This document shows, one piece after another, positions 1-64,000 of a stretch of 64,000 bases of DNA. Source of the stretch: Sarea resinae (lineage: Eukaryota). Below the pieces are notes generated by a model. The model was not told the origin of the DNA. It made no database searches and saw only the letters and a list, made by a program, of their open reading frames with translations. Position numbers and translations under genes: made by a program. The stretch is taken from the NCBI GenBank assembly GCA_026026165.1, contig JAPEUD010000013.1, forward strand, positions 1 to 64,000, written 5' to 3'. The stretch's first letter is position 1, and each line of letters begins with the position of its first letter.

Positions 1-185
1 CTGTTTCAAAAAACAAAGGAGAGGGTTTCTCTGACAAAGAAAAACGAATGACTGAATGACTGTAAGACGATCCCCGAGCCCGATCCCTGACCCCAAATAG
101 CCTTATGCCTAATCATACCCTACCCCTATGTTTACGCTTCGATCTGATGTTCGATGGGACCAAAAAAGAAAAAAAGGGTGGACGG

Positions 186-345
186 TCCAGTCCAGTCCAG
201 TCCAGTCTGATGCACAACCCACAATCACTTCACCATCACCACCACCGTTTCTGACGACCCACCATTTCTGACAACCACACCCACAACAAGACCCAACCCA
301 ACCCATCCCATCCCATCCCATCCCAAATCACATCACATCACCACC
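186..345. repeat. Microsatellite cluster (CCAGT)n, (CAC)n, (CATCC)n downstream of SYF1
   Basis: Direct reading: ccagtccagtccagtccagtc near 186-206 and catcccatcccatcccatccc near 304-324. Confidence 0.8.
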
Positions 346-347
346 AC

Positions 348-3221
348 TTAATCATCCATGACATCCAGATCGATGGCGTCCGGATTCGCCTGCACCTGCA
401 CCTCGACGCCCCCCTTGGCCACGCCGACACTGCCGCCCTCGGGGCCCGTGCTAGCCGGCACGAAACCCTGCAAGGCGCGCGCCTGGCGTTCGAGCGCGGC
501 CATGGCGTCGGCACGACCCGCGGCGGATTCGTCGTCGCCATTATCGCCGTTGGTGGCCGTGGCCGTGGCGCTTTGGCCCTCGGTGTCGTCGTTCGAGTTC
601 TGCTGCTGTTGCTGGTGCTGCTGGCTGCGGGCCAGGGCTTGCGAGGCGATGAAATTGACATCGGTGCTGCGAGAGACTAGTCAGTAGATGGACGAGTAGA
701 GATCACGATATGATAGACGAAAGAAGGTAACATACTTGTACTGCGCCTGCACGCTCCGCTTGATGCGCAACATCTCCTTGAACGTATCCTCATTCCCATG
801 CTGGACCTCAAACGCCTCCCACTTGCCCCAAAAGGCCGGCGTCGTGCGCGGATCGCAAAACTGGCTCGCGTGCCCATAGATGGCGCGCGCGCGGTCGATC
901 TCGCCCAGCCGCCGCTCCATCTCCGCAAACTTGAGACACATGTCGCGGGCCTCGTCGTCGGGGAGGGCGGCAATGGCGCGCTCGTAGATGGGCCGCGTCG
1001 ACGTGAGGCCAAAGTTCGAGGCCGACTTCGTAATGTAGAAATTAAACATCTCGAAGCGGTCTTCGTCCGACACGGCCCGCGTGGCGCGCTCGTAGATGCG
1101 CATGGCGTGACGGGCCAGCCCACGTTCTTCTTCCAGGTTGCCGTACATGAGATACAGCGTCTTGGCCATCTTGGGAGGGCAGCCCTCGACGGCTTGCTCG
1201 AAGAGGTCGCGAAGGCGCTCGATGCCGATCTTGCGGTCAACGGCCTTGGTGAGATACAGGTTCCAGAGCTCAAAGGCGACCGGATAGTTGAACAGGTCGA
1301 GGCCGCGCTCGTAGATCTTAAAAGACTCCTCAAAGTACTTGTTTTCTTCGAGGAGATTGGCGTAGTTGACGACGGTCTGAGAGGTCGCGATTCGCAGCTC
1401 GAAGATTCGCTCGTAGATTTTCTTGGTGTCTTCCAGCGACCCGACGCTTTCGACCAAATCAACGTAAAAACTCCAGAGCTTCCAACTCTTGTGTACGCGC
1501 TGTTGCGGAGACAGGCTCTCATCGAAGTAGTCCACCGTAGACCGCTTCGGCGCGCGAGTGGCCTTGGCCATGATATCGACGGCCGTGTCAAAGTTCTCGT
1601 TTCGGAGCTCCATCTCAGCCCACTCGCACCACATCTCGGCAAGCTCATTGACATGCTTAAAAGGAACCTTGACAGCCTTCTCCATGATGACGCGGGCATT
1701 CCGTAGATCCCCGCCTTCCTCATAAAACTTGGCGTAATTGGCCCACAACTCCGAGAACCGCCCATGAGCCTTTTTTGGCTGAATGGCAGCAATGGCATCC
1801 GTGTATGCCTGGACGACCTCTTTCTTGTTGTCGCCCCAGAGCTCCACCCTCCTTTGCCACTGCACGACATCGTTGGGATTCTGACGAAGCAGAACATCGT
1901 TGACGAGGAAGGCCTGCCGATCCTGGAGCAGTTCGAAGCGCATCATCCGAATGTCGAGGTCAAAGTCGGCGTCTTCGTCGACGATCCCTTTCTCATTTCG
2001 AACAGACGAGTCTTCCATCAAGGTAGCGATGATGGATTCTTCAAATTCCGAGTAGGAGTCAAAGACAAGCGACAGATCGCGCACGGTCACGACAGAAGTG
2101 ATGCCCTCTTCGAAGATATCTCGAGCTCTCTCGAAATGTCCCTTGGTGATCCAATACGTTGCAAGTCCAACCCACAACTTCCCCCTCTGATCAGCAAACC
2201 TGTCAATTCCGCTGCGTACAATCTTCTCGACATCGATGCCAAAATCATCCCCCGTCTTGATCGTCTTGGCGTGGGTTACCAGGAGATCGACCATTTCGCT
2301 CCAGAGCTGAAACTGGCTTTTCCCATTCTTGCTGCGAAATCGCGGATTGTTCAAGATATCCATGTATTTCTTGACCGCTTCGGTATACTGACGCCTCTCG
2401 ATCAACAATTCGATGAAGTCCTCGGCGTCTTCGGGGTGGATCTGCATGTAACGTCTCCAGATCTTGATAGCCGTCTCTCCCGAGGCAGAGTTGGCAAACG
2501 GTCGGAACAGGGCCCAGATACGATTGTGCTGAGTAAGAGGCAATGCACGAAGAGCGCGATCGAACGTCCGCCGGGTAAAGGTGACAAGCGGTTGGCGCAT
2601 CAGAAACGCAAGATACATCTCCCAGATGCGCGGCATCTTGTTCAGGAGGATGAGAGCCCGCTCAAACAATGCATTGACCTTGCGGAACTCGGGCAGATAG
2701 CGAGCTGGATTCATCTTGGCGAGATGTTTGATTCGCAACTCGAGGTACTGCAGAAGAAAAGGTTGGGAGTTAGCATATTCACTCTGTTGACAATAGCAGA
2801 CCAAAGCCATTCATACCATCTTCCACAACTTGTACGACCGAGGCAGTTGAGAGCAAGCCCGCTCAAGAACCTAGATTCCGGTCAGCATTTGAAGGGTGAT
2901 AGAGGAGTCGGAGTCCATCGTACGAAAGCCTGCTCGAGTAAACTGCCGTGCTTCAGCTTAGCCTCGACATACGCAAGCCATGGTTTGACGCTGTCTGGGG
3001 CCCTCAGGATGTCTTGTTCGTAGATGGTGTCATCCTCGGTCTATTGACAGAAAATAATCAGCGGCCTATTGTCACGACTCCGTCCAAGAATCCAAGAAAT
3101 GAAGGAACGACCAGTCACTCACGATAAGGTAGAGATCCGTCCTCCTCTGGCTCGCCGCGCCCTTCCCACCGGCAGGAGCCATCGGGACGGCCTCAACAGG
3201 CCTCAGAAGCTCTCCAGGCAT
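348..3221 (-). CDS. SYF1: Pre-mRNA splicing factor SYF1 (HAT/TPR repeats, NTC complex), about 5 exons
   Basis: ORF 681..2810 contains FERALILLNKMPRIW, NDVLLRQNPNDV, VHKSWKLWSFYVDLVES and HGNEDTFKEMLRIKRSVQAQY. The upstream exon TEDDTIYEQDILR and the last exon TDVNFIASQAL...NPDAIDLDVMDD* (TAA 348-350) join through GT-AG introns. ATG at 3221 is the likely start. Confidence 0.95.
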
Positions 3222-3519
3222 CGCGCTTTGCCCGAAAGCCGACTCGAATCTCGCCCAAAACGAACGGTGCGGCGGTGCTGTTGATTTCGTAACTGAGACT
3301 GCACGCCCTTTGAAATCGCATGCGGGCTGTCGATCGTGTAGGTGAGGTCGCAACGCGCTTACACTGCTGAGTCAGCCACTTTTCGCGCAGATCTATCAAA
3401 AGATTACGGTAGAAAATAGAAGCTTCGAACGCATCGCATCGCATCCATCTTATCACCACCATCGCCAGTCGAGGCCACCTGGAAAGAGGCGCATCTCCAC
3501 CAAAACACGAATATAAAGC

Positions 3520-4461
3520 ATGGCAGTAACCTCTTCCCAGCCAGAGGGCTCAGCCCCTCCAAACCCAACGTGTGCCCCCTTTCCCTGTCTCCAATACCGG
3601 ATCACCCACCCACTAACAATCATACCCCAGAGTCTACATCCGCAACCTCGAAGAGGGAATCAAACTGCCGGCCCTGACGACGGCCCTCCACGAAATCTTC
3701 TCCGAATACGGCACGATCCTCGACATTGTCGCGAAGAGCAACCTGCGCGCCAAGGGTCAAGCATTCGTCGTCTTTGACAATGCCGAGAGCGCCGCAAACG
3801 CCATCGACGAAGTCAATGGCTTCGAGCTATTCGACAAACCAATGGTATGCGATTTCGCTCGGTCGAGAAGCGACGCCACCGTGAAGAAGACGGCCGGGGA
3901 GGAGAGCGAAGAGTTTGAGGCGCACAAAAGACATAGATTGGCTGAGAAAGGTATGTCTTGTACTGTGTTGCGCGCCATGAAGAGAAGGGGAGACAGGATA
4001 CCGAGGCTTTCTGAATTATCCCCCCATGCTAACACACTCCTTCAGAGCGCAAACAAGCTCTAGCAGCTTCGCAACAGAGCAAGCTCAAGCGGCCGGCCGA
4101 CGCCACCATGACCAACACGACGGAAGCCAACAAGCCCGCCAAAGCGGCCCGCGGCACCGGTCTCAAATCCAGCAACCCATCCTCGACCGCCATTGTTCCC
4201 GATGAATATCTTCCACCGAATAAGATCCTTTTCGTGCAAAACCTGCCCGAGGGTTACAACGACATCGACGCGCTAGGTGCCATCTTCGGTCGCTTCGAAG
4301 GGTTCAGGGAAGTCAGACTCGTGCCGGGGAGAAAAGGGATCGCGTTCGTGGAATATGAGAGCGAGGTCGGCGCTATTGGGGCGAAGGAGGGCACTGCCGG
4401 CATGGTGCTCGGAGACGGTGCAGGAGGCAAGGGCATCAAGGTTACGTATCAACGACAATAG
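3520..4461 (+). CDS. U1A/U2B'' family snRNP protein with two RRMs, 3 exons
   Basis: Spliced reading PPNPT|VYIRNLEE...LRAKGQAFVVFD (RNP1). The C-terminal RRM reads PPNKILFVQNLP...FREVRLVPGRKGIAFVEY. U1A and U2B'' cannot be distinguished by eye. Confidence 0.9.
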
Positions 4462-4892
4462 TAGAGTGGCTGCTGGTGATTTATAGTATTTTTGCTTCTA
4501 TTAAAATAGGTTGGCAAAGGAGTTTAGGGCTCAGATGGAACAATACGAATACCTCTTACTCTCCATGTTACAAATTGATGGCCTCTTATGCACGGTTGCA
4601 GCGCTATAAGATGCGAAGAGAAGCTGCATGTAATACACCAGAAGACAGAAAATGAACTCGGGTATGCGTATACAAAGCTACTGAAGCTGTCTGGAGACTA
4701 TGCCGCAGAAGTAGAACAAGCGCCGACCCATGTATCTTCAAATATATGAAACGAACTGCGTTCACTCTGTATACCTTTTCTCTTCAAGTGAAAAAGAAGC
4801 GAGAAGGCCGAAGATAAGGTGAGAAAGAAGAGACCAGACGGACGAACGTAGGAGAATGGAACGAAAAAGAAATGCTTTGCCAACATCCAAAA

Positions 4893-6298
4893 TCAAAAGA
4901 TCACATCTGCATCTTCTTGCTCGCCTAGAATATCCGCCGACGTTGACGAGTCTTCATTTTCCTTGTCGCTCGGTCTGCGGGAGGCGAACTTGGCTTGCGC
5001 TTCTTTGTCTGCTTCCGCGGCGTCGCGCTCCTTTTTGCCTGAAACCTGTATGAAGAAGTGGAGTTAGTAAGGACAGTGGATGGCTCGAAAGGTGGATAGT
5101 AGCAGGGCAGAGAAGAAATGGGAAAACAGAGCATGAAGCGGTAATAGTCGGAGGGAAGTGAAAGAAGATAGATAGCAATAAAGCGAGCATCACCTTTTTG
5201 AGGCGGTAAAACTCTTCACGGTCGAGTTCGTCGAGCTCAGAGTTGATGTCTAGGGTTCAAATGATTAGCTGGAAGGAAGTAGCGCCTGATATTGAGGGAA
5301 AATACATTTAATGGTGTTTTCTGTTCGCGGAATGATTACCTGTGAGTCGATTTAGTAGTGTTCTGTTGGAGTGTAAGGGGGCTTTAGGGGTAAAACTTAC
5401 GTGTTCGCTATTTGTGCAAGACGCAGGTTAGTTCCAGGAAGGAATGACGTTCATCATGATGGGGGAATGGGGCACATACATTGCATTTACTATAAAACGA
5501 CAGTTAGTAAAGATCGTCTCAAAGCTGTGGCAGACTTTACCTCTTCGATTTACCACCTTGATCACCTCATCAAGAATAACAAAAGCCGTCTGTAGCAGAC
5601 ACTGATCAGTCTCCCGTCCCAGACTAAGATCGTATCAAAGTAGTGTGAACACACCTGCAAGCTCGCAAGCTCAACCAGTGTCTCTACAGCCCTTGCATAC
5701 GTCTCCCTACACCGCTGAACCTGCTGTCCACCTTTCCCCAGTCCGGTCAACCCAAAATCGTTATTGCCCTCCGTATTGAAGCTCTCAAAAGCTGGCAGGA
5801 AAACACCAGAAACATTTTCTTGGCGTGTTCGGACACGGAAGCGGGCAGATTTGGCCGACTCTTGGATCTGGTAACCAATATCTCCTCCCACGGCATAAGT
5901 GACCTCGGCGAGAGAGAAAGCGGCGATTTGCATTACGCGGCCCATTTTACGTTTTGCTTCGTCGATACGGCGGGTGATCTCTAGGGACTCCATCAGTCTG
6001 GCCGAATTGATAGGATGTTTGGGACCCCATACCGCGAAAACGCCTGTAGAAAGAATTGTTCAGTAGCTGTTCCATCGAGGGCGCCGGTGGACATGACATA
6101 CTTGGTCAGGGCTTCACTCTTTCTTTTTAGTAGATCATGACCGGTTTGAGCGCCCTTGAGCTTCGTCTTCATGATCCCTAGGGACTGCCTGGTAGCGAAC
6201 ACCGGCTCCCGATCCTATCGAAGTAAGAAGCAGTGTTAGCTGCTGCTGCGGGGGGGTTTCTGGCTTCTTCAAAGGTCACGTACCCCACTTCCTGACAT
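4893..6298 (-). CDS. VMA8: V-type ATPase subunit D, about 9 exons including micro-exons
   Basis: DREPVFATRQSLGIMKTKLKGAQTGHDLLKRKSEALT, ENVSGVFLPAF, GLTGLGKGGQQVQRCRETY, NRR|VNA|IEH|VIIPRTENTIK|YINSELDELDREEFYRLKK, ending EDADVIF* (TGA 4893-4895). Confidence 0.93.
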
Positions 6299-6806
6299 TT
6301 TGGTGGATGGGATATTCTCTCCCAAATCTCTGTAATATCTTGTTCGTCTATCTCAGATCGAGAAATGATATTCAATGAATGAATGAGCTGTCTTCTGGAA
6401 CACCGGGAGCTAACATTCAATAGCCTGCCGTGCTATGATGAGGTAGCTAGACCAAGCTCGTGAGATACGTAGGGTAACAGTCGATACGGCAAGTAGAGCG
6501 TTGACGTTAGCGACCAGTGAAGCAGATTGGCTATCGCGTTTGACGGATGAGCTTTACAGGGGGTTTAGCACCACTAGATGCTAGGGATATTTCCCTGATC
6601 TTATGCATTGATTTGCTCACTCAAGACTCGAGCTCATTTGGCCATGGTCGCATTTGCGGCACATAAGATCCTCCGCTACATTCGACTATCCTTGAGATCA
6701 AGGGAATTGCACTAAAAGCCGTCATTCGTGACTCCATCGTCTTGTAGACATCTCATATCGTAAACATCCTCATGGCACATCTGAAAGCCGACATGGGAGA
6801 AAACCC

Positions 6807-8379
6807 CTATAGCTTCGACTTGATCACCACTCCCTCAGCAGTGATCCCTTCCAAGCCCCGAAATGGCTGGCCCCCCAGCATTCGCCTCCACTCCTCATCA
6901 ACCTGCAACCCGGCCTTCACCCGTCTTCCCCACTCCGCAATTGCCTGCTTCTTCCACTCCTCCGAAACCGTGAATTTCTCTACTTGGCTCTTGGCCCTCC
7001 ATTTCTTCATCTCCACGTCTTCTTCCTCTGCATTATACCACCGCTTGACCTTGCTTAGCCATTCGACTGCACCGTCGGCAACAGCAGCAACTTCCTCCAT
7101 CATCACTGCATGTCCTGTACCAGGAACCACGAGCTCAGCCACTTTTCCTAACTTCAAGCCACCGCTTCCGCCCACGGCACTACCCGTACGAGCCAGCAAC
7201 TCTTGTCGGTACCCTGGCACCGACGACGAAGGGGAGGCCGAGCCGAGGATGTAGAGCGTGGGCGGACGGAGAGAGGGCAGGGAATTGGTCCAGTGCCGTG
7301 GTGGTTCGGGACGATAGAAGGGGTATGCCTCTGGATGTGTCGAATCGAGGTCAGGATGCATGGTGCGATCAACGTGACCCTCAGGATGGAAATTCTGGCG
7401 CAGGTAGACTGCAACCTCCTGAAGAGGAGGCGTCGTCAGGACCACGGGCTGCTCCCCCTGATCTGTGAGGCGACCGTCAGGATAGAGCAGCGATGGGGTG
7501 TCGCGCAGACAATATTTTAGCCAATTATTAACTACTCGGCGGTCCCATTGGGTGTAGAAGGGATTTTTGTGAATGGCAGCCGTGGCGGCGGTGCGAGAGG
7601 GCCAATACGCCGTGCGGTGAGAACAAGCTTGGTTCAGGGAGACGGAGAATGGATCGCTGTGCGCTGGGTGGATTATCGGTTCTACTAAGATCAAGCCGGA
7701 AAGTAGGCGTGGGTGAATGGCGGAGAGGTGGACGCTGGCTATAGGTTAGCTTGCTTTCAGCAAGATTGATAGCATTGATGGGGTCAAAGGGCAATTGCAT
7801 GGAGAACTCACAGGTGAGTAGCGCCCATGCTGTGGCCGATACCGACCAGGGGCCGACGAATATCGGAGCGACAATGGTTGATCATATGGAGGAGGTCGCG
7901 GGCATGGTCGTCCCAAGAAGCTAGAATATATTAGACCCTGATGTTGCAGGATAGATATTCCTGAGAGGTAGCATTACGTTCATCACCAAGGGTTTGCTCA
8001 TTGAGCACACCACTTCCACCTTGGTTGGCCACATCGGCGACCCAGATCGAGCGTATGCCGACGCCGTTCTTCTTGCAGCGCTCTAGAATGTCATCCCAGA
8101 CTGGTTCGAGCGTTTCCTGGAGTACGACGGCGTTAGTGATCTATTCTTATCGGCAGAGGTGGTGCCCTCGAACGGATTGCGTACCTTGATGAAAGCGTTC
8201 GAGTGAGATCCGATCAATGTTATATCGCCAGGCTTCGGGTCCAGGTTCTCCAGCGGTCGGTATTGCTTGATATGAAGATAGAGCGTCTCCTCTTGCGAGT
8301 GCGAGGTCGCCCGTGGATATTCTCGGACATACTGAGCGGGGATGATGTGCTCCTTGACGTCGAAGAGGTTGGACGACAT
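6807..8379 (-). CDS. Alpha/beta hydrolase (Lpx1-like / 'toxin biosynthesis protein' type) with C-terminal PTS1, about 4 exons
   Basis: N-terminus VKEHIIPAQYVREYPRAT...LHIKQYRP. Nucleophile elbow LVGIGHSMGA near 7825-7850. Catalytic His in VPGTGHAV. The protein ends in -SKL. Confidence 0.85.
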
Positions 8380-9573
8380 GATCGATATTGCTGCCGCAGA
8401 CTGATGAAGCCGATGCCTTTACGGTGTCCACATGGAGAAGCCGGGGAGATGGGGCAGGAAAGAGGAGTGGCCAGCTCCACGCATCGTCCACGATGCCTCT
8501 GGAGAGAACCCAGCAGGGGCATCCAGATCGAGCGGCAGCTCCACGGCCCTCCCGCGTCCGAACTCCAGCTTCCCTCTCGGCCCCGCATTCTACCTCCTCC
8601 AGAGTACGACACCTCGGACTGGGCCCGAAGATCATTGCCCTCGTCAGCCAGCCTTCGACCGTGCCATGCCCACAAGCATCACCGCGGTGCCAATCGGGCC
8701 TCGATCATTGTACTTCGCGGTAGAACCGCTACCGTCCGGCCACTACACTAGGTACCGGTAGGTATTGACCCGGCACGCTTCACACTACTCGAGTACTCGC
8801 AGTACAGGAGCTCGTGGCTCAAAGGCGGTCGGCGACCGATGGGCGGTCCCAGACGAACCAGGACGAACAGACGCGGGACCGCGGCCCTAACGAAGCGAAC
8901 GAGGAGACCCCGAAGACCCCGCTGGCCGCAGACATGGGATCTTCGGATGCCTTCCACAGCAGGTAAAGATCCACGTTGTTCCCCCAGCTCTCTTCTCGGT
9001 GAGAGGATGCATTCGACGACCTGCATGCCGAGAGAACATCCATTGCAGTGGCAGTGCACCGCTTGAGCGACGTGCACCAGAGATGTCGGCATCCGCATCC
9101 GATAACAAAATTGCAACAGACTGCGCATCCATGGAGTCGGTGCCATCCCCTCGGCACGTTCGTGGTAATGTTGGTCGAGACTGTCCAATGCCACTACTAC
9201 CTACTCTCCCTCCGTATCCCTCACGGCTTGAGCCATTCCATTGTCTGCGGGACGATATATACGGGTTGGTTCATAGCATCATGCATTGACGAATTATATT
9301 GATCATCGTTCTTCTGCTTGGCTCGTCTTTCTTCAATCGAACGTCGTCTATCGTTCGCGATTGCTATACAATTACGGTGCATCGCCATTCGCCCAGTGCC
9401 GCCGAACACGCAGCCGTTACAACACTGGACAAAGTGAGAAGAATATCGAATACTGTCCATAGACGTCTCCATCCATGTCTTTGCTATCCGCGTGGACCAC
9501 TTCCCCCATATCTTGCTTCGTCCGTGTACCGCTGGATAGTAGTATTGCATCACAATCAAGTGCACTGGCGAGT

Positions 9574-11870
9574 CTAGAAATTCATCAAGTCTGTCACAGT
9601 ATCAGTAAGCATATAGCAAGGCTTGAGGATGAGCAGGCGCGTACCTCTTCCAAAAAGCGCTCTCTTACTCCAGTCCATAGCCAACAGAAGTCTGGTCCTC
9701 AAGCTCACGCTCTGTGCGAAATACACACTGCGCCAGATGTACGCAGCCATCAACCCTCCCGCCAGATTCATGCCATTGAAATCGAAAATGGCCGCATTAC
9801 CCACGTACGCCAAAGAGCCTAGATGGTGGTACTCGAATGCCTTGTAGGCGGCCTCGTCAAGGTCGCCGTAGTCGACGTTGTTCGTGCGAAACCCTTCGGC
9901 AACGGCAGCCATGCGGTTGAATTTGCGGCCAAGATATTGACCCTGCTGGTTGGCCCGTTGCGCAGTGGCGGGGAGGGAGGTAAGTTTGGAGTCGACTTGC
10001 TTGAGGAGTTCGGATAGCTCAGCGAAATCGAGCGTTCCTGACTTGTCGGCATCATACTGCTCGAAGAGGCGGTCGAGGCGGCGAAGATGGCCGGAGGCTT
10101 GTGGGAAGCGCTTTTTGATGCGCCCTGCAACATCACGCCATTCACGGAAGGAGAGCTGCATCTCTTGCGGATCTTTGCCTTTTTCCCAGGCAAGGGTGCG
10201 CAGGAAGCTGACGATGTGAGCAGCGACATTGTTTTGGACAGTGGCGCAGTCGCCGAGAGCATAGACATCGCCGAGGGGGGCACCCACGAGGCGAAGATGA
10301 GTGTCGGTTTCGAGGGCGTGAACGTTGTGTTGGTGCTCACCAAGCTTAGCGGCGAGACGTTTGGAGAACTCGGTTTGGGCTTTGGATCATCAGCTCGGGA
10401 GAATGCGACGGAGTCGATGAGGGAACTTACCAACTCCTGTCGACCATAGACAAAAGCCCATTGGTAGTTCTTTTGTGACCGTCTTCCCGTCCTCGTCCTT
10501 TTGCTGGAAGATGATCTTGTCCTCTTGAACTTCTTTGACTCTCGAATTCGTCAAAACCTCGACGTTATCATGTGCGAATCTTGCCTATTGTACTGTTAAC
10601 CACATCTCTTCACATGACGGAAAAAATACAAACCTCGGCATATTTTGATAAAGCCTCATCGTAAGTGTTCAGAATGTGGCCTCGACTCTGAATCACATGC
10701 ACCGATATCTCATTTCTGAGGATCCTAGGGAAGTATCTGGATAGATCCTCATTGAGCATGTCAAACAATTCAGCGGCAAATTCAACTCCGGTTGGTCCAC
10801 CACCACTGACAACAAAAGACAGGAGTCGGCGTCTTTCTTCATCGGAGGTCGTTGGAAGACAAGCATGTTCTATATTCTGTAGCACATCGTGTCTAATTTG
10901 GCGAGCATCTTCAATGGTCTTGAGGAAGTGACAATGCTTTAATCCTTTGACTCCATGAGGGTTTGTTGTTGACCCTGCCATAGGTTAGCAAGCAAGCCAA
11001 TAGGCACAGCAAGACAATGGTATCGGAAGCCTTACCGACTCCAACAACCAGTTTATCATAGGGGAGATAGAAATGCTGCCTCTCGCCCCTAGCGTCAACC
11101 TGCGAGATCTCTACCAACTTCTCGGAGAAGTCAACGTCCTCCGCCTCGGCCTTGAGAAAATGTCCATGGAGCCGCGTGACCACCCGCCGTATCGGCTCCG
11201 TCAGCGACCTGAATTCTAGAGTTCCGACGGTGGCCGAGGGCAACATTGGGGTGAAGAGAAAGTAGTTGGTAGGGGAAACAACGGTGACATGGTATTCTCT
11301 TGGATCCAATTCTTTGAGGAGTGAGACACTCCCCCATCCAGTACCTAGCACCACGAGCCTGGGCTTATTCTGCTGGTTCTTCATCTCCTCACAATCTTCA
11401 TCGTCTACCAGCGTCTCAGCAATTGGTAGATTCTTTGGTCCCCCCCGCTTTGGTCGCAGTGCAAGCTCCGCTACGGGTATGTCTTTGTATGTGAGATCTT
11501 CCGGATGATTGAAGTAATCGTATACGAATATGCCGCCCACGACACTGGTGAAGAAGAGGCCACATGTTCCAGAAATAACAGCTAGTCGGTAGAAGAAACG
11601 GAAGATGACCGAGCGTTGTGGATTTACCTGGGTCGAGAACGGGCGAAGTAAGCCAGCTGGTGTCGCGGGCCATTGTGACGTGAAACTCAATGGCAGTCGG
11701 GAGACATTGCGAGGTTCTTTTCGCGCTGTATGAAAGGCTTGAGTCAATGATGCTCTAGGGATGACATGCGTGGCTTGAAGGGATGCTCGTGCAATAGCTG
11801 GTCGAAAGGCGTATGCGCGAGACACGGGAGCGCGTTGCGCGATGTTTGCGAGAGGCTTTCGGAGCAGCAT
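9574..11870 (-). CDS. NDE1: Type II mitochondrial external NAD(P)H dehydrogenase with EF-hand (Neurospora NDE1 / 64 kDa type)
   Basis: Rossmann motifs VVLGTGWGS and VVSGGGPTGVEFAAE, FLFTPMLPSATVGTLEFRS, YALGDCA, EF-hand DADKSGTLDFAE, LPATAQRANQQG, and an Arg/Ser-rich N-terminal presequence. Confidence 0.9.
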
Positions 11871-12881
11871 GACGGGTTGCTCGTAGGAATAAACTTGGGG
11901 CTGTACGGCGCGAGTAGAAGAGCGAGCAAGTACTGCGTCCAGCGTTGCGCGCTGCCGCCGAAAGCTTTGGAGCTGCTACGGGGTCGACCAGGTCGTACAC
12001 TAATTGATCCAATGCATTGTCGTTGCAGAGGTGTGGGCGCGGACGAAGGCAACACGGAATTGATAGATGGCGTGGGAATGTGAAGGGAGAGGACGAAAAC
12101 AATACCAAGGCAAAGTGAAGTTCTTTTACGATGATCCTCAGTTGTTGACGACTACGAGAGAACGCGGCAAAAAGCAAGATCGGAAGGAGCGTCGGAGGCT
12201 GAGAGTGACAGCCCGGATCGCCAATTGCATTCAAATGACGCAGAGACCCTGCCCCGATGCTAAATGCTCTGGAGCCGGGGAAATACCTTGTCGTCAGTAG
12301 AGAGACCCCAGACCCGGTACTGATGGATGATTACCGCCTCGCATTCATGGGGAGATCGTCCGGGGATACTTTGCATCTCGTACTGTACCCTTTTCATCCG
12401 CGCCTTCGAGGCTAGCGGACACGCCTTGACAGCTACCGGCAAGGCTCCATCGTCACTTATCCGTATCGGCGATCCTCCACACCCTTCCACCGACATTTCA
12501 CCGCGACGACGACCGGTTTAGCTCTGTCGAAAACCTCAATTGAGCGATCAAGGTCAAACAATGAATCAATGCTGATTACATTTCGAGTTCTCGCACCTAC
12601 TATCCGATATCGTACAGACGAGAACCAGACTAAAAGTGCATCGAAGGCATGGTCAGAGCCGTGCGACTGTCTTCCTGAGAGCTCCTCGGAACTCCAAAAG
12701 ATATCTCCCTTCCACATACGCCCTTGGATATCCTTCCTAGAAATATACCATGCCATGCAATGCTATGCGATAGAGCCATAATTGAGCGCCTTTCCCGTCC
12801 CATAAATATCATGTCGTAAGCTTTGGAATGGCGCGGAGACAATGTCGTGCCGCGGTAGCGCAACACCAAATTGAACTTTGG

Positions 12882-15800
12882 TCAGATCCAATTTGGATCG
12901 GCGTTTTGATCAGCATCCCCAACATCCGTACTGCTTCTGCGCATTCTGCCTCCAAGGCTCGGCCTTGACTTCTTCACCTTGGAAACCATTCCGTCCACCG
13001 GATGAGAGCCCTTCCTCTTTCCCCCTCGAGAGCCACCGCTGGGAGGTACCGATGCGGCCTCGTCTTCGTCTTCACTCGGTGTCTCCAGACGGGCTGCTTC
13101 ATCCACTCCATTCTCTCCATCTGCTGCAAGCTTGAAGTCATTGTCCACAGAGAGAAGCTCAACGAACTTCTGGCATTGGGCCATCATCGTCTCAGGACTA
13201 GAAAGCCCTCTCATGATTATCAGCATCTCATCAATAAATCTGTCGCCATGGATGCCTGGGGCTTTCGTAGGAGATCTAGTGAGATCCTTTGCAGCCGCTT
13301 TACCCTTGACGTCGCGTTGCTTTTGGACGGCACTGAGACCGTAGAGTCGACGGAGGAAAGTCCTTGTCTCCCACAAGATCGATAGGATCATTGAAGCAGT
13401 TGCTAGCTGTCGAAGCCTATCTGCGCTTGGGGTTTGAGTTGTCCGTACCAGAGTAATGGACTCCTCTTGAGGCTCGATTTTAGCTGTCTCGTCTAGTTTG
13501 ACACTAAATACTTCGGTTTCGATTGCATGAGCGACCCCAGTGCCTGTCCCCGCCACGACGTTCTCCAGACATGAGACAAGATGGAGCAATTCGTCCAGTC
13601 GGCCATACTCGAAAAAGGCAAGATTGTCCGCCACGAATCTGACGTAGAGCAAGTGCTCGGGCAAAGGGTCGGTGACGTCTAGCTTGGCAAGATCAAAGTC
13701 GGCTCGAGCACAAAGACTCGAAAGGAACTTTTTGCGTAGTTTTCCATTGCCGGTCTTGATAACCTCAAAGAATGAGCGAAGCTTGGAGTGGAAGGGGTGG
13801 TGAGTTGTGCCCGATGAGTCGCCCACGACGTCTTTCTGATACATAAAGGCTTGGTAGACGGCCTTCATGTACTCTTTCTCCAACATACTCTCATGTTTGC
13901 CATGCAGCGCTCGGTGCTCTGCAACAGCAATATCCGCAATGCGGGCGTTGGTGGAGGTTTCGAGGGATACAAAAGTGGGGCCGCATTCTTTTGGATGTAC
14001 CAGCCCTTGACGATTGATGCTCGCGATAACTTCAACGGCAGTCAGAGCATAGTCGTCTTGCGTTGCCAACGCGATCCGAAGTATTGGCTTGACGTAGCGT
14101 TGAGCGATTGATGCAGATATTCCGTCGTTCTCATTCGCGATTAATGCTCCGCTTAACCTTCCAGCTTCTTCTTTGTTGATGTCATCAGCAGAGTCTTCGA
14201 GCCCCTTCTCCGAACGTTTTTCCTCAAGCGCAAAAAAGCCTGCGAAGCCCTTGAGCACGATATCTTCGAGATCTTGCTTGCCCTCCGCGAACACTTTATC
14301 AAAAGCAGAGTTGACTTGCTCTTTGAGGAAATTCTTGGGCCAGAACTGGCAGATGTTACACACACTGTCCAACGCCTGCTTCCTGACTTCCAACGGATGA
14401 GCCGAGGCCGTAAAAAGTGATAGGATATCAACCATGAGTCCAGAGACGGAGTTGCCCTTCCACCAAGGAAAACTTTCCTTGAATAACCTTGGTTCGTGCT
14501 CAAAATCACAATATTTCCCAAACATGCCGGTAATCATCATGTAGCGTTTCACTCTCAGAGCAGTCTTAGCTTGAGAGTCGTCCGCAAGGTTGATATTTCG
14601 AGCACTGTAGACTTGCTGTAAGGAGGAAATAGTCAACCGAATTAGTCGGTCGATATTTCCAAGGACGCCATTGATTGTCCATAGACATGGGACAGCCTCA
14701 TTGAGCTCCGGCTTTCCTAATTTTGAGACACTCCTCATCAATGCATCCTGCACCATCTTGCAAAATCCAGCTTGAAGGCGGGGGAGGCACGGGAAAACAA
14801 ATCGAAAGATTATTATAACGGATCTGTAGATCAGGAGATCATCGAACTTTGACAGATTCTCCACATACGGCTGTAACAGCTCCAGTTGCGTCGTGGTGAA
14901 AAGCTTAGGATTAGCTTTTGCGAAAACGGTGAGTGTTTGTAAGACGTGCTGTTGCTTCGGCTTTTCGGGCGCATCTTCGTTGTCGACTATGCTGTCAAAC
15001 ATGCCAGCCACCATTGCCTGGCATACTTCGAAATTTGCTGCAGCATTCTTGGAAGCTTGCGACATGATATTCTTCAAAAGAGACTCGAGGACTGCAAGGA
15101 CGTTCCCGCCACGCTGGGCAGTCTTCACAATGAGCGAAGTCTGATCGTTCAAAGAGATTTTGAAAGATACAGAGCCGTGGTCTTGCACTGCAGAGTGATA
15201 AAATGGCGAAATCCAGATCTCTTCGAACATCTGCCTGGCAAGATCGCAAATACTGTCTTCTGTGTCATTGATTCGCTGGAATAACGAATCTGCGATTGCG
15301 CTTCTAACTTCCTTCGTTGTGTTGCGTAGATAGATGTCTTTGAGTAATTTCATAGCCCGTTTCCGGACACCAACCGCCAGGTCTGCTGTTCGATGTAGAA
15401 TAGTTCCAAGTGCCTCGTATTCAAGCGCCGGTTTGAGGTTCAAGCATTTGCTAATCAGGCTCAAAGCCGAATCACGTACCAACGGAGATCTATCCGACGC
15501 ACATGCTAAGATCTGCCGCATTACGTATGCTCCTCTCTCGAGAACTGTCGGGTCTTTGTCCAGGAGCTGCACCACACTTTTCAGGCTTCTGCTGCGAACG
15601 GTAGCTTGATCGCTGGTCATTGACTTGAGAAGAATGCTCAAGACGCGGTCGAAGGATTTGCAGAATACAGAGTTCAACACCGTAATGGCGTAGGCAAGGC
15701 GTCCTTGAGTGGTAGACAAGGTTTGATAGGCGCTGATAAATGTCAAAAAGAGTTTTCCAAACACAAAAGGTAAGCTTACTATTCCGTCTCAAGCCAATTA

Positions 15801-18595
15801 TGATCCTCGGCCATCTTTCTGATTCTGTATGACAGACGACCGTAATCGATATCGTTGCTTTCATCATCTTCCATAGCCTCAAAGCTACACCAAACGCCTC
15901 TGGCCCATTGCGTGATACAGTACCCACAGGCACTCTGAAGGACCGCATCCCCGATGTTGCGGCCGTCCAGATACTGCACAGAGATGCGGTAGACGCCTTC
16001 CCACAGTAAAAGCTCATCACCAGAAATTTTGCCGCTGAGAGAGTCTTCGGCTAGCTGAACAAGATATCCGCTGAGCTCAGACTCGTCATTTTCAAGGTTT
16101 CGGGCCAACTGACGGACGAACAGCATCACGTCCGAGATGGTCGAGCCCATCAAGCCCATCAGATCCAGTGCCATGTTCTTAGCGGGTGCAGTGCTCTTGT
16201 CGCTCTCTGCAATATTGATGGTCGTGATCAAGAGGATGCGTAAAAGCAGTTCTGCCGCTGGCCAGTCTGCCGAGTCAATGACCGTAACGAAGTCTTCGGT
16301 AAAGATGTCCAGCAGATGCCGATACGGCTGATCGCCTGTCTTTGTAGACGTTTGTGCTCTTTGGACGAGATACTTGATCACATATGAAGCAATGCTATGG
16401 GCGTTTTCATAAAGTGGGCGAACGAGATCGGTCAAATCTCGAATTGCAACTTGCGGATTCTGCGCAGCCGTCGTTTCATTGTCATTGGCCGGAGGTCCTG
16501 GCTTGTGTGACACATCCCTAACATAGTCCTCTTCCTCTTCTGACAAATCTGCAGGGTCCTGTTCTTCTCCGTTTGCCAATTCTGCAGCAGCCCGCTTTTT
16601 CTGGGACTTTGCGTCTGGAAAGATTGTCCCACACGACTGAATCAACAGCATGATCAAGGCCGACACAAGTTGAATGTTCTTTCCTTCGACGAGTTTGTAA
16701 TGTCTTGCGTTTTGTCTGGTGACGGGTAGCTTTTCCAGAGAGGTGAGGATTTCATCAATGATGAAAGTTCTTTGGTCGGGATATCTCGCAAATATCTTCC
16801 CCAAGACATCCATACCAGTGCGTCGTAGAGTTTCATATTTCTGGATTCCCAGCACTGATTCCTTTTCGCTGGGAGCATTTTCAACGAAGATTAGCGTTGA
16901 AGCCAGGAACTCCACAGTTGTGACAGCCCCTTCGGAGACTTCTACCTTGATTAGAAGGTCTGCAAGCAGTCTGAGAACCTTGCCACAATGATGAAGTAGT
17001 GTGGATATGGCCTTTCTTTGGGCAGACAGCTTTTTAAACATGTCCCCATTCGGTCCCGAGTTTCGAAGTTCCACTATTGGGATCAGGCAAGTATCAAAAA
17101 CCGTCTTCAGCATGTTTAAGATGTTCTGCAGCTGCTCTTCCGAGTACAACTGCTTCTCTTCGCGGCCTCCAGTCATAATCCTAAGAACAGTCCTGGCGGC
17201 CTTGAGCGCATTCTCGGCCAAGCCAACTCTCTGTAGCCAACTGTCCACGTCATCGTCGCTCTGAATCTCCGCGACCCTTAGATCTGTAGACTCTATCAAT
17301 GCCAGCGCTCCCTCGGACAGTTTCTGTAGTCGGTTCAGCTGGTCCACGGGAATATGAGCAAAAACTCCCATTGAAATGACTTTCTGGATCGAGGCTTCAA
17401 GCTTCGTTTGAATAGAAGACGCGAGAGTCGGGATATTGCCGTCACTGAAACCGGCCGACATGAAATAATTAGATGCATCCACTGATACGGCCCCTGATGT
17501 ATCCGGCTGTAGTTGATCCTCTGCTTCAAAGATATTGGAGACCAGGTCTTGCAGATCCCGCAAAGAAATCTCAGACTTTTCCTTCTGATCAGCTCTGCGC
17601 GAAATTTGATTGTCATCTCTCTCCATCTCTTCACGCTTCCGCTTCCTAGCCAAGGTTTTGCTCAGCTCGCTCTCGTTGATTCTCAGGTCCTCGTCAGGGA
17701 ATCTTTCATATTCCCGACTACGTTCCGCTGAAATGGGCGGGACTATGACCGTAGGGACCGGTTTACCGCTGGCCTTTATGACACTGTCCTTTTGATGAAC
17801 ATGTTTTGAATCTGCAGCATGAGCCTGCTTGGTTGAGGCGGGAGGCTTGAATTCGGGTGTCGAAGAAGCCGGAGGATCTCGATAGACTTTGCTATTAGCT
17901 TGAGGCTGAGCTGATCGGAGATCGGTCGAAACCTGCGTCGGACCTTGAGGCATGTTAGCATCCAAAGACCGTTGGTTCTCTCAGGCAAGCATACGAGTAT
18001 ATCTGACATCGCTAGACCGAAGGACCATGTCTGCAAAGCTGCCTGTTTGTTGCGGTGTAGAATGTGCATTTGATGTGCCATTGGTTTTCAAAGGCTGCTG
18101 CCGCTTATCGGTGACGCCTGGTATCGACTTGAATTTGCTAAGAGACGAATAAGCCACATATGATGCAGAGCCCAAAAATCACTTACAATTCCGTCAACGC
18201 TTCTGACCTCAATAGGCTGCTCACGTTGCTCACAGCTGTCGCAACTAGCTCAGACTTCCCGCTGGTCCTGCGAGCCTCCGCCTTGAGGTCATCGATTGCT
18301 CCTCTGGAAGCGGCACGCTCGCCCAGATTAGAGACCAGCGAAGTCGAGCCTGATATGACTGGTGTCGGCAACGGAATGGTTTCTATCAAGTACAGTCAGT
18401 ATTGGCCCTAATACTCACAGAAGCTCTCCGTGCGGGCATTCTACCTGGGCTGAACGGGGCTATCGAAGATAGAGGAGAGTATTGCAAAGCCTCCTCTACC
18501 ATAAGGGGTCGAAGGCGACCGGTCCGTTGCTGCAAGTCCATCTCGAACCAGCTGATCGTGTTCCTATGACAATCTTTTGCGAGCGAAAGGTTCAT
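12882..18595 (-). CDS. SCC2: Cohesin loader Scc2/Mis4/NIPBL (HEAT repeats), multi-exon
   Basis: Two long ORFs (728 and 960 aa) join through a GTAAGC...CAG intron near 15732-15778. Motifs include NIQLVSALIM, DWPAAELLL, DRSPLVRDSAL, GVRKRAMKLL and QGLVHPKEC, plus an N-terminal exon EEALQYSPLSSIAPFSP. The exact start (18595 or 18541) is uncertain. Confidence 0.93.
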
Positions 18596-19070
18596 CGATC
18601 ATTCCTAAGACAGCATGGCTGTTTATTCCGTAGGATATTCACCGAGGAAAAGGCCAAACAGATATCAATCTGACACTTCAGCGCCATCCCGCAGATCCTC
18701 TCGTCCGAATTGTAATGACAGACAGCATCAAATGCTTGCCCGCAGAGTTGAAGGCTCCTGCACGTTATCATTCACGGGCTGCTAGAGGGCTACCTTTCGT
18801 CTCGCGCGTTGAAGGTGATCGATATTGTGAGTGTACCTCTAGCAGAGTATCTCCACCGCCAAAGAGGCACGAGAAATACGCGCACCGTAGTACCCAAGAA
18901 CTAGAGTACAGGGTAGCGCGCGAGGGCGGAGTTAGCCGGCAGATCTGTCTCCTTCCGATGTTTCGCTCCACCATTTTCCCTCGTTTTTGCGATTCAAAGT
19001 CTTGTTCAAGTGGACTCTTGTTCAACAGCCATTGAGGCAACACTTCTGGTGCTCGCTGCTTAGACTTGTC

Positions 19071-19538
19071 ATGGCTGCCATTGGCTCTCTTGTCTTCTGT
19101 ACCGACTGTGGAAATCTTCTGAACGGCTCTTCTGGAGATGAGAAAGCCATCCTTACTTGCGAACTCTGCGGCTCACAGTGTAGAGGTAAGAAATGCACTC
19201 TACATCATGTGAAACACCTAACAATCCTTAGACACATCTGCCAAGACGGTGACAACCAAGTCCAAACCCTCTGCCTTTCCCTCGTCCCTACGATCAAAAC
19301 GCTCAGACGTCCAGACCGTCTCAGCGGGCGACATGCAAACCGAAGCTACCATTAAGCAGACCTGTACCGAATGCGGACGGGAAGAAATGCGATATTATAC
19401 ATTGCAACTCAGAAGTGCCGATGAAGGCAGTACGGTCTTCTATACTTGCGAGTGTGGCCACAAGTACGCTTCTCTGGCTCTCCTGAGAACCGTCCACGCT
19501 AATACGATGGTCACTACAGATATAGCGAGAATAATTGA
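19071..19538 (+). CDS. RPA12: RNA polymerase I subunit RPA12 (two zinc ribbons), 3 exons
   Basis: MAAIGSLVFCTDCGNLL...CELCG and the TFIIS-like CTECGREEMRYYTLQLRSADEGSTVFYTCECGHK|YSENN*. Confidence 0.95.
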
Positions 19539-19680
19539 GCGGAGTTGTATCATTGTCCATCTATATAAACCTTTTCCCATCCTTGAACGCCCCACGACCA
19601 AACTCCTAATGACGAAGTGGCATTTACCCCAAGTGTCTCTATATGGCCAACTCCATGATGATACACAACAATGGCGGGCT

Positions 19681-20765
19681 TTACGCAACAGGAGCTGCCT
19701 GGACCGCAGGTGCCTCCCGATCAGGAATAATAGCATACTCCATCTCGCCATTCTTCTCAAACTCAGCCATGTCCAGCGCCACGATCACGCTCTCTCGGAC
19801 AACTTGCTCCGGGTCGTCCAGGTACTGCTTCAGGATATCTTCAACACCCTCCTCATCGCCAAGACTGCCTAAAGCCTCGGCCGCCTCGTGGCGCACCATT
19901 CCGGCCTCTTGCCTGTTGCTCAAAGCCGCCACAAGGCTCGGAATCGAGGCCGGGTGGGAAAGTTGGCCAAAGACAAAGGCGATCTCGTGACGGAAAAGAG
20001 CCGAAGGGTCTCTCAAACCCAGCGCCAGTGCTTTGATTGCTGGTACGGCGGTGGGGAGATCAGGCGGGGACGAAAGATCTCGGAGAGCGAACATGGCGCG
20101 GTAGCGGATGAAGAGCGGCAATTTTGTATCAAGTAGCGTAGCCTGGAGCTCCGCGATCGAGGGCTCCCGTTCTTCCTGTGCTAGCGGAGGCGCAGGGTCA
20201 ATAGACGCGAAATGACTGCAATGAAGATTAATATATATCCCGAAGCATTTCAGAGGGATACTCACCTCTGCCGTAATTTCTCCGCCTTTCCCTTTCCGCT
20301 CTCCCACTCAATCCTCGCAACGGCAATCTCGCAAGTCTCCCTTATAACGTCCAACTCCCCGCCATCATCCCTCATGCCCCTTAACAAGCCCAAACTGCCC
20401 ACATCGCCCAAGGCGCCCAGCGCCTCTGCGGCCTCGTGCCGACACATGGGCGCCTCCTTCTTGTCCTCCAGCGCCTGCTGCAGAAACGGCACCGCGGCCT
20501 CGTTCCGCGTCTGGCCAAGGCAATACGCGAGCTCGTGCTTCAGCAGCTCAGAAGTCGAGCTGAACCCCGCAGCGATGGCGCGGATGGCCGGGACAGTCTG
20601 AGAGGTGGGCGGGTGGAGGCAGGCCAGATGTTTGAGGGAAAAGAGGGCGCGGTACCGACGGCCAAGAGCCGTGGTCTCGGCCGTGAGCGTCTCCCGCAGC
20701 GAGCGCACGGTCGAGTCTTCGGTAGCCATTGCGGCTGGACCGTTTGCTACTTCCTGGACCGTCAT
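19681..20765 (-). CDS. LIA1: Deoxyhypusine hydroxylase, 2 exons
   Basis: Four HE motifs (LLKHELAYCLGQ, MCRHEAAEALG, LFRHEIAFVFGQ, MVRHEAAEALG) and the FASIDPAPP linker. Confidence 0.95.
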
Positions 20766-21130
20766 CTTGCGATTGTGATCTGGTGTTTTTGGGAGGGTTC
20801 GGGTGGTGGAATGATGGTCTGTTTCGTAAAGGGCGCTGAGAAAAAGTTTGGCGGGGTCGATTTGCACAAGGTGGGTGGCAGGAAGAAGGTTGTTCCGTAC
20901 CTTGTCCGATTGGACGCTGTGCCCTGCGCTTGCTGTCGCCCTCTCCATCTTCGCTGAGTAGTAGAATCTGTTTTCATTTGTTGTTCACTACTCTTATATA
21001 TCCAGTAAACAACTGAAGTGACAGGCACGCCCTTGACATTTCCTGTGCTTCCACCCGGTGCCCACAATGAGCTTACCTACCATATGTCACCATGGCGATC
21101 TCGCTCGGTGCACCGCTTTATATGCTACAC

Positions 21131-21790
21131 CATCTTGCTTGATGGGCTGAAGGCTTGAACTTGCTCCTTTGGGTTCCTCACTAAGCAGCAGCGCCAGCCA
21201 ATGACATGGAGTACGTACGCTTGATCCGACAAAGCTGAAACATATTCAGTGTGTAATTATCGGTCAACTACTTCATGTGACTAAGGTAGGTGCGAGAATA
21301 GAAACATCTTGGTCATTGCACGGTGCATGTCACACATATATAGGGAAGCAGAAGATATTTCGTTTCAATGTAGTAGCTGTTTATTCGCGCTTTATTTCCT
21401 TATCCTCGTCGGTATCACGCTCGATCTTGACATACAGCGGGCCTTTCTGGGGCGGGTCTTGCTGGGGTTCCTGCTGGGGTGCCTGCTGGGGTGCTTGCTG
21501 GGGGCGGCGCCGGGGCTGGCGATTCCTTTGATTATGACTCTAGTTCTGTCTATCAGCATTCGATTTACTCAAGCCTTGTGTAGGTGTCAGAAACTCACCG
21601 ATGCGAAGAAACGTACATCTGCAGCGGGGACCATTGTAACGGCGTACTCTGTTGGACATCCTGCGGCCTTGTGGCCAGTCCGACCGCAACTCCAGCACTG
21701 GAGTTTCTTCTATAAACCATTGTTAGCAAATTTCATCAACGATAGCAATTAGTTCAAGATGTGTGCTGCAGGTGTCAGAAACTCGCCTTA
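21131..21790 (-). pseudogene. Degenerate copy of the CCHC zinc-knuckle / PQQA-repeat gene plus its 3' flank
   Basis: The 111-nt exon 21599-21709 encodes [37 protein letters not shown]. After a GTGAGT...GCTGAT..CAG intron, the next exon opens AAC TAG, versus AAC CAG in the 24.3 kb copy. The flank 21131-21343 duplicates 23489-23706. Confidence 0.7.
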
Positions 21791-22024
21791 GCAAAGTAAC
21801 ATTTGCTAGAACTAGTGCGACTAGATAAGTAGTCTAGCATTTGCTAGACCTGCGTTGACTGCAGCTACACAGCCAGCATCTGAGATATTCTAAATTCATT
21901 AGAAGAAGCCGCAGTAATCCTAGCAATACACTCTTCTATTAGAGCTTTTGCTAGCAAGTAGAGTATATAGCACAGGGGCTCAGATAGAAGCAGAAACAAT
22001 TTAAATCCAAGCTACCTCTCTATA

Positions 22025-22560
22025 CTATCTCCTTGTCATCGTCATTCTCTCTAAAACACAAAGGTTACAGGTGTGCTTGTTAGGGTGCTTGTCGGGGTAC
22101 TTGCGGGGTTGCTGGCCAGGGTGCTTGTTGGGGTGCTTGCTAGGGGTCTGGCTGGGGGCGACGCTGGGGCAGGCGATTCCGTTGATTATGACTCTAGTTC
22201 TGTCTATCAGCATTCGATCTACTTGAATCTCGTGCAGGTGTCAGAAAACTTACCGCCGAAAAAAATCGTATCTCTCTTGCCGGTATTAACGCTACGGCAT
22301 ACTCGGTACGACACTCGCCGGCCCGGTGGCCGTCCTCCCGCAGGTCCAGCATTGGATACTTTTCTATACAATTGTTAGCATTTTCATCAACGATTGGGAT
22401 TAGTTCAAGATGTGAGCTGCAAGTGTGAGAAGCTTACGTTCAAGTTCATTAACTGGTTCTTTAGAACTATTGCCACCGGAAATATGGTCCGGCAATCCGA
22501 TTGTCTATGGCCCTTCTAGCCGCTAACCCAGCATGTGGTATTCTTCTATAGCCATTGTTA
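22025..22560 (-). pseudogene. Degenerate copy with two tandem CCHC exon modules and an eroded PQQA exon
   Basis: Exon 22254-22363 is 110 nt and frameshifted (CWTCGRT.GHRAGEC). Exon 22438-22545 reads KNTTCWVSG*KGHRQSDC. Both are flanked by homologous introns. Confidence 0.7.
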
Positions 22561-23777
22561 GCATATCTGTGTCAACTGTCTGCAATATTTGAAGCCGAGC
22601 TTTCTAGTATTCTGGGGGACATCTCCTTTAAGATCTTGTCATATACCAGGCACCGTTCTGTGAGGCTCGAAAGCTCTCTAAACTCCACTCAGCCTGCCAG
22701 TAGTAATGTGCTAGTGACACAATAATGGATTAGCGTGAAGCCGCTCGCGATTTCGTCCTGCCTGAGGACCATTATAAAACTATTCCCAGACACCATGCCT
22801 TGATGTAGATGTCTTCGAGCTGCTCAGGAAAAGGCTCGCGCCGCCCGAACATCCCACCAAGTACGATGTGTTTTAAGTGACTTCAGAAGTTCATTATCTC
22901 CGGCCATATTGTGAGGAGCACTGCGCTATATAGTCGACAAATAATGTAGGCATAAACCGGACGAGCCGGGTTATAGTAGTCTTTTTAGATGGCGCACGTA
23001 GGAACAGATTTGCCGATTTACTAGACCCTTACACATATTCACCACCATCTTCACTACCATCTTCACCACCATCTTCACCACGCCTGTCATGACTGTACCG
23101 CTCGCTGAGAGCTGACTCATAGACTGAGCAATAAGTCTGACAGCCATCATCTCTATCAGCATCTGTTGCTCCATTTGCTTAATTAGCTTTGCCTTCCTAT
23201 TCACCGTAGTGCAAGATTGTAGGTAGGATTACTTTGCCTTCTTATGCTCAAGCGTCTGGTTGAAGACAGTAAGGTACTCTCTTCCATGACGTTTGGCATA
23301 ATATCACCGCCTCCATCAACGATTTTAGATCAAGAGTATTTCCTTGATGTGCCATGGAAGAGTAAACCCCCTCAGGGCGAGCTACTTTACCCTGCTCGCC
23401 GAAGATGTTGGATCAAAGAAGGCCGGCCTCGATATACGATAGTACAAGACTCCCTGGAAGAAAGAAATTGGGCGCGAAGTGACAGGCCCATCTTGCCTGA
23501 TCGGCTAAAAGCTTGAATTTGCTCCTTTGAGTCCCTCACTAAGCAGTAGCGCCAGTCAATGACATGCAGTACGTAAGGTACGCTTCATTCGATAAAGCTG
23601 AAACATATTCAGTGTGCAATTATCGGTCAACTACTTCATATGACTAAGGTTGGTGCGAGAATATAAATATTTTGGTCATTGCACGGTGCATGTCACGCAT
23701 GTATAGCATGATTCAGATCGAAGTAGGAGCAGTTTGCGATTTAAGCTACGAACTCAAGTATCTCCTCGTCATTCAAC

Positions 23778-24511
23778 TTATAACTGTACCATCTCCTCAT
23801 CCTCATCGAAGCACAACTCTTGCGGGGGTGCTTGCTGGGGTGCGGGTGGGGGTGCTTGCCGTGGTGCAGGTGGGGGTGCTTGCCGTGGTGCGGGTCTGAG
23901 TACTCGCGGCGTTGCGGGTCGGGGTGCTTGCCGGGGTGCTTGCTGGGGTGCTTGCTGGGGTGCTTGCTGGGGTGCTCGCTGGGGTGCTTGCTGGGGTGCT
24001 TGCTGGGGTGCTTGCTGGGGTGCTCGCTGGGGTGCTCGCTGGGGTGCTTGCTGGGGTGCTTGCTGGGGTGCTCGCTGGGGTGCTTGCTGGGGTGCTCGCT
24101 GGGGTGCTTGCTGGGGTGCTTGCTGGGGTGCTTGCTGGGGTGCTCGCTGGGGTGCTTGCTGGGGGTCTTGCTGGGGTGCTCGCTGGGGTGCTTGCTGGGG
24201 TGCTTGCGGGGCAGCTTGCTGGGGGTCTTGGGGTGCTTGCTGGGCAGCTTGCTGGGGGTCTTGGGGTGCTTGCTGGGCAGCTTGCTGGGGGTCTTGGGGT
24301 GCTCGCTGGGGGCGGCGCCGGGGCATCCGATTTCGTTGACTCTGGTTCTGTCTATCAGCATTCGATTTACTCAAGCCTTGTGTAGGTGTCAGAAACTCAC
24401 CGACAATACGAAACGTATGTCTGCGGCAGGGACCATAGTAACTGCGTACTCAGTACGACACAAGCCCGCCCGGTGTCCCATTCGCCCACATGTCCAACAC
24501 CGAAGGTTTCT
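23778..24511 (-). CDS. Apparently intact CCHC zinc-knuckle exon spliced to a Pro/Gln/Ala-repeat exon; 5' exon(s) uncertain (possibly within 24555-24986)
   Basis: Exon 24401-24511 encodes [38 protein letters not shown] phase-0 intron follows, then [26 protein letters not shown]...(PQQA)n...[13 protein letters not shown]. Confidence 0.55.
23820..24312. repeat. 12-bp minisatellite GGGGTGCT(T/C)GCT, roughly 40 units
   Basis: Direct reading. The unit has no stop codon in any frame, which explains the overlapping repeat ORFs in the track. Confidence 0.95.
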
Positions 24512-25133
24512 CTACAAAGAATTATTAGCATTTTCATCGACGAGTGGGATTAGCTCAAGGGTGTAGAGTATTAGTGTAGGTCTGCACGATCGAAAGCCTT
24601 TCGACTAAGAGCGAGATGATCGGCAAGGTTGGGGAGGAGTTTGCGAGGGAATTGGAGGTCAAAGACGTGAAAGAATGGTCACTAGACGACTGGACCACGT
24701 CTGAGACGGTCCAAGTGATCTGTTTCAATTCGATTGTCTTCTTTGGGTCAAGAATTCTGGGGGTTCCGAGAGGCAATGGGGAAGGGAAATGTTGTGTGGC
24801 CAGCCAGGCTGGATAGTCTAGTTGCCGGACCAGACCATTCGGTCGATCCAAGGCATTAGACATTCGCATAGCCATGAATGCTGGTTCACCAGGAGTAAAA
24901 GGCATGGGGGAAAGAAGGGCTATGAGGGAAGAAGGACTATGAGAGAAGAAGGGCTCTGAGGGAAAAAAGAAAACGAATCGGAGCATACGTTGTTCTTCGG
25001 CATGGTCGCGGAAGAGGTGAATGTTGAGGAGAGAGACGAAAGAGATTCAGAATTGGGGGGAAGGCTCTTTTATATTACTACCTATTCTCGCTACAAGCTC
25101 CACCTCTCAGCCAGGACCTACCTCACACAACGG

Positions 25134-25530
25134 CAGAGCTGGCCTCACTTAAGGTTCCAGGTTAGTATCGCCTCCCGCATTTAATAGCGAGAATAGACTG
25201 GCACCCGGTGAGGTGAGCACATTGCAGCTTCCCAACTGGCATCCAGGGCATCATGCTAACATCACGACAGAGCTGACCTCACTTGGAACCACCTTCCATA
25301 CGTACGTTCATACTGAAAGCAGACTGGTACTCGTGAGGTGAGCACACTTCCAACTTCCCAAAAGACACCTATCATGCCATCCTCGTGGCAGAGCTGGCCT
25401 CACTTGATACCGCCTCCCACACGTTCATAGCAAGAGCAGACTGGTACCCGGTGAGGTGAGCACGTTTAGGTTCATGACTCACATCCATCATGAGATCGTC
25501 ATGACAGAGCAGAACCCTAAAGTACCTGAG
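25134..25530. repeat. Degenerate ~120-bp tandem repeat, 3-4 units
   Basis: GTGAGGTGAGCAC at 25208, 25333 and 25451. CAGAGCTG(G/A)CCTCACTT at 25134, 25268 and 25389. Confidence 0.8.
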
Positions 25531-26087
25531 GTATGGTGAGATATGGTAGGCGTGGTTGAAAGTTATCTCGTCGATGCAATTGAGATGTAAGGGCAACGAG
25601 TCATTCTCACTTGGTACTGCCTTCCACGCCCTACCTATGTTTGGGTACCGGCCTGTATTTTCGTAGTCAAGCATACTGTCAATAACACCTTGCCTTGACA
25701 GGATTCGCATCACAGTAATGGTATTTGTGGATCGTCAAGGGTTCAGTTCGGGAAGGATTGAATGTCGGGTCTCAGTAGGCGCCGCTGTTCACGCACATCA
25801 AAACAAAAATAACTCAACAACTCCTGCTAGGCTATTCAGAGTCTCTGTAAGAAGTTGATCGGGCTCGAGAGCAGGAAAACAGATACCGGAGTTGGAGACG
25901 ATATGTATACTCTCAATGAAAGCAATCGCAAAAAGTAGGCATTCAGTGGAACATTGAGCATCAGGTGTAGTAGACATACGAATAATGAAAGAGTAAAACG
26001 GTAAAATAATGAAAACAGGTAGAAAAGAATAAAAAGAATGGTCATACTGAGGATCGAACTCAGGATCTTTGCCTCACAGGAGCCGGC

Positions 26088-26160
26088 CGCCTTGCTGGGG
26101 TGCTTGCTTGCTGGGGTGCTTGCTGGGGTGCTTGCTGGGGTGCTTGCTTGCTGGGGCGGT
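26088..26160. repeat. Short orphan array of the same 12-bp GGGGTGCTTGCT minisatellite
   Basis: cttgctggggtgcttgcttgctggggtgcttgctggggtgcttgctggggtg. Confidence 0.8.
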
Positions 26161-27915
26161 CGGGGAATCCTGGGCAACGCTTCACCACTAAGCCATATGA
26201 CCTGTTTGTTGAAGTATCGTCCGCAAATTGAACATAAGAACATAGACCCCACAGTGGACGTGGAGAATGTTGATACACGGCCCAGTCTTGCACACAACAT
26301 ACATATCTGTACCTTTACCACCACCTATTTACCACCACCGGCCGCCAAGCAGCGAAGTATAATCATCATGAAAGGCAACATTTAACTTACCATAACACGG
26401 TACCATAGCACGCGATATCTCTTTCAGTCGCAACTTTGTCTCTTCATTGGACTTCATATCCGGGCGGAAGCCAGCTCAAAAGCACATCACCTCTGGAAAG
26501 CTCAAAGGAATGCTGCCAAAGCTATGGATTTGTTGACTGCAAAGACGAAAGTGGTGATTGATCGATGGGGGGAAGCAGCAACGCTGGAAGCCGGCCACTC
26601 TATATACGCCGCGAAAAGGAAGCTGGCAGAAAAAGACTTCAACTTCGGAAAAGGGATTGGCTCCCAGTGTCAAATACGTCGTGCCTCGGATGGGAGCTTC
26701 TGAAGCATTTCGTATAGTTCTATCTCAAATCAGTATGTCTATATTTACCCATCCTTTCGCCCCCTTGATCGGAGTTGCAGAGTCAAGATAGCTGATCAAA
26801 GATGCGAATTCAGTGACGACTTCATGATCTTGCAGACAGTCTGATTTTACACAGCTTCGTGGCTTCGAACGTTTTCCTAGATACTTTCTCAGATTGTCTA
26901 TCATCCTTACAATTGCGGAGCGCTTCATGTCAGTAGCAATCGAGATCGCGCACTTTACATTTGATTGGCGAGCTCCTGGCTTGGAATGCGATGCAGTACA
27001 GCTTGGCCCTATTTTTCCATCTCCAGGCTTTTTGTGGCTTTTATCAATACCGAGCGACGAATAACGGTTTTGCAGACGAGAAGCGCGACGGACAGAATAT
27101 GAGGATAACTCTAGGCTCGGTCATAAGGTCTTCATCTGACTATCCGAGATAACGACCGCCGAGATAACGAGAGTCAATTATACGAAATACGATGGGGTGG
27201 AAAAGAGCGTTGACTGCTTTCGGGTTTGCAGGGCAATGGAGATGGGTGAGATATGTCGTTGAAAGTAGGTTTTGATTGTATCTTAAGGTAAGGCACCTTA
27301 CCGTAGGTACTAAACCAACTATCCCGAAACGGGCTTATTAAGGTACCGGGCTTCGTGTCAGATAGATCACCGAGAACTACGAGTACAGTACCTACATGCA
27401 CTTACCTTACCGAGTAAGATACCTAACCTAGGAAGCAGATAAGCAGTGGAGTGGACCCTACCTAACTTTAGCAGCCCAGGATATGACGAGTAACGTCATG
27501 GCGACTTTTATTAAATCCTGAGTGCCCGACGAGCGGACTACCAACGACTACCTCAACGAACCTACAAACAGAAGGCTTCAAGCAGGTGCATTCCGAGCTT
27601 TGTCGAGAAGTAGACACTCTCCACACTGACTCTACGGTACTCTATTTAGTACTGATCAACTCAATAGACAAATTGAGTAGCTGCCACGGGTCAAAATTAC
27701 ACGGTGGTGGAAAAGCGCGGACCAGCACAAATACGTCAAAGGATATCGCAAATGGCAAGCGTTTCCCTTACTTTCGAAGAGTGATGAGATCCATTACTAA
27801 CAGAGCAATCTTTCTGAGATCATGGCGCCAAGCTGGATGAGAAGTGGATGATCCTGGAGGGGACCAGGAATTCATGTTTGTGTGCACTTGAGATTGAGAA
27901 CAATTCGTTCGGTGC

Positions 27916-28015
27916 CAGGGCAGTCGATGGTCCAGTGGTCCACCAGTCTAAATAGCCCACTGCTCCAGATGTTCTACGGGCCTTGAACCGACCATTTGGA
28001 CCATCGACAGCCCTG
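27916..28015. mobile_element. 100-bp MITE, hAT-type (CAGGG termini, 8-bp TSD)
   Basis: TIRs CAGGGCAGTCGATGGTCCA / TGGACCATCGACAGCCCTG. Flanks TTCGGTGC (27908-27915) and TTTGGTGC (28016-28023) differ by one C/T change. Confidence 0.85.
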
Positions 28016-28688
28016 TTTGGTGCAGGGTCTGTATCAAGCTAGCAATGTCATGTTGGCTGGTGCTGTTCAGTCAAGGCAAATCTACTTTTCTGTTCATGCC
28101 AGTGCGAGATCTCGGATCGATCTACTTTGCCTTCTTGTGCTCAGGGTCCAGTTGAAGACGATGATCTCTTCCATAATGTTTGGCATGATCTTGCCGCCTC
28201 CATCGATGATATCGGATCGAGGGCATTTCCTATATATCCTTCCGTGGTCATTACCGCTTTATCTGCAAGAGTCTCAAAGCTGGGTAGATATGAATTGTTT
28301 TATTTTAGAGGAGATTACTCTGCGTTAAAGAACAATTTGGATTCTATACCTCCGACTGCCTAATCTGGGTGCATTGAGATTGCCGCCCTCGTCATCCAGT
28401 GGTGTGTCGGATAGCATAAGGTACCTAGGTAGTTATGGGCGTCTCCCACATATTCTATGTTCTCAAGCTTTTCGAATTCCTTGCCCACAAAAGCACCAAC
28501 AGTGTATTGATCACATTTCGTCCCAATTCAATTCTAAACCAGATTAACGCAAATCAACGAGAACAGCCAGCCAAATATCAATACGGTGCTAACATTCTTC
28601 ACAGTCCGTCTATAAGCATCAATCACGTCTTTTTGTGGCCGCAGAAAGACTCCATACATTTACCTTTGAATAGCAAGGCAAGAACACA

Positions 28689-30881
28689 ATGTCGACGGAG
28701 ATGTTCCACGTCTTCGGAGATCTCGAATTTGCCGTCAAAGATGTCACGGACAAGAAATCGCTAAGGAAATTGAGAGAGTTTGCTCCATTCCTTGAACGTC
28801 TTGAGCAGTCTGACCTCGAAGAACAGGAAGCGTCGTATGACTATCGAACACAGCCAGCGTTGTTCGACTATCGAACTTCGTTCGATGAATTCCAGAAGGC
28901 CGAAGTTGCAACATGGCCGGAAGGCTCACGATACGAGAAGTTCGAGCAAGAATTGGTCCGCCCTTCGGGGAATATCGATGCAAGGATTTCAAATCATTTG
29001 CACTATCCTAGCTTCACGACCAAACATCGATATGATGGAGAAATTGCAGACGATACAAATTGCTGCATTCGGCTTGTGCTGAAGAAAGGCTTTAACATCG
29101 GCAATTCGTTCATGTTCAATACCTTCTCAAGACGAGAAGGAAGAGACAAGCTCAAGGACTATAGCCGAGAGACAGAGGACGTCCACCGCGGCTGGTCCAA
29201 TCGTCTCCATCGTGCAATGACAGCGAAGGTCGAGATCGTCTGGGGCGCAGCTAGTCGTCAGTGGATGGAAGAGAATCTCGATCTCGTCCAGTTGAAACTC
29301 TTCGGCCCTTGGAAAGGGGTGACTCTACATCTGGAGCGAAGCCCAGCGAATGAAAACATTGAGAGAATCATCGTTTTCGTTCATCATCCAGAGTATTTCC
29401 TCCATCAGTATGATGCCGGGATCGCTCGCCGCCAGGATCGCGCTCTGAACGCCGCCGCGGCGCTTGCTGGGGTACGTGTCGATGAGAATTTCTTCGAGCG
29501 ACGGGCAAAGTTCCTTGAACGGCCTTTCGACCAAATAATAGAAGACGAAGACGATGAGAATGAGGGCGAGGTGAGCAAATGCCTATAGCTGAAGTCGGCG
29601 ACTTCTCTTGCCATACTAACGAACTTTTAGCTTCGCTCACCCTCTGCAAGAAAGCTTCACTTTGTCCTCATGGACCTCCTTGAGGCTGAAGCGGAAAACG
29701 AAGGGTTCCAATATGATTGGTTGCCCTACAGAGTCACGAGTTGGCTCTCCGACTCATACGATATAACCGACCAAGACGGCCTCCATAAGAAGTGGAAAAG
29801 TATATTCGGTGATGGTGAAGACAGTGAGTCGGAGCCGGGTACTGATATGGCTGAGCTTGAAGCATCCGAGTCTAGCTTAGTTGGAAAGATCTTCAGTCTC
29901 TACGGACGAAAGGGCGGAATGGCACAGCTTCGAGGAAGGTCTAGGGACGAACACGGAAATGTATTCTCCGTGATGGATCCCTACGTCATTCCCTATCCTA
30001 ATAGGACCATGGAGCGAAAATGCCACCGATGTGGTCGGGGGATGGAAGCGGATACGTATGTCCGCTACGGGAAAACGCATCCGACATACTACGTCGCTCA
30101 TGGGCATAAGGGATGCCACAATAGGAGCTGCGAAGGGAGGAGATGCTGGGCCATTCCAGTGGATGATTCCATCCCATGGCAGGCAGGCCAGCTTGATATG
30201 CTGCAGCTGGAAAACCCAACCGATCGAGGGAAAATCCCCGAGTATGCAAAGCATATCGCAAATGGCTCGACCTTTGGGAAACCTGACGTCGTTCCTGTTC
30301 GATGCATTGGCTGTGGAACCATCGGAGCGAACGACGAAGAGGCGGCATACACTCGAGAGCCACCTCATGTGTATCACGCAAGGGATAGAACTTGTCCAGC
30401 TTGTAAGAAGCAGTTGACATTTGTGCCAACAGACGGAGGAGATTACGTCACAAGAAAGGGGTTGTGGTCATGGGAGCATAACAAAGAAATGCCGCTTGAC
30501 AAATATACGACCTCCCAAGGCAGCAAGTCCAATCCACCCGCAAAGAGAAGTGGATTTGAGCACTGGATTGCGAGCGGTGAAGAGTTTGGCCTGCCAACTG
30601 CGGTGCAGCTGAAGTGCTCTGTATGTGGGACAACGGGCAAGGTAAATAAGAAAGCTAAGTATCTGAAAGAAGTCCCTCATCTCTACCATGCAGGGCCTAG
30701 AATTTGTGACACTTGTGGGAAGGCCAGAAGGCTTTTTGTGCCAGCTGACGATCAGGGATACGTCGACTCAGACACTTTGATGAAATGGGACCGAGAAGTC
30801 AAGAAGTCGAGTACAAAGACAGACGCCGCAGAGAATATCGTGCAAAAGGACCAGCAAAGCCGCAAAAGAAGGAGGAACTAG
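28689..30881 (+). CDS. UDG-superfamily-like domain + acidic linker + three Cys4 zinc-ribbon repeats (710 aa), 2 exons; paralog A
   Basis: ORFs 28689..29588 and 29670..30881 join in frame through intron 29571-29630 (GTGAGC...ACTAAC...TAG). The protein is clearly paralogous to 38234..40042. Motif order GNIDAR-LHYP / FMFNTFSRRE / KVEIVWG / VHHPEYF matches the UDG fold. Confidence 0.8.
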
Positions 30882-30917
30882 ACATAGGAGAGCAAGTTGG
30901 CGTGGCGTCTCCTATGC

Positions 30918-31081
30918 TACGCTTCGGCGTGGCCTATACTGAGGTACGCTTCGGCGTGGCCTATACTGAGGTACGCTTCGGCGTGGCCTATGCTGAGGTA
31001 CGCTTCGGCGTGGCCTATTGCTCTGGTACGCTTCGGCGTGGCCTCATTGACCTCTCGGCTTGCCGGGATCTCGAGGAAGCT
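30918..31081 (+). repeat. Array of five TACGCTTCGGCGTGGCCT hairpin repeats (9-10 nt linkers) plus conserved tail
   Basis: Five exact 18-mers at 30918-31044, starting 37 nt after the stop codon, followed by CATTGACCTCTCGGCTTGCCGGGATCTCGAGGAAGCT. Confidence 0.95.
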
Positions 31082-32639
31082 TAGTAGAGGAAGCGTTTAT
31101 TCAGTATTGTAGCCAGCAAGTAGAGTATGTTGAAATATCCGGCTGTATGTCCGTCGATTTCTCTACCCTACTAACAGCTGTTATACAGTACTTTTATAAA
31201 GCTTGATATGAGGCAATTGAGCATGAAGCTCTACTGCATAGAATAGGAGAAATAAACAATCGTACTGAGGGGAGAAACGGCTGAATATCCCTGACCGTAT
31301 TGCCTACTCCGGTTTAGTCACATGATCGGGCTGGATCTGTTAATTCCGACAGGATAGGCCAGATATAAGATACAAGGTGCAAAACACTTCGCGATGTATT
31401 GTCCTGAGTGAAGAATGCTTAGAGCGGTGTCATAGTCCGTGCAAGGCGTTTAGCTAGTAGTCCAGTGTAGAGTGATCCGCAGGGGCGAGTGAGGGGAGGG
31501 TGTTTGCGCAGTCTACTCAACGTTGGGTAAACCTGCTACGTCTTGTCAAGAGGGTAGTAAAGAGAAGGTCTTCATCTATAGTATCAGGGGCAGGGAATAG
31601 GGCGTGCGAAATCCGACAACCGTTTTTGTTTGTCGTGTGGGTTGGACTGCGCTTGTGGTGTCAGCGTCGACAGCATCAGCTCCCCCGCCTCTTTCCCTTC
31701 AGCCTTAGAGTCAGTCTCTGGCTTAGTCTCCGACTCGGCAGTAGACGACTCAAGCATATTTCGACCAAATACAGACACTATCTCCGTTTCTTGCTCTATA
31801 GACCTGGTCCTATTGTTTCTGTTTCTGTTTACGGCAAATAGAGCGGGCCAGATCACGACTCTGATCTCCTAGCTGCAGATCTGGACTTTGTGGCCCCTGT
31901 AGGCTGGCGGCGCTGCGCCCCAGGCTTGCGTTAAGAGCTTGGTAGATATAAAGAGGGCCCAGTCGAGTTGCGTCATGGAGGGTGAGGTGAAACTATAACA
32001 GAGACTAACTTTTCGTTGAAGCTTTTGTAATATAAGATCTTATTTGCTTCCTGATCTACCTAGCTCTTTCGCTCCTCCTTTGCGGAGCCGCAGCCGCGAT
32101 CCACGAATGCAATTCGGCAGATGCCGAAGGGAGAAACTGTGAAATTCTCAGTTATCTCCGCATAGGTTTACCGTCTTGTTAGCTAGGTTTCAGTCCTTAT
32201 ATAGATACCCATATAGATAAAGACTCTACCTTCTAAATGTCACTTGAGAGCTAAGAGGCTCCAGCCACTTTTATTGACGACAGATTTCACGTCAGCCATT
32301 CCTCGAAGATGAAATAGAAAGGGCAACACGAAGCGCTGCAAATGTCTCGTAGGACTCCTTTGACAAGACAACAGAAATGGAGCTTAATTCCTTGGATTTG
32401 AGTTAACTGAGACTCTAACATAGCGCTTATAAAGCTCCTGAGTTCTTCTAGCTCAGGATATATCGATGAAGTTGTCGCCTCGACCTGCATTCTTGCAGTG
32501 CCTCCCTGAAAACGAGGAGGCATGAATCCATTTAGGAGCTTTGCAAGAGGACTTACGACACTCTGGTCTGCAATTTGCGTCTTATCTTGATCAGAATCTT
32601 CTCGGAATCGATGGAGAATGCGAGTCAAACTCCCCTCTG

Positions 32640-33250
32640 CGAATCCGGCCTGGAAGCAGGCTGCTGGCGGCCTTGCTGGCGGAGGTAGTGGTCCTGGTTC
32701 TGTCTATCAGCATTTGCTTTACTCGAACCTCCTTCAGGTGTCAGAAAACTTACTTCTGCAAATTGCCGGATTTGATTTGCAGGTACGAGGAAAACCTCAT
32801 ATCTGGTGCGGCAGTTGCTCTACCATGACACACAGCTCCCCTGGCTAGGCGTGGCCTTGCTAGATACAGCCTTGCTGGGCCAGGTCCTGCTAGGGGCCAT
32901 GCTAGGGGGGCCAGAGGCTAGCCGGGAAAAAATGATCGGCAGGGACGTTCCTAGGGCCGGTAGCGGGGGCGTTCTAGGGGTTGGCGGCGGGGGCGTTCTC
33001 GGGGAGGCGAGGGCGAGTGGGGAGGTAAAGTTGCGGGTTCTAGTTCTGTCTATCAGCACGCACTTGACTTGAAACCCATAGATGTAAACTGCAGGTGTCA
33101 GAAAATTTACGGCGACAAAGTGACTCATCTCGTTAGCGGGAACTAGAGTCACAGGATATTGGGTCTGACATTGCCCTGCCCGGTGCCCAGTCCTTCCGCA
33201 CGTCCAACAGCGTATGTTCTTCTATAAACCATTGTTAGCATATTCTTTCG
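32640..33250 (-). pseudogene. Heavily mutated copy of the CCHC-module gene (two modules)
   Basis: Exon 33111-33221 encodes KNIRCWTCGRTGHRAGQCQTQYPVTLVPANEMSHFVA. A second module ending CRTRYEVFLVPANQIRQFAE lies at ~32754-32840. The same GTAA..TTCTGACACCTG intron starts are present, and there are many CAG->TAG stops. Confidence 0.7.
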
Positions 33251-35001
33251 CGACTGCATACTTTCAAGTAATATTAAGAACTTAGACAAAGAGTAAATCC
33301 TTCTTCGCACATACAGAAATTCCAAGTGAAGAAGGCTACTGCTAGAAAAACATACATTTGATCGAGCTATCTTTGTAGATACGAAAGGGAGGTAACTGAA
33401 AAATTAAGTCCTCTGAGTATAGATTTACTAGCTAGTTAGTTCTTAATCCCTTAATCTTTCTACTTACCTATAGTCTCTATGTACAAAATGAGTCCGCGGA
33501 AGTTTAGCTACTTGGTGTACTAAATCTCTTTAGCCTAGTATTACTTTGGCATCTCGAATATTAGTTTTAATCATTATTTGCGGTTAAAGGAATTAGATCC
33601 AAAGGATTAGGAGCTCTCTTTAAGGACAAGTGTGAATCATTGGTGCCTTTGCCTATATTGCTATTTTCATAGAGAGGCATTATACTTTTTATAATAGTGC
33701 TAGCTTTTTCTTCATCTTCGGTGTCGGATATTTCAATGATAACGCAAGGAGAGGCTCTTATAGAAGAACTAGTAAAGTGTCCTTTATACTTGCATGAATC
33801 TATACTACAGTCGGCATACCTAAGCTTTAGAGCTCGAGGTAGTAGAGACAAGGTATATATGATTTTTTACTTTGGATAAAAGTAAAATAGAGATCCTCTA
33901 TGTATATAATCAGCATTAGGTCGGCTTTTAATAACTTATTGATGCTCGAGTCCTTATTGTAGGCGCCTCGGTGTAACCTGTGAGCATTTCGAAATTAATA
34001 CCCTGCACGAAGGGGCTAGGAGTGATGAGAAGAAGAAGTTTCGAGAATCAGAGCTGACAAGAGGATTTGCGCAGTAATAGATAGCCGTTGAAGTAGGTGT
34101 TGGAGTGGGTGGGGAGCGGGGCTGTGAATGAACGATGAATGAATGTAGGCTGCGCGATAGCAGGAACTCAACTAAGGGTGAATGAAAGTAAGTTTATGCA
34201 AAGACCCCTCTAGATATCATGTAGCCACAGAGGAAGACAAAGGGCCTAGTGCATCTTGCTTTACTTTTCCTTTGATTCTCTTTCCTCTTCGAATAAAGGG
34301 AATTTAGTTCGTACTGTGTCGTAGAGTTAGCGCGACTTCAGAAAAAAAATAACAAGTTTAGCACGTACTATATCCGCGATTATATAGAGGCTGTTCGAAA
34401 CGTAAAGTTTAAGGCAAGGCTCGAAACTGAACAGCAGCTTGTAGCATCTGCATTTACGCCCGAGTCTTTGGCTTTCCGGTGTTATTCCTCCGAAGTCTGC
34501 ATTTCAATATATCCCCGATCGCAGCTGGCTCAAATAGCCTTTTGAACTTACCACAAGTGCCCCAACTTCTAGCTCCTGTATCATAGAGATAGGCGGATCT
34601 ATTATATATTTTATTTCCTTACCTACATTGCATGTTGTCCGATAGACAAAGAACTTCAGTTGTATTATATTTCGCAGTATAATGGATGCGTTTTCCAGTA
34701 GTAGACATAGATATTATTTTCTATTCCACGGCCACATCGGTGGAATTTCGCTTCATTCTTCTATAGAGGTGACAAAAGATATAGAGATTCTTTCAATGGT
34801 ATCCTGTGCTAGGCTCCGTTCCAGATGAAGTATCACACCCTCTGAGGGCTGAAGAGTTTAGAAACCAGGCCAGCGGTCCGAATAGGCTGAAGAGTTTGGT
34901 CTGATATGCCAAGCCTTTCTTGTGAGGCGTCCCTATATGCATATCTTCCTATAAAGGAGCATGCAAGGGGAAAATTCGAGCAGATTAGGAAGGCCTAATT
35001 C

Positions 35002-35091
35002 TCGATGGTCCAAATAGTCCAGGGGTTTAAAACCACCAAGCGGCCTGATCTAAGAATCTTGGACCGACTATTTAGACCATCGACAGCCCTG
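35002..35091. mobile_element. Degenerate copy of the hAT-type MITE (left TIR disrupted)
   Basis: TCGATGGTCCAAATAGTCC...GACTATTTAGACCATCGACAGCCCTG. Confidence 0.65.
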
Positions 35092-35504
35092 GATTCGATA
35101 GTGAGAAAGATATTCTTGAAGAATCAAAAGCTGACGGGCAGGGTTTGCGAGTTTAGATATACGCGATAGTTGGAAGGGAGCGGATTGAAAGGTGAATAAA
35201 AGTACGTTGCGAGATAGTAGATGGTTGACTGAAGGCGAATGCAAATAGGCTTATGCAAAATGAACGTGAATGCAAAAAGGAAAAAGGACGTATCATCTTA
35301 CTATCAGAGCGAGAGCCTCGATACTACTATCTTATCATAATGATCTCTCCGCTTCGGTCGCCCAACGATTCGGATAAGCTTAACGGCTATCCATACCTTA
35401 GGCGACATCCGCGTTGGTACGTACTCTTCTCACCACCAAAAAAATCTGCCCCCTTATATCAGGGGGCCACCCATCCTTCAACGAAAAAAAAGAATGGTGG
35501 ATGA

Positions 35505-35589
35505 AGGTCCTGCCCGGGATCGAACCGGGATTATTAGGAGTCAGATGCGGTTATCAGAACCTAATGTGCTTCCATTACACCACAGAACC
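35505..35589 (-). tRNA. tRNA-Gln(CTG) with a 14-nt intron (35540-35553)
   Basis: The reverse complement reads GGTTCTG-TGGTGTAATGGAAGCAC-A-TTAGG-TTCTGA-[intron]-T-CCTAA-TAAT-CCCGG-TTCGATC-CCGGG-CAGGACC-T and all stems pair. An oligo-T Pol III terminator lies at ~35484-35491. Confidence 0.93.
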
Positions 35590-36484
35590 CTTTCTTGTTG
35601 AAAGAGAACATTTGAAAGAATATGTGAAGCACACGGCGTGTCCCAGATCCTGAAAAATGTGTCGCATAATGCTTCCGTCGAGTCACCTCCAGTCACGCAG
35701 TCAGAATTCGCGCGAAGCGGGAGAATGCACATTGCGACTAATCTTAAATAGGAAACTCGATGCTGAGCTCCTAGGTACCGCAGTAGTAGGTAGGATATCT
35801 TGCTAAATCACTGAGGCTTGAGAACACGACTCGTGACACAAAGCTGCTCATAGTCTGCCATGAGTTCTGTTCTCAAGCATCGTTCGAGCGCCACCAGATT
35901 GGATACAAATTACCGAATCTTTTGCACTTCTCCTGAACAGTCTCCTTTTTAGGAGACACAATTCGCACACTTCTCTCGCTGCTGCAAAATAGTAGGTCTA
36001 TTGCGTTTTTAAGCTATGAAGGCCTACGTCCTAGTGGAATAAGAAATGCCACAAATACGAAAGAAAGAATGAATGCGAATACGCCCCAAGAAAGTTTGCC
36101 GATTACAGCTGAATATTCGCCCCTGTTCGCACACCCACAATCCTTACCGGGCTTGGGTGGGAAGCGAAGTCAATCAAGGGGATTGGAAAAAGTGCCCGTA
36201 GGGGGGCTCTTTTTTCGGGGTCAGATCTGCGACAGCCTTCAATGGTAATCAGGAAAGTACTCGAGTAGAGTCAATTCCTGTATGCTTGCTGGATTCACCT
36301 AATTCGTATTCACTCCACAAGGAAGTGATTTGGAACATGGAATCCCAGGCTGTGCGGATTGAATGATAATTCCTGTCATACTCTTGGGGAAATCGTGGTC
36401 TACTGAGATGTTTTCCGTACAAGTGGTTCGTCTTCGTTGAATCACAAGCAATCCATCTCCGCCTGCTTCGCCTTCTGATATGAG

Positions 36485-36620
36485 CAGCTGGAGGGCTGTC
36501 GATGGTCCAAATGGTCGGTCCGAAACCCTTGAACCAACCCACCAGGTGGTCCAAAACCTCTGGACCTCCGGACCTCCAGACCATTTGGACCACTGGTCCG
36601 GTGGACCATCGACAGCCCTG
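36485..36620. mobile_element. 136-bp hAT-type MITE with perfect 8-bp TSD
   Basis: GGGCTGTCGATGGTCCA ... TGGACCATCGACAGCCCTG with internal GGTCC/GGACC repeats. GATATGAG occurs at 36477-36484 and 36621-36628. The left TIR carries a ~6-nt insertion. Confidence 0.85.
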
Positions 36621-38233
36621 GATATGAGGGCAGACGCCTACACATAGTACTCGCTGCTTACTTGAAGGCCCTAAAAACGCGTTCGACGACGTTCCAATGC
36701 ACCGTGGCAACACTCGAACTGAATCAAGACATCACTCATCAGTGATTTAGCTGGAAATACTTACCTCTGAGTATTCCCCTCAATCATTCAGGATTATATC
36801 TAATCTAGCTCTCTACTGCAATAGGAGTCGATCGACAACCGCCTTGATTATATCGATCTGAGCCACCAGAAACGCTTTCGCAGCGCAACTTTACTACTTT
36901 GGCTAGAGGCTAGTATGGCCTTTGAACACCTTCGAAGAGCGGCTAGCCCTTCAACGAATGTACCGCCAACCTTTTTGGAGGCATAGGGAAACCTACGACA
37001 AGTGACCGTTCCTTTTTGATATATCCAACACCTTGTTCCACATCACACTTATAGTCCTAGCCACAGCGTTGTCGCTACGCTCTCGTACTCATGTTACCTT
37101 CCATCCTGCTCTAATATCTCGTTCCGTGCCGTGGTGTTCATGGTGACTGCATTACTAAGAGGTCAGTTTCGCCTGTTTAAGAATTGTTTCCGAGGATAAT
37201 GTGGTGCACCGCTCCTGATGCGCTACGTAAACCACCATATGGGGCGTCATCTGGCAGGAGTCGCCAGAGTTTCAACAGCATGTCCTGCGGTGGATGTACT
37301 ACGAGTAGTCTAGAGTCGAAGTCGATATCATTTGCGAAAGTGCGGAGTCCCAAATGCTCTCACACACTACAGTATATCGAAGTGGAAGTCTAGGCGCTGT
37401 CATTTAGCTTCAGTTGGTGTTGAGGTGAGACAATTAATCTAGACGACTTGAACGGACAGAACGTCCAAGAAAAGAATCAAGATGGTGCTGTGGTTCTGGC
37501 AGTGCAAGGCATCTGGAATCGGGGCAATGCTTCGCTTTTTGAACGAACTCAGGCGTCTACGTCTTTAGCAGCATTGCCTTTCTGTTTGAATTGAGCAGGT
37601 CCTTCCCTTCATGTTTATGGCACTGCAAGAGTTGTCAAACCCGTCTGGCTAGCGCTTGAAGCTTTGAGGCTTGATGGTTCTCGATTTCAGCAATGACGCT
37701 CAATGGTCTTGACCACAGATTGGAAAGAGACTCCCGCGGTGGGGGAGGCGGATCGTCTGGGCGGGCGTGTAATGGCACAGGGGATGATTCATGCAGCATA
37801 ATGCTTCGAATGGACCTTCTCTACCAATATGCATTCGTATGAAGAGTGTCGTGACCGTGGCCACTGCCGCACTCGTCCGGGGTAGTGTCAGCATGTCTCC
37901 CTTGACACTCGTCTCTCGTCTCTCATGTTCGTTTTTTCCCTCGCAGACCACACAACAACGGCTTTGATCCATCGATTCCACCCAAGAAGAATCAGACTTA
38001 CTACTGATTCCATCTAGTAACAACCAAGAAACTTCAGGTTTCCAAGGTATTCATACTTTCCACGTCAAAATGTCCAAAATGGTCCCATTCTCAGCAACTC
38101 TTGAAATGCAGAACATTCTCGTCATATCCCCATCATCTCTATCTCAGAGAAGCCGTTGTAAGTCCAGAACCCGTCTGCTGATTGTCATATCAGCCTCTAC
38201 AGTTAATCGTATACCTGCAGGTAACGATTGAAC

Positions 38234-40042
38234 ATGTCTGCCAACACTTATCATGTGTTTGGTGATCTCGAGATCCCGCTCGAGCAAATTGATACCGTTG
38301 CTTTGGAGAAGCTAAAGAGAAGTGCCCCGCTCCTCCGGAAATTAGAAGGGGCTGACAAGAAGAAAAGGCCACTGTTCAACTATCAGAGTGCTTTCAAAAG
38401 CTGGAAGATACGAGAAGTGGCAACATGGCCAGAAGCACAGCGATATGATCGCTTCGAAGATGAGCTCGTTGGACCCTCAGGTCCCCTCGACGCAGCCATA
38501 GCGAGTCATCTACACTACCCGAGCTTCACGACCAAGCAGCGGTACAATAGCGAGATTGCAGATTCAACAAACTGCTGCATCCGTCTCGTCCTCGAGAAAG
38601 GGTTCACATCGAAGGACTCTTTCATGTTCAACACCTTTCAAAGAAGGGAGAAGAGGAATGGACTGAAGCGCTACACCGAGGCGTCAAAGGACGCTCATTA
38701 CGGGTGGTCGAACTTGCTCCGAAGGGAGATGCACGCCAAAGTCGAAGTCGTCTACGGCAAGGCAAACCGTGAGAGGATCGAGAAGACCTCGCGCTTGACG
38801 CCAATCGAGTTGTGCGGCAGCTGGGAAGGCGTCACAATCCACCTAGAGCTCGCTGTAGCGAACCCTTTGACGCCTCTCAGAATCATCGTCTTCGTGCACC
38901 ACCCCGAGCACTTCTACCACAACTGGGATACAGAAACTGCTCGCGTACAGGACCTGAAACTGAACGCTGCGGCCAGGCTTGCTGGAGTCGCGGTTGACGA
39001 AAGCTTCTACGAGAAGCGGGCGAGGTGGTATTCGGAATCTTACAATCCTTTGATGGATGAGGAAGAGACCCGTGAGGAAGACGTGGAGGATGATGCACCT
39101 CCCGTCCACGCATCATCAAACGATGCGGACGAACGGCCAGCGAAGCGGCAAAAGGTGAGCGAAAGACATTCCTATTTAGAAGGATCGTGGCTGATCTAAT
39201 GATATCAGCTGCTTAGAAAGCGCGGAACTGGAGATCTCATCCAGTTCACCAAGGGAATGTTAGCTCTCGAGAAGGCGGGTTCCATTTTCGAGTTCTCGGA
39301 CCTGCCAATCAAAGTGACGACCTGGCTCGATTTTGAGCACGACGTGGGCAGTCTAGAGGATCTTCAGGCGAAGTACAGAAGTATATTCGAGGATCAAGAA
39401 GAAGGCTCCACAGAGAAGGCCCCTGAACTTGGCCTAATGGGCCGGATCCACCGGCTCGTTTCGAGAAAAGGGGGGATGGGCGGCATCCGTGGAAGAACTA
39501 GAGATGACGTAGGCAACCTCATCTCTGTGTTGGACAAGTATGTTATTCATCGTCCTGGTGAAACGATGAAGCGAAAGTGTGGCAATTGCGGCCGAAATAT
39601 TGAAGACGATACGTACGTGCGGTACTGGAAGACGCATCCAACGTACTATGTAGCCCACGGCTTTAAAGGATGCCATTCCAAGGAATGCGAGGGGCACAGA
39701 CAGTGGGCAATTCCCGTGGACGGCTCAATACCATGGGAAGCTGGACAGGAGGACGCGTTGAAAGGCGCCCAACCTGTCGACAGGAAAAAGATCGCTGGCT
39801 ACAAAAGCCAGGTAGAAAGTGGCGAGACCCTTGGACTACCTACCACAGTCAAAGTGAAATGCAACACTTGTGGTAAGGAGGGCAAAGATGATGTCAAAGC
39901 AGAGTACGACAAACATGAGCCTCACTACTATCTTGCAATGCGGCGGACATGCGCAGCGTGCAAGAAGAGGATAACATTCCTGCCAGCAGACGGCCAGCAG
40001 TACGTGACAACCAAGATTCTATGGGATCGGATGCAGGAGTGA
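38234..40042 (+). CDS. UDG-superfamily-like domain + two Cys4 zinc-ribbon repeats (584 aa), 2 exons; paralog B
   Basis: ORFs join in frame through intron 39155-39208 (GTGAGC...CAG), the same phase as in paralog A. Shared motifs include HVFGDLE, EVATWPE, HLHYPSFTTK, TNCCIRLVL, IIVFVHHPE and KTHPTYYVAHG. Confidence 0.8.
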
Positions 40043-40122
40043 GAAGCCAAGAAGAGCGAGAAAGATCAGAAGAACTAGTTCTGTCGGTCAGTATAAGTCT
40101 CGTTTGTTTACAAATGGGAGGA

Positions 40123-40324
40123 CGCGCTTCGGCGTGGCCTATTACTGAGGTACGCTTCGGCGTGGCCTACTAATGCTGAGGTACGCTTCGGCGTGGCCTA
40201 TTGCTCTGGTACGCTTCGGCGTGGCCTACTAATGCTGAGGTACGCTTCGGCGTGGCCTATTGCTCTGGTACGCTTCGGCGTGGCCTCATTGACATCTCGG
40301 CTTGCCTGGGATCTCGAGGATGCT
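40123..40324 (+). repeat. Array of six (T)ACGCTTCGGCGTGGCCT hairpin repeats plus conserved tail
   Basis: Six units at 40123-40286 with linkers ATTACTGAGG / ACTAATGCTGAGG / ATTGCTCTGG, followed by CATTGACATCTCGGCTTGCCTGGGATCTCGAGGATGCT. Confidence 0.95.
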
Positions 40325-40931
40325 CTATAATGAACCATCACCGAATGTTGAAAGATTTTCGTGGCTCTCAGCCTCAGCCGCAGCTGCGTTGCGCAAGGTA
40401 AAGGAACAAATTACGATCAATTGCCATTGCTATCGAGCTATCAGTTCATCGTCATTCTGGCTCCTGCTGCTCCCCTGCTTGTTCGCTCCTATCAATGGCT
40501 GCGGCTGCGGCTACAATCTTATTGCCCGATGTATTTTATATAGTAATAGTATGGAAATAGAATCGCAACCAGAAAGCAATTATAATCCTCTCTACTTCTT
40601 ATATTTCGACAAAGGCTGAAGAAACCACAGGCTAATGTAACTTCGTATTCCGAGTAGAGCACGGCGGTGATGAGTGTAGCATTAAAAGAAGTTCTACGTG
40701 TCCGCAATCCGAACAGCTAATAAGAGCCCAAGGTGCTCAAAGACAGTACGGAGTACTACATAAATATCCGAGCTCCGTGTTCGAGAACTGCGGCGCTCCA
40801 GGCGGGCCCGCGAAACCTCTCGGCAAACGCCGTGCGACTGCACATCACCAACGAAACTTTCGAAATGTCGAAGAATATTTGATTTCTGCAGCAGACCAGA
40901 ATCGGTCATTTTCCTTGGTCAATCTGAAGTC

Positions 40932-43900
40932 ATGGGAAAGCGACCCGCTGCTCCTGTCACAGAGAGCAGCCATACAAGCTTTGCGAAGCGTCAAAAGCTC
41001 GATGGATCCGTGGGACGTTCGCCCGCAAAGACGGAAATTCAGTCTGCGCGCCAACTCCAGCAACTGCTTTCATTTCACCAAGATGCCGGATCGCAGCTGA
41101 AACAGGGTAAGGCTTTCTTTTTTCTGTTGCGCTGAATTATATCTAATATTTGTCTAGGCATACAATCCTTGAAAGGATTTCTGGAATCTATCGCTCATGA
41201 AAACGACGAACCTGCAAAGTTGCGCCGGCAAGCTATCTTGAAGGACTACCTCGACCTTCAAATCGCACGCGATGACGGCGAGGCTGAATCTGTGTATATT
41301 CCAGATGTGATACAGACGTGGGGTTACGCTTCTCAGTCCAACAACGAGTCACTGCTATCCGCCGTCCCCGCCGTCCTTGCACTTTTACTCAAAACGATAT
41401 CCGCGCTTATTGATTTCCGGGAGAATGGCCTCCGTCTATGCAGGACTCTTCTCCAGAGGAATCAACTCAAACTGATATCGAGAGGTCTCTCAGCGCCAAA
41501 GTCCAAAGAGCATCTGATATCCCCGTGTCTGCGGCTATTGAGCGAGGTTGTGTCGTTCGACGGAGGCGCGCAAGCCAAACATTTATACGCGCTTCGAGAT
41601 TTCACGTTCAACGGCAAAACTTTGGCTCGCAACCTCGGAATCCGAAGGGCATCGCCGGGAGACCCAGTAGAGGATAGACGCAAGCCGTCGGTGAGATATA
41701 ATGCGATTCGATACTTGCTCGCAAATTTCAAGTTCCAGGATCAGGCTTCGAAAAGCGATATTCTCAGTATTTCGCCCATCACCAAAGCACTGTTTGAGGA
41801 TCTCCGAGAGGACTCACCAGAAATCATAACAGAGGTCTTAGAGGCTGTGAAAAAGCACATCTTGCTTGACGAGAAGTTACAAAGAAGTAGCAAAAGCCGA
41901 TTTCTTACTGAGCGAACCTTGAGCCGAATAGCCACCCTATACAATTATAATCAGGCTCTTGAGGAGAGTCAGCTTCAGCACAAGTCTATTGATATTGTAG
42001 CCCACGAGTTCTTGTCACTTGTCTGCACATCCTCCAAGTTCGGGGTCTTGATTTCTAGGTCGGCTTGGTATCCGCCCGGCACAGAAAAAGATCTTGATGA
42101 GAATGAAGACGGAAATATGGATCACATTAATGTTGGACTGGACTCACTTCAATGGTACAACAGATATCATGAAACGGTCCCTGTTCGCAACAACATCCTT
42201 TCAAACTTCATTCAGAGTCTGCGGCCTTATGCAAGCACCCTCCAATGCGAGCTGCTACTAGAAATCTTCAAGGCAGCTCCAGAGCTTGTTGCGGATTACT
42301 TCTTCAAGAAAAAGGGATTTACGCTTGATCCCAAGCTGACAGCCACGTGGATTGGCTATTCCGCCTTTTTATTTTCCACAGTGCAATTACCTGTTCCACA
42401 ATTATTATTCGGCGCCGACAACAGTCGAAAGGCCCCTCCCCCCAACTCTATCATAATCGAAAGCGTTTGCCCTCAGCCCCTGGATCAAAAAACGTTAACT
42501 AAATGCCTCAACCAGAAATCAGATCTGATCACATTCTTCGCCATTCGCCTCATAACCGTAGCATTCGAGAAATTACAAGCAGTCTTGAAGCTTCTGAGAT
42601 CTCAATCAAATCGACCATCAAATCTATGGGACGAAGGAGCTTCGAGGCTTGTGACAGAGTTTTGTCGCAGGTGCCCGAAAATGAAAGACATCATAGCTGT
42701 TTTCCGAAATAGCCCAGAAGACAACGTCATGCGAAGGGAAGCGATAACCCGGCTATTGGCAATGTACTATAAGATCGTTCCTCAAATAGCTTTGGAGGAG
42801 AAGCTCGACATATCGGTGGCCCTCACAAATGGTCTGAGCTATGCAGAAAAGATGGAAAAGCCAGAAGAAGGCAATGAACTGCGCGTCCTTGAACTGGAGC
42901 ATCTGCTGGATATTGGACAACGGTCACCAAATATGCGGTGGTTTAATAAGCCCGGTAAGCCACTTGATTCTCGTGCATGGAGCAAATGGACGCTAATTAC
43001 CACTCTAGAATCTCTGCAATTTTCCCCATTCATCGTCTTGCTTAAGCTATGTGTCAATACACCCAAAGGAGTGTCTAAACTCCAGCTTCAAGAGCTATTG
43101 CATGCGATTACTCTTGAGAATGGCGTTCTACAGCAAGAGACCAAGCCCTCCTCACTGGCGGCTTTATTATCGAGTCTCGAAACGACAAAAGCAGCCAGCG
43201 AATCGGCCGCCGTGTTTGGTTTTCTCGAGAATTGTGTTGGTCGTCTTGTCAGAAAACCTGTTAGTTATTCGGATCAGTTGGATTCCGTGAGAGATTCCGC
43301 CAAAGTACGAAAGAACAGCAAAAAGGACCTTCCAGTAAGCTTGTTGATCCTAGCTCTGAACGAGCAGTTGGAATTCGTAGCCAAGAAAGAGAGCACGGAT
43401 GGCACAACCATTGCGACATGGTTAGCTAGATACTTGGGATACTCGAAGCAAATTGGAGAGGACTCCGCTGTCTTGAAGGTCATCCGGGATGCCATGATCA
43501 GTGTATTTCCCCAGAAGGGGTATCAGTCAATTCTCAAGAAGGCCTTTAAACATGAGGATGCAAACCTTGTGCCGTCCTCTAAACCTAGCGCGGATGAAAT
43601 ATCCACAGACGGTGCTCCTAAATCCCAACGAACCCCCAGGACCGGAGACGAGCCTGTGGATGACACGACTGAAATGATAGAAATGATGGAAAGCCCTCCG
43701 GCAGAAGATGAGAACCATCGTGGACTCAACCGATGGACCCAGAAGGACGTGCAAGAAGCTGTCGAGGACAATGATGTCGGCCAACTTATCATATGTTTGT
43801 GCTCAAAGCACTTCGATATACGGAAACAAGCCCTGGCAAATGTTCAACGGCTGATGGAAAAGTTGACGGTCAGTTTGATTCGGTTTTTTTCGTTTGCCAA

Positions 43901-44613
43901 TTCTAATACAAAGTAGACTTCTACATACGAGGAGTGGCAACAGGCCTATCTACTTCTAGGAGAAGTTTCGGAGACGGCCAAGGACATCATCACCGCTGAC
44001 CAGCTTCCCTATTCCACCGGAACTTTCGCGGCGCGAGCTCTTCTAGTCCTTACGAATCCATTGCACCCATTGTATCCAAAGCTGAACAGGTTTCTGAACA
44101 AAGGGCCGTCATGGAACGTCCGGCGACTGATTTCCTATTGGACAGAAAAGGTTCTGTTGACACCTCCTGACCATGATGATGCACATTATGCCGAGGTCGA
44201 TTGGCTACTGGATACCATGATCGATGGTCTCCGAACGCAGCAGGTACGTTGACTGTAATCCTTTATTTATGGCTCACGGTCTAATGGCTCGATAGGACAT
44301 GGAGATATATCGCATCTGCCAAATTTTCGAGCGTCTTCTTACACTTTACTCTTCACATTTCTTGTCCACGGCCCTCAGGAAGAAGATCATTCATCTCTTA
44401 TTCCGCGCGACGGCGGTGGAAGGAAGCACAACGCTCATCACGCGGACTGGCATTATCAGCTGGATAGAAACCAGGCTCGCGGCCAAGGACCCTAATGATG
44501 TCACATTGAAGCGATTGGCGAAGCGCCTGTACGAGACCTGTGACCAGACGCGAGTCGATGAATGGAGCGGCGGGAGCATCAAGGAGGTCTTAGCTAGCAT
44601 TGATGGATATTAA
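40932..44613 (+). CDS. URB1: Nucleolar pre-ribosome associated protein Urb1/Npa1, about 5 exons
   Basis: PCLRLLSEVVSFDGG, RKPSVRYNAIRYLL, FTLDPKLTATWIGY, PLHPLYPKLNRFL and EGSTTLITRTGIISW. Confidence 0.88.
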
Positions 44614-45626
44614 GGATGGGACCTTTCTACACGGGAAGGTCCTCTACTCTAGTACCCTTGAACTCTCTACGATGCTGATCCAAAGACATTCTGATGGCGG
44701 GGTAAATGCTGAATGGGAAAGTCGATTGAAGTGGTTATGGTTATCAAGGGCATTCAAAGTCTCTTTGAGGTGAGGTGTACCGGAAACGTCGCGGTCCGAC
44801 AAGTACTCGGTACTTGGTTCCGTGACGATCAAGCCAGAGAAATTCGCGTATGCGGTACCCCTTTTCCCTCGTAGAACATGGTACTTCGTACCCTACCTTT
44901 CATCGCTTAGAATGGCATGGACTGCATGAGAGTGCGGTGATGGGTATGGGTGATGGTGGTGGTGGAGGGAGTTTGACGACGCTCTTGGACTATTGCCTGT
45001 TGCTACCACGAGCTGCGAATAACACACATCAATGCTCCATCCACCATCGCTCTCATTGCCAGCTCTCTACCACCAACACCAACGCCAACACTGATTGCTC
45101 ACGAACACCACCAGACTCGCTTGCTCGGTCATCTACTGCGTCAACCTGTGAATATTCCGAAAGGCGGGCTCAACAGCATCAGATCTCTCTGCCTGAGTCG
45201 TCTCATCGCTCCGTCCACGCCGTCGTGGTGCCTTGTGCGCCAGGACGAATCTCGAGAGTAGCCTACGTCGCCGAGGTTCAGACACGGTCGCCTTGTTACG
45301 ACCGCGCTCCAGAGAAGTCAAAGCGGCCGAATTCATTATACTCATCCTCGTCCTCGCCATCGTCCTCATTCTCCAATACCCATACACCTATCACTCACGC
45401 CTCAAACCCATTCATCCACACATCTTTCCCAACTCATCCTCAGATCTCATTCGCACCTCCACTCGCGGCATCATCTGCACATCCCGGCCTCAGGTTGCGA
45501 TTGCCCATGCTCCTCACGATCGCTCAGAGTACACACCCTTACACCCACCCTACGAACTTACACCTTTCCAACACGCACTCGTACGAGCACCATTGATTGT
45601 CTGTCCTGTCAATCCTAGGGTTTACC

Positions 45627-48077
45627 ATGGCCCGCCCCTATACTGCCGAAGAGCTCCTCTGGCTGAGAGAGTCGCCTCTCGTGACCAAGCCAGATACACT
45701 CCCGCCTGCTGAGGAGTGGATGGGGTGCGCACACTCCAAACCTAGCTTTATGAAATCGTGACTAACGTTCACTTAGACCCCCGCCCGATCTCAATCAGAA
45801 AAAGCCCACAATGAATAGAGCCAAAACCGACGAATCTTCGGCATACAATGAGCTGTCACCTCGTCGTCCGGCTCTATTTGAGACGAGGCATATTTTGCGA
45901 ACTTCTGGCACAGGTACATGGAGTCATAGATCATTCTGAATTGTATTCCCTGCTGACTCCGGCTAGTACCAGATGATATAGTCTTGGGACCGCCTAAGAC
46001 ATCCTTTACTTCGGCAACGGCTATACGAACCCTAGGGAAGCTATCAGACTCACCGGATCGTCCTTCTCAGACGGCTTATGACGACGAATCCGCTCGAAAT
46101 GATCGCTATGCTTTTAGGGAGAAATTCTTCAAGGAGAGAGGAAGGGGAGAGAGAGAAGCAGAAAGACCTCGAGAGCCCAGGGTCGGCCCTACTAATGGAC
46201 GTCGACTCACAAGAGAGGATGCAGAAGGTTGGACAAATGTAAAGCCGCGAAAGAGTTTTGGACAAGATGATGGCGAAAGATTCTCGAGGCGAACCGGGGA
46301 CAGAGAACGAACTCAGGGATCCAAGGATTCAACCCGCGAGAAGGATCTCTTAGGTGAACGCGAAGTCTTTTCGCGTCGTAATGGTACTGGTAGAGCACGA
46401 AATGAGCCGACGTGGTTCAGGGATGAGAATGCTCACACCGCTCATAAGGAGAAAGAGTTTACACGAGAGGCACCAAAGGACCGGGAATGGCGAGACCGGG
46501 ATCGTGATCGCCGGGATGACAGAGAGTGGACTAGAGGTGGACGGACAGAGCAAGATCCCGAATGGATGGAAACACCGAGCCGAGAAGAGGAGAAGAAGCA
46601 AGCGCACACGCAAGCAGACTTTCAAAAATGGAAAGAGAGGATGAAAGCTAGCAACACCCCTTCAGACGAGAAAACGAGAGAGATTGCGGAGCAAGCGCCG
46701 CAGCCGACCTCGGAAACTCCCGAGATGGAGCAGCGACCTTCAAGGAGCGAAGTTCCGCTTGTGATGGATACTGGAATTGATAAGTTCTTTGGGCTTTGGA
46801 GCGAACCGAAGCGGGCAGATAGCAATGCTCTTTCAGGAGAACAAGCAGCTGAAGCAAAAGGGCCTAGTAAATCCAGAGCTCCCAAGGCTTCACGGTTCAC
46901 AACCTTTTTCAGTCCTCAGGAAGAAATTCCTCATCAGCAACCAGAGCCAGCTCCTCCATCTAGGCCAGCTTCAGATTACATCCAAGATGACTCAAACAAA
47001 GACCGAGAAGGATTTCAACGAATTTTGCAGATGTTAGGAGGTGCCAGCATTAGCTCTGCATCCTCGACCCCGCAGGTCAACATTGCACAGCAGCCTAGGC
47101 CACCACCAAACGATCAGAGAGCATCGAGCTCATCCACACCAATATCGGCTCCCTCCAGAGGGCCTCCGATCAGAACTCAAGAGCGTATTGCCGAGCAAGA
47201 CCAGGCGCCGTCCCGCAATTCAAGTGGACCTCCAAACCTCCAAGGTCTATTCGGCGGCGCCCCAAATGCCCAAACAGGGTCAGCTCCGAATCGCGATAGT
47301 GAATTCCTGCTTAGACTCATGCAACAGTCACGATCTATGTCATCTTCCGATAGCTCAGCCATGCTTCGTGGCCCGCCACCAAATGATGGCCAAGGGTTGC
47401 CGCACCTGTCTGAGCTCATGGGCAGACCTCAAGAGATGCCAAGACAGAAGGCTCAAGCGGGCCCAATGCCAGGTTACTTTGATGACGCTCCAGTGAATGA
47501 GCGAAGGGAAGCTGATTCCGTCCGCGAAGCGGCAAGGAGGAAGGGTCCATCTGGACCTCCACCGGGATTCTTCGACGATCCGTCAATTGCCAGCTTCCAA
47601 AGACGTCCGGTTCAAGACAGCCAGCAGCGACCTCAAAACATGCCTCCTGGACTCCAACGTCCTCCAGGGCTAGACCCCATGCTACCTCCAGCTTGGGCCA
47701 ACAACCAGGTCCCACCGCATCAGCAGGGCAATATCGCCCCGCCGCCTGGATTTGCCAATCCGGGCGTGCGTGGAGGACCGAATGGCTTCCCGCCAGGCTT
47801 TTTGCCACCCCTACCAAATATGCCCATGTACGGAGACAGAGGTCCAACAGGACCGAACCAAGGGCAATTACCACCTAATTTGCCCCCGCCTGGGTTTTTT
47901 GGTGTGGGAGGACCGCCTCCAGGTCTTCCGCCGATGCCCTTTAGCAATGAAGCTCTGATGGCTTTGGCTGGACCCGGCGCCGGTCAGCCTGGCGCGCCGA
48001 GGAGGCTGCCGTTTGAGATGTTTGGCGATGGTGGCGGCGGCAATGCTGGGCCAAATGGGCGAGGAGGTCCTGGTTAG
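45627..48077 (+). CDS. Low-complexity protein with N-terminal eIF4E-binding motif (Eap1 / 4E-T-like), 3 exons
   Basis: Exon 1 MARPYTAEELLWLRESPLVTKPDTLPPAEEWMG contains YxxxxLL. Later motifs include LGPPKTSFTSA, EQDPEWM, HTQADFQKWKERMK, SRFTTFF and a Pro/Gly-rich tail. Confidence 0.75.
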
Positions 48078-48499
48078 TCAATTTTATCTCCATGGCATGG
48101 TTCAAGCTAATGTGTATTTTCATGACGCCAAGGCTTTTGATGGGATTCATTCCATCCCCAAGGCATATAATGCCCTACATTGCAGATGCGGCCCGATATC
48201 TACCTTTTTATCTCGTCTACCCTCATTTGACCCTTATCATGATCGTCGTCATCATCATCATTATCACCCAGGAACAATATTGCTGGACACACGATTGGGC
48301 AAGCTACTACTATCTCGAGCGCAGCCTAGCCTCTCGTTATCAATCCATCCAATACCCGATGCCGCCATACGCCCTCAACTCAGCCCATCTCAAATCAAAA
48401 CACAAGAAATCAAAACATGACAGATAATCGAACCGAGCCCAGAGATCATGGTTGTTGGCCTGGCTGATTGTGCGCCAATGTCGGGACGGAGAAGGGAGT

Positions 48500-48768
48500 C
48501 GATGGGTCGATGGGTCGATCAGTCGGTCGGTCAGTCAGTCAGTCAGTCAGAGCTATATGCTTGATCTGACTTGACTTTACTTGACTTTACTTGACTTCAC
48601 TTGACTTGACCTAACCCGGGCTTGGCCTTTGGCTTAGCTTAGCTTAGCTTGGCCCCTCCACCGACCCATAAGCTAGCTTACCTTACCTTACCTCACCTTA
48701 CCTCACCTTACCTCACCTTAGCTTAGCCTATAGCTCCGCTTGCCGCGGCCTAGCTAGAATCAAACCAG

Positions 48769-48799
<31 letters not shown>

Positions 48800-48960
48800 G
48801 ATGATTTCTCCCGTGTGTCTCTGAGACCTGCGTCTATCTATCTTGCGTAAGGCCTTCTTGATATATATATGTGTATGTCCATGTGTGTGTATGTTTGTGT
48901 GCTTCGTACGTAACCGTAACCGTAACCGTATCTATAGATGCTGAATTATCATTCTGCTAT
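48500..48960. repeat. Dense microsatellite cluster: (AGTC)n, (ACTTG)n, (TTAGC)n, (CCTTA/CCTCA)n, (CT)n, (TA)n/(TG)n, (CGTAAC)n
   Basis: Direct reading of the region between two convergent genes. Confidence 0.9.
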
Positions 48961-49729
48961 TCTATGCCATCCTACTCTATTCAGCTCAGCGACCCGCTAA
49001 CCCCGCTCCGATAATATACGTATGTAGTAGTAGTATACCACCGCGGTAGGGGGATCAGCTATCTGAATAGCTCAAACCTGGTTTTCCTATCATTATCATA
49101 GAAGAGAAAAAGAAAAAAGAAAAAAACGAAGATAAAGATAATAAATAATAAATAGAAGAATAGATGGGTGTGCTGCATATAGGTGGAGCTATTAGATATA
49201 TCAGACATTTTATTTGATATCACTACAAGATTAAGCTGGATAGATAAAGCAAAGTGAGTAGTCTGTATGTTTGTTGAAGATTCCTAACTCAGACTCTGCA
49301 CTACATACAAGATAAGAGATATAATCGAGAACCGTCATTCTCTCTACTTGCGTGGCTGATCTATGACAGAAGTGGAAAGCATGGTAGAACCCACGGTCAG
49401 GAACATGTTGCAAGTGGTAGCACTCCGTCGGTCAGTCAGTCAGTCATGGAGATGGCCATGGATGTAAAGATGAATTGCATGATTGGGTATATATATGTAC
49501 AGTTTTCCGTCCGTCCGTTGAGTCTCAAATCTTTCGGCAGATTAAAGCAAAGAAGCAAGCAAGCAAAGAAGCGCCGCATAGCTCCACTTTCCATCCACTT
49601 CAATAAGAGGCCCTCTGCCATTCCGTTCCATCCGTTCCGTTCCGTTCCAATTCCCTCCTTTCATTCATCCCGTTACCATACGCCTGCCGATGAATGGAAG
49701 CCGACCCAACCAGTCCAATTGTTCGCCTG

Positions 49730-49762
<33 letters not shown>

Positions 49763-49777
49763 GTACATAACCAACGG

Positions 49778-51007
49778 TCAAGTGACCATAGGTTCCGCCT
49801 CGCCGTTGCTATGGATGACGCTCTCATTCATAGAGACGTCTCTCCTCTCGGGTGACGGACCAATGCGATCCAGGCCTAGCTCGAGCGTGGACGGAAGATC
49901 CTTCTTGCTCTCTCGAGCCTTCTGCTCGGCCCACGTGCGCAAGCGGACCAAGTTCCGTATGCGCGCTTCTCTACGTGCGCCTTGAGAGCTCAGTATGGCT
50001 TCATTGACTTTATTAGCGACGGCTTTGCGGAGACTAGGGTCGAGGAGAGCCGCTAGCGGTGCGGCGAGGTTGTCGGGAGGAAATATGAGGAGAGCCATTG
50101 TGCGTTCCAGGTCTTCAAGAAATTCGGGCTTGGTAGGTGCTCTGGGGGCTAGCTCGGTGGTGGCAAAGGTGAGGGCGGCGCTGATATCGCCGTTGGGGGT
50201 GGATGTGCAGTTCCGGATTAGCTCCACAAGCTGAAGGCGGAGGAGGGCGAAGTGGAGGGATGGATCGAGGTCCAGGATCTGATAAAGTCCGTATTAGTAT
50301 GACACTTGACTTTACTCTGCAGCTTGCTTGGGATAAAGTGAATGTGGTTCCGCTCATACTGAGGACTGAAGTTGTAGTTTGTTTCTCATCAACACCCCGA
50401 AGGGTATATGAGTGGTGCATGAAACAAATGTATAATCATGGCGAAAAGGACGAAAGGCGAGGCAAGACTTTTGACTTACTTGAGGATTGAGCTCATTGAT
50501 TTTCTCAATTGCCGTCTGTATGTCACCCGCATGGATAGCATTTCGAATCTCAACCCGTTCCTGTATCGACTCAACGTCTGCGGAAGGCTGAATGTTGGCT
50601 TCCATGGCGAATTTCTTCGCCGCAGACGGATACCCTTCGTTGATCAAGTAGTCCATGATCACAAAGTTGATGTCGCTAATGACAATCAGTACAGGGATCA
50701 ACAGACGAATGATTCTGGAGCAATGGACTGGGTTGGACACGAGTAGGATTCAGATAGACAAATTAACATATTCTCCTCAGTTGATTTCAGAGAGATTCCC
50801 AATTTGATTTTTAACGCATCATGATGGAAAGTGCCAACAGCAATGAAAGGGAAATTGGATCATACGTACGTCTTGGATGGTTTGACTTCATCGACACGAC
50901 GCTCGAAAGGATGCCTCGTGGGCGTCGCCGTCGAAGTCGTCGAAGACGTCTTGATTCGTGGTCAGCTTCGGAGCCTCACTACATCAGTGCACATCGTCAC
51001 TCACCAT
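49778..51007 (-). CDS. GID8: GID/CTLH complex subunit Gid8/TWA1 (LisH-CTLH-CRA), 4 exons
   Basis: M|TSSTTSTATPTRHPFERRVDEVKPSK|TDINFVIMDYLINEGYPSAAKKF...GDIQTAIEKINELNPQ|ILDLDPSLHFALLRLQLVELIR...LEDLERTMALL. Confidence 0.9.
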
Positions 51008-51474
51008 CTTGTAGGCCTGAAGCTATCCGTTTCCATTAGAAGGCTCAATCCGCTCTCCTCGGCCAGCGAGAACTCGTTGGCTTCTGCTGGATGCAAATAC
51101 GAAGTAGATGTGCGGATGGAGGATGGAGAGAGGAAGTTGAAGATGAAGTTGTGGTTGTGGTGGGAGAAGAGAAGAACGGAGATTGCAGGCTTACCGAATT
51201 AGGCCTTTAGCTTGTGGTTTAGCCGACAGCTGAGAGGTCTAGAGGTGCCAGTGCGCAAACTGCACAAACACCAGATAAGTCCTCAGCACAAGCAATCCTG
51301 CACCGACTTCGTTCATGCCAGTAAAGCACGTGAGGACCACTACAAGCTCTCAACCGCGATGAGCATGCCCGGCGCCGAGCAACCTTGACTATCGTGCATC
51401 TCCTGCTCACGATGCTGTGCTCCAATTGAAAGTCGCTTCTGCAGCCCGGTTTCCCGCGTGCGTGGGCGTCTGAT

Positions 51475-53230
51475 ATGGCCCTTGAAAATGTCCGCAGTGC
51501 GGGGACGCAGAGGGCTCATTATTCCCCACCATGGGCCAACACGAGTATCATTGGCGTAGCTGGAAGCTCTGGTTCGGGAAAAACCTCCCTCGCCGTTGAG
51601 ATTGTCTCGTCCCTAAATCTGCCGTGGGTTGTCATCTTGTCAATGGTATGCGAGAGAACCCGGGAAGAAAGGCCAGACATTAAGATCCTTTAGGACTCTT
51701 TCTACAGATCTCTCACCCCAGAAGAATCTGCAAAGGCCTTTCGGAATGAATTTGACTTTGATTCTCCCGAGGCAATTGATTTTGACGTCTTGGTTGGCAA
51801 GCTCCGAGACTTGAAGCAAGGGTAGGCTTGCAGGCATAGTAACGAAAACCATGGCTGATGACTTTTCAGGAAGCGGGCCGAGATACCAATTTATTCCTTC
51901 GAAAAGCATCAGCGACTGGAGAAAACTACGTCCATCTATTCCCCTCATGTATTGGTTTTGGAAGGCATTTTCGCATTATATGACCCAAGAGTGTTGGAGC
52001 TGCTCGATATGAAAGTGCGTAGTCCTTGCCGTTGAATCGTCTAAAAGCCTGCTAACACCTATCAGATATTTGCCGAGGCGGATGCTGATCTATGTCTAGC
52101 AAGAAGGAGTCCGTAGATTGCTTGTATGCATGACTGATTGAAGCTAATCGAAATCACTACAGTTACTCGAGATGTCCGCGATAGAGGGAGAGATATAGAG
52201 GGTTGCATCAAGCAATGGTTCAGTTTCGTAAAGCCGAATTTTCACCGTTTTGTAGAGCCGCAACGGAATATTGCAGGTAAGCACAGACCACCACCTTCAA
52301 TTACGCGGTCTAATTGTTTCACCAGATATCATTGTGCCACGGGGTATTGAAAACAAAGTGGCCATAAGTGTGTTTCTCTCCTAGTCTGCACTTCGCATAT
52401 GCTGACACAAACAGATGTGGTCGTCCAACATATACAGAGGACGTTGAGTGAGAAGTCCAAGGCACACCAAGAAGAGTTGAACAAGCTTGGGAAAGATGCT
52501 GAAGATGAGCGGCTGTCGCCAAATGTACTGCTCTTGAAGCAAACACCGCAGTTGGTGGGCATGTCTACCATTCTTCAAGATCCCAAGACCAATTCAGAGG
52601 ACTTTGTCTTCTACTTTGACCGTCTAGCTACTCTCCTTGTGGAGAGGTATGTCTCCTCGAACTCTTTTCCTGTGTCGTTTGCTGATTCCATACAGAGCAA
52701 TGGACAATACCCATTTCAAGGAAAAGACAGTAGTCACCTCGCAGGGCAACAAATACAAGGGACTTTTGCCAGTGGGAGAGGTAAGCAAGTCGAATCAATA
52801 TTGATCAGACGCTGATGTTACCTCTCATTAGATAAGCGCGGTGGTCATCTTAAGAGCGGGGAGTATATTGGAGACTGGTCTCAAACGTGTGATACCAGAC
52901 TGCCGGACGGGGCGACTCCTCATTCAAACCAACTATCGTACTGGAGAACCAGAACTACACTACCAAAAGCTAGGAGACGATATTGCAACCCACGACAGTG
53001 TCCTACTGCTAGACCCTCAAATGTCTAGTGGAGGAGCAGCCCTGATGGCAGTGAGAGTCCTGGTTGACCATGGCGTACCCGAGGACAAGATTGTGTTTGT
53101 GACATATTTTGCGGGGAGGATGGGCCTGAACAGATTACTCAATGTTTTCCCAGATATCAAGGTTGTCTTATGCGCTGTAGTGGAGGATTTCGAAGAGCGG
53201 TGGATCGAGAAGCGTTACTTGGGTTGTTAG
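51475..53230 (+). CDS. URK1: Uridine kinase with C-terminal UPRTase-like domain, multi-exon
   Basis: P-loop IIGVAGSSGSGKT, MDSFY, FDFDSPEAID, RDVRDRGRD, FVFYFDRL and LDPQMSSGGAALMA. Confidence 0.93.
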
Positions 53231-53359
53231 CATATATCAGGACAATGCCGCATATATAACTGCATTTTACACATGATTTGGAAGACCTAATGGGAAATTG
53301 GCAGTTCAAAGAGAACATATTGTGGTAGAAAGGCGCTATATACACAGAACCCAACCCGC

Positions 53360-54139
53360 TTATTTGGTTCTGACCTGCTTGAGTTTCTTCGGGCTGTGCA
53401 AGAAGTTGTTGGCGTACGCCTTGGGAATAAATTTGCGTTCGTTCGGCTCCTGCACAAAATATTCATAGCCCTGCTTCTGAGCGAACAAGATCGCATCGTC
53501 CTTGGACTTGAAGTTGATGTGGGTACCCTGCATAAAGTCCGCGGATGACTGCCAGCCCATCAGAGGGTTCTCCCATCGATCTCCCTTGCCAAGAACGTTC
53601 CAGTCCATCCTCCATTGATGTGAGTGCCAGTCTCCGGACTGAGTGGCGGTCTTTGCCGGACGATAGATGCTAGATATCCGTAAGCCAAGGTGCCGCCGAT
53701 CCCAAAGGACAGAAAAAACCATACCGGGCGACTCTTCCCTGGAGCTCGACGGGAGCACCGGACAACACTGCGGCAGGAGTGGTCTCTCCGGGTTCGCTTC
53801 CATCCATCACTCGATGCGGCACAGGGGAGAATGCTCTGTAGGTTGATTAGCGTCTCCACAAGACCATTACAGCGACTGTGATGCTCACGAGGTTCCATGG
53901 TCAATGGGAGCGCCGTAGTCAGGTCGGTGAGCTGGCAAAGCCTCGTCCGGACTCTGTTCACTGATCATCGACGAGTCTCCAGCTGTTGCTGCCGGAGAGT
54001 CGGAGGGTTTGGCCTTCGGGGCAGGTTCGATCGAGCGATCCGTGGCGGTTTGATTGAAGCGCACGCCGATGGGGGCAACACGGCCACTCACCGGCAGAGC
54101 GGTCAAGAGCCGTCTTCTTGCGATTGATGAGCGCAGCAT
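53360..54139 (-). CDS. NDUFS4: Complex I accessory subunit NDUFS4 (fungal 21 kDa / NUO-21), 3 exons
   Basis: AAVLSGAPVEL, IYRPAKTATQSG, RWENPLMGWQSSADFMQG and KAYANNF. Confidence 0.93.
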
Positions 54140-54440
54140 GTTGATCGTTTGCCTCTTCAAAGTGGTTGATCCGGCCCACGAGTACTACGAGTAGAGCGAT
54201 CTATCGATGTCTCGAGGAGGGTCGCGATGCTGATTAGTCATCCGCCAAGCCTCTGCAACTGCATCGCCGGCTACGTTCTTCTTCAAACCTCGAAAGTGTT
54301 CCCCGTTCCCGAATCGACATTCTCTCCCGCCATCTCTCCACTCCGTTCGATCGAGGTACGCTCCTTTGGAAGTAGAGGCTCTATCGCGTCTGCGATGAAT
54401 TGATCGACCAGCATAGCTAATATCCACCAAGTCCTACACC

Positions 54441-55068
54441 ATGAGCTTCATCGTCCGCCGCGGTCTTTCGACCCTTATCCCACCCAAGGTAAGCCATTGC
54501 CCCTCGAACGACTCATTGACGTCTACTGACCCATTCTGCAGGTGGCTTCGCCCTCTGTAAGTCATTACGTTGCTGATCCTGATGAATATGCCCACCGTCA
54601 ACGATTGTTTCGATGCTACACCTTTGGCCTTTCATAGCCGAGGCCTTTGCTTTCCGATTCACAGGATCTCCATAAGCGTGTCCATCAGATTTGTCTAACA
54701 GGTCTTTTGTAGGGCATTGGTGCTGCCCAAGATGCCGTTCGCATGCAACGGGTCGTCAGCTTCTACGAGAAGCTTCCCCGCGGACCAGCTCCCGAGGTGA
54801 AGGCCAAGGGTCTTATCGGAAGATACCAGGCACGCTACTTTGGAAAGAACCCATCTGCAGCCCGTATGTACACCCGGCGATGACTACTTAGCCGCTGCTA
54901 GATTTACTGACGTTCGAATAGCTATCGCCCATGTCATCCTCGCCATGCTTGCTCTCGGATATGCCAATGACTACTATTTCCATCTCCGTAAGGGCTTGAA
55001 TCATCGGAACCCGACGAAAAGTGGAGGGCTAATGAATGATAGGTCACCACAAGAACAACGCTCATTAG
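54441..55068 (+). CDS. ATP17: Mitochondrial ATP synthase subunit f, 5 exons
   Basis: Spliced MSFIVRRGLSTLIPPK|VASPS|GIGAAQDAVRMQRVVSFYEKLPRGPAP...RYQARYFGKNPSAAP|IAHVILAMLALGYANDYYFHL|RHHKNNAH*. Absent from the ORF track because the exons are short. Confidence 0.92.
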
Positions 55069-56190
55069 AGTCTCTTTGTATAGAGGATGGGACGGAGCGA
55101 TGGATAAAGTTTGCCCTCACATATGTATCTATACCTAGCAATGGAAGAGATCCAAGTCCGACCTCGTGCCTTTGTCTTCGACTACGTATATGGTACTCGC
55201 AATCCTATCCTGAGCATCTGGGAGGCAGGAGTGTAAGCATAGAGTTGAGAGGTGCGCGGTGGGTTGACAACAAGAATACTCTGCTGCCAAGCTGTTATCT
55301 CGCCCGCAGTACGATACTCGACGCGCGATGCTTGAGACCTTTCAGCACCCAATTTCTGGGTTTGTAGATCACTGATGAGGTCGTCTGCTTGCTGCGACAT
55401 TGCGCCCAATCTCATTGGCTGGACTATATTACCTGATAGAGTAGGTGAGGTGGTCACCCAAGAGTTGCCTTGCTCTCCTCCGGCGTACTCGAGGAGTGGA
55501 ACGGGTGCACCTGGTGGGTATAACGATGTTACCTCCCGAGTCATTTAGCAAAACGTAGAAAGCACCTGGGCATTCACTGCAGTGCCACGGCTGCCACGGG
55601 CAATGCACACCTACTACTCTTGATGGATGCTTGGTTCCAAGTCTTCATTGATGGTGTTTCGATTGCGTGGCAAGAATCCTGGTGACTCAAAAGCTCTACC
55701 TCTGGTGGCCTTAAAGCGGCGTGTCGACTGGGGCAGAGCGACCTTACCGAATTCAGTCTCGCGACGACAACTTGCTGTTGCCCATCAAGTCATTCAGAGC
55801 CATCTCCTTTTGCACATCTCCAACTTAAACCACGCCGAGTCAGCTGTTACCTTCGATTCTGCTCGAGGTCTGATCTCGCAACCCTCAAGCTTCTCTCTCT
55901 GGCCGGAGAAAGCTTTCTACTACCAGTGAAGCTGTTCCGCGACTGCTCCCAAGTGTCTTGAACCGAGCGTCATCGCCCATCACCAGAGCATCTCCCACCA
56001 TTCTCGCGGAAGAGCCAGCTGTATTATCGTGGCGACTTCTGTTACCTGACGATAGGTAGATCACTTTTGCTTCTCATGTTCCGTCCAGCACCATCATCAT
56101 CGGCTCCAATCAGCCATGTCTATCTCAGATGAAGATCACAGTTCTGACCGAGAGTGTTTGTACTCTTCCGAAACAGATTCGAGCATTGTT

Positions 56191-59100
56191 ATGGCAGAGC
56201 AGAGCGCCCACGATGTGGTAAACCAACCCAGGTCGGCGGGCGACGCTTCACCCTCCGACGTTACTGCGAACAAAACAAACGAGCCAACTACCGTGGGGAG
56301 CGTGGAGGACTTGCAACGATCTACTACAAACGATAAAGCTCAGAACCATGTTTCAGCTCCAGAAGCGGCGACTATTGATGCTACCGATCGAACCAACCGC
56401 GGATCCGAAGATCGAGGAGTGAGTGGGCTGGAACAAAGATTTTTTCATCTGCTGACTCTGGATAGCCGGGCGACCTTAATACCGAGAAACTTCCCTACCT
56501 TAATCACGACTCCGATGCTGTCGACGGCCCACAGTCTGATGGCGAGCTTCAGCGTGGCGACAGTACAGAGCATAATCGGCTCCACCATACCGTCGTGGAT
56601 GGCAGTGCGGGATCCGATACCGACACGAGCAAAGCTGACTCGGCCAAGGACGGCCTTTCCGACAGCCGAGGACATGTTCGTTCGAATTCCGTGAAGCGAC
56701 CAACATCTTTCAAAGCGGTCTCTGTCACGAGAAGCTTTCTCGCAAAAGCTGCAGCTGGGTCTGCCCCCGCCACAAAGGCTGGTGATAAAGGTGAATCTCG
56801 ATCTGTTTTTGGGCTGGAGCTCTGCTGATAATTGTAGCTTCTGGTTCTTTGGCGGGCCAGTCTTCTCAACCCGCGCCACGACCTCGGCTTGTGGCCAAAT
56901 CGGGAAGCGGTCTTCGGGATTCGTCTCCCAGATCTGCCAGTGTCGTCAACGAGTCTGGACGTGGCACAGGACCAGATCCAAGCAAGGTCTGGAACAAGAA
57001 CCGACGTGAGTTTAACCGAGATCATTCACGTTTTCCTGATTCGGTAAATCGAGCAACGTGATTTCACTTGCTAAACTATCATACAGCTGTCCAACCTCCC
57101 CCTCCGAAGCAATTCACGGATGAAGAGCTGAAACAGCAATATGGGATTCACCTGGCGACTCGCTTACAAGGAGATGATGCCGGCAAGGAATCTAAGTGGG
57201 CAGATATAGACGATGATGAGGATGACTGGGCACCCGAAGAAATTGAATGGAACGACGGTACCAAAACAAGCCTTCAGCACACTGAAGAGCAAGCAGCTCT
57301 TGCCGACCAAGAACTTTCCTCATCTCCGAAAGACCGGATGGTTGAAGTTGACAAAGCCAGCCCGCCTCCTACGCAGCAACCTCGACCTGTAGGCCCTAAT
57401 CCAACCATCTTAAAGGTCGGCGCACCAGTCACCGGACACACCAAAACAGGAAGCCTTATCTTGAAGGGAGCTGCAGAGAAACCAACGTTGGTAGCGAAAC
57501 CATCAGCACCCAGTCCGGTGAAATCACCTTGGGCACCCCTTCCACCCGTTGAGAAAGTCTCTCCAGTGCCAATCAATCCGCCTCGTCCACAACAACCCAC
57601 TCCACGTTTGCAGCAGAGGAATCCTCACGGTTTCGACACGATGCCCCGTGCTACGTCGCCTGCTAAAGAAATCGCGGCCGATGATTTTAACCGCTCGTGG
57701 CGCGACAGCTCTACAGCAAATCGAGAACTTTACAACTCGCATTCCGGCCGCTACGAACCAGTCAACGAAGTGAGGCGTGGCTCGATTCGGAATGAACAAG
57801 GTCCTCGTCAACCGGCTGTCCTGCAACGTCCCCATTCTGATCAGCAAGGCCCTGCAGAACCTTCTGCAGCATTTCAAACCAGCCGTAACGCTGTTCATCA
57901 GGAAGGGAGCTGGGGTCGTCGCCGCACTTCCTCCAATGTCAGTGGTGTGAGTGGTGGCTTCGGCAGACGCATGTCTTTTGGGAAACCAACAGACCTGCCC
58001 CATGACGGTGCAATGCAACACCGACGAGGATCCCAGGCCACAGAGAGTGCCATATCCCCGAGCGGCTTCTCACCTCAACTTGCGCAGCACCCGCAACTTG
58101 CAAGAGGATACTCCCCCTCTCGACCAAACCAGCATCAGTCCTGGCAGCAACACCAGTCTCCGAACTTGAGCAATGCCCATCCCGTATCCAATCATGCTAC
58201 AAGCACCCCGGGTGTCTCTCCTCAACTGCAACAAGCTGAGCTTGTGAAACCCGACCATGATCCAAATGCCCAAGCTCTAGAGCAGATTGCCCACCAACAG
58301 AACTTCATGAAGGAGAGGCGAGAACTCGCGATGAGACGCAGAAAAGAGGAGGAAGCGAAAGAGGAAGCGGCGAGGAGAGAAAGAATTAGGCTCAAGATGG
58401 AAGCCCTCGGGATGCTAGACGAGAAGAAAGATCCATCGAAAGACCAGGCAACTGCCGAATCAGAGCCTTCCAAGGAGACTGCTACTGTGGGGTCACCACC
58501 AAAGCCTCCTATGCCGGAATCTTTAGGTGAGATCAAGCAGTATGGGATGATGAAAGTCCATCAGCCGCAGCCAGTCCGCAAAGTATCCCCAATGGCTGTT
58601 GCAGATCATGGCTCCGACTCTTCACCAACCGAGCATGCACTGTCGCCGGCTAAGCCGGCCAAGTTGGAGCCTACCGTGGCCACCGACAAGCCTATCCAAA
58701 ACGGTACTATTGCCCCTCAAACGGACGATCGCCATATCAGCCCTGCCGCTCGCGCCGGCCCGCATAACCAGAACCATGTCCAGAGAGATCAGTCCTGGAA
58801 ACATGTGCCTTCTGCGCCGAATAACTATTCCGGCTGGAGTGGCGGTATGACCACGCACTCCACCGCAGGCGGCAACCTATGGGGTCCTCCGAATAGTGAC
58901 AAGGCTTTGGGAAATGGGACATTCAATCGCGATTTCTCAGCAATCTCGTCCGGGCAGGTGTCTCAAACACAAATTCCGGCTTCTGTTCCTGGGCCCATAA
59001 GACCTCCAGCTGCCGTCAGCAGACCTCAAGTGGCCGATGGGTTTCGACCCGTTGACGAGCCAAAAGCTCCTGTCGCTCCAATCGCAGTTAGCCGTCCGGG

Positions 59101-60562
59101 TCCGATTGCACCACCCACAGCACCCTCCGATCCGCTTCGACCGCGTAACCAGATCTCGTCTTGGAAGAATCTCCCAGCTCAATTGGCCCGTGATGATGCC
59201 GAAGCTAGAGAATTGAGTGATAAGCAATACGCTGCTCGCATGGAGGAAGAAACGCGGACAGGCAAAAAGCGTGACTTGCCACAGCCAACTTTCAAAGAGA
59301 CTTGGCGCCAGGTCAATGTGAACGAAGCTATGGGTCGGCGCTCGATCGTGAACGTTTCCAAAACCGCGACCGAAGAGCAAGGTGTTGCTCCGGCCAACCA
59401 ACCCATCCTTCCCACTCAGGCAGTCTCCCAGGCAGTCTCCCAGGCAGTCCAATATCCGCAGGCTCCGGTGAACAAGCCTGGATCTTCAGTCATGACGCCT
59501 CGTGGATCTCGATTCTTCCCCCACGCTGGCGACAGTCCACAAGCCCCCAATGGACCAGCTGCTATTGCTCATACATATACGTCGCCCGCTTCGCCACCTC
59601 CTCCCGATTCAACGAGTCATCCAGCCTATGAAGGGGATGTCAGCCATCCTCTTGTAAGCCTTCCGATGCTAAAGCCGAAGCCTATCGTGAAGCTTCCTCC
59701 GGCTGCTATCGCCCCGATCGCTCCTCCGAGAGCAGCACCAGCCGCCGGGCAAATCGAGTCTCTTCGTACGGTCCCTCAGCCTATAGCGAAGACATCATCT
59801 TGGCAAGATCGATTCAACGGTCTGCTTGGAAGGGTGCCTCAAGTGAATCAGGCCGTGACACCGCAAACTCCAAAAAGCTATGCTCTTGCTGTTAGTCCCG
59901 CTCCGGCGAATAGTAGTGTCCTTGCGGTCTCTTCTGCAAGTAAAGCTCCTCTCGATGACACATCGGCCCAGCTGTCGGCTACAGTATCGCTACCGAAGCA
60001 TGAAGAGATCCAATATCGATCGCCTTATGGGTTTCTGTTAGATGATAGCAGCGATGCAATATCTAGGGTGACTGAAGAACCGCTCTTTGAAGAACATCGC
60101 GAGCTTGGCTCCAAGCCGATCGTTAGACTGCCTAACAAAGCCCCGGAAAATGCATGGCAACCTGCTATGGCTCCGCCGAATTCGCGGCCAAAGTCAAAGT
60201 TCCAACACCAACATAAGCCTCAAGTCCTTAGCGTGGAGCCGTTCCTATTCAGCCTTCAGGATAAAGAGAATCAGACACCTCAGGGTATCATCATATCTGT
60301 ACGCCTCCCGGGAGCGGACTCTACCAAATCTCACGTCATGACTCGCCGTCCAAATTCATCTCGCCAGTCTTCTCGTCCCCGCAATTCTTCGGCGGGATTC
60401 AGAAAGAAGCAACCCATGAGACCAAAGGAGGGTTTGGGCAATGTTCCTTCTCAGCGATCTGCTTCATCAGGTTCACCCAGGCCGCCTATGCAACCGGGAT
60501 CTACGAGGTCCAACCTTGGCAGTGGAAACTGGAACCGACGTGTATCTGGGGTAGCGCAGTGA
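56191..60562 (+). CDS. Large disordered conserved protein, possibly PRRC2/BAT2-like, about 4 exons
   Basis: 1164-aa terminal ORF. Ordered islands include KPTSFKAVSVTRSFL-like, KVWNKNR, FTDEELKQQYGIHLATRL, KWADIDDDEDDW and the coiled coil RELAMRRRKEEEAKEEAARRERIRLKMEAL. Confidence 0.75.
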
Positions 60563-61269
60563 TCATCTCAGCAAAGTCGGTCTTGTTGGGCATTCCCCTT
60601 TTCTTTCTCTATTGTCATGTTTTGCACTTAGCAGAGCGGCGCATAGTCGCCGGCGTGCGAGGATTGTCGGAAAGGCTCAGTATCTACTGTTCCTCGCTCG
60701 ATCCATATCTGTGTTGCCTGCGAGTCCTCGTATCTTCCAGCAAACATTTTCTCTACAGGAAACCATATCCGCCAGCGGAGCTGGTAGCCCGCCAAGGGCG
60801 CCATCCAGCGAGCGACCTGATTGTCTTTGTATCTCTCGGCTTATGCTCGTTGCAACCTCGATGACTGCCCTTAGCTGTCATAGCAGGTGCAGCAACAATT
60901 CAATGAATGGCTTGAATAATAATATCTACATGATTCAAATGAAGTTTCGCAAGTTTGCTGTAATCCTGGTGAAGAGTGATGTCGATGAAGTAAGTAGAGG
61001 TACTGGTGAATCCACGCAAGATGCGGGTGAGAAAAAGTAGAAGATACTTTACCTCTAAACGACTAGCGCAGGACCGGGAAGCTGTACCCAAAAAGTTCAG
61101 TGGTTATCGATTAAGTTTTGAAGAAATAAAGCAGTAGAGCTGCGTGACAAGACTTTCCACATTGCCCCTACGTCCTCCTCTGACTGTCCTTGAAGTCTCT
61201 TCTTGTGAGATTGAAGATGGTCTACGGGCGATAACATCTGCGATACTGTCAAAGTCCTCCATATCCAAA

Positions 61270-63880
61270 ATGCCAAAACCTACGAAACAGAAGGCCCCCA
61301 AAGGCGCATCGGCGCACGCTGGTGAAGGGTCAAATATCAGTATGGCGATTTCTCCGTTCATCTTGGCCGATCTCCTGGGTAATTGACTGACTGAACGAAC
61401 CAGCTGATCCGCGGTTTGCCAACATACAGACCGATCCGCGGTACAGGCTTCCGAGCAAAAAGCACACTCATGTAAAGCTCGACAAACGCTTTGCGCGTAT
61501 GTTGCGCGATGACGAGTTCTCGCAGAAAGCATCCGTGGATCGATATGGGCGTAAAATACCCAAGGATAAAGGTAGAAAGGAGCTGGAGAGGTTCTACAGG
61601 GTGGAGGAGGATGAGGAGGATGACGATGACGAGGGCGAAGAGAAAAATAATGCTGAGGTAGAGGTGGACGAGGACGATGTTGTGAGGAAAGAGCTTGAGA
61701 GAGTGGAGAGGAAACATGATCCCGCCAGACAAGGGGGCTTTTCATCATCCTCGGAGGAAAGCTCGTCTGAGGAGGAGGAGGATGAAGCGGACGAGGAAGA
61801 GGAAGAGGTGATGTTTGGTGGATTTCCCGACGCCCAAGCTTCCCAGCAACGAGAGGTCCCTATGGGCGACGTGTCGTCGCGACTTGCGGTAGTGAACCTC
61901 GATTGGGACAATATAAGAGCTGCAGACCTCTTGGCGGTCTTCTCGAGTTTTGCACCCGCTGATGGGAGGATACTGAAAGTTTCTGTTTACCCCAGCGAGT
62001 TTGGACGAGAGCGCATGGAACGGGAGGAATTAGAAGGCCCGCCTCGGGAGATTTTCAACGACGATGATGATGCCGTTTCTGACCAGGAGGACTCGGACTC
62101 TGCAGAGGAAGACGAGAAGATCAAACGCCAGCTCCTCAAGGAAGACAAGGGAGATGAGTTCGACTCGACGAAGCTACGACGATACCAGCTGGAACGTCTG
62201 CGCTACTACTACGCCGTGCTCACCTGTTCGTCGCCTTCTGTCGCGAAAGCCATCTACGACACTACGGACGGGACAGAATACCTGACGACGGCCAATTTCT
62301 TCGATCTCCGCTTCATCCCGGACGACGTCAGCTTCGACGACGATAAGCCGCGCGACGAGTGTGAGCGCATCCCGGACGGCTACCGACCGAATGAATTCGT
62401 CACGGACGCCCTCCAACATAGTAAAGTCAAACTGACCTGGGACGCCGATGACGTGGTCCGGAAAGACGTCCAGCGCCGGGCCTTTTCGGGCTCGAAAGCG
62501 GACATTGGCGAGAACGACCTCAAAGCTTACCTCGGCAGCGACAGCTCCGACGATGAAGCCGACGATGATGATGATGATGATGATGATCCCATCGAAGACC
62601 AAACCGAGGCGCCTAAGATGTCCAGAAAAGAAGCCGAGCGCCAGCGCATGCGCGCCCTTCTCGGTCTCGGCGACTCTTCTGCGCCAAGCACGCGCAAATC
62701 CAAATCCAAAGACGCGGACGGCGGCCGGCCGGTAGGCGACATGCAAATCACATTCACGTCGGGTCTCTCAACAGCCGATCCCTCTGCGGCGGCGGCGGGT
62801 AAGAACAAGTCCGTCTTCGAGAACTCGCCCGAGCGCGAGGAAACGACGGTCGAGAAATACGTGCGGAAGGAAAAAGAACGGAAAGCTCGGCGCAAGGAGA
62901 AGCTCAAGGCCTCCCGGACCGGCGAGTCGACGGGTGAAGGGACTACTGCTGCTGCTTCTGCGGAGACTGGGACGTCTAAAGCCGCTACCCCTGTCGCGGT
63001 AGCGGAAGATGGCGAGGAAGAGGAAGACCTGGGCTTCGACGATCCTTTCTTCACGGCCGGTCCCCGCGCCGCCGAGGGCGACGACGACGACATGCCCCCG
63101 CTCTCCAAAGCGGACCTCAAACGCGCCAAGCGTGACAAGAAGAAGCAGAAGAAACATCGACACGACCACGATGATGATGATGACGACGCAGCAGCAGCCG
63201 AAGCCAAAGCGCGCCAACGGGCCGAGCTCGAACTGCTAATGCTAGACGACCACCCCACTCTCGCCGCGGCCGCGGCCGCCGACGCCGACGACGGCGCCAC
63301 GGAAGCTCAAGAACGACAACGGCGCATCGCGCACTTTGACATGGCCGCGATCGAAAAGGCCGAGAAGCGCAAGAACAAGAACAAGAAAGCGAAACAGGCC
63401 AGGAAGAAAGGCGCCAATAGAAACGCCTCTGGTACTACAGAGACGGAGCAGGAAGAGGAGCAGCAACCCGGCTTCGCGCTCGATGTCAAGGATCCTCGCT
63501 TCCAGGCCCTGTACGAGAAACACGAGTTCGCTATCGATCCCACCAGTGCTCGGTTCAGGGATACGCAGGGGATGCGGTCGTTGCTTGAGGAGGGGCGGAA
63601 GAGGAGGAGGAGAGGTGGTGGTGGTGGTGGTGGTGGTGGTGATGGGGAGGGCGAGGGCGAAGATGGAGCGGCGGTTGGGGACGGGGTTGGTGATAGGGGT
63701 GGAGCAATAGGTGGGCGAGAAAAGGCCGGCAAGAAGAGGAAGGGGAGGGTCGGGGATGGTGGAGAGGGTGAAGAAGATGCGGGAATGGTGGGGGGAGTGG
63801 GTGGGGCCGGCGATGGCGGCGAGCTGGAGCGGCTGGTCAAGAGGGTCAAGAGTAAAGTTGGTGGTAGTGGTGGTCGATGA
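61270..63880 (+). CDS. ESF1: Pre-rRNA processing protein Esf1 (NUC153 domain), 2 exons
   Basis: ITDPRFANIQTDPRYR, VDRYGRK, RLAVVNLDWDNIRAADL, VYPSEFGRERM, LRRYQLERLRYYYAV and DVKDPRFQALYEKHEFAIDPT. Confidence 0.95.
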
Positions 63881-64000
63881 GATGAGATGCGATGAGACGA
63901 GATCAGGTCGATGGGTAAATAGACAAATCAGCCAAATGAATGGACAAATAGATCGGTGATATTTCAGTGCCCGTCTGATTGTGATGCGAGATCGTGAGGT

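Follow-up and report, generated by a model that had tools for sequence, protein, structure and literature searches.

Arrays of hairpins in 3′UTRs that recruit RNA-binding proteins are known as a general class. The locus described here, in a window of 64,000 nucleotides of the Sarea resinae contig JAPEUD010000013.1, resembles them in its short putative stem-loops, which are repeated in sense orientation past a stop codon, and differs in that no known element was matched (Rfam, E<1). It also resembles the concerted evolution of arrays between paralogs, with non-coding repeats near-identical beside diverged genes, sharp borders, expansions proper to each locus and degenerate units at the edges. 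However, at about 190 nt the tract here is very short, and it is limited to the 3′ flank of two coding paralogs, the coding DNA is saturated, and the shared tract includes a unique tail. On the protein side, the closest described systems are the family-4 uracil-DNA glycosylases (UDGa) and UdgX. We compared the locus with all of these, and we tentatively favour the reading that the cassette, i.e. array plus tail, is a 3′UTR hairpin array kept alike by gene conversion between the paralogs, with a constrained core. The features are as follows.

28689..30881, + strand: gene 1 (M1819_001180), exons 28689-29570 and 29631-30881, intron 29571-29630, 710 aa
28851..29477, + strand: coding region in gene 1 of the domain with the UDG-superfamily fold (residues 55-263), from the AF2 model, Foldseek and VIA
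30012..30794, + strand: zinc-ribbon region of gene 1 with three CxxC...CxxC modules, from a BLASTP internal repeat, conserved cysteines and AF2
30898..31044, + strand: array 1, a degenerate unit and then five exact 18-mer cores with spacers of 9-10 nt
31045..31081, + strand: tail 1, unique 37 nt, common to tail 2
34421..34859, - strand: third gene copy, decayed and internally deleted (pseudogene fragments), from tblastn and blastn, 74-76% nucleotide identity
38234..40042, + strand: gene 2 (M1819_001182), exons 38234-39154 and 39209-40042, intron 39155-39208, 584 aa
about 38363-38992, + strand: predicted UDG-like domain of gene 2, by alignment to gene 1
about 39569-40024, + strand: two zinc ribbons of gene 2, by alignment to gene 1
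40123..40286, + strand: array 2, six cores (the first with two mismatches), spacers of 10 or 13 nt and a higher-order period of 59 nt
40287..40324, + strand: tail 2, 38 nt

Each gene has a single GT..AG intron at an equivalent aligned position, and splicing reproduced the deposited proteins P0001 (710 aa, gene 1) and P0002 (584 aa, gene 2) with every letter matching. The two proteins are identical at 148 of 285 positions (52%) in exon 1 and at 133 of 264 (50%) in exon 2, in agreement with the first-pass annotation, where about half of the residues had been judged to differ. Over 559 aligned codons the nucleotide identity is 55.8% and falls to 37% at third positions; synonymous divergence is saturated (pS 0.84), with pN at 0.33. 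BLASTN of the gene 1 region against the gene 2 region (word size 7) returned coding blocks (66-72% identity), fragments of MITE-like elements and the cassette, and no further alignment of the upstream or downstream flanks or the introns. The earlier remark that the upstream regions are not alignable thus holds, with the MITE-like fragments as the only matches outside the coding sequence and the cassette. The genes are ancient DNA-level duplicates of one fungal protein, probably nuclear, in which a divergent uracil-DNA-glycosylase-superfamily domain is joined to two or three zinc ribbons.

Both intact paralogs carry the cassette on the same strand and in the same place downstream of the stop codon. 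With up to three mismatches allowed, the 18-mer TACGCTTCGGCGTGGCCT occurs 11 times in the window, always on the + strand and always within the two arrays, whereas 0.05 are expected by chance and 11 were reached in none of 100 shuffles. Five of the matches are exact copies in array 1 (30918-31044), and array 2 has five exact copies and one with two mismatches (40123-40286), which corresponds to the five and six identical units counted originally except for that variant. The units of array 1 follow one another at 27, 27, 27 and 28 nt; in array 2 the spacing is 28, 31, 28, 31 and 28 nt. As units of 28 and 31 nt break the reading frame, array 2 is not a conserved coding repeat. Downstream of gene 1, a degenerate unit (about 30898-30917) starts 17 nt past the stop and the first exact unit 36 nt past it; downstream of gene 2, the first unit begins 80 nt past the TGA. 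Both arrays therefore start within 100 nt of their genes (17-80 nt), as had been noticed. The cassettes end 200 nt past the stop of gene 1 and 282 nt past that of gene 2, and 200-282 nt is a usual length for fungal 3′UTRs.

The near-identical tail of about 37 nt reported at first sight was also recovered: the two tails (37 and 38 nt) are one substitution and one 1-nt indel apart. These are the only differences in the final 92/93 nt of the two cassettes, which are about 98% identical, and the similarity stops within a few bases past GGATCTCGAGGA. Set against the pS of 0.84, this bears out the claim of far stronger conservation in the cassette than in the gene. Recent expansions are in addition specific to each array, of 27-nt units in array 1 and of a double unit of 59 nt (97%) in array 2, which shows that turnover is ongoing.

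The search for further copies of the cassette in the genome used the contigs of the sole sequencing run containing this DNA, with eight of the 11 cassette-bearing contig pieces listed. All four loose ends of the cassette contigs equal flanks or spacers of array 2. The depths of these contigs were 720, 998, 560 and 399, compared with 363-375 in unique flanks, which corresponds to about 2.0, 2.7, 1.5 and 1.1 copies; with no array besides these two, 2, 3, 2 and 1 would be expected. Since flanks and depths fit two loci alone, the cassette is no dispersed MITE or minisatellite, and this candidate was rejected on the eight of 11 pieces listed. The first-pass annotation had tied the cassette to the gene family and had named its occurrence away from the family as the observation that would speak against this; in the genome as sampled, loose ends and depths keep the two together. 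Within the window, there is no other copy at up to three mismatches or at the purine/pyrimidine-degenerate level. Two short metagenome contigs from distant relatives carry no array.

Each unit can be drawn as an 8-bp interrupted hairpin with a C(UUCG)G tetraloop as its cap. The predicted folding energy is -10 kcal/mol for the standard units and -11.5 kcal/mol for the variant core, both changes of which preserve pairing. Compared with shuffled sequences, the stability is unremarkable, with z-scores of -1.5 to -2.1 for the units, -0.6 to -0.9 for the tails and -2.0 to -2.7 for whole arrays. Ten of the 11 cores are exact, whereas the nine spacers come in five forms. By a hand count of few events, the chance of seeing no core change in about six mutational events is 0.003, or 0.014-0.04 when the edge unit is counted. 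Recombination junctions located inside the cores could yield the same pattern. The covariance models of Rfam 15 found nothing at E<1 between 27000 and 41500 except a tRNA, and for array 1 alone the best matches had E values of only 4.5-7.3.

Regarding the proteins, several lines of modelling support the uracil-DNA-glycosylase superfamily fold of the N-terminal domain proposed earlier. The AF2 model of this domain of gene 1 shows an alpha/beta UDG fold with a pLDDT of 94. Foldseek matched 38 PDB structures at E<=1e-3; the 38 top-ranking entries listed are of the UDG family, among them the family-4 UDG 4zby (E 2.2e-7). VIA aligned 174/190 residues to 1vk2 with a Z-score of 15.6 and an rmsd of 2.8; 4zby reached 15.5 and the UdgX entries 13.2-14.1, overall at an rmsd of about 2.8-3.0 with 170-177 residues aligned and the target covered almost completely. 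In contrast to family 4 and UdgX, the gene 1 domain shares only 11-16% sequence identity with them, carries a hairpin and a long helix as N-terminal additions in the AF2 model and is fused to zinc ribbons. SMUG1 (Z 9.4-9.9) and TDG/MUG (TDG Z about 9) have the same fold with lower VIA scores, and DUF1643 gave a sub-threshold match to gene 1 (E 0.17); all three score clearly below family 4/UdgX, and no membership is seen at the sequence level. Neither gene matched Pfam PF03167 at the gathering score. None of 52 family members reached the cut-off of a Pfam UDG family, and three of the 52 gave sub-threshold matches (best E 0.018).

The consensus of the family contains HLHxPSF after strand 1 and a nearly invariant H233-P234 after the last core strand. 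Motif B ('HPS') of family-4 UDGs and UdgX would sit where this His-Pro occurs. Family-4 UDGs bind a 4Fe-4S cluster by four cysteines. Among the 52 N-terminal domains no cysteine column, as a candidate for such a ligand, is conserved at 90% or more, and C126 is the only cysteine of the domain invariant among close relatives. The protein family is unnamed and absent from Pfam; it comprises 344 cluster representatives, and all members with an organism name belong to Pezizomycotina. A scan of genomes from 185,579 prokaryote species returned no member, so that the family was found only in fungi, and the 20 of 344 members that were looked up are all annotated merely as hypothetical proteins. It is an unstudied branch of the UDG superfamily and a protein family worth an activity assay by itself, since UdgX, which forms crosslinks with uracil-DNA, is among its nearest relatives in structure.

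The zinc ribbons of the initial description fit the conserved CxxC pairs: C425/C428 and C456/C461 are invariant in eight homologs, and further pairs are invariant in the four closest. In the AF2 model the modules of gene 1 are beta-rich, with a pLDDT of about 88-96 for the first two and 78-92 for the third. Pfam DZR, Zn_Ribbon_1 and similar families scored only below their cut-offs. For the ribbon region, modelled as several domains together, Foldseek found no match at E<=1e-3, and the best VIA match was weak (Z 3.6, a ribosomal zinc-ribbon protein).

Saturated genes next to a near-identical cassette imply that the cassette is either much younger than the genes or constrained at every base, and at the level of sequence an exchange between the loci would be the simplest cause of this contrast in age. 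The cassette lies in the 3′ flank of both genes, most likely inside the 3′UTR, where it could act as a cis-acting RNA element and place both paralogs under one post-transcriptional control, possibly of mRNA stability, 3′-end formation or localisation via a factor that binds hairpins. The arrays are 9 kb apart, and ectopic gene conversion from one to the other would account for their near-identity; each array would also lengthen or shorten locally through unequal exchange or slippage. Transcription of the cassette, selection on the hairpin core and homogenisation by conversion are inferences, as is any function. The ordinary z-scores of the hairpins, the third copy, which has no cassette, and the lack of a matching Rfam family count against a 3′UTR element. 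As for the first interpretation as a whole, we keep the UDG fold, the zinc ribbons, the conservation of the cassette and its link to the gene, and we part from it on mobility, on a neighbourhood rich in C->T changes and on a role against RIP. If functional, the cassette would be a compact and easily tested fungal 3′UTR element with 18-nt hairpin cores in variable number.

The main rival to a 3′UTR element, less probable in our judgement and yet to be taken seriously, is a functionless minisatellite in the 3′ flank which was copied recently between the paralogs or is recurrently converted. Hairpin-forming arrays are prone to recombination; near-identity, sharp borders and locus-specific expansions fit concerted evolution without selection, the hairpin stability is not exceptional, and further duplicated genes rich in tandem repeats are present in the same island. 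Nevertheless, such a minisatellite must persist or re-form at the same site and strand while introns, promoters and synonymous sites are randomised, conversion is hard to start in a locus without prior homology, and the variation is confined to the spacers, with none in the interior cores. If neutral, the cassette would still be a clean natural case in which gene conversion affects only about 190 nt next to saturated paralogs, and it would help to estimate, for a filamentous ascomycete, how short a tract can be and how often ectopic conversion takes place. It is rather improbable that the association is a true two-part module, in which members of the family in Pezizomycotina carry their own C(UUCG)G array just past the stop codon, which the protein would recognise in the form of RNA or of DNA, extruded or single-stranded, and which selection and not conversion alone would keep identical. 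Such a unit would recognise itself, e.g. for autoregulation, for cis-preferential action or for marking its own locus or transcript in genome defence. We give slightly less credit to the array as a binding platform (for autoregulation or as a cis-acting site) for the zinc ribbons or the UDG-like domain of its own protein, which is the two-part module proposed in the first-pass annotation. Within the sampled genome the cassette goes with this gene family exclusively, tandem ribbons could plausibly bind nucleic acids, as could a base-flipping fold, and the numbers of ribbons (three and two) and of units both vary; however, the ribbon modules match no solved nucleic-acid-binding domain, and duplication of a gene with its 3′UTR would equally give the same association.

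The neighbourhood bears on two further proposals of the first-pass annotation. The three gene copies lie inside 12 kb, in an island (21-40 kb) between housekeeping genes, and no cassette stands beside the third, decayed copy, either as an 18-mer at up to three mismatches or as a purine/pyrimidine-degenerate unit. A MITE-like palindrome is found upstream of all three copies, 674 and 1613 bp from the ATGs of the intact genes and about 140 bp from the decayed 5′-truncated fragment. Subterminal tandem repeats occur in several transposon superfamilies, and together with the palindromes and the clustering of three copies, one of them decayed, they could suggest a mobile element that carries the gene and has the cassette at its subterminal end, or else a small mobile cassette inserted twice. 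We consider this very unlikely, as the sequencing run contains just two copies, there is no matching 5′ terminus, second upstream boundary, inverted tail or inverted unit, and no target-site duplication was seen; moreover, the MITE-like elements stand at very unequal distances from the genes, the saturated divergence is unlike that of recently active copies, and we know of no transposase with a UDG fold.

Least credible of all is a unit, selfish or defensive, whose excision of uracil would work against RIP as a deamination-based genome defence. It would agree with the UDG-superfamily fold, with the bias of the decayed copy towards G>A and C>T changes (31 against 11 in the reverse direction among 77 substitutions) and with the mildly raised RIP indices at 32-35 kb. 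However, no Pfam UDG match of this putative glycosylase reaches its cut-off, nothing ties the cassette to deamination, and 18-49 kb is not RIP-like outside about 31-35 kb, where the signal is clearest at 32-35 kb. RIP is indicated by TpA/ApT above 0.89 and (CpA+TpG)/(ApC+GpT) below 1.03. In 2-kb windows over 18-49 kb, the first index exceeded its threshold in two stretches, with values of 0.92-1.0 at 21-24 kb and of 0.94-1.12 in the windows between 30-32 kb and 33-35 kb inclusive; outside about 31-35 kb it ranged over 0.46-0.94, bar 1.0 in one window at 21-23 kb. The second index was at least 1.07 in every window and so never in the RIP range. Instead of a neighbourhood riddled with C->T changes, as had been stated, there is a mild RIP-like signature only at about 32-35 kb, around the decayed third copy, and the indices of gene 1 and gene 2 (0.56-0.65 and 1.2-1.3) are far off the thresholds. 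The island also contains other duplicated genes that are rich in tandem repeats.

The two paralogs that combine a UDG-fold domain with zinc ribbons (gene 1 and gene 2) lie in fungal DNA, and the database entries for their products, P0001 and P0002, are the hypothetical proteins M1819_001180 and M1819_001182 from a MAG of Sarea resinae, a species classified in Pezizomycotina, class Sareomycetes. Each gene has a single GT..AG intron at an equal aligned position, and each is followed by a cassette composed of an array of 18-mer cores and a short tail.

Exons 28689-29570 and 29631-30881, + strand: gene 1, 710 aa, splice product identical to P0001
30898-31044 and 31045-31081, + strand: array 1 and tail 1
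Exons 38234-39154 and 39209-40042, + strand: gene 2, 584 aa, splice product identical to P0002
40123-40286 and 40287-40324, + strand: array 2 and tail 2

The first-pass annotation had estimated by eye that roughly half of the residues differ between the two proteins, and the alignment agrees with this, as identity is 52 % (148/285) in exon 1 and 50 % (133/264) in exon 2. The third zinc-ribbon module of gene 1 is missing from gene 2. Across the 559 codons aligned, pS is saturated at 0.84, pN is 0.33 and 37 % of third positions are identical; the introns gave no alignment when compared. Because of this divergence, the genes are taken as old duplicates that arose at the DNA level, each under purifying selection. 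Gene 2 ends in TGA; an in-frame TAG follows 11 codons later in the context AACTAG, as at the gene 1 stop (40040-40077), and the stretch between the two codons encodes a basic tail similar to the end of the gene 1 product. This suggests that the TGA is a recent premature stop, which trimmed 11 residues.

The N-terminal domain matched no Pfam family above the cut-off, and a profile search of the PDB returned no UDG match (best E 0.87, to an unrelated chain). Residues 1-294 of the gene 1 product were modelled using an alignment of 52 family members (pLDDT 94, pTM 0.91). UDG-family entries filled the top 38 ranks listed by Foldseek, the best being the family-4 UDG 4zby (E 2.2e-7), and VIA-align gave Z 15.6 against 1vk2 (rmsd 2.8, 174 aligned residues), 13.2-14.1 for UdgX entries, 9.4-9.9 for SMUG1 and about 9 for TDG. 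The structural matches span model residues 55-263, and the predicted model thus bears out the UDG fold proposed earlier. The ESM Atlas, used for leads only, yielded hits scoring 0.81-0.83 and, on structure, a cluster of type-4 UDGs. The family consensus contains HLHxPSF past strand 1 and, past the last core strand, a His-Pro pair that hardly varies, positions which we take to be UDG motifs A and B. Family-4 UDGs bind an Fe-S cluster, whereas no cysteine column of the 52-member alignment is conserved enough for one. The C-terminal half is predicted to form separate beta-rich CxxC...CxxC modules (pLDDT ~88-96 for the first two, 78-92 for the third). Their cysteines are conserved in homologues, in keeping with the zinc ribbons claimed previously, but no significant structural match supports that assignment: the fold search gave nothing at E<=1e-3, and the best match of a wide search had Z 3.6.

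Relatives of the N-terminal domain are numerous. HMMER searches of 1.84 billion cluster representatives recovered 344 at E<=1e-3, 172 at E<=1e-10 and 8 at E<=1e-30. An organism name was attached to nine of the 20 clusters looked up (Sarea, Xylona, Aulographum, Pyrenochaeta, two from Aspergillus, Penicillium, Leptodophora/Leptodontidium and Phlyctema), all nine hypothetical or uncharacterised; the genera other than Sarea belong to Pezizomycotina as well. With exon 2 as the phmmer query, 24 of the 160 collected proteins matched. The Pfam scan of 56 family members found an N-terminal DUF3716 in three (P0064, P0072 and P0114) and no domain in the other 53. DUF3716 is reported from the genes of a transposon in Zymoseptoria (PMC8232023) and from an ortholog of a Neurospora telomere-sequence-binding protein (PMC10776026). 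No relative occurred among 39 pattern matches in prokaryote genomes. Searching metagenome contigs with a four-sequence alignment yielded two loci from 131 pattern matches; neither contig (2102 and 1804 nt) carries an array, and at 31 % and 29 % identity these loci are distant and uninformative for close relatives. We found no published description of the protein family or the cassette in a limited literature collection of main texts. The same collection yielded nothing on family 4 uracil-DNA glycosylase in Ascomycota and listed nothing relevant on fungal UDG-superfamily zinc-ribbon proteins or UUCG-hairpin tandem repeats in UTRs; on uracil-DNA glycosylase and repeat-induced point mutation (RIP) in Pezizomycotina it yielded one preprint, which mentions the term in its reference list alone. 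The proteins represent a branch of a known superfamily that is widespread in fungi and, as far as this collection shows, undescribed.

The 18-mer core TACGCTTCGGCGTGGCCT occurs in ten exact copies and one with two mismatches, against 0.05 expected by chance in the whole window, and all copies are in the two + strand arrays. Cores are spaced by 27, 27, 27 and 28 nt in array 1 and by 28, 31, 28, 31 and 28 nt in array 2. The former has a period of 27 nt (96 % identity) and the latter a higher-order period of 59 nt (97 % identity), and therefore the arrays expanded separately, each in its own way. Over the last two units plus tail (92/93 nt), the two cassettes are identical but for one substitution and a single 1-nt indel, and the similarity breaks off a few bases past GGATCTCGAGGA. 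Elsewhere, BLASTN with word size 7 aligned no non-coding sequence of one locus with the other except fragments of a MITE-like palindrome. The cassette sequence is either far younger than the genes or constrained at every base. Spacers take five forms among nine. A degenerate unit at the 5′ edge of array 1 is weakly supported, its score being equalled by 11-17 of 500 shuffles, and further degenerate units seen by eye in the tails and the array 2 left flank were rejected, as their local alignments were no better than shuffles (121-396/500).

A coding repeat, with readthrough or recoding, was also rejected. The gene's frame is open through the arrays only past two (gene 1) or three (gene 2) stops, an openness with an estimated chance of roughly 0.2, and the units of array 2 fall in three different reading frames.

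We estimated the copy number of the cassette from contigs of one DNA sequencing run, possibly of the source sample and the sole one among three runs of a single study to contain this stretch, placed on 30700-31300. Among the eight pieces listed out of 11, all four loose contig ends correspond to the array 2 left flank, spacers or right flank. Depth is 363-375 at the unique flanks and 720.6, 998, 560.4 and 398.6 in the repeat contigs, for which the two arrays by themselves would give 2, 3, 2 and 1 junction copies. These eight pieces give no sign of a third cassette locus, at the resolution of contigs that can miss rare variants. Elsewhere in the window the cassette is absent, also at the purine/pyrimidine level, where no RIP-degraded copy was found, and the 21-mer unit had no match in viral contigs. 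Within this scope the cassette belongs to the two intact paralogs alone, and the loose ends and depths fit the earlier expectation that it is restricted to this gene family in this genome and not dispersed.

As RNA, each unit is predicted to form an 8-bp interrupted stem with a C(UUCG)G cap (-10 kcal/mol). The stability is modest, at z between -1.5 and -2.1, and is equalled by 7-16 of 200 shuffles; whole arrays reach z -2.7 and -2.0, and the predicted folding of the tails is no better than that of shuffles. The single variant core keeps the predicted fold (-11.5 kcal/mol), both substitutions preserving pairing. The units are identical and so offer no covariation. No Rfam family matched the arrays.

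Both genes lie within an island of ~20 kb (21-40 kb) with housekeeping genes on either side.

One flank: Syf1, NDH2, Nipped-B/Scc2, a TFIIS-type zinc-ribbon protein and a HEAT-repeat protein
Other flank: Npa1, Eap1 and ESF1
34421-34859, − strand: decayed, internally deleted third gene copy in three fragments, 74-76 % nucleotide identity
27916-28015, 35002-35091 and 36492-36620: MITE-like palindromes (100-130 bp; terminal inverted repeat CAGGGCTGTCGATGGTCCA)
21400-21800, 22050-22450, 23700-24640, ~26090-26160 and 32600-33270, − strand: small CCHC-knuckle genes
35505-35589, − strand: tRNA gene, probably with an intron (Rfam 51.6 bits; anticodon not named by ARAGORN)

The 77 substitutions between the third copy and gene 1 include 31 G>A or C>T and 11 reverse changes, and only where the copy sits, at 32-35 kb, are the RIP indices mildly raised. 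The neighbourhood had been described as riddled with C->T changes, which holds mildly for this stretch and for no other. No cassette is detectable beside the third copy. The 18-mer terminal inverted repeat has five matches in the window against 0.07 expected, all within the island, and each of the three gene copies has one MITE-like element upstream, at unequal distances.

The likeness of the two cassettes would be most simply maintained by ectopic gene conversion from array to array, on top of which each array would undergo local unequal exchange. As to what is being maintained, we lean tentatively, at a little under an even chance, towards a putative functional 3′UTR element. We favour this over a neutral passenger because beside both genes the cassette has kept its place and strand although every other neutral site was randomised, because it reaches 200-282 nt beyond the stop codons, a 3′UTR-like extent, because variation is confined to the spacers (10 of 11 cores are exact; p ~0.003-0.04 by a count that rests on a handful of events), and because the sole variant core preserves pairing. 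The ordinary hairpin stability and the small number of events behind the core/spacer statistics weaken the functional reading. The main rival is a neutral converted minisatellite, which we consider less likely, given the retention at one position and strand beside both genes, the spacer-only variation and the pairing-preserving variant. In the first case the cassette would be a small cis-element that is new, and in the second a tidy example of concerted evolution over a very short tract.

Less probable still is a direct partnership of the protein and the array. That the cassette is the end of a mobile element, or was co-mobilised with the gene, is very improbable: nothing in the island marks a transposon, and the loci share no non-coding flanks other than the MITE-like fragments. 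We give the least credence to a selfish unit countering RIP.

Several minor features were observed around the cassettes. Directly past the gene 1 stop, at 30882-30920, a 9-bp inverted repeat (CATAGGAGA ... TCTCCTATG) surrounds the degenerate first unit of array 1, with a predicted RNA fold of -14.4 kcal/mol (z -2.65). At 30920-30962, the C(UUCG)G hairpin is followed a few bases on by UAUACU in the spacer ATACTGAGG, a form found in two of the nine spacers; this resembles the U6 snRNA 5′ stem-loop region. A cmscan search of the arrays found no U6. A short block, ATGTTGAAA[T/G]AT, was seen by eye at 31129-31140 and 40345-40356, 48 nt past tail 1 and 20 nt past tail 2, and could be a 3′-end signal or chance. 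The CCHC-knuckle genes form a duplicated family in which CxxCx4Hx4C is followed first by a conserved intron and then by 12-nt repeats (PQQA/PSKH-like) that make up the tail, one copy having ~40 repeat units (23819-24290); the ORFs tested had no match in Pfam. Positions 40075-40094 match the reverse complement of the 3′ end of their intron (branch site and CTAG) at 17 of 20 bases, which may be chance or the relic of a convergent CCHC-knuckle gene copy.
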